From Callorhinchus milii (taxonomy: Eukaryota): a stretch of DNA of 64,000 nucleotides. The position numbers and the translations under genes are program-made. The notes under the pieces were generated by a model, which saw only the letters and a program-made list of their open reading frames with translations, searched no databases and was not told the origin of the DNA. Every line of letters starts with the position of its first letter. The stretch's first letter is position 1. This document shows, piece after piece, positions 1 to 64,000 of this stretch. Location of the stretch: assembly GCF_018977255.1 (NCBI RefSeq), contig NW_024704743.1, forward strand, positions 41,478,001 to 41,542,000, read 5' to 3'.

Positions 1-289
1 AACCCCCTTTTGTGTTATATGCTTAAGTCTCTTTGAAATATATTGTTTGACATGTTTGAAAGGTGACACTTAATTAAGAATTATTAATGAAGGAAATGAG
101 TTGTGTGCTGACAGTTTCATTGCAGCCCTTCATTAGTGTCAAGAATGATTGTCTTCAAGGGAAATCAATTTCAGGAACATTCTCCTTCTGATGTGAATAC
201 AAATGCATGTAAAACAGTCATCTTTTCATTAACAATTATACATCTTTACAGAATAATCTGCATTATTTTCTTTATCTCTCCCCCCTCCC

Positions 290-660
290 TTCCATTTTTG
301 TTCTTTTCCTGAGAAAGTACTAACTCATGCAGGGGTTTCACTTCCACAGCTTCTGCTTGCTATCTACCTCCCAAAGCAACCATTATTCATTGTTTATCCT
401 TAGACTATTCCAAAATGGGACCAAACCCTAAGAGGCCCTTGTCTCACATCTCCACATATACATATGTTCCAGCTGGGTTACTAGATAACGAATAGAATAG
501 GAAACCCTATCTTATTTTTCTCCTCCTCAATCAGGGGAAGTGGTGCTAATTGTAACACTGCTGTTAACTCACCACAGACTGCTGTAGAACCTGGAACCTT
601 CCTGCTCAGTGTGGTTCAGTTTCACAATATAGATTGCGATACCAACTGAGATATAAGATG
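290..660 (-). mobile_element. Old tRNA-like-headed SINE, family C (unnamed), degenerate
   Basis: Reverse complement is colinear with 42055-42400 and 48320-48690 (head ctgaaccacactgagcaggaaggttccaggttc; aaaaataagatagggtttcct; atgaataatggttgc). Confidence 0.6.
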
Positions 661-2001
661 AGCAAAAATCTGTTAACGTTTCAAATTATTTTATTGTGTA
701 GTTCTTACTGAATTATTCATTATATTCAATAAAGTAGTCTACAGCTTCATAAGACAAGTAAGCCCTTGATAAGAGGTAATTTAATAGTACCTAATACTCT
801 ATTTTGTAATAATGAGAATTCACAGGACTTCTCTCAGCTTCAGAAAATGAACTAAATTTAATTTCACTGTGTGTTGAAGCAGAATGTAACAATGTTTTCA
901 CCGACTTCAAACACAAGAGCATTCAGTACATCGATCCAGCTTTACTAATTTTATTGTGTTAAGCACTGGGCACCTTTTCATATGCCGCTGCATTGTCTCC
1001 TTGCATAAATTGCTAAATTACACACTTCTATTCCAAAGGATAGAAGAGGTGTGGACCCCAAACAGTGAATGGCATGATTCTGTCTTAATCCAATATCCAG
1101 ACACAGTGCACATCTGGTGGTGTTTCCCCTAAAGCAATCAAAATCTTGAATTCTGACAGAATTTTTCCCCTCCGAAGTATCAGGGTTCACTCGTCTTCAC
1201 TCTGGCTGAGATCAAATAAACAAATAAAGGTCAGTCCGGGTTTTCAGATGTTGATGGTAATTTGAGGGAGGATCAAGACCTGCACTTAATATCAATGGCT
1301 ACATTTTCTGTGCAATAGTCAGTATATGTTGCCTCCAAAATTACACTTCAGAGTAAAATCCTGTGAAGGGCTTTGAGATGCCAGGATGTCACTATTCCAC
1401 TAAGTCACTATTCCAAATGGAAGGATTATTATTATAAAATGCCAGGTGGGGATTGGTCACTTCATCATGGTTATGTTGTGGAATGACAACTGTTCATCTA
1501 GATTGATTGACTTTGCATATGTTTCATAGATTGAACTGACTGACCTATAGTGTTTTCAGTGATTTCAATTCAATGAGTTAATGCTGGTGACCTGAGTGAG
1601 GAACAGGCTCCCATAAATTATCATATTCCACTGACGCAGATGAAAGAGACTACTGCTTTCACTTTGTATGCTATCAGCACCTTGCAGCTCTTGGAACCAG
1701 ACAAACTTTGGCCATCACATTGTTCACTAGGGTCCAAAGTGAATGAGAAAGTCAATACTACTTTGTTCAGGAAGCAGCCTGCAAACAAGCCAGTAGGTGT
1801 CAGTCTGGCTCAGTCAGACTCAGATAGACTCTCGTCTCTGATTCAGAAGATTGCGGGCTCAAGCCCCACACCAGGACTTTGAGCTAATATTGTCTAAGCT
1901 GATCTTCAAATGTTGTGCTGAGTGAGTGTTGGAGGTGTGAGCTTCAGATGAGATGTTAAACCGAGGTTCTGTCTGCCTGTTTTGGTACACATGAACAATT
2001 C

Positions 2002-2112
2002 ACGTTTCGGCCACAAAATATACAGTCAGTTCACTTTACAGTATATTCTGTGAAGTGCTTTAAGATTTCTCGAAGATATGATAAGGCGCTCTATCAAACG
2101 CAAAGATTATAA
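2002..2112 (+). mobile_element. 3' fragment of tRNA-Ala SINE family
   Basis: ccacaaaatatacagtcagttcactttacagtatattctgtgaag...ataaggcgctctatcaaacgcaaagattat matches the 3' third of the full copies; lies tail-to-tail with 2109-2426. Confidence 0.75.
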
Positions 2113-2426
2113 TAATAATCCTTGAATTTGATACAGCGCTTTTCACGTCGGGAGGACGTCCCAAAGCGCTTCACAGAGCACACTGTAAAGTGAATTGACT
2201 GTATATTTGTGGGCGAACGCGGCAGCCAATTGCGCACAACAATGTCCCACAAACAGTCGTAGATTGAGAATGACCAATTTACTATTGTTTTTTTTTGTTT
2301 TGGAGGGATTATTATTAGGCATGTGGAGTAAGGAAACTTGCCCAAGGTTTCGCCCTCTGCCTGGAATTGAACTCAGGTCTCTCGCTTGCAAAGCGAGTGC
2401 TCTAACCACTGAGCTACAGCACTCCA
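2109..2426 (-). mobile_element. Young tRNA-Ala-derived SINE, short form (SINE2-1_CM-like)
   Basis: Reverse complement has A box TAGCTCAGTGG, TGC anticodon loop, B box GTTCAATTCC, L2-type 3' tail and (ATT)n; very similar to 45875-46196. Confidence 0.92.
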
Positions 2427-4164
2427 ATTATTATAATTTATTATAATTCAATACGACTAATTGAATTGAGAAGGGAGTTTCTCCTGATGTCCCGGCCAAC
2501 AATCCACAAAATAAAATTGGTCACTTATTCCATGGCTGTTTTTGGACAATATGGTATGTAAAACTATCTGCTGTGTTTGCCTATAGCAGTCATATTAGAG
2601 TCAGCAAAGTCCAAAAGAAATGCAGGAAGCAAAACTTGTTAGACTCTAATTAGCTCCATCAACCCAACCTATTTATTTCTGCGTTCTGATGCTTGAACTA
2701 TCCCCTTTGCTCACATTATTACATTATCACATCCCCTTTGCTGTATTATTATTATATTATTAATCCATCCTCCCAATTTGTCTCACCTCTTATACTTCTC
2801 CCAAATTGCCCAAACTGTAAATGAACTAATCAATACTCTTTTTATAGTATCGGTATATCTTCCCAAAGGAATTCATACTCAACAATGTGGGAAAATGCAA
2901 TAGTGCTAAACATATTCTGGTCTTTAATTATCACAGATGTTCAGGAAAGGAATGTGTTAGCAATACTGCATTTCCTCCTCCTCTCCACCCCCATAGTATT
3001 TCTAAATATAAGAAAACATAGTAACAGAGTACAGCTGAAATGAGGGCAGGTTTCTTATGTTTTTTGCTTTCAGTTGCTTCAGGGGGAAAAAAAATACTCT
3101 GAAAAATATTAGTGCAACATTGACAAAAATCCTTCATACTGTATTTGCGACATTTACCAAAATGAATGTGACCGATTCCCTGCTGCCTAATTCAGACTGC
3201 AGAAATGCTCATTCATTAAACGGTGACTTTCAGACTTGTGCATCAAAGACCTGAAATGTCACAAGTGATCTTAAAGTGAAGGCCTTTGCTTTGAAGTTTA
3301 AGATTGTGTGGAACTTTGGAAACAGTTCTAAATTTAGTCTTAATGTTAAGGTTGATTTACTACAATACAAAAGAAACAATAGCAGAAAATTGGCTCCCAA
3401 TTTAAGGCTGAATTTAAGGACTGTTTTTCAAAATTCCGCTGAATCTTTGACATTACGATAATGGTGTTCTTCTGTGCTGTAGGATTTTATGATTCTATTC
3501 CATGGTCTGAAGTCAAAGATCATGAAAAACTTCATGCCCTAGGGTTTGATTCAGGAAGGAGAAGCTTTGTTACTTGCAGGCATCTTAGATTACTATATAC
3601 TATTGCTGTATAGTTGCAGCACTACTCATTTTCTTGGCATAAATATCATCATCATAATAATGCTTACATTTGGTATAACGCTGTTAATGTCAGGAGGACA
3701 TCTGAAAGTACTTCATAAGATATACTGTAAAGTGGAATGATTGTTTTGCACGCAAATACAATGGTTTAAATGCACCATCCTTACAGGATTGATATTCTGG
3801 TTAATTTGTTCTAATCAGGTTCTATAAATGATGAACTTTGGAGTCATTCTGCCACTGCTTGTCTTCAATACCACTCTGTACCTTGAGTGATAATGTCATC
3901 GGACAGCTGATAAAGAAAGAAGAATGAGTGGGACACAGCACATTTCCCTAAATTGCATAAACTTTGTGATAAAAAGAGAAATTTCCAATTTATCTTCAAA
4001 TAAATCTGAGGAACTCATATACCCAGTTCAAGAACTCACCAGATTACATCATGTACTTTTCAATCAGGCTGTTAACATTATGCTCAGTGAAGGCTCTGTC
4101 CTGACTTAATCTCAGAAAACCAAGAAAGTCATTGCACTTCTTGGCTGTGAGATTGACACAAGTT

Positions 4165-4490
4165 GTGGAGTCCTGTAGCTCAGTGGTTAGAGCACTCACC
4201 TTGCAAGCGAGGCACTTGGGTTCAATTCCAGGCAGGGCAAAACCTTGAGCAAGTTTCCTTACTCCACACACCTGATAATAATCCCTCCAAAACAAAAAAC
4301 AATAATAAATTGGTCACTTCAATCCACAACTGTTTGTGGGACATTGCTGTGCGCAATTGGCAGCTGCATTTTGCCCACAAATATACAGTCAATTCACTTT
4401 ACAGTCTATTCTGTGAGGGCTTTGAGATGTCGAGAAGACATGAAAAGCGCTATATCAAATGCAAGGATTATTTTTATTATTATTATTTTT
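4165..4490 (+). mobile_element. tRNA-Ala-derived SINE, short form, with TSD
   Basis: gtggagtcctgtagctcagtggttagagc head, B box, L2-type tail, (ATT)n; aagtt(g) duplicated at 4160 and 4491. Confidence 0.92.
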
Positions 4491-5079
4491 AAGTTGACTG
4501 ATTTTCTCTGATGTCAAATTGGTTACCAGGTAGCAAGTTGGACTGAGATATTGCAGTTGCTTCTTATTAGTGCTCTTTCCCTAAGATTTGACAGGACTAG
4601 AAGTAGGTCCTAATATTATAGGCATTGGGTTTCTTTTTTTGTTCTTGCTTTCAAATCTGCTCCCTCTGCTATGCAGTCTATCCCTTCCTGTAGTTTCCTG
4701 CATTCTTCCATAGAGAATTAATTTGATATCTTCAGTCAATTTAGAATTTGTTCTACCAATCCTGAAATCCAAATGATTGATATGGCTGGAAATAATAGTG
4801 GTCTATGTTGTTATATAGATCCAAATAGATCAGTCTGAGAAACATTAATTAACCCCCAATTTCTGTCCTCTGTCTTTTAGCCACCTCTCCATTCATGTTA
4901 TTAATATAATGTCAGTGCTATGAGATTTAATATGTTTAACCAGTCTTTTATGGGAACTTTATCAAATGCATCGGAAATATATATTATATGAGGTTTCAAT
5001 GTGTGTATACATCAATAACAACAAATTTCATTTAAATCAAATTCAAGATCTTTGTTTTCACCTTGAAATCCCTCCGCAG

Positions 5080-5385
5080 ACCTGCCCTAACCTACATCTT
5101 TCTTCAGTGAACATCAGCCTGCTTCATATCTTCCGCACTATCACCCTGCAAATGGCAGATAGAATTTCAGCCATTCTGCCCCTCTCTCCTAAATTCCATC
5201 CCAGTGTCTCTCTGACTCATTCCCTCCCTATCCTCTTTCAAGGCATACTTCAAAACATCCCTCCTTGACTGCACTTTGAGTCACGTTTCCTCTCCCCATC
5301 CCCTCGGCTTCGATCCTCAGCACTGGTGCGCTTCCAGCATTGCAAAGTGCTTTAGGAACTCTCAACATGATAGATATATAAATAT
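5080..5385 (+). mobile_element. Old L2 3' fragment
   Basis: Pyrimidine-rich L2 3' end (ctctttcaaggcatacttcaaaacatccctccttgac) followed by a degenerate tail hairpin. Confidence 0.5.
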
Positions 5386-6499
5386 ATAAATGTATTATAT
5401 AAACTATATAAATGTAAAATGTATTGTTTTGTATTTCCCTTTGCCATTAATTAGGATGTATTTAACCTGTTTTCTCTGTCTCATATTGAACTATCTCCAC
5501 CCCTCATCCACCGTTTTGTGTTTAAAAGGATTTGAGCTGTGGACGTTTATCCTACAAATGAAAGACATTTGTTACAATACCCAGATGGAGCCATCAATGT
5601 TTAAGTAGACTTACATGAGATCATTTCTGGCTTCTACCCAAATCTCCAATTTATCATTGAAGCTATCATCCTCAATAAACCCGTCATCCAGTCATTTTAT
5701 TTTAAATCCAGGCTGCATCACTAATCAAATAAATATATACACCACCGTGGAATGGAAATTGTATTTCATTTCGTTGCATTTCTTACTATTGTAAGATTTC
5801 ACACCTCAAAACACAAGAATCCTACGGGGATGGCAAGTGCAGTGCTAAAGAAAGTCTGCCCTATGAGACATTGCTATATCAAATTTGTCCGAAAATGCTG
5901 AAATCAATTTAGCCTCTCTCAGTGGGAATGTATCAGTCATAAACTTCAGAATGCTATGTTCACCTCGCTTTGATCAGTCTGGAAAGGAACCTTTGCGGAT
6001 AGAATAATTTCTCAATGTGCTCCTTCCACTGCCCAAAACAAGTCTGCACTAGCGGTTTCTCTCAAGATTACCCCTTGCTGTATATAAATAATCATATTTG
6101 TGGTGGCGATAAGCAAAACTCAGTAGTAAGTGGGATTGTTCAAATGTAAAATTACTTAATAAAAAAAGTCAAGATATTAGTGCTAATCTTCCAACAATAA
6201 CAAAGTAGCATCTTGCAAATTCTGAGTTAAGATATATAGGAACAGGATTAGATTAATCAGCCTGTCAAGCCTTCCAATGCTGTAACATCTTAGCATCTCT
6301 TTATATGTGTAATCTTCTGTCCCCACTGTTTCTTCATATCCCTTAATCCCAAGTATCTGTCTATCCATCGATAATCATAGACATCTTCAGCACAGAAAAG
6401 GCCATTTGACTCATCATGCCTGCATTGACTCTCTATAAAAGAGATTTGCCTCAATTGATTATGTGTCTATGGCTTTCTGAAGTAGTGCATTTATTATTC

Positions 6500-7315
6500 T
6501 AACAACAACAACAGATTTATATTTGCATAGCGCCTTTCACATTTGGAGGATAAGGCGCTGGACAGACAGAGTTTAAGACCCAAACTGGGGGTCAGGATCG
6601 GAGAGGGTAGAGGGCAGCGGGGGAAGCAGAGAGATCAAAAGTATGGTCAAAGAAGAACATCTTGAGATGTGTCTTGAAGGAGGCAAGGGAGGGCGAGGTG
6701 GTGGGACTACAGGATGGAGTTCCAGAATGTGGGGTCAGAGTGGCAGAAGGCCCGCCCGCCAATAGTGGGGTGAGTGAGGCGGGGGACATGAAGCAGGCCG
6801 GAGCCCGCTGAGTGGAGGGAGCAATCAAGAAGGTAGGAGATTAAGAGGTCGCAGAGGTAGGGGGGAGCAAAACCATGGAGGGCTTTGAAGGTGAGGACCA
6901 GGATCTTAAACTGTATCCTCTGTGTGATGGGAAGCCAATGGAGTCGAGCGAGGATGGGGTTGACAGGGTCTCGCAGCCTGGTGTGGGAGAGGACTCATGC
7001 TGCAGAGTTCTGGATGATCTGCAGCCTGTGGAGGGAGGACTTGGGGAGGCCGACAAGCAAGGGGTATGCATTGTCAAGCCTCGATGTAATGAAAGTGGGT
7101 ATGAGGGTTTCAGCGACCTGTAGTGTGAGACAGTGGCGGAGCCGGGCGATGTTGCGGAGGTGGGGGAAGGCAGAGCGGGTCATGGCACAGATGTAGGGTA
7201 GAAAGGATAGTTGAGGGTCAAACAAGATGCCAAGAGTCCAGACTGGCTTAGCAAGGTGGAGTGTGCAACCATGGATGGTGATGCTTTCAGCGCCTGAGGT
7301 GTGGAGGCTAACACA
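6500..7315 (-). mobile_element. L2 LINE, 5'-truncated (ORF2 C-terminus, 3' UTR, (TTG)n tail)
   Basis: Translation LGILFDPQLSF...HLRNIARLR...TFITSRLD...LQIIQNSAA is typical L2 ORF2; (CAA)n at 6500-6512; colinear with 36750-37565. Confidence 0.93.
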
Positions 7316-7549
7316 GTGAACAAGAATCACTTTTAAACACTTTTAGTTCTATTTTTAAGGTACTCCACTTAAAATTGTTTTACATTCAACTATTGGAGGG
7401 ATGAGTTATCCCCTATCTACTTCATTAATTTTGTCCATTCTGTTCTTTTTAAACACATCAAGTTTAAATCATTTAATTCATCCCTTAATTTAATTCTGGA
7501 GAAAATATCTCAAATGTACCTAGACTCCCATCACAGTGAATTGACTCAA

Positions 7550-7725
7550 TCAAGAAAAAAAGCAACAACAAAATTGGTCACTTCAATCCACGATTGTTTT
7601 TGGACACTGTTGTGCGCAATTCGCTGCCAGATTTCACCCACCAATATACAGTCAACTCACTTTACAGTATATTCTGTGAAGCGCTTTGAGACGTCTAGAA
7701 AATGTGAAAAGCAAGGATTATTATC
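7550..7725 (+). mobile_element. 3' half of tRNA-Ala SINE
   Basis: aaattggtcacttcaatccacga...cagtcaactcactttacagtatattctgtgaagcgctttgagacgtc. Confidence 0.8.
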
Positions 7726-7829
7726 ATATCATTCTGATGAATCGACACTTCTTTGGATGTTGGTATTTTTTTCTACCTCTTTGATAGAGACTGACTTCCC
7801 ATGAGCCGTTCTGATTATTTTCTGCACCT

Positions 7830-7970
7830 GTAACTGGCTGCTGCATTTCGCTTACAATTTATGCAGTCAATTATCTATGCAGTATATTCAGTATATATTG
7901 AGTTGTCTCGAAGACATGATAAGGTGCCATATCAAAAGCAAGGATTATTATTATTTTTATTATTATTATT
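7830..7970 (+). mobile_element. 3' fragment of tRNA-Ala SINE
   Basis: tggctgctgcatttcgc...tcgaagacatgataaggtgccatatcaaaagcaagg followed by (ATT)n. Confidence 0.7.
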
Positions 7971-10587
7971 ATAGCTGTGTGGCTCCATGCTTATATTGAA
8001 TTGCCCCAAGTTGTGGTGCTTCCATCTATAGGCTTTAACCAATCAGCAACTTTTGTCTCTCTCTCTCCTGATGTGATGGAATTGGCAATAGGCAGTATTT
8101 CTCTTCTAATATTATGGGGGTGGTTTCCTTCTGGGATATGCCCAACTTCCTCCAGCCCACAGCCCCCTCTAATTTGATTATCTCAAAAGCTTTCCCAGTG
8201 GAGAAGTCCCCTACAGTAATTCATATTTGAATCTTAATGTAAATGAGCTTACATTTAGCATGACTTTTGATATTGTTCTTCGTCTTTTATATACCTCTGC
8301 TAGATTTTTTTTAGTAGAGTGTGTTATGCTTATCAAGTTAGTTGTTTGCAGAACTCTATGGCAGTGCTGCTTCCCTTGCGGATATATTTGTTAGCTTTGG
8401 ACCACAATTTCCAAGCTCCACCCTTTGATTGAACTGTACAACATTACCATGCATTACTATTCATTCTGCATATTCCATCAGATTGGCAGATGTTTCAGAA
8501 CATTAATGCAAGTAGCTTAAGGCAATGGGAGAAAAATGCCCCTTTCTTTGTGGCCATGTATAAAATCTTTGGGGGAAAAGGGTCTTTCACTTCAAATACA
8601 TCCACTGTTTATCTGGAAACCTTGCTGATGAACATTCATCGATTTACATAGCCTCACTATTCAAATCTTATCTTCTTTTCTCCACAGACAACTACCCTAT
8701 TCTCCACCTTCACCCCAGAATGAATATAGAAATGTGTGTCCAGTTGAATCTTTGTTGTTCTTAGTCTGCACGTACCCCATAATCCTTCAATACTGTTCTC
8801 AGTTACTTATCCAGGTATTTTTATGTGCACAAATCAAGTTATCGAGGTGGTTCTCACAAATAAAATATCATTTCCATAATTTAATAATTTAATAATGTGT
8901 AACATTCTACTTGTTTCATTTATTTACCCCAAATAAATGTAAGTTAGTAGCTTTGCTCTGAATAATCTACTTCTGTTTTCAGCATGTGGTCCAGCGAAAA
9001 CCAACCAGAGAGTATGCTAATCATTATAACCTTTGCATAAATAATAAATGTAGCAATTTTACTCTATACCCGGATGTCAAGTACCAGCTAAATAGGTAGC
9101 ACATGCAATGAATATTTAACACTTGCCATTTCACGCTATGTTTGTCACTGATTTAGATTTTCTGTCATTTCCTCTGAATGGTTATGACACATTCAATGCA
9201 GCTGTCAGCAGAATCAGAGATCCTGTACTATAAAAGGATTTTCTTTCACTTTTCCAGATGCATAAGAATGACAGTCATTTCTGCAGATTGCTCTTTGGGC
9301 TAAGTTAGGTTAACCTTCTGAGGAGTAGCTCACCTTCAGAAAGTAATACTGGCTTACAGTTCTCCATTTTCTTCAGTTTACTCAAAATAGAGGGATGTTT
9401 ACAACAGAATTAACATCAACATACGTTTATTTTTTAGCACTATGTTTTCAGAGGATATTGTTCCATATAATGATATTCTTCTATTAAATGGATGCTCAAG
9501 AAAATGTAATCCTCACCTCAATGGGAAAAATAATTTGATTTGCATAAGTATATACCTCAGTGCTTCATGTAACAGAACATAAGTATGTGCGTGTCTTAAA
9601 GGGAAATCCCATTCTCACTGCTTATCACCATCCTGAGCTACTTTTATCCAGGCTCAGAGAGACATCCTCTCTACCTATTAACCTCGCCGTCAGTGCTTCT
9701 CCTTAGAATAGAATCATAGAACGTTTACCAAAGAAAAGGAGGATGTTTTCACTTTTCCCCCAATGAAACTAGCTACTCTGAACGCATTCTATGTTTCCTA
9801 TTATCTTTTAATATTTTCTTCAATAATTCATTCCATTTCCTATGATAGATTAATCTTCAGCAGCTGTTTGTTAATAACCCATTGTATATTCTTACAACGT
9901 TTTGTGTTAATTTTTTAAAACTTTTTGATACACTTTTGTTACAGTTAATAACCCTTGTATTTGATGTAATGCCTGTAACATTGAGACCAGCTTAAGGCGC
10001 TTCACAAAGTTTGTAGTGGTGTAGTCCTTACACAAAAAATCATCATAAAGGGAAATAAAGCATACATGTCAATGTGATCTTACAGCATAAACAATGTGAA
10101 TATGCAAATAAGTAATTTGTTGTAAAATCAACCCTTACTTTAGTACTTTGTTTTTACTTTTTTTCAAACAAATTAAAGTGCATAACAACTTTTCGAACTG
10201 TTGTAGTGCAATTCTCATTTAAAATTCAATTCAATTAAAAAGAGTTATCAAAGCAAAGTTGGCAGAGAACCAGGTCTCCCTGTGGCACTTCATCTTGTGA
10301 GGCTGTTCTTTCCTCATTCCCTTCATTTCTCTTTTCCGCAAGCTTTGTTCTCAGCTTTGCATTTGCACTCTAAATTAAAGGTGCTTTCTGCGACATTATG
10401 GAACACACAGAATACAATAATGAATTATTACTGATTTTCCAAGTTTAGTAACATTCCTTTCCCCTTCAATCATCTAGGCAATTAAATGTTTGTTTCTGTG
10501 CATCTGTAACCTGGTTGCAATTGGTTTATTGTCAAGTATTATATAGTAGCATCACAAAGCATGATCCAAGTCATATACATAGCCCAA

Positions 10588-10897
10588 GTGGAGTCCTGTA
10601 GCTCATTGGTTAGAGCACTCGCTTGCTAGCGAGAGACCTGGGTTCAATTCCCGGCAGGGTGAAACCTTGGGCAAGTTTCCTTACTCCACACACCTGATGA
10701 TAATCCCTCAAAAAAATAATAAATTGGTCATTTCAATCCACGACTGTTTGTGGGACACTGCTGTGCGCAATTGGCTGCCGTATTTCGCTCACAAATATAC
10801 ACTCAATTCACTTTACAGTCTATTCTGAGAAGCGTTTTGAGATGTCTAGGAGATGCGAAAAGTGCTATATCAAATGCAAGGATTATTATTATTATTA
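10588..10897 (+). mobile_element. tRNA-Ala-derived SINE, short form
   Basis: Full head with A and B boxes, body, L2-type tail and (ATT)n. Confidence 0.92.
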
Positions 10898-13800
10898 ACA
10901 TTCAACAATTTGCCTGCCCAACCATCCATCCATTATTTGTATTATGTTGTATTATTTATTTGTATTATGCTGCGGTCAGAGTCAATAATAGCTTACTCAT
11001 AAATGGAATCCCTTTTGGTTATACAAGTCCCAAGCATTAGCTCTATTGACTTCACAGGGGTGTTCTACAATGCTGACATTTTAGCACATTGGTTAAATTT
11101 ACAACTTGCTAAAGTATTGAATAGCAATTAACTAGACATGCTGGAAGGAGTCTCTCCAGATACTGATCTCAACACAGATCTCCTAGAAGCTGGGTTACAC
11201 ATTCGCTTTACATCTTACGACTTCTCAGATTCCAGCAGAACCATGCAATGTTTATGTAACACTTTAGAATGTTACATATTTAATCCAGTTGTTAGATCCC
11301 GGCATTTCACAGTAGAAGCAGCATTCACTCTCTCTAATGGTTTCCTTCTCTTCCTCCAACATTCCTGTGTTAAACATTCATATAAGGAAGTATCCCACTG
11401 AACGTTCGTACCAATCCAGGCAAATCTGTTCCAAATCAATGTCTTGTTTCCAGTAGCTACCGAATGCCGATGCCTGAGGCACAGTCATCAATGAAGAAAT
11501 ACTTAGTCAATAAAATGTATTTGGTTGGCTGACCAAAAGGGTTGGCCACCACTGGCATAGGGCATGATCAACAGTTTTGACAAGGCAAATGGCCCATTTC
11601 TGTTCCCATTTTCCTACCATTGCTTCAGACCTGCAATTTCTGAGCTTTCTGAATGGAAGATTTCAAAGTATCAACACAGCAGTAATAGACACAAAAAAAA
11701 TAGAAAACTTCCTTGCCTAAAAGCATGGATATAAATAAGGGCTATTGAGAGAAGATTTACAATTATAATTTACATTTATAAATCAGCTTTCACCTCTCAA
11801 AGTGCTTCACACAGCTGACTGGGAGTCTAAACTTGGGAGCAGAGAGCTAAGTTTGCCTACAAATGCACAGTCACTACAATTTATCACTTATAGGAACAGA
11901 AAAATCATGAGGATAATGATGAAATGTTTACAGCATAGTTGGAGGCTACTTGACCCATTGTACTATTGTTGAGAACAAATATCACTATGGGGAAGCATTT
12001 GAGAATTCTGCAGGCTTTCAGTCATCTTTTTTATCCTGGAAGTTTAGGATGGGTGTATGAAATAGTTCAGATCAATAATAATAATCATTACATATCCTAT
12101 AGCTGTTTCACGACGGGAGGATGTTTCACAGTGTTTCACAGGATATATTTCAAATGCTCCAAGATGCTACCCCTGTGAAGTTGTTGTTAGTGTTGCAATA
12201 CTGTAAAGTATAGTGACCTTGTATTCTGATGGTGAACACAGTAACCAATTTTGTATTTGGTTTTGTATGATTGAATGTGGTAATTCTGATTAGGATTATA
12301 AATCTAGTTCTAATTTGGAAGATGTTCTCTTCTCCAAGATCATTATGAGAATCGATACTGAAGTTTCTTGAAGGTATATGTACGAAACAAGACCGAGTAG
12401 ATGGTCGTATGGAAATCATCTGGGTAAGGAATCAGAAGAGAGCAATGATGGGCAGTATTTGCATGGTCAGCCAGCAACCGCAGTAAACATAATGCAGAAA
12501 ATGGTTCAAGGCCAAATTTCTCCAGTGTAATATAACTTCAAGGAAAGCATAACATGATAACTCAGTCTTGAGTGCAATTCTTTTGTTCTTAGTAAGGATT
12601 AAAGTACAGAGTAGTGGGTATGGAACAAAATATAATTTATTGAAAATCTAAACCCAACGTGAAAAGAGTTATGTACTTCTGTTTAGACCAACATAAACAG
12701 CATGTTCAGAGTTGTGTTTGTTTATTCAGAATCATGTTTTTTTAAATACGAAATCCATTCGCTGCAGCAGTAATGTGGTAGCTTGTTTGATGTGCAGTTC
12801 AGTGTAAACATTGGTCAGAACCACGGAGGCTTGCTCGGGCTTCAGTGCCTCTTTCTACTTTCTCACTTTAGCATGCACTTTACGGCCACTTAAGCAGAAC
12901 GCATGATTTAAAGTGCTTGTTGCCTTCAGGTAGACGTTCTATTCACGTTTTCTTATTGGACAAGAAATGTGAAAACATATCACCCTTCTGTTATACAAAG
13001 GGCATCTTTCATCCCAGAGGCTCTCAGCATCTCTCAAAACATTAAAGAAATGATCTGTAACAAAGGATAGGTAATTGTACTCCAACCGGCTTGTAAAGTT
13101 TTTCCAGTGCACAAGTGTAGGAGCGCTAAAAAAACAATTGAGCCGCAATTAAATTACACTAAGTTCTCTTGAACAATGCAGCCTTAGGCCCTGAGGCACA
13201 TCTCTTCAAACCGTGAGAACTATGGGAAACACTCAGTTAATTTAGATGCAGTAGAAATAAAAGCTACTAAGGTGAAAGTGTTGAATTACTGGCAGCTGTT
13301 TTATAAATCCAAAAGTCCCAAAACAGAAAAGATTAAAGCATTAGGAAATGCCTATAAATTAACAATAAGCGGTGATATATGGACTGTATACACACTCAAT
13401 TTTCTTTTTAAAAGTATGTCGTAACTAGTTGCTAATATTATTAATTGTAACTATGTGAAAGAGCCTCCCTGTGATCCTTTACTGCAGCCACAAACACAAC
13501 ATGAACAATGATTTAGCATTGGATCGTTCAGCTGCATTGGTAAAACGTGTCATTTTCAATGCATACCTGTTATACCTATCAATTTGGTAAAAGTCTAGTG
13601 AACCATTGGAGGATATGTGATGAAGAGCGGGGCGGTGCAAATTACATTCCACATGAGGAGGAATAATCTGATAATTTGTTATGGACAGTGCCACAACCAT
13701 AGCCCAATCCCCATTTTAGGGCCTAAATCATGAAATGGTCTTGGATTTGGAAATGTTCTTCTGAACTGGGTCACCATTACATGGAGTTAAATTCTGAGCA

Positions 13801-14157
13801 GAACTTGAACTGAAGAAAATAAACATGTGTGTTTGAAATTTTCTGCCTTTGGAATTTGTGCTAATTGTGTGATTCAATAACAAATTCACGAAGAAATTTG
13901 TGAAAACATTGTAATCCGGAACATTGGTAAAGCAGCCAATGTTTAACCTTGTGTTAGATATTTCATTCCTATACTGGTTGAGAAACAACACAAAGCATAA
14001 TGTTAGGCCCAACTGCAACTTCCAGTTTGAAAAAGTCACTTGATAGAAAATATTGTATACTTTTGTTGGGAGACTGTTATAACATCATTCAGCTAGGTAG
14101 GAAATACTAATGGTTCTTCATGTGTGAGGCTTGGTCAGGAGTGTCAATAGATTATTA

Positions 14158-14470
14158 AACAACAACAACTTACATTTCTACAGCACTTTTTACGTCGGGA
14201 GGACAGTCAGGGATTTGGACCTGAGCAGGGAGTTGGGATCAAGGGGGTGGAGGGTAAGGCGGGTAGGGGCAGGAGGGTGACTGAAGGCGCAGTCGAAGAG
14301 CAGGGTCTTGGGATATGCCTTGAAGGAGGCAAGGAAGGAGCAAGTTTAAGGGATTGTGGGATGAAGTTCTAAAAGGTGTGGGCAGAGAGGCTGAAGGCCC
14401 GACCACCAATGGTGAGGCAGGGAGGGCGGGGGACGTGGAGCCGAGGGAGCTGACAGGTCGATACTCTACC
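14158..14470 (-). mobile_element. L2 3' fragment
   Basis: (CAA)n tail, acgtcgggagga hairpin and G-rich 3' UTR similar to 6500-6800. Confidence 0.8.
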
Positions 14471-14749
14471 TTGAAATGACATACCAAGTGACACAGTTAC
14501 CCACTGATATATTGGGGGGGGGAGTGAGGTGTTCTCAGATATCTTTTGTTTTGCTGATACCACTTAATCCTACAGCAACATGCACAATCAAATCATTATT
14601 TTAAGGGATTGCTATATAGTGCTGCTAAAACGTTTCTAAGGTTTACCAATCAATGGAAATGTCTTTAGATGCAAGATCACTGCAACATTTATAATCTTCC
14701 TTACTGGTGTGTTAGATAACAATCAGCTACTCTATGATCCAAATCTTTT

Positions 14750-15016
14750 TAACATAACATAACATGTAGGAGCAGGAGTAGGCCATTCAGCCCTTCGAGC
14801 CTGCCCCGCCATTCAATCATGGCTGATCTTCTAATCTAACTCCAGTTAATAACCTAAGCCTGCCTTATCCCCATATCCCTTAATCCCTTTTGCAATACGA
14901 AATCTATCAATCTCAGTCTTCAATATATTCAAGGACTGAGCGTCAGCAGCCCTTTGGGGTCGTGAGGTCTATACATTCACCACCCTTTGAGTGAAGAAGT
15001 TCTTCCTCAACTCAGT
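14750..15016 (-). mobile_element. CR1 LINE 3' fragment
   Basis: gagcaggagtaggccattcagcccttcgagcctgccccgccattc; same family as 16309-16860. Confidence 0.85.
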
Positions 15017-15379
15017 GAGAAACTGGAAGTTGCAGTTGGGCCTGATATTATGCTTTGAACGTGTCATTGACAGCTGTATCCAGTGCAAATAATGAGGACC
15101 TCTGTCTGTGCTTTTAGTAATGCTAGGCTATAATTCATGAAACATCCCATGAAATATGCAATGAATCCACTTTACAATATCACAAAAACACATCACATTT
15201 GTATGGCGCCTTTCACAGCAGAAGTATCCCCTGTGAAGTACTTGAGATGTCTTAACATAATAAGGCGCTATATCAAATGCAAGGATTCTTATTTTGTTAC
15301 AGTTGTCCTTGGCTGCACTCTGTTTTGATATACAAAATACATCCACCATCAATAAATGTATAGTTCTTAGAAGACTAGC

Positions 15380-16145
15380 ACATCTGATTCAGCCTGGTTC
15401 TCTAATCCATCTTCTGCTTAATTGCCCGGAAAACGCATTATATGAATGAATGAAAGTACTGAGGCTCCATCCATGCCTCAATAATCTTGACCATTATTTT
15501 ACTGTTCTGATGTGCCTTGCATTAAATGATTACTGAATCTGGTGCTAGGTTATACGGGTTTAAAAATTGGATGTTCGTCAGGTGGTGTTTATGGTGAATT
15601 CAAAATTGTAAGTGTTGAGTATTGTCAGACATTATATCATTCAAAATTCTTCACATTCGCTGGGACCTGCTATAAAATCACTTTTGTAGCTATTTATTTG
15701 CACTAACTAAAGATTGTAATTAACAGTTGTGTAAACAATCAATACCTATTCAAGTATCTCACTCTTAAATTAAAAAATAAGCTATTGAGAATAAAGTAAA
15801 TGTTGGAACATTGACTTCTAAATTCTGTGTTCGATACTTTTCAAGGGATAGTCAGGAACACAATTTCTAAAGCTTGATATCACATAAACAATTTAGGGAA
15901 GAAAGACACTCCACTGCATGTAGCAGTAACACTCAAATCTTTACTTAATGCATGGCAGACCAGAACTGTGAAACAATGGTCAAGATTACAGGGAATGCAT
16001 GGATTCTCAGTACTTTCATCCATTTACTCATTTTAGCACATGATGCGCTCTCTGGGTACTTAAGCATAAAGCTGGATTAAAGTGCATGTTTTGTGAAGCA
16101 GAATGCATTCATTCTCCCTGACTTTCCTATTGACCAAGAAAGGTC
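15380..16145. repeat. Degenerate inverted repeat (arms ~15400-15550 and ~15915-16080)
   Basis: atgaaagtactgaggctccatccatgcctcaataatcttgaccattattttactgttctg (15450-) matches the reverse complement of 15960-16019 (atgaaagtactgagaatccatgcattccctgtaatcttgaccattgtttcacagttctg). Confidence 0.8.
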
Positions 16146-16308
16146 CAGGCACATGATAATATTTTTTTCGTTCTCGCTCAGAAAGAACTTTTGTAGATGT
16201 CAATTGAGGTGAATATGACTTAGGTTTATAATAGCTATGATTTCAACAATACGTCAAAGACAGACTTCAGCTATTTTATGGAATGTTACATTTCTATCTG
16301 GAGAAGAC

Positions 16309-16860
16309 TTAGAACATAAGCAGCAGGAGTAGGCCATTCGGCCCCTCGAGCCTGCCCCGCCATTCGATAAGATCATGGCTGATCTTCAGACCTAACTCTA
16401 ATTACCTGCCCCCATTACCCCCATATCCCCTAATCCCTCTATTTTTTAAAAATCTATCAGTCTCAGCCTTGAAGATGTTCCAGGACTGAACATCTACAGC
16501 CTTCTGGGGTAGTGAATTCCCTAAATTCACTACCCTCTGAGTGAAGAAATGTTTCCTCAACTCTGTTCTAAAAGGCTGACCCTTAATTTTAAGACTGTGA
16601 CCCCTGGTTATAGATTCTCCTACCAGGAGAAACAGTCCCTCAGTGTCTACTGTATCCAGCCCTTTAAGAATCTTATATGTTTCAATAAGATCTCCCCTAA
16701 TTCTTCTGTACTCTAGAGAATATAGCCCTAGTTTATTCAGCCTATCCTCATAGGTCAGTCCCCTCATTCCAGGAACTAACCTAGTGAATCTACGCTGCAA
16801 CCCCTCTAGGGCAAGTATGTCCTTTTTTTAAATAAGGAGACCAAAACTGCACACAATACC
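16309..16860 (-). mobile_element. CR1 LINE 3' fragment (ORF2 C-terminus open at 16402-16800)
   Basis: QRRFTRLVPGMRGLTYEDRLNKLGLYSLEYRRIRGDLIETYKIL...TRGHSLK...FFTQRVVN is the canonical CR1 ORF2 C-terminus; CR1 3' UTR present. Confidence 0.95.
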
Positions 16861-17184
16861 TCACAGGGTAGCTATAACAAAATTATATTGCTGAATCATT
16901 ACAACAGCAAATTGTATATCACTCCTTTCATATAAAGGAATGGCTCAGTAGAATCATTCAACATGAAAATGAAAATGCATTTGAGTAGTAAAAACATTAA
17001 ACTATACAAAAAAGAAATCTGTAAAGTGGAATAAATAATGCATAAAAGGATGATTAAGAAAATTACACAACAGTACAGAGTCTTGGATCAAAAGGTTCCC
17101 TTCTGTGCAGAAAATTTCAGTTTCCAAAACAGATTTCTGTTTGCCGAACATTTCTGTTGCTGTATTTCAAAGCACTTGACAAAT

Positions 17185-17295
17185 CTACAACTTGCATTCA
17201 TATAGCGCCCCTCGTGCAGGTTAGCGTCCCAGAGCGCTTCACAGTGACAACGACAACGAGTCTGACAGGGAGAGTGAGGGGGGAGGTGAACGTAA
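17185..17295 (-). mobile_element. Short L2-type 3' tail insertion (gaggggcgct type)
   Basis: caacttgcattcatatagcgcccctcgtgcaggttagcgtcccagagcgctt; same tail type as 60578-60634. Confidence 0.65.
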
Positions 17296-19074
17296 GCACA
17301 ATCAAAATTTTGGACACCAAGTGGAGACTACACGGTTTAAAGATGTTGAGCAAATGCACAATCAATGAGATATTTCTAGGTTTTTGAAAGCAGGATGAGA
17401 AGCAGAGTGTCCAACTTTGGGACATGAACTTACGCTCCAAGCAGATTCTCCATCACATTGCTGGGGAGTGCTCATTGCCGGAGGTGGTACCATTGGATAA
17501 GACTTGAAAACCAACGTTCCAGAAGGATCTGGTGTCCTGGATAACAACCCTAGCTGAAAAATGATCATTCATTTTGTGCCTGCTTTGTGGAGGGAGAAAA
17601 TCAGGGACAATGAACGCATTCTGCTTCACAAAACATTGGTGTGTGCAAATTGGTTTCTGGATTTGAAAATACAGTCACTAAACTTTACAGCAGATCCCAT
17701 GAAGTGCTTTGAGAATCCGTGATGTACTTTTGAGATTTCCTCCCAATGTGAAAGGTACTATATCAACTGTAAGGATAACTATTTATTTATTTAAGCCTAT
17801 TTATTTTGGTCTGTGTAGCTTAAATCACAAGAAAGGTGTGAATGAAGATGACCCTTTGACCTGTTCGATCTCATCCTTCAAAATGCACTGTTGATAGCAC
17901 TGCTGAAAGTGCCATTACATATCTTTTGTCTTGAATGTAATTCCGAACTGCCAGCTATGCTCTGTGTTTATAAACTCTAATCAAATTCATGGTTGGTGGT
18001 GAGATACCTAACTGATTTGGGGTGTGGGGAGGTATGAGTTGCTTTGATGTACTCTGCTGGATTCAGTATCATCTCTACACAAAGAATGAATGATGTCGTG
18101 GGAAGAGGCAAAGAACATTTACTGTGCAAAGCGTACACATTTTGCCTACTACTCTGTTATCTATAACATTTCACATCATTCTGAATCAGACATGAAAAAG
18201 ATGGATTTGTTTCTATATAATTTTATTAATATAAAAGAACTATCATTTAAAACAACCCAGACAAAGCTGTTTCATCCTACATCTTTCCCAGCTTAGATAC
18301 TGTAACATTTAACAATTAAATAAATGAAAGTAATTCACTAAAGGCCCAATTAATGTAATGGAATGTAATGGTGCTATTCATCTGATTGAAGGTCAGTATT
18401 GTGTCCTACTTATTGCAGTGAGACACCGAGGTTTACAATGAAGGCACGACACACAACATGATTATTGCAGTCACTGCCAAGAAACATTCAAAATATAATT
18501 AACAGCACACATAACCAAAGGTGGCAGAAGATAACACAACATGGAAAAAACATTCCTGTAACGCGTTCTCTCAAAACAATCATAGACTAATTGCATAATT
18601 AATAAAATCTTACATAGTGCACATCTGCTAAATATCTGCTGCCCACAAAGCACCAAATAAGTTTGTTTACAGTTATTATCCAAAGGAAAATGAAATAATT
18701 TTTCAACATTGCTTAGAAAGTGCCATCAATCTGTGTTCAAGAAAATGTTCAAGGGCATCATACAGGGTGGTATCTGGGAACATTCAAACTGTACAGATAC
18801 TATAAAGAATAAGGGGATTTAGGAGCAATATATCATTTGATAGTGGTGGAGAGGGTGGTAGAAACACCAAAGCATAGTTCATTGAAACAATATTTAGTCT
18901 GTTGGGAAGGAGATGCATGCCTTTGTCATCAAGTAGTGATCATAATAATTACTTGCATTTATGTAGCACCTTTCACATTAAGAATAAATGTCTTGAAGGC
19001 TTTGCAAAATATGTAGATTGCATAGAAAACAAGTGAAGGTTGTTACTTTGGCCAAAGCAACAGTTAATCTGCAT

Positions 19075-19310
19075 CAATAACAAATTGCATTTATATATTA
19101 CCCTGATGCAGGGTAGCGTCTCATAGCGTTTGACAGTGGTGGAGCACGACGCGCAGCCGGAGGGAGAGTGACGTGACCATAGGCAAGGTCGAATAGGAAG
19201 GTTTTCAGGAGCGACCTGAAGATGGGGAAGGAAGGGACAAGGCGGAGGGATAGTGGAAGAGTGTTCTAGAGTTTTGGAGCATAGTGGCTGGAAGCACGAC
19301 CATCAACGGT
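19075..19310 (-). mobile_element. L2 3' fragment
   Basis: Degenerate tail plus purine-rich reverse complement of the L2 ORF2 end and 3' UTR. Confidence 0.6.
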
Positions 19311-20664
19311 GGAAAAGAAACCAACCAGATTTGTGTCCAATTCATTTCAATTTGAGGGAAAATTTGGATTCGGAGAGAAATAAAAACCAGGTTATTTTAT
19401 TAGGTTACCCAGAAGATCAGAGTCACAATAAAATCAAACTGAATGGTAGATTTTGATTTTATAGTAAAGATGCAAGGATCTACAAACGGTTTTAATGTTA
19501 TTTGGGTTGTTTCATTGGAGTTCGGCTTCTACAAATTCTTATTGTAGCGCCAGTGGGAGATTAGACAGTAACTTCTTTAAGTGTTCTTTGAATATTATTT
19601 TAAAACCATAGTGGAGATTTGTTTCACAGCATCGCTTCCCAGTAAGTTTATTCAGGATGCTGTTCATTTCTCATTGAGAGTGCTGTGGCCATTTTGACAG
19701 CACTATAACACATGACCTGGATAAGCGTGGAGGGCGCTACATAAATCCAAGTTGTTGTTATTGTTGTTATAAGAAAGCTTTATCATAGTTCACTATCACA
19801 ATTCGCATTGCAGGGTCAAATGCCCATTGATCTATGAGGAAAGAATGATGTTGTTTCACAGGAATGTCTAACGTATCTGTCTTGTATAGTGGCATGTTTC
19901 ATTGAAGTGAACACTGCTTGCACCTAGAGTGCCTTTGGCCACTGTGGGTTCCTTCTCTCGCCTCTGGAGAGGTAGAGGAACAAATATTCAGTGGTCTGTA
20001 AACTGCTGTCGGCCTTGTGAAAGGATCTGTGAAAATAATGCTCGTCAGTGATACAGCTACTGAAACACCTTTCCCTATTTCTGATAGCACTACCTTCCTT
20101 AGGGAAATTGTCAGATACGATCTATTTAATGGATCGTAGGAGTCATGTACAATTTTGCAGATATTTGTGCTGCATTTTACATACCTCCTTTGGGAGATTC
20201 TGACAAGCATTTGTTTGAAAGTGTAAAGTTCCAGCAAGCATTGAATGTTTACCCCTCATCCACTCCCCCTCTTTTGAGGCCTTTCATATTGCAAAGAACT
20301 GCAACCATATTCTGTCACCTTCACTGGAAGCACATTGTCTTGGTAGCGATATGCATTTTAGTGTAAATCAGGCTCCCTCTAGAACTCCACAGTGACAACC
20401 ATAATTCATTGTCAGCTCTGTGAGATACTGTCTTGATTCAGTCAGTAATGTCATGTCAAGAACAAAGAGAAAAACAATGCGATTCACTGCAGATACATAT
20501 TCTGATTCAGTTATAAACAAAAAAATGAAAGTTAAAAAAACACGATTCTCTTATTTCAATCGTGCGTTTCAAGCCGTACTTCTTTGATTGCACTTTTAGT
20601 CATCCTTCCCTTCTCCAAACCCTTTGACTTCCACCCACAGCTCAGGTGCCTAGCCAGCAGTGTT

Positions 20665-20930
20665 GAGTGCTTTGGAATGTCCTCCATGCTGTACTGTTGG
20701 ATGTGCTGTCTTATGGATGAAACATTAAAACCAAGTCTGCCTGTTCAAGGGGACGTTAAAGATTCCATGGCACATTTGAAAAGAGAAGGGAGTTTCTCCT
20801 GGTGTACTGGCCAACTGACTCCCAAATAAAAATAGTTCATTCCCTTCATACCTGTTTGTGGGACATTGTTGTGCTCAAATTGGCTGTCACGTTTGCCCTC
20901 AAATACACAGTCACTGCACTTTACAGTCTC
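20665..20930 (+). mobile_element. Deu-domain SINE fragment
   Basis: ggatgaaacattaaaacc...ggacgttaaagattccatggcac...gggagtttctcctggtgtactggcc...tgtttgtgggacattgttgtgc. Confidence 0.75.
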
Positions 20931-21872
20931 CAGTTTGATAATGAGGGTTTCATGAGGCACCAGGTTGAAACCTTCTAGAAACCAATGACGCAATGAACGT
21001 GAATTTCCCCTTAACTTTACGATGTTACGCAATCTCATACAAAACCAAAACTGCACATTCCTGCAATGTAGCTGTGAGCATTGTTGGCTACTGGTGGCAT
21101 ACATTGGAAGAGTAATCCAGTTCTCAGTGTCTGGGCTGAAGCCTTCTTTTACCCTGTTTCCAGGCTGAAATAAAAAAGTAACTTTAGGAGAGGTGCCACC
21201 TGTCCACCTGACCTAATGTACAGTACAGCCACAAGATTAACTGCAGTAATTAGACTAGCTTGGCTTTCATGTTTAGAGTTTGTTGCAAGAGGGAAATAGT
21301 TCAGGAAGATAGGTTCAGGCTCTATTCACTTGCACATTTTGTTCCCATGGCAACGTGCAACTTTTTAGTTCCATTCTTTTAAACTGCATTTTCTGATTAT
21401 CAATTTGCAGTAATCAATTATTAATGTAGTTATTAAGGTAGAATCACGAATACATCGCCCATAAAAGCTATCAGTTCACTCACATCTGCACTGTGTGTCA
21501 GCTCTTGCACATATATGTTGTAAACAAGAAATGTTGCAATGTATCTCCACCAAAGCAGCAGAAGAGTCCACAATTGAGAGTAAGATAGTGTGGAGTTTTA
21601 ATGAAGCAAATAATATTCAATTGTCTAACATTTACCAAACACCTTATATATACTGTATGACTGAACAAATGGTCTACAGCTTCACCATAATGATATACTA
21701 AACCAAAGTCTTGTTTGCCTTTTCAAGCGTTAAAAGAACCCAAGTCAGTTTTATAAAAAAGATTTTTCCAGGTCTCCTGGCCAGCAATCCCCCAATCACA
21801 ATTGGTTTGATTCATGATGTTTTTGGGACATTGCTGTGTGCCAGTTGGCTACCACATTCATCTATAAATGCA

Positions 21873-22460
21873 TTTTTTTTGATTAGCCGGGTGATTGACA
21901 CATGTAGAAACCCATCACAATGCTTAAGACTTTCCAAACCAGACTGAGTTCCATGCATCCCACCTACACACGGAAATTTCAGCGATGTTTATTGGAATGG
22001 AATGCACATTCTCTTCCTGGAGGGATGCATTCTACTTACATAATTCCAGAAAGTATAAGGCCCTGGTTTGCAAGAGCTAAGGCTTGGGGACTCCAGACTG
22101 TGTGTTGGGGTACTACTGGAGTATAACCAGCTAAAACCGCTTAGCTTGCCATTGAAGCTTCCTGTTGCTCGTCCAGCTAAGCCCATCCTACCCGTTATGG
22201 CTTTGGCTTGCAGGGTTAATGGGAGCTGAGTGGGATAACTCCCTGCCCCAAGTGGCTGGTCTGCCCTTCCAAGTCCTGCCAATGAACCAGACTGGCTGTA
22301 CTGTCATCAGCAGTACTCTGGAATACTGTTTCAAGGATCAGACTACTGAGACCTCCACAGAGGGTTAGCTTCATTCTGACATTCCATTGGCAAACATGTC
22401 ACCTTGGAGCCAGTTCAACTCTAAGGAGACCCCACTTACACCCCCGCTTCCCTCAAGGAG
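21873..22460 (-). mobile_element. Unclassified A-tailed interspersed repeat, copy 1 (inside a Deu-SINE remnant at ~21760-21870 / 22462-22570)
   Basis: Colinear with the reverse complement of 58830-59271; T8 at 21873-21880 marks the shared end. Confidence 0.7.
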
Positions 22461-23877
22461 GATACAAAATACACAATACTAGACTTTTGAGTAAATCCTG
22501 TGATGTGCTTGGAGACATCCTCCCAATATAAAAGGTGCTATAACAACTGCAAAATATATTATCATTATAATCAGCCAATTCATGTTAAACGCACGTAGGA
22601 TGTCCCCATGTAGCATAACAACTTTTGAGTGCTGAATTTGAATATTTGGCATGAATAAATTGAAAAATGATTGTAATCTGAGGTTCACCAAGAGATTCAC
22701 TCGGTACTCTTCTATTCCATGTTAGATTGTTTTCAAATAAAGAAGTCGTGCAGTTTCACACAGTCTGATTCGACTCATGGAAAATCCTCCTGTCTTACAT
22801 TCACACTCCAACCCTCCACCACCACCATCACAGCACTATATCCATTACTCTGCTCTAATCTTGATGGAAACTTTAATATTCTTCCATCAGTGTTATTGTA
22901 CACAGTTATTTAAAGGAACATTCCAGACACCTAAGGATGAACTTCCTCTTGCTCAAAGTGTAATAAGGTTGAGGAAATGTCTTTGAGATGGAAAATATAG
23001 AAGTCCAAATTTACCCTTAGAGCAAGAGACATTTCTTGCCCTCATGCTTTATTTGGGTCCGAAATGCTGGAGTCACAACCTAGATTTGCAGGTTAATAAC
23101 TGGGTGTGGTCCACACTGACCAGATGGAACTCTTCTCTGAAGTGCCATTCTGCATGCAGCAGGGTATTTTTGCAGGTTGGCATGATATAACAAACAGCTT
23201 TCAATATTTAGGAATCCTCTGGGAATCAGCGTTGAAACTGCAGCATTTTTTTTCACAATCGTGCATCAGTTAATGTTGACGTTAGAGCAATAGTTCACAG
23301 AAACAAGCTTAATACAGTACTCCCCAAGCCTTTCACTTTCTCCACACTAGCAGAGAAAATCATTTTGAGGTAAAAAAATAAACACCCCAACAGGAGCAGA
23401 TTACAGCTGCTGTGTTCGGATTGTTCAGGGACACAAATTAAAAAGTAATGAATGAGAGATTTGCCAAACTAAATGTAATTTGTTTACAAATTAAACATTA
23501 TGTACAGATGTTCCCATTGGTGCAATACAATACGGTGTTTATGCCAGCATACACAGATTGCTTTGTCTAGGCTCCAGAGCTAAAGGAGTGATTCTTTCAG
23601 TAACAATGATTGTGTTATTTTGCACCACCCTGCCAGTAACTGTGTAAAGCTGGCAAAGTGGATACTCAGAGGGATGGGGGGGCGTTCACTTAGCTGGCAA
23701 TAGGCTAGATGCTGTTTGAAACTAGGTCACTGGATATCTCCTTGGAAAGTTGCTCAACAATTCTGGGTTGGCATTTGCTGTCCGTCATATCAATTCAATA
23801 TTGAAGTTGACAGACCAAATCTTAAAGTAATGTAAGTTGACTTGTTTCCCAAAAGGCAGTACTCTAGGAAAATATAC

Positions 23878-24134
23878 NNNNNNNNNNNNNNNNNNNNNNN
23901 NNNNNNNNNNNNNNNNNNNNNNNNNNNNNNNNNNNNNNNNNNNNNNNNNNNNNNNNNNNNNNNNNNNNNNNNNNNNNNNNNNNNNNNNNNNNNNNNNNNN
24001 NNNNNNNNNNNNNNNNNNNNNNNNNNNNNNNNNNNNNNNNNNNNNNNNNNNNNNNNNNNNNNNNNNNNNNNNNNNNNNNNNNNNNNNNNNNNNNNNNNNN
24101 NNNNNNNNNNNNNNNNNNNNNNNNNNNNNNNNNN
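23878..24134. other. Assembly gap (257 N)
   Basis: Run of N. Confidence 1.
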
Positions 24135-24954
24135 CAGTCAGTGAAGTTTTTTTCTTTAGAATGTGAATATCTTGAAATTATAGGCACAAAAGTAGGATAC
24201 AGATTTGATTGAAATGAAATTCATAACATGTCCAGTAAATAAGCAATAAAAGCGCAGTAAAATAATAAGAAGCAGACAGGCAAAGCAATCTACTTCATGC
24301 GGATGTGATCTAATATAAAAAATATAATTGGAGTTTCTAGATTAGTACTAGAAGGAATTATAGAAATATTTATATGATGTTTCTCAACAGTTCTATTTTT
24401 GCGTTATAGAATATGGTAATAACCTTTTAAATCTATTTCTGAAGATTATCCATTGGTGTGAACCCACTTCCCCAACATTGGTACAATTGTTTGACCCAAA
24501 TCCAAGATTCACAGTGCTGGTGTCTTATTTTTTGACTTGTAGCCATGATTGTTATTCTTAACCCTGGAGTCTGGGTTTTCACTTCTGATTGACAGAAAAC
24601 CCAAGTTGATTTACACTTTTGCAAATGTTCCCAAAGATTTCAGCAAGGCCTCTCCTGTCATTTGTGAGCTCAGAAAACTGCCTTTCCCGCCTAATTCATA
24701 GTACTCATATTGTGTATCCCATGAACAAGTTTGCTGCTCAAAAAATATCCTGTGAAGTAGTTTGAGGCAGCCCAATAAAGCGATAAGTCACAATATCAAA
24801 TTCTGGTATTGCTATTACTATTATCATTAATAATAAATAATTTCCTTATGTAAGGACCATAATATATTTCAAATTATGACAATTTTGAACCGATTAAGAT
24901 TGAGAGGCCTCCAGCCTAGTTAAAGGCAGCACGCAGAGTGAAATAGTCCAATAT

Positions 24955-25309
24955 AAAAATAAAATAGTCCTTGCATTTGATATAGAGCCTTATCATGTCT
25001 TCGAGATCACACAAAGTGCTTCATAGAATATACTGTACAGTGAATTGACTGTATATTTTGTGGGCAAAACACAGGCGGCCAATTGCTCACAGCAGTGTCG
25101 CACAAACAGTCATGAATTGAACACTTTATTATTATTTTTTGAATGAATTACTACCCCCAGAAAAGCGATTCCCCAGCGACTAACAACCAGGTTCCTATTT
25201 ACTGCTAGGTAAATAGAGGTGTGTGGAGTAAGGAAACTTGGCCCAGAATTGAACGCAGGTCTCTCGCTTGCAAGATAAATGCTCTAACCACTGGGCTACA
25301 GGACTCCAC
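24955..25309 (-). mobile_element. tRNA-Ala-derived SINE, long form (extra central module)
   Basis: Same head and tail as the short form plus cctctatttacctagcagtaaataggaacctggttgttagtcg...cgcttttctgggg. Confidence 0.9.
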
Positions 25310-27784
25310 AGGACTTGCTTGAGGATTATGGGGTGAATCCTTCAGCAAATAGGAATTGGAATCATCATGAAGTCAAATGTCCATGTTCTATTAGTATCTG
25401 CTGATCAGAGATGTTGGTCACTAACGGATGCCTGGTGTCCATTGTCAGAAGGATGTCAGACGGTGCGCCATGTGGAAGTAACTTGTGAAAAAATTAGAAA
25501 AATGCCTTGACAATAATGGATATAGAGCACTCAGTTTATGTTTGCCATTTAAACATGGAGCAAGACTGATGGAGGTCAAGCAGAGAGCAATCACTATTTG
25601 AATTTATTAAATTCTCTAAATGTAAACAACAACGACATCATATAGCACCATGAATCAGAATAGCACCATAAACAGCTCTACAGTGGCAGAATTGGACCCC
25701 GAGCAAGGGAGAAGGAGTTTAGGGAGGTGGCTGGAGGTGAGGCCAACGAGTTAATCTTCAAGTGGGATTTAAACGATCCCAAAACAATGTTAGAGGCAAG
25801 TAAAGAGGGATGCAAAACTGGTAGTTCTAAGGCTGCTGGCAGGCATTCCAATGGGAAGTTTGCATGGAAAGTGTTGTGTGCTAAAGAACCTTAACAATCT
25901 CTCCCTCCCTGCTACTATTTGTGGCTTTTTAATTCAAAATATCAAGTAAGGAAGTGAAAGTCAACCCACCCCCCCACCACACACACACATATGTTGGGAG
26001 TTATCTGTGTTCTGATGAAATGACTAGCGCATACATCTCTCAGGAGACAATCTCTCACTGTTCTCAATCACTGTGTTCTTTGAATATGAAATATGTGTTC
26101 TGCAGCCTTAATGCAGATTGCATTTTCCATTAGTTCATGAATTATATTACTTTAAATCAATCCTTCGTGTAATATAAATTGCATGAACTGGTGATAAAAG
26201 GTGACAGGCATATAATGTTGAGCAATTAGAATTTGTAACATCACAGAGCGCAGCTGTGATCTCACTATCCATTTAGTAATGGGTCTTTCCCTCGAAAGAC
26301 CTCTTTGTCCTATTAAAAAACAGACATTTTGACGGACTGAGAGCTGAAGATGAAGTCAGAGTATCCATAGTAACCATTTGTCAGATTCCTTTTATGATAT
26401 AATGATCTAGGCCAAACATTTCACAAAAATCTACATTCATTTGAGTCAAATATAACTCTTTTGAGTGCTTTAGGCTGTATTTATTATAAATAAGTTTGCA
26501 CTTGTAGTTTCTCTTGCCAGTATTCTAAAGGATTTTAAAACTTCTTTATTGGATTTATTGGGAGCCTATCAGAAATTGTAAACCAGGGTTTGCTGAACAT
26601 CAGAAGCTTATACTATTTATTTGGTACATCTGGGAAAGTAATTGACAGCAGAGACTTTAATGTCAGATTATACATCTTCATTTTAACCATTTTTTTTGTA
26701 ACCAGCATATTATTCCACCCAGCTTTGCACAATCCAATTGGGTTTGAGTGTCTCTCTTGTTAAGGTATGACGTTTAAGGTTATTTTACTTCAGGCTTAAC
26801 CCTGATAGATTCTATTCCTTTATGCACAGGGATATGTTTCTCATTTCTCATTGGTTATAGCCCCAACATGATGATTGGTAATGCTACAATATGAATGAGG
26901 GTGGAGTGCATCAATTTGGGCTTCCCTCTCTTTTTCTTGGACAGTCTCTGCTCCCTAAAGTACATTTTAAGAAAACAAGTTTTAATGCTTTTGGCAAGCC
27001 ATTTGCTTGACCGACTGAAAACTTAAAAAACATAAGATCAATAGATCCTCATATGCATCTCAAGTAAAGCACAATTCTTCCCAGCCTTGGCTAATACATT
27101 CGGCAATGCATTGCTTTTATTGTTTTACTGATGGGAGCAATAGCACTTTGCATCTGGCAGTATAAACTGGACATTATTTCCAACAGACAGAAAAATCCCA
27201 ACAGCAAAACCACTTGGATCTTTTGAAAATAGTTCATCTCTTGATTAGGTCCACTATGAAGTGGCTTGTTTACTCTATTGACATCTGAATTGTTCTCCAC
27301 TTTATATCATTAGTACCAGGCTCCTGACCGCAATCCACTGTCTCAGAGGAAAGCATTGAAGAAAAGCCAAATGTTTTCTGTACAGGGATAGAGGCTAAAA
27401 TAGTGCAAGTGTAATGTTCTGGCCTCTCTCATATATTGCCTAGTGGTTAGTTGGACACTGCCATTAGCAGAGGCCTGACAATAAGTTACCTCCCTTCTTG
27501 TCTAAGTGTGGGAATAAATAGGAAGACAAATGTGGGTGAGGAAATATAACAAAAGGTTATTATGTACATGGATACCTTTTTTAAGGATTATTTTACCCTT
27601 TGCCTACAACACTGATGGGTGAGGAGTGAAATACGTTGCTTTTCATGATATTTATCCACACAATCGAGGGACAATCTCAGGTTCATTCCAATTATGTGCT
27701 GAATTACCTGATCTCAGACAGAGCAGCATTTGTAATGTTACTGCAGTCAGATTTTTTCCACTCTTGTTTGATCCTATGTGATAC

Positions 27785-28145
27785 CATAGCTCAGGCTCAG
27801 TTGCTTACATTCTCACCTCTGGATCAATAAGCTGTAGATTCTCCCCTCCCACGGCAAAAGAAATTAAGGGCTTGAGCTCATATTCTAAACAGACACTATT
27901 GCACTACTGAGGGAGCACTGCATTTTTGGTAGTACTGTCTTGCAGATGAAATATTAAAGCAAGGATGCATCTGGCTGTTCAAATGAATACTAAAGTTCTT
28001 AAATCAGTGAACAATAAAGAAATAGCTTTCCAGATTAATGATCATTGACCTCATGTTTGTTTGTGGGACCTAGCTTTCTGCAATTACCTGTCACGTTTGC
28101 CTAAAGATAACATTTGCTACATTTGACCTTAATTACTGGTGAAGC
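27785..28145 (+). mobile_element. Deu-domain SINE, degenerate
   Basis: ggctcagttg...ctcacctctg...tactgagggagcactgca...gatgaaatattaaagc...tgtttgtgggacctagct. Confidence 0.7.
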
Positions 28146-28443
28146 ACATAATGATATTTCAATGGAAAATAATTAATCGAGGTAACAACAATTCCTTTGG
28201 TTCACAGGGGATTTGAAAACAGAGAACGCATTTATTCAAGATTTTGAAGCAAAAGTAGAGAGAGGTTTTTGAAAATTGTTTCTCCAAGAGAGTTGGTCGT
28301 TAGGGTATGGAATAATGTGTTAGGATTTGTTGTTAGGGCAGATTGGATTGAAGCATTTAAAAAATAATTGGACAAAAATGTGCAGAAAGTATTATAGGGT
28401 AGGGGAAAAGAGCAAGGAACTGAGGTTAGAGTGAATGGCTTCT

Positions 28444-28800
28444 TGGCTCAGTTGTGTGTCAGCCTGCCTCTGTTGGTAGCACTCTTGGCTCTGAGACAGA
28501 GGTTGTGGGTTCAAGCACCATATCGGGACTTGGAATTCATATAACCTAGGCTGACACTCCAATGCAGTGCTGGGTGTATGCTGCACTGTTGGAGGTGCCT
28601 TCAGATGAGACATTAAACCAAGTCTGTCTGTTTAGGTGGATGTTAAAGATCCCATGGCATTATTCTAAAAGAGAAGGGTTGTTCACTTCATGGTTGTAGC
28701 ATTTGTCCACAAAACAAACATCATTACACTTTACAGTATATCCCGTGAAGCAATTTGAGGCATCCTTCTGACATGAAAGGTGCTATAAATAATGTAAGAA
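28444..28800 (+). mobile_element. Deu-domain SINE (SacSINE1-like)
   Basis: gttggtagcactcttggctctgagacagaggttgtgggttcaag...ctaggctgacactcc...gatgagacattaaacc...gatcccatggca, ending in an L2-type tail. Confidence 0.85.
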
Positions 28801-29049
28801 TTTGTTTGATTCATTTTTTGGAGGAGCAAACACTAACCTGAAATAAAAATTAGCCAATTGACCTCCTACCGTATCAATAACAACAAAAACTTTTGTATTT
28901 GTATAGCATCCTTCATGTAGATAGGGTCTCAGATTGCTTGTCCCTACATTTCTGTAGTTCTATTGGGGAAACCACTATACAAATGCATGCTCTTTCTTTT
29001 CTAACATCTGATACATATGAATTCATATAAAACTATGAGATGTTTTGTG

Positions 29050-29285
29050 CTTTGGACCTGTGGGTGCTGCGAATTGGGTTGTAACTATGTAGGGATAGGG
29101 GAAGAGTGCTCCAGAATTTTGGGGCATAGCGTCTGAACGTGCAGTCACCAATGCTCGAACGGAGGGCACGGGGGACATGCAGATAGCTGGAGCGTTGGAG
29201 AGGTAGGGAGATTCCAGGAAATGAAGGGATTTGAAAATGAGTGTGAGGATCTTGAAATCGACCTGTTTGGTGATGGGGAGCCAAA
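29050..29285 (-). mobile_element. Old L2 fragment
   Basis: Reverse complement reads tggctccccatc...ttcaagatcctc (WLPI...FKIL region of L2 ORF2) and ...RSSIGDCTFRRYAPKFW. Confidence 0.7.
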
Positions 29286-29934
29286 TATCTATCTATTTCC
29301 CTTCTAACTCATCTCATGTATGCCTCTACACAAAGCAGAGAGACTTTCATCCCATTATATTAAGCAAGATACAAAACACATTTTTCTATCTTGTCGAAAT
29401 AGTGTTTAGATAAATCCTGTTACACACACAATGTATAATGGATCTTCCATATAGTTATATAGAGTTATATACAGTTATATAGTTATGCATGGATACAGGC
29501 CATTGAGCTCAAATTGTCTGTGCCATGTAAAATCTAAATCCAGATTTTAGAGTATCGGGTATTACTAAATTAGGAAATTAGGAACAAATTAGAATTTCCT
29601 CAACAAAGGAAAAAAGAATAGGAGGATGCCATTCAGCCATTTGACCCTGTTCCACCAGTTTTTTAAAAAAATCTTTTAATCTCATTGTCCTGCCCTTTTA
29701 CCAAGGTTTGTTTTCTTCAGAAATTTATTTTGACCAGACACATCTATGAATAGATTTGACTGTACTTTCTTCTTTTACTAGTAAATCATTTAGTGTTCTG
29801 AATTTGATCTGTCAATCAATCATTTACACAAGATACCAATAGTAATTTATTATTGGGAGATCCTATCAATAAATCCGAAAGCTCTTTGAAAGGTTAACAG
29901 ACAGACAAAAAAAGTGAACAACCAATTTAATCTA

Positions 29935-30055
29935 GAGGATTGTTGGCTAGAACACTGGGAGAAATTCTGTTCTCCTTTTAACTAGTTCCATGGGATCTTT
30001 AACATCCACCTAAACCCACAGATAAAACAACAGTCTTATGTCTCATCCAAAGGAC
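29935..30055 (-). mobile_element. Deu-domain SINE fragment
   Basis: ccatgggatctttaacatccacctaaac...tgtctcatccaaaggacg. Confidence 0.65.
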
Positions 30056-30889
30056 GAAACATATTGAAATGAACCTTGGTCATTTCTTGTTCATCAAATG
30101 TATATTGTAGAAGTTAAAAAATGCATTGTATAAATTATTAGTCAAATGGTTACAGACTGTAAAATAACTTGTTGATAAATTATCACACAAGTAAAAGTTA
30201 TGTAAAATCTATGGTAATACGCCTTAAGAGTTTCGATTGCAAAGCTACTGAAGGATTTTTGTTGCACGTTGTAGGGATTTGCAAAAGAGCAGTTCTGAAT
30301 TAATGCAGACTTAATGCAAAATGCCTCATTTTGTGCAGATGGATGATCCCTTCAACCTTCTTGCAATTTCCATGGGTAAAATTTTAGCCTTAGCTCTGAG
30401 AATTGCTGCAAGCTTATTTTTAACTGACTACTGGAACAATCCTCAGAGAAACAAAATTGAAACTTGATGGGTATAGATACTAGTTGATTGCGATGCCACT
30501 GCGACTCCAAGCTTGTTGGAAACTCACATTTTACAATTCACAGTGGCATTTTACAACTAAAAGCTCGTTCACCATAAATTTCTGGTAAGTCCTGATAACC
30601 TACTCCTCATCTTTGGGGAGTTCAGAAACAAAGAATTTACTAAAGTAAAAATGAGAAAAGGTCACTTGGCCAGCTGAGTCTAATCTTTCTGACTGAACAT
30701 GTACTGGCTGACAAACATTCCCAAATGTATTTGATTTCCTGAAAGTAAGACTGTCAAAGAGAGAAATTGGTGAAATCTCCATGACAGTCAAATGCAAACA
30801 GAAGAATACCAATTTAACATAACAAATCACATTTCCCAAACCTCATTGGTTGTATTTAGCAGTTGGCTGAGTCTAGAAGGACTAGTTTC

Positions 30890-31081
30890 TTTCTTCATGT
30901 GGAGTGTAATCAATACCTGGAACAGGTTGCCAGGAAAGATGTCAGAGGTCAGGAGAGTGGATTCATTTAAAAAGCAGCTTGATGCTGTAATGAGAGGATT
31001 GTAGGGCGTATGTTCTGAAAGGATGAGATCGGGTGGGCCAAAGAGCCTTCTTCATCTGAACCAATCTTGTGATCTTGTGAA
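30890..31081 (+). mobile_element. CR1 3' fragment (tcttgtga-tail family)
   Basis: VINTWNRLP...SFKKQLD translation; tail tcttgtgatcttgtga; related to 43800-44115 and 63468-63740. Confidence 0.8.
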
Positions 31082-32080
31082 ACTGGTGATCAACAATAGA
31101 ATTTGACCACAGATCCATGGACTTGCCTCTCTAATCTCAGCCTTTTTTTATATAACTGATAACCTTTTAACATAACTTGAAAAGAGTCAATTCCCACAAT
31201 ATTTACTACTTTTGGTTACAGTTTATGTCAACAATTATCCCCAATTGTTTGCTAGACTTTTTCAACACACATAGATTTTGCCATACAATCACAGCTCATA
31301 ACAGTATAGTGAATGTATGGCGGTCATTAAAACATATGTGCAGTTACTTTTTTTTTTGCTTTGAATTAAATCTAAATAAGTTTGTACCTGATGATTAGAG
31401 TATCCAATAAATCATTTATTGACAATGGACCTGTGTAAATTAAACACAGTGCCATTTTTTGTACGTTCATGAAACATGTGCACTACAAGTCACATTTGCT
31501 TATATAATCTCCTGCTTATAAACCCTCCATATTACTTCTACTCAATAAGAATTAATTTTAATTTACTATAAAGAACGATTGCCATTTACTATGATACAAT
31601 ACAATATCTGGTGCATTTTGAAATTTGAAAGCAATGTATTGAAAGACATTTATAAACTCCATTCAATAATTATTCAAACCCAGAAAAGGGAAGGTGAACG
31701 GACAGTTTAGATTAGATGGCTTTACACAGAGAGTGGTGAGTGATATGTGAAGATAGACAACTAAGAGAGGCAGTGAATGCACATTATTTGAACAACTTTC
31801 AAGAAGAACTTAGATAAGGCCCCGTGATAGCACACTTCACTGGAAAGCAAGCAAACTTAACTGTTTTCTTATGGATCCAAAGTTACCAGATGTGATTTAC
31901 CATTCCGGTTTCTATAGACCTGCAGGAGTGGACCGACCTGCTTACTGCACATGTGTGCTACATATACTAATACTAATTCTTACATTTGATAAATGTTTTC
32001 CATACAAAGAACAAGTTGCTTCAGATCAAGGGTGAAAAATGCATTAAATGATACGATCATGTATTTCTCACCTCAATGTT

Positions 32081-34136
32081 AATTTGACTTGATATTGACT
32101 AGTTGACTATTCCAGCTGCCATTCTGACATGCAATAATCCACAATTGTCATGGATGCTTACATAACATTCCCAGCCTAATTTATTGACATTGATGTAGAA
32201 ATGACCACTTTGACAATGTGCTGTTATTAACTGATGTGAAACTCAAAGTGCTGTACTAAAGATGCAATATTTATACTTCAGCTGTGATCCGAACTTCATT
32301 TTCTGTCACTTAATTAATGAAAGCTGGCACATCTCTGCTGACTGAGCATTAGCTGGATGTGTGTTCACACTTAAGATTAATTAAATAATTGCTTTCCATG
32401 AAATAGGTCTAACTCACAAATAGTACTTTAAATATGGAAGGCATTTGTGAAGTAAAGCAGTAACTCTTTGGAGAATTAAATTACTTATTGGCTACTGACA
32501 TATTCTTCCAACATGGTTTCTTTTAAACTGATTTTACTAAGTACCATCTATCCAAAGTATTATTTCGTGACATTGCTAGAGAGGGAGGAAGATGAATATT
32601 TGATTAATAAAATGCCCCTGTTACAATGGTAATAATTTCAACTTCAAAGCGTTAATGAAACATTTTGCGAGCTATAAATCTCTCTGGACCACTTAGGCCC
32701 TTCATCTAATTATAGTTGCCTTTTAACAAAAGCTCAAAAGCTTTCCAGTTTATCGTGAAGGATACAGAGGATCAATTTTTCCAATTAATACATCACACTG
32801 GGTATATTATTTGCAAAGTTTTTTGACAAGAGCTAATTTCATGTTCAGAGTGATGCACTTTGCTGATATTGATCACTATTTTGGTATTCTGACAAAGTTT
32901 CATTTCTGGTTGCACTCCTATATCCCCAGATCTTCAAACATTTCAGATAACACACATGGGAATTTTAGAAGTTGTGTGAAATTTTGGAACTCATTGTGCT
33001 TTCACTTTCTCTTTCACTTTCCATCCTATCAAAACCTATCCATATTTCAAAAACCTGTATTAGATAGTTTCTGACACATTCTCTTTTCCAATAGAAACAG
33101 AAGCAATTGTTATCATCCCTCTGAACCTACCATGTACCCTTTACTTTACTCTGATGTCTTCTCGATAATGGGACACCCAGAAATGTGCCTTGTTCTCCAA
33201 AGTAAGCCTCACCAGCAGTTCTTAACATGGAACTGACACAACTACAGGATAAATCTGGCAGCAACAGGAAGAAGGGTGTCCAGTTGTCAGTATTTCTACT
33301 TTTGTGTTGATCTTCCTGTCACCAGAGGTACAAGCTGAAAACAGCATAAAGGTGAGATGTTACATAACAAATTAATCCTCAATATCCTCACGATAAACTG
33401 GAAAGCTTTTGAGGTAACCATAATTTGATGGAGTGCTAAGTGGTCCAGGGAGATTTACAGCTCACAAAAGGTTTCATTAATGCTTTGAAGTTGAAATTAT
33501 TACCATTATAACATGGGGATTTTTTAAATCAAATATTCATTTCCCTGCCTCTCCAGCAATTTCACGAATAACGCTTTGGATAGATGGTACTTAGTAAAAT
33601 CAGTTCAAATGAAGCTATGTTGGGAGAAAGTGAATCAAAAACCAGTAAGTAATATCATCCTCTAAAGAGTTACTGCTTCATTTCACAAATGATTTCCCTG
33701 CTTAATGTACTATTCCTGTGTCAGATCTCTTTCATGGAAAGCAATTATTTCATTAATCTTAAGTGTGAACACACATCCAGTTAATGCTCAGTCAGCAGAG
33801 ATGTGGTGGCTTTCATCAGGGCTATTATTTTTAATTAAGTGACAGAAAATGCATTTCGATCACAGCCGAAATTTAAACATCATATCTTTAGTACTGCATT
33901 ACACTTTTGAATCAATTAAATTCTGCGCAACTTCTAAATGGTCCCTTCTTCATCAATGAAATGGCTGTCAATAAATTCAACTGAGAATGTAATGTAACCA
34001 TCCATGAAATTGTGGAATCTTGTGATACAAGTATGGCAGTATTGTGGCTGGAACAGTCAATGAGACTTTACTTCGTTAATTGGGACTAATCCAAATGCAC
34101 ATCAGTTACTTTAGTAGACAGAAATATCAAGTCAAT
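32081..34136. repeat. Large inverted repeat: arms ~32081-32778 and ~33369-34136, spacer ~590 bp
   Basis: 32328-32403 vs 33730-33805 reverse-complement match 74/76; 32526-32557 vs 33574-33605 match 32/32; colinear similarity along the arms. Confidence 0.95.
33015..33220 (-). mobile_element. Degenerate CR1 fragment in the palindrome spacer
   Basis: gggacacccagaaatgtgccttgttctccaaagtaagcctcaccag resembles the reverse complement of the CR1 ORF2 LVRPHLEY..QFW region. Confidence 0.5.
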
Positions 34137-35689
34137 TTGGACATAACACAAAAAATATTATTTTAAATAAGGAATCAAGCAGCTCTGATAACTCTTCCTG
34201 ATACTTGTTTTCATGTCCCAATCTTTCAGAATCATTAACAATCCTTAAATGGCAATACTAAATTCATTCATGTCTTTCCACACTAATGTTTTACTGGCGC
34301 TGGATACTGCTTTTATACTGATTACAACCAAAGTGCTAATTTATCTTTCCAGATAGGAGGTACCAAGTGAAGTGTATGATAGTCCTCCAGATTACTGTGT
34401 GAGTTGCAGCAAATAGAGAATTCAGAAGAACACAGAGTTAGAAGATAGATGTCATGCATTCAAAATGTACAAACATTTTAACACTTCCTCATCCTTTGAG
34501 AATGTAACTAAGCTAATGAATATCCCATGTCTACAATATCCTCTGATTTTCAAAGGCATTTGATAGTTGTAGAAGTGAGACTTTTAAGGAAGTTTTAGAG
34601 TATACAATTATTGTCAAATTATCCTATATGACTCATGTTTGTCTTAGCCATAGAAACGGAAAGTAGTGATGAATGGAAAAACTTTCATATGGAATTATTT
34701 ATGCAGGCACAAATAGTACAATAAAAAAAAACTTGCACGCTCTGGTGCAAAATTTGCATGTTCTTGTGCAAAACATCACTTTTTGGGCAAAACATTTTTC
34801 TTTCTGAGCTTTTGTTGGAATTTTTGTTTCACCCCAAAAATGTCTCAAAAGCGTGTTAAAAATAATCTTGTTATTTATTATTATTTACAGAAAAATTGGT
34901 GAGTGTGCGGAATGGGCTACTCAGAAAGGCAGTGGAAGCAGATCGTGTCAGCAAATTCATGAGAGAATTAAGCATCTGTTTGACAAATAAGACAATTGAG
35001 CCATATGAGATATATTGTGTAGGATTTTTTGTTTTACGTTGAAACCAGCCAGAAAGCGTACATTGTTATTTTCCAGTATCTACATTCCTATCTTCTGAAG
35101 CCATCACTTAATACGTATGTTAAATTGCAACTCCTTATATGCCTTTATTTTGAGGGTACCTATCCTGTTCAATTTACCTGTAGAATAGTGTATTATTTTA
35201 TGACTATGGCATTCCAATTGCCAGCTCGCATACTTGCCCTTTGAGGCTTCCTATTCTTGCCTGATGTCAGCTCCCGAGTCCAGTAGTTCACTATTAATAC
35301 TTCTTATATTAGGGATTATTTTTAGGGATTATTATCCTCAGAAAAGTGATCCACTCCTTTTTTCATTTAATTTAATTCTTTCTCTTGGTAGCAATAACCA
35401 GTTTTTCATCCATGTTTACCGATTGCTTATTTCCTTCCCCCTTGACAAATCATAGTTGAATGAATTACATTGTTATTTCACTTTCCTGACTCTCTAGCTA
35501 GTTATGTATACAATATTCTTCCTGTAGAATTGTTATTTCTTCTCAGAAGTTTTCCAATTGTCTTCAAATTCAGTATCTGGTACAAACCAATTTAATAATC
35601 ATTTAATCATATCAATTATCTTGCTCAACCTCTCTATACCGCCAGGGTTACTCTTTTTACTTTATATGTACCTACCATATCTTTAATTT

Positions 35690-35990
35690 ACACCCCACTT
35701 CTCTACTAGACCCCTTTGCTCAGGCGGCTCGAGCCTTCTGCACTCAAGCTCTGAACTCCACCATCGACAGTCATGCTTTCAGCCACTATACCCTGAATCT
35801 CTGAAAGTTTCTATCCTTCTACTTGTCACACTTTGCCCATCTTCAGATCACACCTGAAGATCTTCCTTTTCGATCTTGCCTACGGTCACCTCCCCTTCCT
35901 CCCTGGTTCGGTGTCAAACTATGCCATTGTTAAGCATTCCGAGACACTGCCCAAAATGAAGGACGTTATATAAACGCAAGTTGTTATCAT
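35690..35990 (+). mobile_element. Old L2 3' fragment
   Basis: ccaccatcgacagtcatgctttcagcc...tgaaggacgttatataaacgcaagttgtt. Confidence 0.7.
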
Positions 35991-36749
35991 TGCTAATTCA
36001 TCCTTTAGCTCCTTCTACCTTCTCCACGTTTCAGCTTTTCCAATACTTTTCCCATCAACATTTCATAAGTCCTTTCTATTAAATGTGATGTTTATCAGCA
36101 GATTTGATACCCATGATTAACACATTGGTGCCAAATTGCAGTATTCCTAAACATATTCTGTTCCCTATTTAAGGAGTTAGGTTAAACATTGAAAATGTTT
36201 AATGTTACGACTCCTGAACATTGATAGTGCCAAAAGCTGGTTGATAATGTTTGTAACAACTATTGTACATTGACGTTGAGTGGACCCAGTCTTTGAGATG
36301 CTACGTTACAGGATTTAGCTATATTGTTGTTGTGAAAAGTGGTATTGAAAGGGTTAATCAGTTGTTCCAAACTTCCCTGCAGTAAGGTATGTAAAAAGCA
36401 ATACATCCAGCAGGCATAGATTATAAAGATGGCAGGCTGCAAAGGTGGCATGTGTTACAATCATCCTATGTTTTGGGTCCCATTGCACAAATGCACAGCC
36501 TGTGCCACAACCACCTCTGCTTGCTGGAAGGAGACACATTTGGAATTCCTAATAAGGAATCCATTCATGATTCACCACATATAAGGCCCCAATAAGTCGC
36601 AATACAATACATTGCACTGTGCGTGCAGATATATGGATATTTTAAGGGGTTATGCAAGACCAAGATTATAACTCAGAAATACTGAATGACATGTGTGCAT
36701 CAGGTTGGTTTTGCACAAACACTTCAACAGATTAACCATAGCTTCTTGA

Positions 36750-38330
36750 TACAACAACAACAACAAAATTACATTTGTATAACGCCTTTCACATCGGGAG
36801 GATGTCCCAAGGCACTGGACACTCAAAGTTTCAGACCCGAGCTGGGGGTCAGGATTGGGGAGGGTGGAGGGCAAGGGCGGAAGCAGGGTGGTCGAAAGCA
36901 CAGTTGAAGAGGAGGGGCTTGAGATGGGTCTTAAAGGAGGCAAGGGAGGGGTGAGGTGTAGGGATTGCAGAATGGAGTTCCAGAGGATGGGGTTAGAATG
37001 GCAGAACACCCGCTCACCAATTGTGGTGCGAGCGAGGCAGGGGATATGAAGCTGGCTGGAGCCTGCTGAGTGGAGGGAGCGAGCAGGATGGTCGGGGGTT
37101 TGGAGGTCACAGAGGTAGGGGGGAGAAAGACCAGGGAGTGCTTTGAAGGTGAGGACCAGGATCCTGAACTCTATCCTCTGTGTGATGGGAAGCCAGTGGA
37201 GTCGGGCGAGGACGAGGGTGAAAAGGTCACGGAGCCTGGTTCAGGAGAGGACACGGGCTGCAGAGTTCTGGATGATCTCCAGCCTATGGAGGAAGGAGTT
37301 GGGGAGTCTGACAAGCAAGTTGTTTGCATAGTCAAGCCTCGATATAATGAAAGCATGTATGAGGGTTTCGGCGGCCTGTGGAGTGAGACAGTGGCAGAGC
37401 CACACAATGTTGCGGTGGTGGGAGATGGCAAAGAGGGTCATGGCACAGATATGGGATAAAAAGGTTAGTTGAATGTCAAACAAGATGCCAAGGTTCTGGA
37501 CTGGCTTAGCAAGGTGGAGTGTGCATCCATGGATGGTGATGCTGTCAGCGCCTGAGGTGAGGAGGCGTTGATAGTATCCAATCAGCAGGGCCTTGCTCTT
37601 GTTGACGTTCAACTGAAGAAAGTTAGCTCTCATCCAGGACTTGATGTCTGATAGACATTCTCTCAGGACAGTAGTGGTGCTGGAGTCAAGGTTGAAGGCA
37701 GAGAGATACAGTTGGGTGTCATCTGCAACCATTTGGAAATTGACCCCATGTCTGTAGGTGATGTCACCAAGAAGGAGCATGTAGATATTGAAGAGAAGGG
37801 GACCAAGGACAAAGCCCTGAGGAATGCCGCACGAGATGGTGCGGGGGCTAGAGGAGAAACCGTTTGTGTAGATGAAGTGGAGGTGGTGTGAGAGTTCTGA
37901 TCTGAACCAGTCAAGGACAGAGCCGTGAAGGTTGAGGTGAGAGGAGAGGCTGTGGATGAGGATAGATTGGTTGTTGGTGTCGAAGGCAGCAGGGAGGTCA
38001 AAGAGGACGAGGAGGCAGAGGGAGCTCTGGTCGCATATGGACAGAATGTCATTTTTCACTTTGACCAGGGCTGTTTCTGTGCTGTGGGCGGCACGGAAAC
38101 TTGATTGGAGGGGTTTTTGAAAGGAGTGCTGTGAGAGGAAGGAGCGAAGCTGTGAAGTAACAACTTATTCCAGGACCTTGGAGAGGAAAGAAAGATTGGA
38201 GATGGGGTAGTGGTTTGAGAGTAGAGATGTGTCCTGGAGGGTTTTTCAAGGATAGGAGTGATGACCGCCATTTTTAATACGGTAGGAACAGTACCAGTGG
38301 ACAGGGAGAGATTTATGATGTCTGTGAGTT
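36750..38330 (-). mobile_element. L2 LINE, 5'-truncated (~1.6 kb) with reverse-transcriptase domain remnant (ORF 37241-38059)
   Basis: LVLFDLPAAFDT, GIPQGFVLGPLLFNIY, VADDTQLY (decayed YADD), NFLQLNVNK; (CAA)n tail at 36750-36765. Confidence 0.97.
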
Positions 38331-38902
38331 TATGATGTCTGAGATATTGCCTTATATGGATATATGTAAAGAGCCTAATAGATTAGAACAATGCAATACA
38401 AATCTACATTATATAGCACCTTTCATGTTGAGAGGACATTCCTAAATGGCTTAATAGTTTTATATCCTTTTTATTATCAATTGCAACCCTACAATTCAAG
38501 GTGACTCATAACTATAATAATTGAACACTACATGACATATTACTGTCGTCCAGGATATACATTTAGCAGCTCTTTGTTTTATGGCAAGGAGACGACCAAG
38601 ACTTTTTTTTAAACCAGGGCGCTGTCATTGAGTGGATTCTATCGTAAAAGTTCTTCTCTTTCACCTCTGTCGCATATGGCTAACAAGGAAATCAATGTAA
38701 AGTACTGTTGTGTGTTTGACCTTCAGGTGAAAGTGTGACTGATCATTAGGAAATGGTAATAATGTTAATTGCTTTTAATTAAGCTATTATTCATGTGTGT
38801 TCCTTTCAGAATATTAAGTCTACTTAGATGAGGTGAGAGAGATACATCTTCTTGGATCTTTGTTACTATCAGTTGAATGCACCTTCAGCTCCAAATATCA
38901 TT

Positions 38903-39075
38903 GTGGTGTCTTAATGATTAGAGCACTCGCCTCGCAAGCGAGAGGACTTGAGTTAGATTGCCGGCAGGGTGAAACATTAGGCAAGTTTCCTTACTCCACA
39001 CGCCTCTGTTTACCTAGCAGTAAGTAGGAACCTGGTTGTTAGTCAAATGGCAGATCGCTTTTCTGAGGGCAATGA
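38903..39075 (+). mobile_element. tRNA-Ala SINE long form, 5' half
   Basis: Head plus cctctgtttacctagcagtaagtaggaacctggttgttagtc module; 3' half missing. Confidence 0.8.
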
Positions 39076-40419
39076 ATGATTGGAAAGGAGTGCAATATTA
39101 TTTGAGTTTGCTGGCTATTATTATTAATCTATTTGGCAAATTGTTCAATTCATTCTTAACTTTGAAGTTCTAAAAATAATTTACATAAACCGAGCTTCAG
39201 TGTTATGGCAGAATTGTGCAAAGTTAAGAATGTAAGAAATTCAGTACACTCTAAAATGCTGCATAACAAGACTAAAACTATTGTAGATCCAGTTGGAATT
39301 ACTACAAAGTGTTTGCCTGGCAGTACATGGGGATGTCTATCATAACATCTATGCACACTGGTGATCCAGGGGAACTGACGGTTGATTTTCATAATGATCT
39401 TAAGAGACTATATGTTGACATAGGTACATGTTATTGAGCTGAAAATTCCATCGGTAAGCAGAATAGCCCATGTTGGGATTTTTAGAATTAACTTGTGTGT
39501 TTTTTTTGATAATGCAAGATAATTTGGAGGACCTTTTTTGACATAAAAATATTTGGTAGGGCCATCAATTCTTAATATACCTTGTAAATATCTTACTGAC
39601 AGGCCAACATAAATGCCTTACTCTGTGAATTCCATTCCATTGGTCTGCCTTAAGAAAAACATAATTTTACTGTTGTTTGATTTGGTACTAATATTTTCAA
39701 AGCTTTTCTTAAAAGGAGCAGACATGTCAGGCTGGAAAGAACTTAAAATGCAGAACAAGTGCCTTTAAGAGTAGTACATTTTTTCATTTTTTTTCACTAT
39801 ATGAATAAATTTACGTCTCTTTGAAGCCAAGCTGCCAGGTGCACATGCCACTATCACCTATCTCTTACTATGTTCAGGCAGTAGTAGCCTTGTTCCAATG
39901 GTGCATCCCACCAGAGCAGTGTACCCTTTGACATATGCAGAACCTGTAGGACTTCAGAAACTCAGCTAGACAAGTGATCAAAACGTTATAAAATTCTCAC
40001 CTACCTTTAATTGGTGTTCCACATCGACAATGGTACAGCTGAAAAAAAGACATTGAGAGTATCAGCGAGGATGAGTGAAATGTACACTGGGAAATTATTG
40101 AAACAGACATTTTTAAAAAAGATGCTATTCAAAACAAAAGGAATACACTTCTCACAATGTCAGAAACAGCACTTACTCTGCTTCTGTTTGTAAAGATGGT
40201 ATCTGTTGCACCGGGTGCATTAAACAAATTCCCGAAGCATCATTTTAGACTACTTCAACAAGTTTGGAAACATTTGACGAGAAAAGGACACATCACTATT
40301 TGTGTCGAGTGCAAACCCCATGATGCATTACACCATACTGTAGAGTGAACTTGAACATACTCCAACATCTATTGATTGATCAAGATCTTGCCACTGGAAA
40401 TACTACTTTTCTTTCTCTA

Positions 40420-40860
40420 GCACAATTGTAGTGCCTGAATGAGCACCAACTTCCTGCAGATGAATATGGACAATGCAGGAGCCATCCTCCTTGGCTCCCA
40501 TAAATGTCTCTTCACCTTCATCTCCAACTTTCCCAGCCTATCTCTCAAACTCACCAAATATTCATACAACTTTGTTTCTGGTTTGGTGCACAGCTCTCCT
40601 TCCTACCCCACATTTGATCCGTCATTGAGACTGCTTTCCTGCATCTCAACAACAACAAGATTCCATTTATAGAGCGCCTTTCACATCGTGAGGACGTCCC
40701 AAGGTGCTGGACAGTTGGGTCAGGACCCGAGCCTTGGGGGGAAAATGGTCAGGGTGAGGGGAGGGAAGGGAGGGAGCGAGGAGGGGGGATCAATGCCCAC
40801 CTCTTACACAATCGCCTGTCAAATGCCGTTGAAATCCTCATTCTTGCCTTGACTTGCTGA
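40420..40860 (+). mobile_element. Old L2 fragment carrying a younger antisense L2 tail (40646-40790)
   Basis: tgaatgagcaccaacttcctgcagatgaat (MxxNFLQxN); insert begins with (CAA)n and resembles the reverse complement of 55073-55249. Confidence 0.75.
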
Positions 40861-42054
40861 TCTCCCCAACATTCGCAAGGTCCAGTTCGTCCAAATAAAA
40901 AAATTATACAATGACATGAAGTCTTTTCATATCTGACTCCAGGAATTTCAGGCCCAACATTTTCACTGTTGGTTTTGTTACAGACTTTGAAATAAAAATT
41001 AGGATAAGTGTTGTAGTCCAACTAAGTTTCAGCTTCAGAGAGTCTTGAATTGAAGACATCATGAACCTGTAGCCAAGGAATTGCTACCGCTACCACTAAG
41101 CAGAATAGATCCAACATCTAAAATCACTGCTGGTTATTTAAAGGACAGTATTTTGGCTTTATCTGCAGGTTTTAGATTAATTTGATCAAGTCTTTGGAAA
41201 TAAACCTGAAATAACTGAATTGGGATGACTGTAAATTCATTGATTAAACATTAATCTCTTCCCAGAGTTAGCTAAGGAGCTGAATCATCTGAAATATGAT
41301 TTTTGCAAGATTGATAACATTTTAAGTGGCCGAAGATATCCATTGAGAATTAGTTCCTATTGAATAGAGCAAGTATTTTGTTCTGAATAAAACAAAGGCA
41401 GCAAAAACTACTATCACAACATGATTACCACATGTTTAGTTTGGGGGGGTGGGGAGGTTGCCACCAAGAAAGACAAGGGGGAGTGTAATATACACATCTG
41501 GGTTCATTTAAGGCTTTACATGATTAACCATAAGCAACCATAATAACAGAATCCAGCTTAAAGTAGTTACAACACAATCGGGATAACTGTTCGATTCTAA
41601 TGTTCAATTTAATTTTCATCATCCTATGCCTGGAACTTATATATAACTCCAGGTATCAAAAAGTGAATATTTTTGTTTATATGACTACATGTGATGTAAG
41701 TAAGACTTGTACAAAATACATATATTCATTCTCATTGAAAAATAAATTGCCAAAAATGATGTTCTGAATCTTAATTGAGATCTTGATATATTCTCAAAGT
41801 ATTTTCTTACTTTAGGTTAGTTATTTATGCGCAGAGTTCTATGAAATATTCTTTAATTATTTAAATTGTAACAAGAAACAGTAAGATTGTGGTTCTTAAG
41901 GGCAATCAGGTTGAAGGCGTTAGCTTAATAATAATAGTAATCATCCTTGTATTTGATACAGCATCTTATCATGTCATCAAGACATCTAAAAGCACTTTGC
42001 AGGATATGCTGTGAAGTGGATTGACTGTGTATTCTCTGGGCGAAAGCTTCAACC

Positions 42055-42400
42055 CCAGTGGTTAATTTCATGAATCCACTGAATAATGTAAAACTGAGTC
42101 ATGTAGATCTGAAATAACCCTGGTTTGATTGGCACTCTGCTGAGCTAGTTGATGCTATCTGGGGTAATGGTAAGTCTCAATACCTCTGAGCTAGAGAAGG
42201 GAAAATCAGATGGGTTTCCTGCTTTTGATTGTTGCACAATCACCACTGCTCAAAAGTGAATGGTTGTACATTGGGTGAGGATGAGATCAGGTTTGATTGT
42301 GGTTTCCACAGAGTGAAATTGCCTAACACAATTCACTCATACATAATGAACAACCAATTGGGTGGGAATCATAGTATTGCAAGAGAAAAAGGTTGCTTTG
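42055..42400 (+). mobile_element. Old SINE, family C
   Basis: ctgagtcat...cctggtttgat...gctgagctagttgat...gctagagaagggaaaatcagatgggtttcctgct; colinear with 48320-48690. Confidence 0.6.
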
Positions 42401-43799
42401 CATCTGCATAGCTAAATGGGTGGAAGTCCAATTCACTGGTTTGGAGTTTCCTCCAATTTGATGTAAAAGTCAGACATACCCAGTGCAAGCTTTTGGGTGT
42501 AATGGACCTAAAAGTAATGAAACTGCTGTACTTCTTCTGTAGCTAATTGTGAAGCTCCAATTCAAATGTCCTCAATGACAATTCTGTTAATGGGCAAAAA
42601 TGTGATTAGTATGAGTTCTACATTACGTTCTACAATAATAGCTACATAAAATGATCCAATGTATTCCAATGTAAAGTTGATGCTATTCAATGTCTTGTTT
42701 GGGGTTTTAAAGACCCTGTTGTATTCAGTAAATTTGGATTTTTTTAAATAGTTTTGTTTACTGTAGAGTGATTTTTTTGTGATTGTAAACATTTGTTTCA
42801 GTTATGCCTCATCGAATGACTAATACGTTAATATATGGAATAGATGGACTCCCAACCTAGCCAACTGTTTAATTCCCATATTTAAGTTTTATATTTTGGA
42901 GTCAGAGCAGAATTTAATTATTAGAGCTAATAAAAACAAAAGCCAGGACATTATTATTTGCTTTCAATTCAAGTACCATATTCTCTCACTGCTCTTCCAA
43001 AACCAAGCAAAATAGATTTAAAACAAGAGGAAATGTTTAACTAATCTGAAAATGTGTGTATATGCACATACAACATTCAGGAAAATGTGTACATGTTGAC
43101 TCAGTGTCCTTAGTGTGAACTTCAGTTTATTGTACTTTCAGAAAGCCTCAACCAATGTACTCTTAACAACTCAGTCAACACCCCACTACCCTATCTTCAA
43201 AAACAACTTGCCTTGTCTTCTGTCCCTTCTTTCATAGTGTCTGTGCCATACACATGTGCAATTTCTAAGTGCTTTCAGCCATTCTTTTATGTGATTGATG
43301 CCAATGGAAATGCACACTGTTGTTATTCAGTGGGTACAAAGTGGGAATCAAGGTCCTTTGCCCCAAGTACACTATAAGCTTGATTGGCAACAATAATGAT
43401 ATTAAGCGTCACATTTAAATTGACGCCTAAGGCAGAATTAGATGGAAACCATTTGTGACTAGTAAATTATTTTTCCAATTGAATTCTGTTCATCTGCACA
43501 AATACACAGAGTCAACTGTAATGTATTACAGTGTAACGTGGTAAAACATGAATATAACTCTACCCTGCATGAGGGGCACTATATAAATTCAAGTTGTTGT
43601 TGAGTGTTAAATGTGATAATTTTCACTCTTCTGAAATCTATGTTCTAAATCAGTGTTGAAATATTGACTGAGACATAATCCTTACATTTGATACAGCGCC
43701 TTTCATGTATTTTGTAAATGAATCACTGATATCAGAGATGGCAGTCGCTCCCTCCACCAAAAATGATACAATGGTTTCTGATCCAGCCAAAGCCTGTTT

Positions 43800-44115
43800 T
43801 CAGTCTTGAGAGAAGATGACTCGTAGGTGTATAAAATTGTAAATGGGATTGAACAAGTAAACTCAGAGCAAAACGTAAGGATGAACCAAGACAGCGGAAC
43901 AAAAGGACATAGGTTTAAGTTGCAAAAGGCAATTTCAGGACAGATACCAGAAAGTTTTTCTTTACTCAGCAGTTAATTATCAATTGGCAATTAACAATTG
44001 CCTCGAAAGGTGTTTGAGGCTGGGACACTGGAATTCATTTAAAAAGCAGCTTGACTCTTTGATGGTGGTGATCAGATGGTTTGAAGGTGCTTCTTCATCC
44101 AAACTATTCTTGTTA
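43800..44115 (+). mobile_element. CR1 3' fragment
   Basis: gagaagatgactc...tataaaattgtaaatggg...aggacataggtttaagttg...tttaaaaagcagcttga. Confidence 0.75.
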
Positions 44116-44640
44116 ATGCTGCCCATGGAGCATGTGAAGTGATATATAACAATAATAATCCTTGAATGTGATATAGCGCTTTCACATTAAGAAGACGTCC
44201 CAAAGTGCTTCACAGGATATGCTGTGTATTTTGTGGGTGAGAAATATATAGATTTATAACTATATCAGTAGTGTTTCATAGGATATCTGCTTGACTGTTA
44301 CTAATTCTGAAAAATATTACAATTATAGGGATATTATAAATACTTTCACAGTTAAACAGGAATGACTGGAAGAATTGCAATCAGTGTAGGAGGGAATGTT
44401 TTGCTTTCCATCACAGCTTATCTGAATGCCAATCAGCTCGCCAACTTGATGGTGTAATGGCAAGATGAGATCAATTAGGATAAAAGGTTTCTTCCAACCC
44501 TGTCCTTGATCTTGGGGCAGACATGGTAATCCAAAATGTTTCTTGAGACTGCAGGTGGCGTTGTGCAATAAGTCTCTTATTATTTTGATATGGATTTCTC
44601 ATCTCTTACGGTTACTGTTTTTAAATCAGTCTTGTAGGCT

Positions 44641-44659
44641 AGAGAGAGAGAGAGAGAGA
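44641..44659 (+). repeat. (AG)n microsatellite
   Basis: agagagagagagagagaga. Confidence 0.9.
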
Positions 44660-45189
44660 CAGCACGCTATACAGTCAGTTCACCACAATTGCAAAGAGAA
44701 TGAGCGGTGTAATTGCCAACTCTCATTCACCAAATAATTCCCATCTCAAGGTTGTCATTGCCAGTCAGCATTTCAGCAGTGAAGCTTTGTAGCACTTTGC
44801 CTTTTGCAGTTGTTAGAAAGTCTGGATTCTCGGATCAGAGTTTGACCAATATTCCATCCAGTAGGATTGAAAGGCCCCAATTGAAGGCAGCAACAACAAA
44901 GGTGGTGCTGATCAAAGCCCTCAATTGGCTTCAGGTCAAACAATTGTCCAGAGGGTGGTAACTGTTCACTTCCAAACCTGTCAATAAATAAAGACAGATT
45001 TGAATCACATTTCATAGGAATACGCATTGTGTTTGTCACCCATTGTTGCTGTGGTATTCAATTCAAATTAGTGATGCTATGAGATTACTGGACATATTAA
45101 TTCTGTGCTATGATATTATTGAACTCCTATCCAGAAATCTGTAGGCAATGTCCTCTCCCTCACCACACTCCATGAACCTATAATTATAA

Positions 45190-45528
45190 AAATAATATTT
45201 CTTGCATTTGATATAGTGCCTTATCGTGTCTTTGGGATGTCTCAAATTGTTTCACAGAATATACAGTAAAGTGAATTGGCTGTTGGGCGAAACACAGCAG
45301 CCAGTTGTGCACAGCAGTGGCCCACAAACAGTCATGGATTGAATGACCAAATTATTATACATTTTTTTTTTGAAGGGTTTATTGCCCCAGGAAAAGCAAT
45401 CCGCCAATTGACTATCAATCAGGTTCCTACTTGTAAGGAACTTGCCTAACATTTCGCCCTGCCCAGGAATCAAACCCAGGCCCTCTCGTTTGAAGGGGAG
45501 TACTCTAACCCAGACACTACAGGTCTCC
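45190..45528 (-). mobile_element. tRNA-Ala SINE, long form (internally deleted)
   Basis: Reverse-complement head, partial central module (caggttcctact), body and tail. Confidence 0.85.
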
Positions 45529-45529
45529 T

Positions 45530-45798
45530 CCCACATCTTCACTCAGCTCCATTGGCTTCCAATTCCCCAGAAGATCGAAGTCAAGATTCATTCTCAGCGA
45601 CCGGCTTCAAACCTACCAGCCTGGCCGTTTCCTTCACTCAGGGAGCACCGGCCTGCTTCATGTTCCCTGCTCTTTCTGCCCCACTGTTAGTAGGTGGATA
45701 TTTAGCCTTTCTGCCACCACTCTCTGGAATTTCATCCTACAGTTTCTCTGACTCACTCCCTCCTTCCCTCTCTCCCCTCTTTCAAGGCACATCTCAAA
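45530..45798 (+). mobile_element. Old L2 3' fragment
   Basis: QLHWLPIPQKIEVKI translation; ctctggaatttc...ctctttcaaggcacatctcaa. Confidence 0.75.
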
Positions 45799-45799
45799 T

Positions 45800-46405
45800 T
45801 GTAGCTCAGTGGTTAGAGCACTTGCCTCAAAGGGCAAAATCTTGGGCAAGTTTCCTTACTCCACACACCTAATAGTGGAGTCCTGTAGCTCAGTGGTTAG
45901 AGCACTCGCTTTGCAAGCAAGAGACCTGAGTTCAATTCCAGGCAGAGGGCGAAACCTTGGGCAAGTTTCCTTACTCCACACGCCTAATAATAATCCCTCC
46001 AAAACCAAAAACAATAATAAATTGGTCATTTTCAATCTACAACTGTTTGTGGGACATTGCTGTGCGCAATTGGCTGCCGCATTCGCCCACAAATATATAC
46101 AGTCAATTCACTTTACAGTGTGTTCTGTGAAGCACTTTGGAACGTCCTCCCGACGTGAAAAGCGCTATATCAAATGCAAGGATTATTATTATTATTAATA
46201 ATAATCCCTCAAGAAAGAAATAACAATAATAATTTAGTCACTCAATCCCTGACTGTTTGTGGGACACTGCTGTGCGCAATTGGCTGCCGTGTTTCACCCA
46301 CAAAATATACAATCAATTCACTTTACAGTATATTCTGTGAAGCCCTTTGAGACATCTAGAAGATGTGAAAAGTGCTATATCAAATGCAAGAATTATTATT
46401 TTTTA
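45800..46405 (+). mobile_element. tRNA-Ala SINE (host) split by nested young copy
   Basis: Head at 45800-45874; body resumes with ataatccctcaag at 46201 and runs to the tail at ~46405. Confidence 0.85.
45875..46196 (+). mobile_element. Young tRNA-Ala SINE, short form, nested, TSD taata
   Basis: Complete element; taata at 45870-45874 and 46196-46200. Confidence 0.93.
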
Positions 46406-47464
46406 TTTACCTCTTTGACCACACTTTCGGTCATCTTTCACTTTCCCACTCTGCCCAGCTCCCACTGTCAGATCGGGTGCTCATCTAGCACTATACAAAT
46501 ATAAACTATTTTGAATTGTTTGTATTAATTCAGTGCTATTTGGAAATATTTTTAATCAACAGAGATTATTGTTTTCAGATTATTCAATATAATTGCTGCC
46601 GAGGAGAGATATATTTTTCAAAGCTGATGGAATACCTAGTTAAAATGTACTTCTGCATGGAATATGCAAAATATCAACCTTCTGCTTACATTATAGTTTC
46701 TCAACCAGCAACAAAGATAAATTAATCTTTTATTATGTGCAGGACAAATAAACAGCCAATCGACCCATATTGTAAAGTATGACCTAATATTAATGAAGAG
46801 ACGTGGGTGATGCTGTACTTCAAAGCCTTTTATGGTGAAGAGCAAAAGTAAGACAATTTTTTGCAACAGAGAAAATGAGTCAAGTTTCAGTAAATTGCCT
46901 TATCTCACGACTTTTTGTTAAAGACTGTCAGACATCAAGTCCTGGATGAGAGCCAACTTTCTACCGCTTTCTAGAGCGAGTAGATGTATTGTTAAGAATA
47001 CAGCTCAGAATTTACCAGCATTTGCTCTCAAACCTTCTCCTGAATTTAGAATTCCTAGGCAAATGTGGAAATGGTAAAAGAAGATACTTTATTCTACTAG
47101 GCACCATTTTTTAGAGCTTCTAGATCAGAGAACTAAGCTACAAAAATATATGGAATCATGTAGGTGGCATTAGCTCATTCTATAATCCTGCTAAAAACAA
47201 ATCATTGGGAAAAGAGCTGTGGATGTAGTTATCACTGTGATTTGGAAACTTTCAGAAGCATAATATAGTAATAATATTCCTTGCATTTCATATAGTGCCT
47301 TACCATGTTCTTCACACGTTTTATTGCAATGTGTATTGTCAGTGTAGTTGACAGCATTTTTTAAAAATTTATAAATGCAAATCGCAAACCAGATCATACT
47401 ATTATCTCAACGATTCCAGTTTATAAATTATACAAACATGATACAGTTGTCAGCAACTGAAGAA

Positions 47465-48305
47465 TCAACAACAACAAAATGACATTTGTGAAGCACCTTT
47501 CACGTCGGAAGGACATCCGAAGGTGCTGAACAGTCGGAGATCAGGACCCGAATGTGGGGAGCAGGGTTGGGCTGAGGGAGGGCAGAGAGGTAGGAGGGCG
47601 GCTGAAGGCGTGGTCGGAAAGAAGGGTCTTGAGTCATGTCTTGAGTGGGGGCAGACAGGCTGAAAGCCTGGCTGCCGATGGTAGGGACGGTCGGGCGGGA
47701 GACATGGAGCAGGCCAGAGCCTGCTGAATGAGGGGAGCAAACAAGTTGAGGTAGAAGGGGGCAAGACCAACAAAGGACTTGATAGTGAGGACAAGGATTT
47801 TGAATTCCATCCTCTGAGGGATGGGGAGCCAGTCGAGGTGGGCGAGGGTGGGGTTGATGGGGTCACAGAGCCTATTGTGGGAGACGACATAAGCTGCAGA
47901 GTTCTGGATGATCTGCAGCTTGTGGAGGGAAGAGTTGTGGTTGCCGACAAGGAGGGAGCTTCCATAGTCTTGGTGAGGTGGAGTGTGCATCCGTGGAGGC
48001 TGATGCTGCCAGTACCTGATGTGCGGCAGTGCTGTCGCGAGCCAATCAGGAGGGCCCTGGTCTTGCTGACATTCAGCTGTAGAAAGTTGGTTCTCATCCA
48101 GGACCTGATGTCTGACAGACAAAGTCAGGATGTTAGTTGTCCTGGAATCGAGGGTGGAGGCAGGGAGACAGAGTTGGGTGTCATCCGCATACATGTGGAA
48201 GTGGATCCTATGCCTGCGAATGATGTCACCCAGGAGGAGCATGTAGAGGTTGAAGAGGAGGGGATCGAGGACAGAGCCCTGAAGAACACCACATGAGATA
48301 AAGGT
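47465..48305 (-). mobile_element. L2 LINE fragment with RT motif, frameshifted and internally deleted
   Basis: [16 protein letters not shown]...[46 protein letters not shown]; (CAA)n tail. Confidence 0.95.
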
Positions 48306-48319
48306 TAAAATAAAGAACT

Positions 48320-48690
48320 TTCTGAGAGCTGAATGATTAAGTGTGGCACTGATCCATACAGGGCAGGAAAGCCCCACATTTGATTTGTGGACTGTGTAGA
48401 ATTAGTCGACCCCAGCCAAGGTGGCACAAGAGCACTGCATTTGGCCTTGGTGTTCCCAGGCTTGGAAGTGGAACATTTATCCAGGGTTCCCGAGATGATC
48501 ATTGCCGCATTGTGGATGATTGATTAGTAGAGTGTTGGGCTAAGCTGTGGTACCCCCCATGGCTGAATAGCCCAGCTCCAATGATGAAGTCCATTCACAC
48601 ATGAAGAATGTCTGAATATTGGAGGTCATTAGTTCCCATAAAACTGCACCACAGCAAGACTGAAAAGCTTAAAGGGAAAAAATGGAAGAA
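48320..48690 (+). mobile_element. Old SINE, family C
   Basis: cactgatccatacagggcaggaaagccc...ccagggttcccg...cacacatgaagaatg; colinear with 290-660 (reverse complement) and 42055-42400. Confidence 0.6.
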
Positions 48691-49559
48691 ATTTAGGTTC
48701 AGTGTGAAGTTGGTTAATCTGAATGGAGCTCACTGACCTAGGCTGGTTTATTCATCAATCATTATAAATGCATTCTGCACAACATGAGTGACCCTGTGAG
48801 TGAATGATTATAATTTCTACTCAGTGATTGATGACTGATCAGAAGTGGCTTGCACCAGTCATAAGAATCTGACAAGTCTGACTCGCCCAACATACCTGGT
48901 ATAACGTAAAATAATTAACAAATGTCCTTTTCAATTTTACATTCATCTTTTTATCCTCAGATCACTTCACTGACAGATCACAAGCTTCCAAGCACAGGAT
49001 AGAAAGCACAGGATGAAGCATTGGATTACCACATGCTGTAGCACAGTTCATCTATTGCCTGTGTACCTTTATAGAACTGCATGTTTATTGTTTGTGAGTA
49101 GTTTTATCTTTCTCACGCTGTCCTCTTTCAAGATACAAAATAGCAGGAATAGTGCTTGCTTCCAAATCAGTTCATATCTAGAGATCACCTCTGTTCTTCA
49201 TAAACCTCTGAAAAGACTATTTGAGTCTAATTTACAATATTTCTGAATTTAATTCCTTAATACGTAATCCCAATTGCACTTCATCCGGTAACCGGAAGCA
49301 TGTCAAGGCAATCCATGGCAACTCTACTGTCTTCCTATTCAATTCTGGAGATGACTACCTGAGGCTTAACATCAATTCTAATTCAATTTTTGCTTCAGAA
49401 ATTCAGGAAAACAGCAATATAGCAGGAAATATAGCAATTTAAGTGACAATTTAAGTGACACTCTTCGCCCTCTAATTGTGACTAAATGATTTAGAACTAT
49501 GCTGAGGGATATTCCTTTAAGAATAAAACACAATTAAGAGAGAGCCCCAAAAAATAGAA

Positions 49560-49730
49560 GCAAGAAGATTACAATGATGCTGGGAAGGGAAGCAGGATTT
49601 CTGATTGGAGTATTGTCCAGCCTGGACATGAATGAGGGTCTCTCCTGCCTGAGGGGAGAGGTAGTGGTTGAGGCGAGCAATGTTGCAGAGCTGAAGGAAG
49701 GCAAAATGGAAAGCCTGTGAACTGACATTC
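49560..49730 (-). mobile_element. Old L2 fragment
   Basis: AFLQLCNIARLNHYLSPQAGETLIH...SRLD translation. Confidence 0.75.
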
Positions 49731-50239
49731 ATATTTCATGGTTCAATGTTATAACTTGTAAGAAAGAATCACTTTCAATATCTTCTCTTGAGGTTTTTCA
49801 TATGTTTACCCTATGGTACTTTCACATTGTTGACAAGTACAGAGCCAGTGAATGCATATTACATGTTGTATGACAGCAATTCTGTATGTTGCCATTTTGC
49901 ATAGTGCAAATACATGATGAACACTGCAGCAGGGAGTTTAGACATGCTCAGTTAGACTCCTCTTTGCATGGCCACCACAGTGATACATAATCTATAGTCT
50001 AATGATAACTATAGTTGTTTGTATTGTTTTACAATATAAAAGAAGATCAAATTGAAGAATAATATACATTTTAGAATGTTTACTCTCAGCAATCCTCAGT
50101 ATTCCTCTTAAGTGGACATATTTCCATAATATTTGCCGACTGGGATTTGATTTGCAAAAATTCACAAAACGATTAAAAAATTATAAATCCTAGATGTGTC
50201 ATTGCTAACTTACTGGAATTGACCCCAACAATCAACTTT

Positions 50240-50930
50240 CTAAGAATAATTATCCTTATATTTGATATCACATTTTTCTAATGATTCAAAGCACTTCACA
50301 GAATTTACTATCAATTTTACTGGCAGTATTGTGTAGGCAAGTCTGGCAGCCATTTTGTGCACAGCATTGAGCCACATATACCCATGAAGCAAATGACCAA
50401 TATTATTTGGGAGATTGTTGACCAGGACACCAGAAGAAACTCCTTTCTCTTTAGCAAGATCTTTAATAATAATAATAATTCTTGCATTTGATATAGCGCT
50501 TTTCACGTCTTCTAGACATCTATAAGTGCTTCACAGAATATACTGTAAAGTGAATTGACTGTATATTTTGTGGGCGAAACGTGGCAGCCAATTGCGCAGA
50601 ACAGTGTCCCACAAACAGTCATGGATTGAAGTGACCAAATTATTATTTATTTTGTTGAGGGATTACTATCAGGAATGTGGAGTAAGGAAACTTGCCTAAG
50701 GTTTCGCCCTGCCAGGAATTGAACCCAGGTCTCTCACTTGCAAGTCGAATGCTCTAACCACTGAGCTACAGGACTCCACAGTATGACGTCCATATAAACC
50801 CGTAGGTGGAACCCGTAGGTGGGATTCTAGTTTAACTTAAGTTTAGCATCTCATCTGAAGGTCAGCACCTCCGACAAAGCAGCTCCCTCCCAACATTGAA
50901 TTGGAGTGTCTGCTTAGAAGACAATTACCT
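50240..50930 (-). mobile_element. Deu-domain SINE split by a young SINE
   Basis: 50240-50463 (tail, caggacaccagaagaaactcc) and 50780-50930 (catctcatctgaaggtcagcacctccgaca...ggagtgtc). Confidence 0.75.
50465..50779 (-). mobile_element. tRNA-Ala SINE, short form
   Basis: Complete reverse-complement copy with (ATT)n tail. Confidence 0.93.
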
Positions 50931-52069
50931 CAATGTCATGGAAATCAACATTGAGTTAGACATTCAAATGGAGTTCTACAGTCTCAGTATCAGTAGATAT
51001 GGAATTTGTTGTGTTCCAATTTCTTCTGCAAATCTTGCAAATTAGGCTCCATTACCAGTGATTTCTATGCGTCTTGGAACATTTCCTCAGTATTTTCCTC
51101 CTGTCTGGGCACACTTTATTATTATATCCATTAATGTCCTTGTTAAGTGCTTACTGTGAAGTCTGTTGCCTCTTCCAAGCTGGTTACTTACATTTTAAAA
51201 ACTGCAGGTAGCAAGTGAAAACTGAGCTCCTATCTGTTAATCAGACAGATTTATCACCCTGATTTCTTTCTTAATGCCTCTCAAGGCCAATGTGAGGAGA
51301 ATTATCTCCATATTTAGCTTTGATTGAAAAATGCCAGGGTTTACAGCAATCAGAAGTGTTACTATCACTAAATAAAAATAATAAAATGATCACACATCTG
51401 GACAAAGTGCTCAGTAGCAATAATCAGCAGCGCATGTACAGCTGGCATTACAGCAGGTGTCCTTGGCATCTATCCCATCTCTATCCAGTGCAGCCCACTG
51501 TGTTCTTACAGGGTCTTATAACATCACCATGCTCAGGCAAGCTTTGTCAGAGTACAGCATGTTTAAGTTACTGTCTCTTTTACAAGGGGCAGAATAGATT
51601 GCGCGTCTGACAAGTAAGCAGTCTGTATTGGTTTTGTGAACAGCCTAATAGATGCTGAGTCCTTTTGAACCCCTGCACCAACATTCAATACCATTACAGC
51701 CGTTTTCATTGCTGAAAGTTCAGTGGCAATGCCAGACACAGGTGGAAAGCGAATAAGTTACTGAGGGCACAGAGAAACAATGAATACAGTTAGTCAGTAT
51801 GGCATGCAAGATGCAATATTGTCAGGACACATTGATACGTGTATTCTCACAATACAGACAACTGAACAGGGTAACCTAAGACCAGAAGAAAAGAAAGAAA
51901 TATAAAAGCCATTCTGCTCACCAAGACCACTCTTCAACAACAACAACAACTCAGATTTATATAGCTCCCCTTCACAGACCAAGCAACGCCTAATCTTTCA
52001 TGATCTTCACCCCTCTTCATATTCTGGGAGAAAGTCCAGGATAGATATTTCCTGATCAAGGAAAAGTTG

Positions 52070-52370
52070 CAGAACACATCTCCATCGCCACATCCATATT
52101 GGTGGGAAGACTTTCAGCTATTCAGCCTCTGCTCTCTGGAACACCATCATGGAGGCCCTCAAACTTGCTCCCATCCATCGTTGAAGGCCCACCTCAATAC
52201 ACACCTCTTTAACCACTCAGTCTGTTTCCCCTTCCCAGCTCCTTTGGCACCCACTTCCAGCTCAGCTACCCAGCCAGCAATGTCAAGCATTTTGCATTTT
52301 GAGACCACCACCACACCCCCTCACTCCGACATGAAAGGTGCTATATCAATATAAATTGCATTGCATCAAC
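52070..52370 (+). mobile_element. Old L2 3' fragment
   Basis: attggtgggaagactttcagc...ctctggaac...ttgaaggcccacctcaatacacacctcttt...tgaaaggtgctatatcaat. Confidence 0.65.
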
Positions 52371-52469
52371 TCTATTCACATGAGTTTCTCCACGCCACAG
52401 AGAGCTGTTACTTTTACAAGCTGCAGACTGTCTAGAACTCACACCTTATGTATTTCCTGCATCAGGCTC

Positions 52470-52990
52470 TGCAAGCACATCGTCTCATCCTCGCCTAGCT
52501 CCATTAGCTCCTCAGCAGATTGAGTTCAAATTCTCATCCTAACCTGTAAATACCTTCATGGTCTTGTCCCACCCTACCTCGGTGACCTTCTGAAACCTTA
52601 CTGCTCCCTCCGCTTAGCAAGTACTGGACTGGTTCATGCCCCACGTCCGACCCCACCATCATCAATCAAGGATTTGTCTATCTACCCCCACTCTCTGGAA
52701 CTCCACCCAAGAGTTTCTTTGACTCACATCCTTCAACAATTGGATTTATATAGCGCCCTCCACGCCGGACGGCGTCTCAGAGCGCTTTACAGTAATGGAT
52801 CCTGGAACTGAGCCAGGGGGAGGGGGAGGAAGAATTTTCAAGCTCCACCTTAAGACCTTACTCTTTGATGTCATCTTACCCCTCAGCTCCCATCCTGAGC
52901 TCAAACTCAAACCCGAGCTTATCCAGTGCAATGGATTTTCCTCTCCACATGAAAAATACTACATCAATGTATGTTGTGCTTCTTGTTGTT
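52470..52990 (+). mobile_element. Old L2 3' fragment with nested antisense tail insertion (52737-52836, TSD ttcaa)
   Basis: Host reads ...cacatccttcaa|gctccaccttaagacc; ttcaa at 52732-52736 and 52837-52841. Confidence 0.75.
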
Positions 52991-54625
52991 TTGCTCCCCC
53001 ACCCCAGAAGCACAGAAATTATTGAATCCCACAGAATAGTTTTTCTTTTAAGTTAATGCTTACTGTTATGTTCTCCAAAAAGACTATTGTCCATCTCCTA
53101 CATTGGAAGAGTTGATTGGTGGAAGATAATAATAATAATAATCCTTGCATTTGATATAACGCTTTATCACATCTTCGATACGTCTCAAAACGCTTCACGA
53201 TATGTTGCCACGTTACCCATTTAAGTGCTTGTTGTCTTCACGCATGTTGGAAATGTTCAAGAAATTGTGTCTTTCAGGCTCTAGTCAGTTGTGGGTATCT
53301 TGGTTCTTAGCTTTGCTTCTCTTTCATTTACTGACATTTCTTGCAGATTTTCACATGAACTTCAATTCCTTCTCAGTTGCATTTTTCAAATCACAAAGTT
53401 GTAATAGAGTCTTTGGCGTTATTTTCTGTTGCCTATTTTAGATACAAAAGTTTGATAAAGTAAAAGCAATTCATTGGGACTCAGGCAAGCAAGTTATCAC
53501 TCATTGCAGACAGGCCATGTTCCATGCTGAATGGAATATATCGACAAAACATGCAATTAGCTCAGTTTCGGCAGGTTTCACAGTACGGACAGCTGAGGAA
53601 GGCAACTTGAATTAAATTAATACTTCAGTTACAAGTACGGCACCACTTACGTTATTGACAGGCAATCTGGTGATGGCGCACTTCCTCTGCTCTTAAATCG
53701 TGTTTCAGGCCTCATGCAATCACATTCTGTTCGCTGGAGTGTCTATTAGCACAGGTGGGAAAGGAAATGGATTTGGATGTGATTAGCTATTCAGTGAAAA
53801 TATCAACTCATTCTTAGCAGGAAGAATCAACAAGTACCATGAGGTACCTCAAGGACATTTGATTGTAAGTTTAACCTTGAATGCAATATTGATGATGTGG
53901 CACATTTGGGTTGTGCGTGATTTCGGTTATCTAGCCTTCAAAATGATACTGTAGAGGCAGAACTGAAAGATGTCTCCGGGACATTTGACTTGTTTTATTG
54001 ACGGAAAACAAATTGAGATTAAGCAACATGATCAAGGATTTTAAAATACCAAGATATGTTAATATTTAACTGTAAGTAAATTATTTAATGTGGGACTGTA
54101 TGAGAGTAGAACTGGAGGAACATAGCGCAAAGTCAACAAGCTTCCGAAGAATTCAGAGGTAAAAATTGTTTCACTTTAGTAGTAGTGGATAATTTTTTTA
54201 GCTTCTGTCTGCCATGTGGGTCAGGTGGATGTAACAAAAACTGCTCTTGCTATTTTAAAGAAACGTGCAATCTTTAACCTGCTTTACATTTTCCTCCTAA
54301 CAGACTGATTTCAAGAGCTTCACTCTCACTCACAAATCACTTCATACCTTAGCATATTTCTACCTCTCCAACCTGCTCACACCCCACTTTCTACCCGCCA
54401 CTTCATTCAGCTGGCTTGGGTTTTTGCACATCCCCTGATCCCTCTGCTCCACCAATGGTGACCATGCCATCAGACACTATATGCCAAACATATGGAATTA
54501 TTTGCCTTGATCCATCCATCTACCTTGCCCCCCACCATACCAATATAAAAATATATAAAACAATTCAGTTTCAGATTTTCTTATTTAGTTTCAACTAAGA
54601 TACTCAAGAAAGCATTTATTTGTTA

Positions 54626-55670
54626 TTACGACACAAAGTTAGGTAGGGTATTAAACAGTGAGAAGGATAGTAGCCAACTGCAGGAAGACATAGACAGAAT
54701 GGTAAATGGGCAGACACATGGCAGATGAATTTCAATGTGGAGAAATGCAAGGTAATGCATTTTAGGAGAAAGAATGAGGGGATGTAAATTAATCCTTGAA
54801 GGTGGCAGGATAGGTAGATAAAGCTGTAAAAAGGGCATATGGGATACTAGGCTTTATAATTAGGGGCATAGAGTTCAAGAGTCAGGAGGTTATGATTAAC
54901 CTATATAAAACACTGGTTAGGCCTCAGTTGGAATACTGCGCCCAGTTCTGGGCACCACACTATAGGAAGGATCTTAAGGCATTGGAAAGGGTGCAGAGGA
55001 GATTTACGAGGATGGTACCAGGAATGAGGGACCTTGTTATGAGGAAAGGCTAGAGAGGCTGGGATTATTCTCTTCGACCGTGCCTTCAGCTCCCCTCTCG
55101 ACTCTCTACCCCCTCCACGCTCCCTCCCTTCCCTCCCCTCACCCTGACCATTTCCCCCCTGCTCGGTTCCCGACCCAACTGTCCAGTGCCTTGGGACATC
55201 TCCTGAAGTGAAAGACTCTATAAATGAAATCTTGTTGTTGTTGTTGTTGTATTCTCATTGGAGCAGAGAAGGTTACGAGGAGACCTAATAGATGTTTTCA
55301 AAATCATTAGGGGTTTGATAGGGTAGAAAGGGGAAAACTGTTTCCACTGGTGGGTGTGTTGGTGACTCAAGGTCACAGATTCAAAATAGTCTCCAAAAGA
55401 AGCAGAGGGGAGGTGAGAAGAAATATATTCATGCAGCGAGTTGTTCGAATCTGGAACGCATTGCCTGAAAGGGTGGTCGAGGCCGATTCGATAACTACTT
55501 TTAAAAATGCGGTGGACGGGTATTTGAAGAAGACGGGTTTGCAGGGTTATGGGGAAAGGGCTGGCGAGCGGGATTGACATTAATTGCTCTATTCAAAGAG
55601 CCGGCACAAACTCGATGGGCCGAATGGCCTCTTTTTGTGCTGTACGATTCTATGATTCTATGATTCTATG
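54626..55670 (+). mobile_element. CR1 LINE 3' ~0.9 kb, interrupted by an L2 tail
   Basis: DTKLG...LQEDIDRM...WQMNFNVEKCKVMHF...LYKTLVRPQLEYCAQFW...QRVVRIWNALP; tail (ATGATTCT)n at ~55646-55670. Confidence 0.95.
55073..55249 (+). mobile_element. L2 3' fragment nested in CR1, 7-bp TSD tattctc
   Basis: tattctc at 55066-55072 and 55250-55256; (TTG)n tail; CR1 frame LGLFSLEQRR is restored when the insert is removed. Confidence 0.92.
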
Positions 55671-56197
55671 AAATTTTGTTAGAAAATTTTCAATAATAAT
55701 GACACATTATTGTAAATAACTAAAATGGTAATAATATAACAATAATTTAAGAAGAGATCGACATTCAACTTTATTAACCACTGAGGGAAAAGGTAAAGGT
55801 CAATCAATTTATTCAAATTTTTCACTTCAGCTTGGCAATTCAAAATGTCACATTTACACTCCAATAATCTTCACAACACAACAAGAATCTGTAGACACAT
55901 ATTTAAATATTTTGGTAAGTGAAATCACGCTTCAGTGCATTGGGAGTTTATTATCATGTCTGTTTAAATGAGAAATGACAAAATGTCTTACGATGCTTGT
56001 CTTTGAAGATTTGAGCTGTCAAAATAAGTGAAAGTAACTTTAAATTGGCCGCAATACTTTAGCTATCTTAAAGTTCTGTTTTGACGGGCCTCAAAACTTA
56101 AGTTTATCTAAGTATTGAAGGTCTCATAGGCCTTTATTTGCAGGAACAGTTGAATATTCCTGTAAACATTATTGAATATTTTGGCAAATATTGCTGC

Positions 56198-56560
56198 ATG
56201 GATTCATGTAGCTCAGTGGTTAGACTATCTTCTCGCAAGCGAGTGACCTGGGTTTGATTCCTGGCAGGGCGAAATGTTGGGCAAGTTTCCTTACTCTACA
56301 CGCATCTGTTTACCTAGCAGTAATTAGCAACCCAGTTGTTAATCAGTTGGCAGATCGCTTTTCCAGGGGTAATAATTACTTTTTAAAAAATGATAATTAA
56401 TAATTAATTTGTGGGATACTACTGTGCGCAATTGGCTGCCGCATTTCGCCCACAAAAAATATGGTCAATTCACTTTACAGTATATTCTGTGAAGCGCTTT
56501 GAGAAATCTCAAAGACGTGATAAAGTGCTGCAACAAATGCAAGGATTATTATTATTATAA
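56198..56560 (+). mobile_element. tRNA-Ala SINE, long form
   Basis: Head, central ctgtttacctagcagtaa module, body, tail, (ATT)n. Confidence 0.9.
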
Positions 56561-58199
56561 TTACCATCTGAGTTCCCTCTTATCGGGTTTTCTTGTATTC
56601 AACTGTATACCTATTTCAATCCACAAGTAAGTTCTTCTTCCATTCACGTGTTGCTATATTGACCTTTGAGTGTACTTTCCGGAGCACAGAGAAAAATCTT
56701 TTGAGAAGGAGCAGGTTAAGGAAATCAAACAGTTTTAAGTAGGTATTTTGAGACAATCTGTTGCCAATGTGAAAACTATAAGTACTTTGATTTTGAAATG
56801 CTGGATACAGCTGCAACAGTGTTAGATTGATTTATATTGTTCTTAACATGATTGAACTTAGCACTATGAGAAATAGCTGTCATTTGAATCAACATAAGGG
56901 ACCCAGTAGAGATCTAGACTGACAGGTAATAGAGATGCATGCGGTCTCGATAAGGTTTGATTCTGAAACTCAATTCTAAATCAACCCGAGATACATTCTT
57001 GGAAACACGATTGGAGCCGCTCTTAACATTTAGGTTGAACATCTGCATTCATAATGCACTTATGGAGCTAGCAGTGACAAATGGCACATCTCTGCACAAA
57101 TTTGACTTTGTCTATCCAGCCTCTAAAATATAGTGATATTACACTACTGGGATTGACATTCCAATTTATACCTACATGCTGAAAAATAAAAGAGAAAATT
57201 ACAAGTGAGGGAATACATAAAATCGTAGCATGGTGAATCACACCAGGGTAATAATTTTACCAGAACGCATTGCACTTAGGGATGAGTACCCATCAAAATC
57301 TGAATCTCAAAGCATCTGGACATACACATCTGTTGTATACAGAGAAAAAATGGCCACTCTCAATTCTCTTCCAGTGCCTACTTTGATGTAATAAGACTAC
57401 AACATTACTAGTGCATTATTTCTCCTTTCTTGGTAAATTAAATAGCTGTTTGTGAGCTTCTTGTGACACCACAAATTTATTTCGTTTTTTTAGGACTGCA
57501 CATAAATTTAACAAAAAAATGAAAGAGCTATCGAGTGCCAGAAAAGTGTGAGGTTGGTTGTGTGCATCAAACCAAGCACTAGATCTCAGAGTAAAATATG
57601 TCACTCATCTTTCTGTTACACTGCAGTGCAGTTCCTTGAATAGAATTTAATTCACATTCTCAAACTCTAATTCATCTATTTTTGTGCTGCTCAGTGGGAA
57701 AATATGCCGATGGCATGAAAATAGGACAGTGTTATCTTATTTTGATTTGAGCGTTATTGTGACAATTATACAAACAATTGTTTTTAGGTGGTAGAGTGGA
57801 TTAGTCTGTAAACATCTTATTACAGAATAGTAAAATTCAGGCTTGACCATTGTTCACAAATGTTATATATAAAAATTGTGTTTTGTGATGTTTATACTAT
57901 ACTAGCACAATCTGTTTCTTGGTGCCATTGCCAGCAGTACATTTGTACTTTGAATGTGAGGGCACATTATGCTTCACAGTTACTACTGATCAAATAAATT
58001 TAATTGTCAATCAGATTCAAATCAGATGAATGATCAAAACTATGATTCATGACCCATAGATAAATTCCTGTGTCAAGGTGCACAGAGCAGAAAGGAAAGA
58101 ATGTTTCCATAAGTGAACTAATTAATGTCCACCACAACTCTTTGACTACACCTAGTCAGCTGCTTATGCCTACAATTTTCATTCACATTGGGCTTGCAT

Positions 58200-58512
58200 A
58201 TAGTATGTAGCTCAGTGGTTAGAGCACTTGCCTTGCAAGCGAGAGACCTGGGTTCGATACCCAGCAGGGCAAAACCTTGGGCAAGTTTGCTGAATCTACA
58301 AGATAATAATCCCTCAAGAAAAAAACCAATAAGAATTTGATCACTCAATCCTTGACTGTTTGTGGGACACTGCTGTGTGCAATTGGCTGCCGTGTTTCAC
58401 CCACAAATATACAGTCAATTCACTTTACAGAATATTCTGTGAAGCACTTTGAGTTGTCAAGTAGATTTGAAAGTGCCATATCAAATGCAAGGATTATTAT
58501 TATTATAATTAT
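58200..58512 (+). mobile_element. tRNA-Ala SINE, short form
   Basis: tgtagctcagtggttagagcacttgccttgcaagcgagagacctgggttcgatacc...(ATT)n. Confidence 0.9.
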
Positions 58513-58778
58513 AACACTGTTTGTCACAGAGGCATTTGATATTTAGATAGGACAGAAATATTCTCAGCAGAAAATTTCAACATTTTACAACAACATTTTA
58601 CTATCTAAGCTACAAAAACTAAGCCATTGGACTCTAATATCAGATTGTCCCCACTATTGTCAAGCAATAGTTATGCTTGATAGTACTTGCCTTTCTCAAA
58701 GATGTTTTTGGGGAATTACTTTGATTTGCAATCCAAAATGTTTCCAATTACACAAATTCAGTTCTCTATCTCTCTCTC

Positions 58779-58782
<4 letters not shown>

Positions 58783-58810
<28 letters not shown>
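58783..58810 (+). repeat. (AT)n microsatellite
   Basis: About 14 AT units. Confidence 0.9.
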
Positions 58811-58816
<6 letters not shown>

Positions 58817-58829
58817 ATGTTTAGTTTAC

Positions 58830-59271
58830 TCTGACAAAGGTGAAGTACTCCAGGGCACTGCTGATAACAGACTAACCAACTCTTGAGCAGGACTTGGAGG
58901 GGCAGACCAATCACTGGTTGCAGGGATTCTTCCCACTCGGCTCCTGTTAACCATAAAAAATAAAGCCTAATAGGTAGGGTGGTCCGAACTGGACATGCAA
59001 CAGGAAGCTTACAAGATAGTGCTCTCAATGATGAAGTCCAGCAATATCCAATGCTGAATCTGAGATCCCCAAACATTGTCTCTCGGAAACCTTCAACTAA
59101 TATTCTCTGAAATGAGTTAAGCAGGGTGTGTCCCTTCAGGGAGACAGTGTGGATTCCATTCCAAACACAGGGAAAGGTCTCTGTGTGGGCGGTATACACT
59201 CTTTCTAGTTTGAATACTCTTAAGTTTGTGATGGGTTTCCACGTGTCAGAAACTTACCTGACCAAAAAAAA
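58830..59271 (+). mobile_element. Unclassified A-tailed interspersed repeat, copy 2
   Basis: Reverse-complement similarity to 21873-22340; A8 at 59264-59271. Confidence 0.7.
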
Positions 59272-59274
59272 TGA

Positions 59275-59640
59275 CAATGATAAAAATTGTTGCATTTAAT
59301 GTAACGCCTTTCACCTCAGGAGAATGTTTCAATGTCTTTTACAGGAATTACTGTAAACTGTAGTGACTGTGCGTTTTGATAGCCAAACCCAGCAGCCAGT
59401 TTGTGGAACATTGCACACAGCAATGTACCACACACAGCCATGAAGTGCAAGACTAGTATTATCTGAGGATTGTTGGCCAGTAAACTAGGAGAAATCTCCC
59501 TTTGCTTGTCAAAATGTGCCAGAAAATCTTTAACGTCCACCTGAACTGGCAGATGTTCTGTTAATGTATCAGCCCATCAATGTAGCTCACCCCAGCACTG
59601 CACTAAAATGTCAGCCTAGACATTCTGACTCAGAGGTGAG
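59275..59640 (-). mobile_element. Deu-domain SINE
   Basis: atctttaacgtccacctgaac...cagcactgcact...tgtcagcctaga...ttctgactcagaggtgag. Confidence 0.8.
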
Positions 59641-60520
59641 ACGAACTGGGCCAGGTTGACACCAATCACCAATATTGTCAAATATGAGGTGATTTCTAAC
59701 AGGTTTCCAAGTAAGGATTCCTTCCAGTAACCAGAAGTCATGCATATCATATTGACCTCCAGCAGAATGGAGCTCCATTCTGAAAATAAATTGTGTCAGA
59801 GTGCAAGTTTTGCTTATGGGCATGAATATTTCCTGGTGAAGGATACCATTAGAAATCATTGCATATTGGATTCCATTAACGTGCACTTTAATGTAAAAGC
59901 CATTAACCACACACATTGTAAAAGTGCATTGAACTTTCTAGCATAAAGAATATAGCCCAGTTTATGTCCTTGTCTTATATTTTAGGTGAAATCACTTAAG
60001 ACTTCCAGTGTTTCTTTCATTATCACTTTTTAACAAATGTTTTGTGAAGTCTTCATTATTCTTGACAGAGGCGTATCCACTGCAGAAATTTCTAAATGGT
60101 ATTGTCAATAATACCCCAGCAACAGTAAAGGAATGACTAAATGACTACAAGTTAAAGTTGAATGAATAATTGGGCAAAATTTGCTGTGTTCCTCTTAAAG
60201 CATTCCTTGTTTAGCCAAGGAACATACTAAGGAATATCTCAATTGTCCCAATATTTATTATAATTCTGTTAATGTTGTCAACAATGACAAACAAGCTTAA
60301 CAATGGGATCTACTGGGTGCTGATCATTAAAATAGTGATATTTTCCTGAATTGTTTAATGGGGAATCAATAAGTCAATGAAGTGAAAAACATTGTACCAT
60401 ATTATCTGTGTTAGACACTAATAATGGAAACAAAACATTTTCAAAGGGTCTTGATTGAAAATAGAGGATGATAATATAATGTTTCACAATAGATTCAATG
60501 TTAATTCAATGTTAGCTACA

Positions 60521-60927
60521 GTGGAGTCCTGTAGTTTAGTGGTTATGCTAAGTGGTTACATTTGAATGGCTACATTCAAGCGCTCTGGGACGCTACCCTG
60601 TGTGAGGGGCGCTATATAAATGCAAGTTGTTGTTCGATTCCAAGCAGGGCAAAACATTTGGCAAGTTTCCTTCCTCCACACACCTTTGTTTACCTAGCAG
60701 TAAGTAAGAACCAGGTTGTTAGTCGATTGGTAAATCGGTTTTCTGGGGATAATTCCTTAAAAGAAAATGTGGTCACTCAATCCATGACTGTTTGTGGGAC
60801 ACTTGGCTGCCGCATTTTGCCCACAAAATACAGTCAATTCACTTTACAGTATATTCTGTGAAGTGCTTTGAGACGTCTCGAAAACGTGATAAAGCGCTAT
60901 ATCAAATGCAAGGATTATTATTATTAA
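60521..60927 (+). mobile_element. tRNA-Ala SINE long form, tRNA head disrupted by an L2-type tail (~60547-60634)
   Basis: gtggagtcctgtagtttagtggtta [insert ending aatgcaagttgtt] gttcgattcc..., central module, tail. Confidence 0.85.
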
Positions 60928-61066
60928 TAAACAGTGAACTTTCAATCAATATTTATCAACTGATGCCTAAAATGAACATTCCAACTTCACCTCTCCCCCA
61001 CCCAATTCACTTAACTTTGACATAATGCTTTGGTCCAGAGCCTCTTTTCATGATCAGCTGGAATCT

Positions 61067-61340
61067 TGGCTGAGTTAGTTGCACTCTCGTCTCTTAATCA
61101 TAAGCCTGTGGATTCAAGCCCCATGTCAGGACTCAGAACTCATAAAGTCTGGGCTTACTATCCAATGTAGCCTGGGAGTGTGGTGCATTGTCAGAGTTTC
61201 CATTTTTTGCATGGGACATTAAACCATAGATGTGTTTAGATAGACGTTAAATATCCCATGGCACTATTAAAAAAGATAGGAGTTTGTCCTGGCCTATGCT
61301 ATATCGCTATATACACTATATCAAATGCAAGCATTATTAT
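61067..61340 (+). mobile_element. Deu-domain SINE, internally deleted
   Basis: gcactctcgtctct...tgtggattcaagcccc...atgggacattaaacc...atcccatggcactatt. Confidence 0.75.
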
Positions 61341-62354
61341 TCATTTCTTCTGAATTCAGGTCTCTTTGTAACTTGCTCATTTGTCAGGGGGAGGGCTGCA
61401 TACAATAGTCAGGAAAACGTTTTCTTGTTTGGTGAGAGAGAAAAAACAAAAGATTTACTGATTATTGTCTGACAGAATTCCCTCAGGCTTTTAAGCTTCT
61501 ATCCAACATTCCATCATTCCACATCATCGTTTGGGTGCTCGCTTGCTTTTATCTATATGTCGTTTTTTTCTTCATTCACTTGCCTGTACAATAGATTTTT
61601 GCTTTGCTAGAGCTTTTACTTTACATTACATTCAGCTCTTTCCTTTTTTCCTTAATTCTCATAGTACTGCTAACTCTGAGGCTAAGCTCTGTTATAGGCA
61701 TGTATTTCCCTTGTTATTTCTAAGTCATTTTTCCTGTTTTTTTTATACTTTCCATGCTACTGCTTTATGTCTTTGAGTACATACTATGGCTATGGCTCCT
61801 GATCTGAATGCAAGAATTTGTTCTTAGTTCATTTTAATTATGACTTTTAACTAGGATTGCTCTGCTATTAATGCCTTTGGACTGATTCTTTCACTCTTTG
61901 CTCTGTGCTAATGACTGTTCACTGGGTTTAAATGTTTAATCTCAGGTGCACAGTCATCCAGAATCTCCCTCTTCCTCTCTTCAATTTGCATCTACCATTT
62001 ATCCTCAGTTTATACCATTTGGAGCAGGAGTATTGTTATAGCGCCAATTTTCTGTTACCGCTTTGTTCACCAACAGGCTGCTTCATTTCTCCATTTATGC
62101 TGTTCTCTGATCTGAGAGTGAGTTCCAGTCTCTCAACCATTTTATATACCACCTGCATCCTTTTGATTGCCAGAAATCACAATCCCCCATTATAAATTCA
62201 ACATAAACAAGAGTGAGCACTGAGCTCTCCTCCTGTGTAGTACAGTACTATTGTCTGACACTTTACAATAAAATAAATCCTTGCATTTGATATAGCGCCT
62301 TATCACCTCATCGAGACGTCTCAAAGCACTAGTGACCACCCGTATATTGTTGAG

Positions 62355-62690
62355 ATGCCTCTAAGCGCTTTACAGGGTATATGTAAAGTATAGTGACTGC
62401 GTATGTTTGGGTGAATCAGTCAGCCACTTTGTGCACAGCAACTTCTCAAAAGCAGCCATGAAGTGAATGTTGAATCTGGGGAATTATTAACCAAGTCACC
62501 AGGAGAAATGCCCTGCTCTTTTCAAATGGTACCATGGGCTTGTTAATGTTCTCCTGAATAATTGGACAGGATCTTGGTTTAATGGCACCTCTGACAATGC
62601 AGACTCCATCAGCTTTGCACTGGATTATTAGAGAGGACTCTGTTGTGGTGCTTGAACATCTAACTTTCTGACTCAGAGGCAAGAGTGCTA
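62355..62690 (-). mobile_element. Deu-domain SINE
   Basis: ccaggagaaatgccctgctcttttcaaatggtaccatggg...ttctgactcagaggcaagagtgcta. Confidence 0.8.
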
Positions 62691-62829
62691 GTCTGGTACT
62701 TTCTCAAGCAAGAAGACCTATTTTCCTTTATCTAAGTCAAACACAAATTTCAGTGTTTCCTAAATGGCTAAGTAGAATCCAAATATTCAACAATAAAAAA
62801 ACCCTACCAATTATAGAATGAATCACATG

Positions 62830-63140
62830 ATTTACAAATAATGTACAGCATGGAAACCAGCCATTCGGCCCAGTTAGTCCATGACGGCGTTTATACTGCA
62901 CATGAGTCTTCACCCATTTCTTACACCCTTCAATACAATTCTGTTCCAATCTCTCCCATGTGAAGGTCCAACTACCTCATGAAAGCATCTTTACTATCTG
63001 GTTCAACCACAGCTTCAGGCTGCAAGTTCATACAATCTCACTACTTTTTGAAATAGTTACTCCCAAATTCTCTTTTAAATTCCCTAGTCACTATCTTATA
63101 TTTGTGTTCCCTGGTTTCAGATAACTCAGCCATTGGAAAC
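62830..63140 (-). mobile_element. Old CR1 3' fragment
   Basis: gtacagcatggaaaccagccattcggccc...caaccacagcttcaggctgcaagttc...cttatatttgtgttccctggtt. Confidence 0.65.
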
Positions 63141-63467
63141 AGTATCGATTGATTGCAATTCATTGTTACTGTGTCTAGAAGTGGCAGGTGACAGATAAAG
63201 CATAGAAATAAAGAAATATATATTTAGAATAATGCATTTGATATAGCATTGTATAATGTCGAAGCAACTCAAAGTGCTTTTAAAAAAAATTGCCAGTGTA
63301 GTGACTGTGTATTTGTATGTGCACACACGCACACAAACTAAAATTGTGGTCAAAAAGATAATAATTATCAGCTGGACTGGGGGGCAGGGTAAGGGGTCAA
63401 CCACCCCCTTTGCAAATTTGGACGTAAAAATTTGATAGGCTTATCATTGTTGACAAAGACATATCAC

Positions 63468-63740
63468 TAGATCACAAGATTGATCTGGAGGTACACAGTC
63501 CTTAGGCCTTCCTTCCAGGTGAACTCATCCTTCCAGAGCAGCCACCCTATTATCTCCTGCCACAGCATCAAGCTGTTTTTAAATGTATCCACTATCCTGG
63601 CCTCTACCACTTTTCCTGATAACCCATTCTAGGCATTAGTTACTCTTTGAGTAAAGAAAAATATCCTAGTGTCTGTCCTGAAATTGCCCTTTGCAACTCT
63701 AAACCTATGCTCTCTTGTTTTCTATTGCGTTTTACATCCT
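63468..63740 (-). mobile_element. CR1 3' fragment (tcttgtga-tail family)
   Basis: agatcacaagat tail; catcaagctgtttttaaatg; aaattgccctttgcaactctaaacctatg matches the reverse complement of 43905-43945. Confidence 0.8.
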
Positions 63741-64000
63741 ATGTATGGCTGTGATTATAGATGCCAACCACGGAGCGTTTGAGCTTCACAGGAGATTGGC
63801 ATAAATTGGTTGACGATGTTATCTGCTCCAGAGATGTAAAATATATGTCAATTATTAGGCATTGATATCTGCTTTCATAAATTTGATAGAAATGACTAAG
63901 TATTCTGTTGCAGATCAAGAAGGATCAATACAATGGAAAAGATGTTATTTTACGTTACATTTTTGCTCACAGCCCTATTTTGAAATGTGTTGCTTCCTGA

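Follow-up and report, generated by a model that had tools for sequence, protein, structure and literature searches.

Two long inverted arms flanking a short noncoding center make up the layout of a MITE, and pairs of inverted Alu-type repeats in introns influence how transcripts are spliced or edited. At staggered breaks, unique DNA of 46 bp to 1.9 kb is described as duplicated in inverted orientation (Ranz 2007, PMC1885836), and inverted duplications are also described at LINE insertion sites (10.1101/2024.12.14.628481). The correction of quasi-palindromes via template switching is documented over short distances (PMC7954356), and vertebrate CNEs are characterized as AT-rich and TAATTA enriched (PMC5728398). 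The locus described here is a real, old, single-locus inverted duplication of noncoding DNA, and the evidence that blocks shared by its arms have evolved slowly is moderate. Our tentative first choice, to which we give somewhat less than an even chance, is that CNE-like DNA was long ago duplicated locally in inverted orientation and that both copies have since been partly kept as enhancers.

Geometry, copy number, and setting of the inverted repeat

The window, i.e., the whole stretch of 64 kb analyzed, is vertebrate noncoding DNA of 38.5% GC containing tRNA-headed SINEs (six Rfam tRNA matches) and L2 and CR1 pieces, a repeat content that would suit a cartilaginous fish. None of the 334 non-repeat ORFs of at least 45 amino acids reached the Pfam cutoff, with one match falling below it; among the window ORFs, only L2 reverse transcriptases scored in Pfam, and shorter exons would escape an ORF search. 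With no Pfam-level gene among these 334 ORFs, the window is either a gene desert or lies within a very long intron. The strand skews disagree (TA, +0.020; GC, −0.024), and the transposable elements are balanced in orientation (SINE, 19/12; L2, 10/10). The window also contains an assembly gap of 257 N at 23878-24134, a 21-bp tandem doublet at 34728-34774, 670 bp beyond the right arm (TRF score of 66), a two-copy old repeat dissimilar to the common SINEs (21871-22327 and 58844-59273; 68% over 457 columns), and three stretches that look CNE-like by eye (26100-26400, 38540-38800, and 1577-1880).

Self-blastn returned one inverted HSP, pairing 32132-32778 with 34022-33369 (78.9% over 673 columns; E = 1.7e-162), and our own alignment of 32103-32798 with 34060-33352 comprised 565 matches, 109 mismatches, and 57 gap columns in 13 gaps, corresponding to 83.8% identity (565 of 674 aligned columns) and a JC distance of 0.18. 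Both confirm the colinear reverse-complement arms of the original prediction, the parts of which are as follows.

32103 to 32798, forward strand: left arm, noncoding and TAAT-rich (by alignment; nhmmer reach to ~32093-32096)
33352 to 34060, reverse strand: right arm, the reverse complement of the left arm (by alignment; nhmmer reach to ~34067-34070)
32799 to 33351, no strand: spacer (loop) of 553 bp, the halves of which are not inverted copies of each other

Three exactly quoted matches (74/76, 32/32, and a 26-mer at 32625 and 33482) also proved accurate to the base. Relative to the predicted limits of ~32081-32778 and ~33369-34136, the inner ends are shifted inward by about 20 bp, and the outer 20 to 70 bp are unsupported, since the outermost 16-mer (32081-32096 and 34123-34138) has a score of 28, within the range of shuffles (mean, 22.7; maximum, 40). 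The spacer, put at ~590 bp, is accordingly shorter, at the 553 bp given above; the score of one half against the other is 25.5 (shuffles: mean, 21.0; maximum, 32.3), and a small inverted repeat within the spacer was dismissed (p = 0.07). A continuation of the arms into the flanks was likewise rejected, as 31000-32100 and 34062-35200 match at shuffle level; the sole far flank match (47.2 against five shuffles with a maximum of 40.1) falls in L2-like pieces. The only tandem array within the arms is a 16-bp doublet at 32727. The mean identity of the arms does not stand out, since 42% of the 78 repeat pairs from the window are less alike, and from an identity of 84% we infer that the inverted repeat is not an assembly fold-back artifact.

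The locus is an adjacent reverse-complement copy of non-repetitive DNA and is single copy within the 64 kb. Single-arm nhmmer searches of the window recovered the partner arm only, plus one match at E = 0.95, and a two-arm profile produced no matches at E ≤ 5 beyond the locus, which agrees with the original observation that the arms match none of the SINE and LINE families of the window. Six-frame translation shows stops in all frames of the arms, and among 12 read-through frames there was one sub-cutoff Pfam match (E = 0.12) and no transposase; a coding origin was rejected for both arms, nothing in the translations exceeding the Pfam cutoff. The arms have no Rfam match, and two snoR127 matches (E = 0.25 and 1.7), far under the gathering score, were attributed to chance.

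Relative age of the spacer and possible origins of the arms

The old CR1 piece that had been predicted in the spacer is present on the minus strand at ~33236-33010.

33010 to 33236, reverse strand: decayed relic of the 3′ part of a CR1 ORF2, its class being among the oldest of the CR1 copies in the window (tblastn E = 1e-5)

A CR1 protein profile matches 33236-33105 (iE = 2.6e-5) and reaches weakly as far as 33010. Against a comparison set of 32 CR1 tail proteins, from 32 of 104 matches, its best amino acid identity is 43 to 45%, versus 62 to 74% for young copies in the window. This corresponds to roughly 0.2 substitutions per site, by a rough conversion from few residues, versus 0.09 per arm. 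By this measure, the CR1 in the spacer appears to be older than the divergence of the two arms. One possibility is that the spacer was there before the duplication, which would exclude a plain transposon that received an insert afterward; the other is that the arms match the CR1 in age and have evolved at about half speed. The worst-matching block of the arms (50/72) is close to the expectation for two neutral lineages of CR1-like decay. If the shark mutation rate of 7e-10 per generation (PMC10587355) applies, each arm represents ~1e8 generations, so that orthologues are expected in relatives. CR1 dating by nucleotide identity was abandoned in favor of protein identity because all relic pairs fell at 64 to 81% under lenient scoring. 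A low transition ratio as a sign of saturation (arms, 49/54, versus 354/281; p = 0.14) and CR1 homology reaching the right arm (p = 0.66 and 0.26) were not significant.

These ages bear on the unlikely alternative that the locus is the relic of a large palindromic or long-TIR nonautonomous DNA transposon (fold-back, Eulor/UCON/X_DNA-like) that received the CR1 in its center later and was possibly exapted. The locus does have the layout of a MITE, with long inverted arms and a short noncoding center, and a low-copy family could well appear once per 64 kb; ancient repeats have been turned into CNEs (PMC5728398), and some Eulor/UCON families are nonautonomous DNA transposons (PMC5753468). However, the two-arm profile finds no second element in the window, and apart from the doublet at 32727 the arms lack a tandem array. 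Neither a target site duplication nor best-kept outer termini were found, although age can erase both: the best TSD, 7 bp among 4896 end pairs, is not above chance, and the outer parts of the arms are less alike than the inner parts (78.7% versus 86.2%; p = 0.018, with a boundary picked after looking), the reverse of what a TIR predicts. There is no terminal signature, and no transposase in the 12 frames. A neutral MITE would have to predate anything inserted into it, and the spacer CR1 is more decayed than each arm, so that only an exapted or CR1-capturing version of this origin survives.

Further inverted copies lie in the same window. By blastn, there are four local single-copy inverted pairs including the main locus, and the one direct pair consists of two CR1 copies; four weaker palindromes and a single direct pair of non-repeat DNA emerged in addition from a masked nhmmer scan. 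One inverted pair (13991-14028 and 15020-15057; single copy, 36/38) has a right copy that abuts a truncated CR1 5′ end, like a templated junction insert. Non-repeat pieces in mixed orientation form a local family within 5 kb (12744-12970, 15400-15531, 15902-16166, and 17585-17636), of which 17585-17636 lies inserted, in inverted orientation, within an old SINE. The four palindromes of the nhmmer scan (3180-3561, 57434-57678, 59678-59870, and 61389-61482) are weak and decayed, and their spacer is short or absent; each exceeds 200 shuffles but was chosen after the scan, and they may be old MITE relics. Kinship of the main arms with three of the smaller inverted pairs was rejected, none of eight comparisons exceeding shuffles.

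The copy inside the old SINE and the copy abutting the CR1 5′ end show that neighboring DNA does get copied in reverse here, and these other local inverted duplicates, which the original prediction had missed, make a mutational origin the default. One old repair or replication event could have copied ~700 bp of AT- and TAAT-rich regulatory-type DNA in inverted orientation beside itself, by fold-back synthesis, a template switch, or a staggered break, in which case the hairpin geometry would be a by-product of the origin and not a function. The clustering of smaller inverted copies suggests that slow-evolving genomes retain a long record of local fold-back events.

Patchy identity and composition of the arms

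Identity between the arms varies along their length, from the outer to the inner end, as 59/72, 50/72, 57/67, 82/87, 93/122, 67/74, 88/99, and 69/81 (block boundaries set by eye). The following blocks stand out or were quoted.

32328 to 32403, forward strand: best block, identical to 33730-33805 at 74/76 positions (p corrected for the scan: 0.009 in permutations and 0.02 in simulations)
33730 to 33805, reverse strand: partner of the best block
32526 to 32557, forward strand: exact run, 32/32 with 33574-33605, of a length expected by chance
32625 to 32650, forward strand: exact 26-mer with 33482-33507
32733 to 32758, forward strand: exact 26-mer with 33388-33413, close to the inner ends
32176 to 32247, forward strand: worst block, 50/72 identical (lowest 72-mer, p = 0.006 by simulation)

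The best block includes a putative Maf/ARE-like site (32336-32348), retained in both arms. In permutations, the block variance (p = 0.0006) and the best 76-mer (p = 0.009) were significant, and the 50-bp block variance of the inner core alone was not (p = 0.26); among nine control repeat pairs, block variance reached significance in none (lowest p = 0.12). Uniform decay, the original prediction's own test, was simulated with CpG effects and indels and realigned likewise, and 1115 of 1500 runs were kept for matching identity. It is moderately rejected: phase-averaged block variance gave p = 0.0009, the lowest 72-mer p = 0.006, and the best 76-mer p = 0.02, and there are seven exact runs of at least 20 bp versus 2.6 under uniform decay (p = 0.007). 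The claim of very uneven identity is overstated: the overall patchiness does exceed uniform decay (p = 0.001 to 0.02), but the 32-bp run is unremarkable (p = 0.29 by permutation and 0.25 by simulation), as is the variance of the core. The gain from a two-state HMM was small: its LR of 8.0 was reached in 1 of 33 permutations and surpassed by 1 of 12 control pairs (14.3).

Patchiness by a joint criterion was compared across hand-set models, those with both arms slow having been tuned to the data, so that agreement means compatibility and not proof. It was reproduced in 0 of 463 runs of uniform decay, in 0.8% of 394 runs with one arm frozen, in 11% of 439 runs given a pair of old conversion tracts, and in 33 to 49% of 265 to 267 runs in which shared blocks were slow in both arms. 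Such patchiness fits slow change of the two arms at common blocks, or else conversion tracts of old date. The latter are the basis of another alternative, which we regard as possible but not probable: the same local inverted duplication would be functionless, decaying neutrally while occasional ancient arm-to-arm conversion or template-switch correction reset a few tracts. Besides the runs with two tracts, this alternative is in keeping with the short-range correction of quasi-palindromes (PMC7954356), with the other local inverted copies in the window, which show no sign of function, and with the motif sites in the arms, which are unprotected from mismatches. It accounts less well for the seven exact runs of at least 20 bp, which are scattered along the arm and would be rare from two tracts (p = 0.046), for the absence of any long perfect tract (longest, 32 bp; p = 0.25), which indicates that no recent conversion took place, and for the TAAT excess described below, which neutral decay with conversion leaves unexplained. 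Selection and gene conversion cannot be separated here as causes of the patchiness; conversion can mimic slow evolution.

The arms are noncoding and AT-rich (34 to 35% GC, versus 36.7%), and TAAT/ATTA occurs 23 times per 700 bp in the left arm and 20 times in the right arm, versus 11.2 ± 3.4 (maximum, 18) in 58 non-repeat windows. The excess persists after GC adjustment (z = 3.6 and 2.5), and these counts were reached in 0 and 1, respectively, of 200 dinucleotide shuffles. The tests extended to ten motifs and CpG, and the two arms do not count as independent. The TAAT excess supports the predicted inverted duplicated enhancer, but mismatches do not spare the motif sites (27 versus 29.0 expected and 18 versus 22.1), including TAAT alone (12 versus 11.4 and 7 versus 9.1). 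Eleven TAAT/ATTA sites are common to both arms, with 12 and 9 arm specific, as neutral decay predicts, and CpG, with 3 of 8 shared, is uninformative. Two 13-mers from the best blocks, searched on both strands in nine supplement files of PMC3261376, had no true match in the human-fugu, VISTA, lamprey, and zebrafish CNE sets, a weak test in which a line break or one substitution would hide a match; the sole occurrence had unrelated flanks.

Under the twin-enhancer reading that we favor, both copies would be partly under purifying selection as double-stranded DNA, with clusters of factor-binding sites drifting slowly in both arms and the linkers free to drift. If both arms prove conserved, the locus would be a natural experiment on a duplicated enhancer kept or subdivided within one chromatin neighborhood; if neither is, it would be an ordinary old rearrangement scar.

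RNA pairing and comparison with known systems

On either strand, the arms could form a very stable duplex, as could any such repeat, with predicted energies of −777 (minus) and −752 (plus) kcal/mol and longest unbroken helices of 36 and 54 bp. A function at the RNA level, in which the window is a giant intron and the minus-strand arms pair, looping out a 42-nt cassette exon (33254-33213) or feeding ADAR or Dicer, is nonetheless quite unlikely. The unit in question is as follows.

33213 to 33254, reverse strand: candidate exon-like 42-nt unit in the loop, with a branch-like site, pyrimidine tract, TGC, acceptor, and CR1-derived donor

By a rough splice matrix, this unit is the best in the window, with a score that none of 110 other windows and 1 of 300 shuffles attain. 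The acceptor is number 32 in a ranking of 8108, and among 253 good acceptors only 6 combine a branch-like site with a TGC close by. The unit has a single open frame, and its length is a multiple of 3. The matrix is crude, however, the test was post hoc, and the donor lies in CR1 sequence, and we treat the unit as a candidate lead. The search for it was prompted by a plus-strand donor noticed at 33352; there, 33326-33351 (plus strand) combines a moderate acceptor with a strong donor whose GT coincides precisely with the inner boundary of the right arm, and six plus-strand GT sites score as high. The mismatches give a long dsRNA, which the original prediction had listed as a candidate, nothing to build on: G-U-compatible mismatches number 25 on the plus and 30 on the minus strand (p = 0.59; core, 18 versus 17), in line with the lack of a clear G-U bias noticed earlier, and transversions make up half of the mismatches (54/109). 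An RNA-level function is further disfavored by the lack of a host exon among the 334 non-repeat ORFs, by the conflicting strand skews and unbiased element orientation, and by the arms, which have no Rfam match and no pre-miRNA-like hairpin (lowest z = −2.6 in 52 folds). A combination, in which a CR1-associated fold-back mirrored an ancient enhancer-like element and the arms serve both as twin DNA enhancers and as a 700-bp RNA stem controlling a CR1-derived 42-nt microexon, appears very improbable.

Like intronic inverted Alu-type pairs, the locus has long pairable arms and a loop possibly holding an exon; unlike them, its arms are not SINEs and show no G-U bias. The arms appear to be longer than the known Eulor/UCON/X_DNA families. 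These families are likewise old, noncoding, and often CNE-like, and some are nonautonomous DNA transposons (PMC5753468), but they are multicopy and consensus defined, and the locus has no TSD or terminal motif; the comparison is with the descriptions of these families in PMC5753468, PMC9004415, and PMC7786948. With the duplications at staggered breaks and LINE sites, the locus shares an inverted copy of unique DNA near its source, arms of 700 bp that fall inside the 46-bp to 1.9-kb range of the former (PMC1885836), and the retroelement at the center of the latter (10.1101/2024.12.14.628481). Those cases come from Drosophila and human cells, and the locus differs in that its CR1 homology is untraceable up to the arm (p = 0.66).

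The locus resembles vertebrate CNEs and duplicated CNEs in being noncoding, AT-rich, and TAAT/TAATTA enriched, in the block-wise similarity of its paralogous copies, and in its gene-poor setting. A few tandem cases among duplicated CNEs were reportedly noted by McEwen in 2006. Most CNEs are single copy, and non-unique ones derive mainly from whole-genome duplication (PMC5728398), whereas the copies here are adjacent, inverted, and 553 bp apart. In a literature search with thin coverage of subscription titles, no description of twin CNEs lying side by side in inverted orientation in fishes came up. We consider it highly improbable that some explanation outside those discussed applies.
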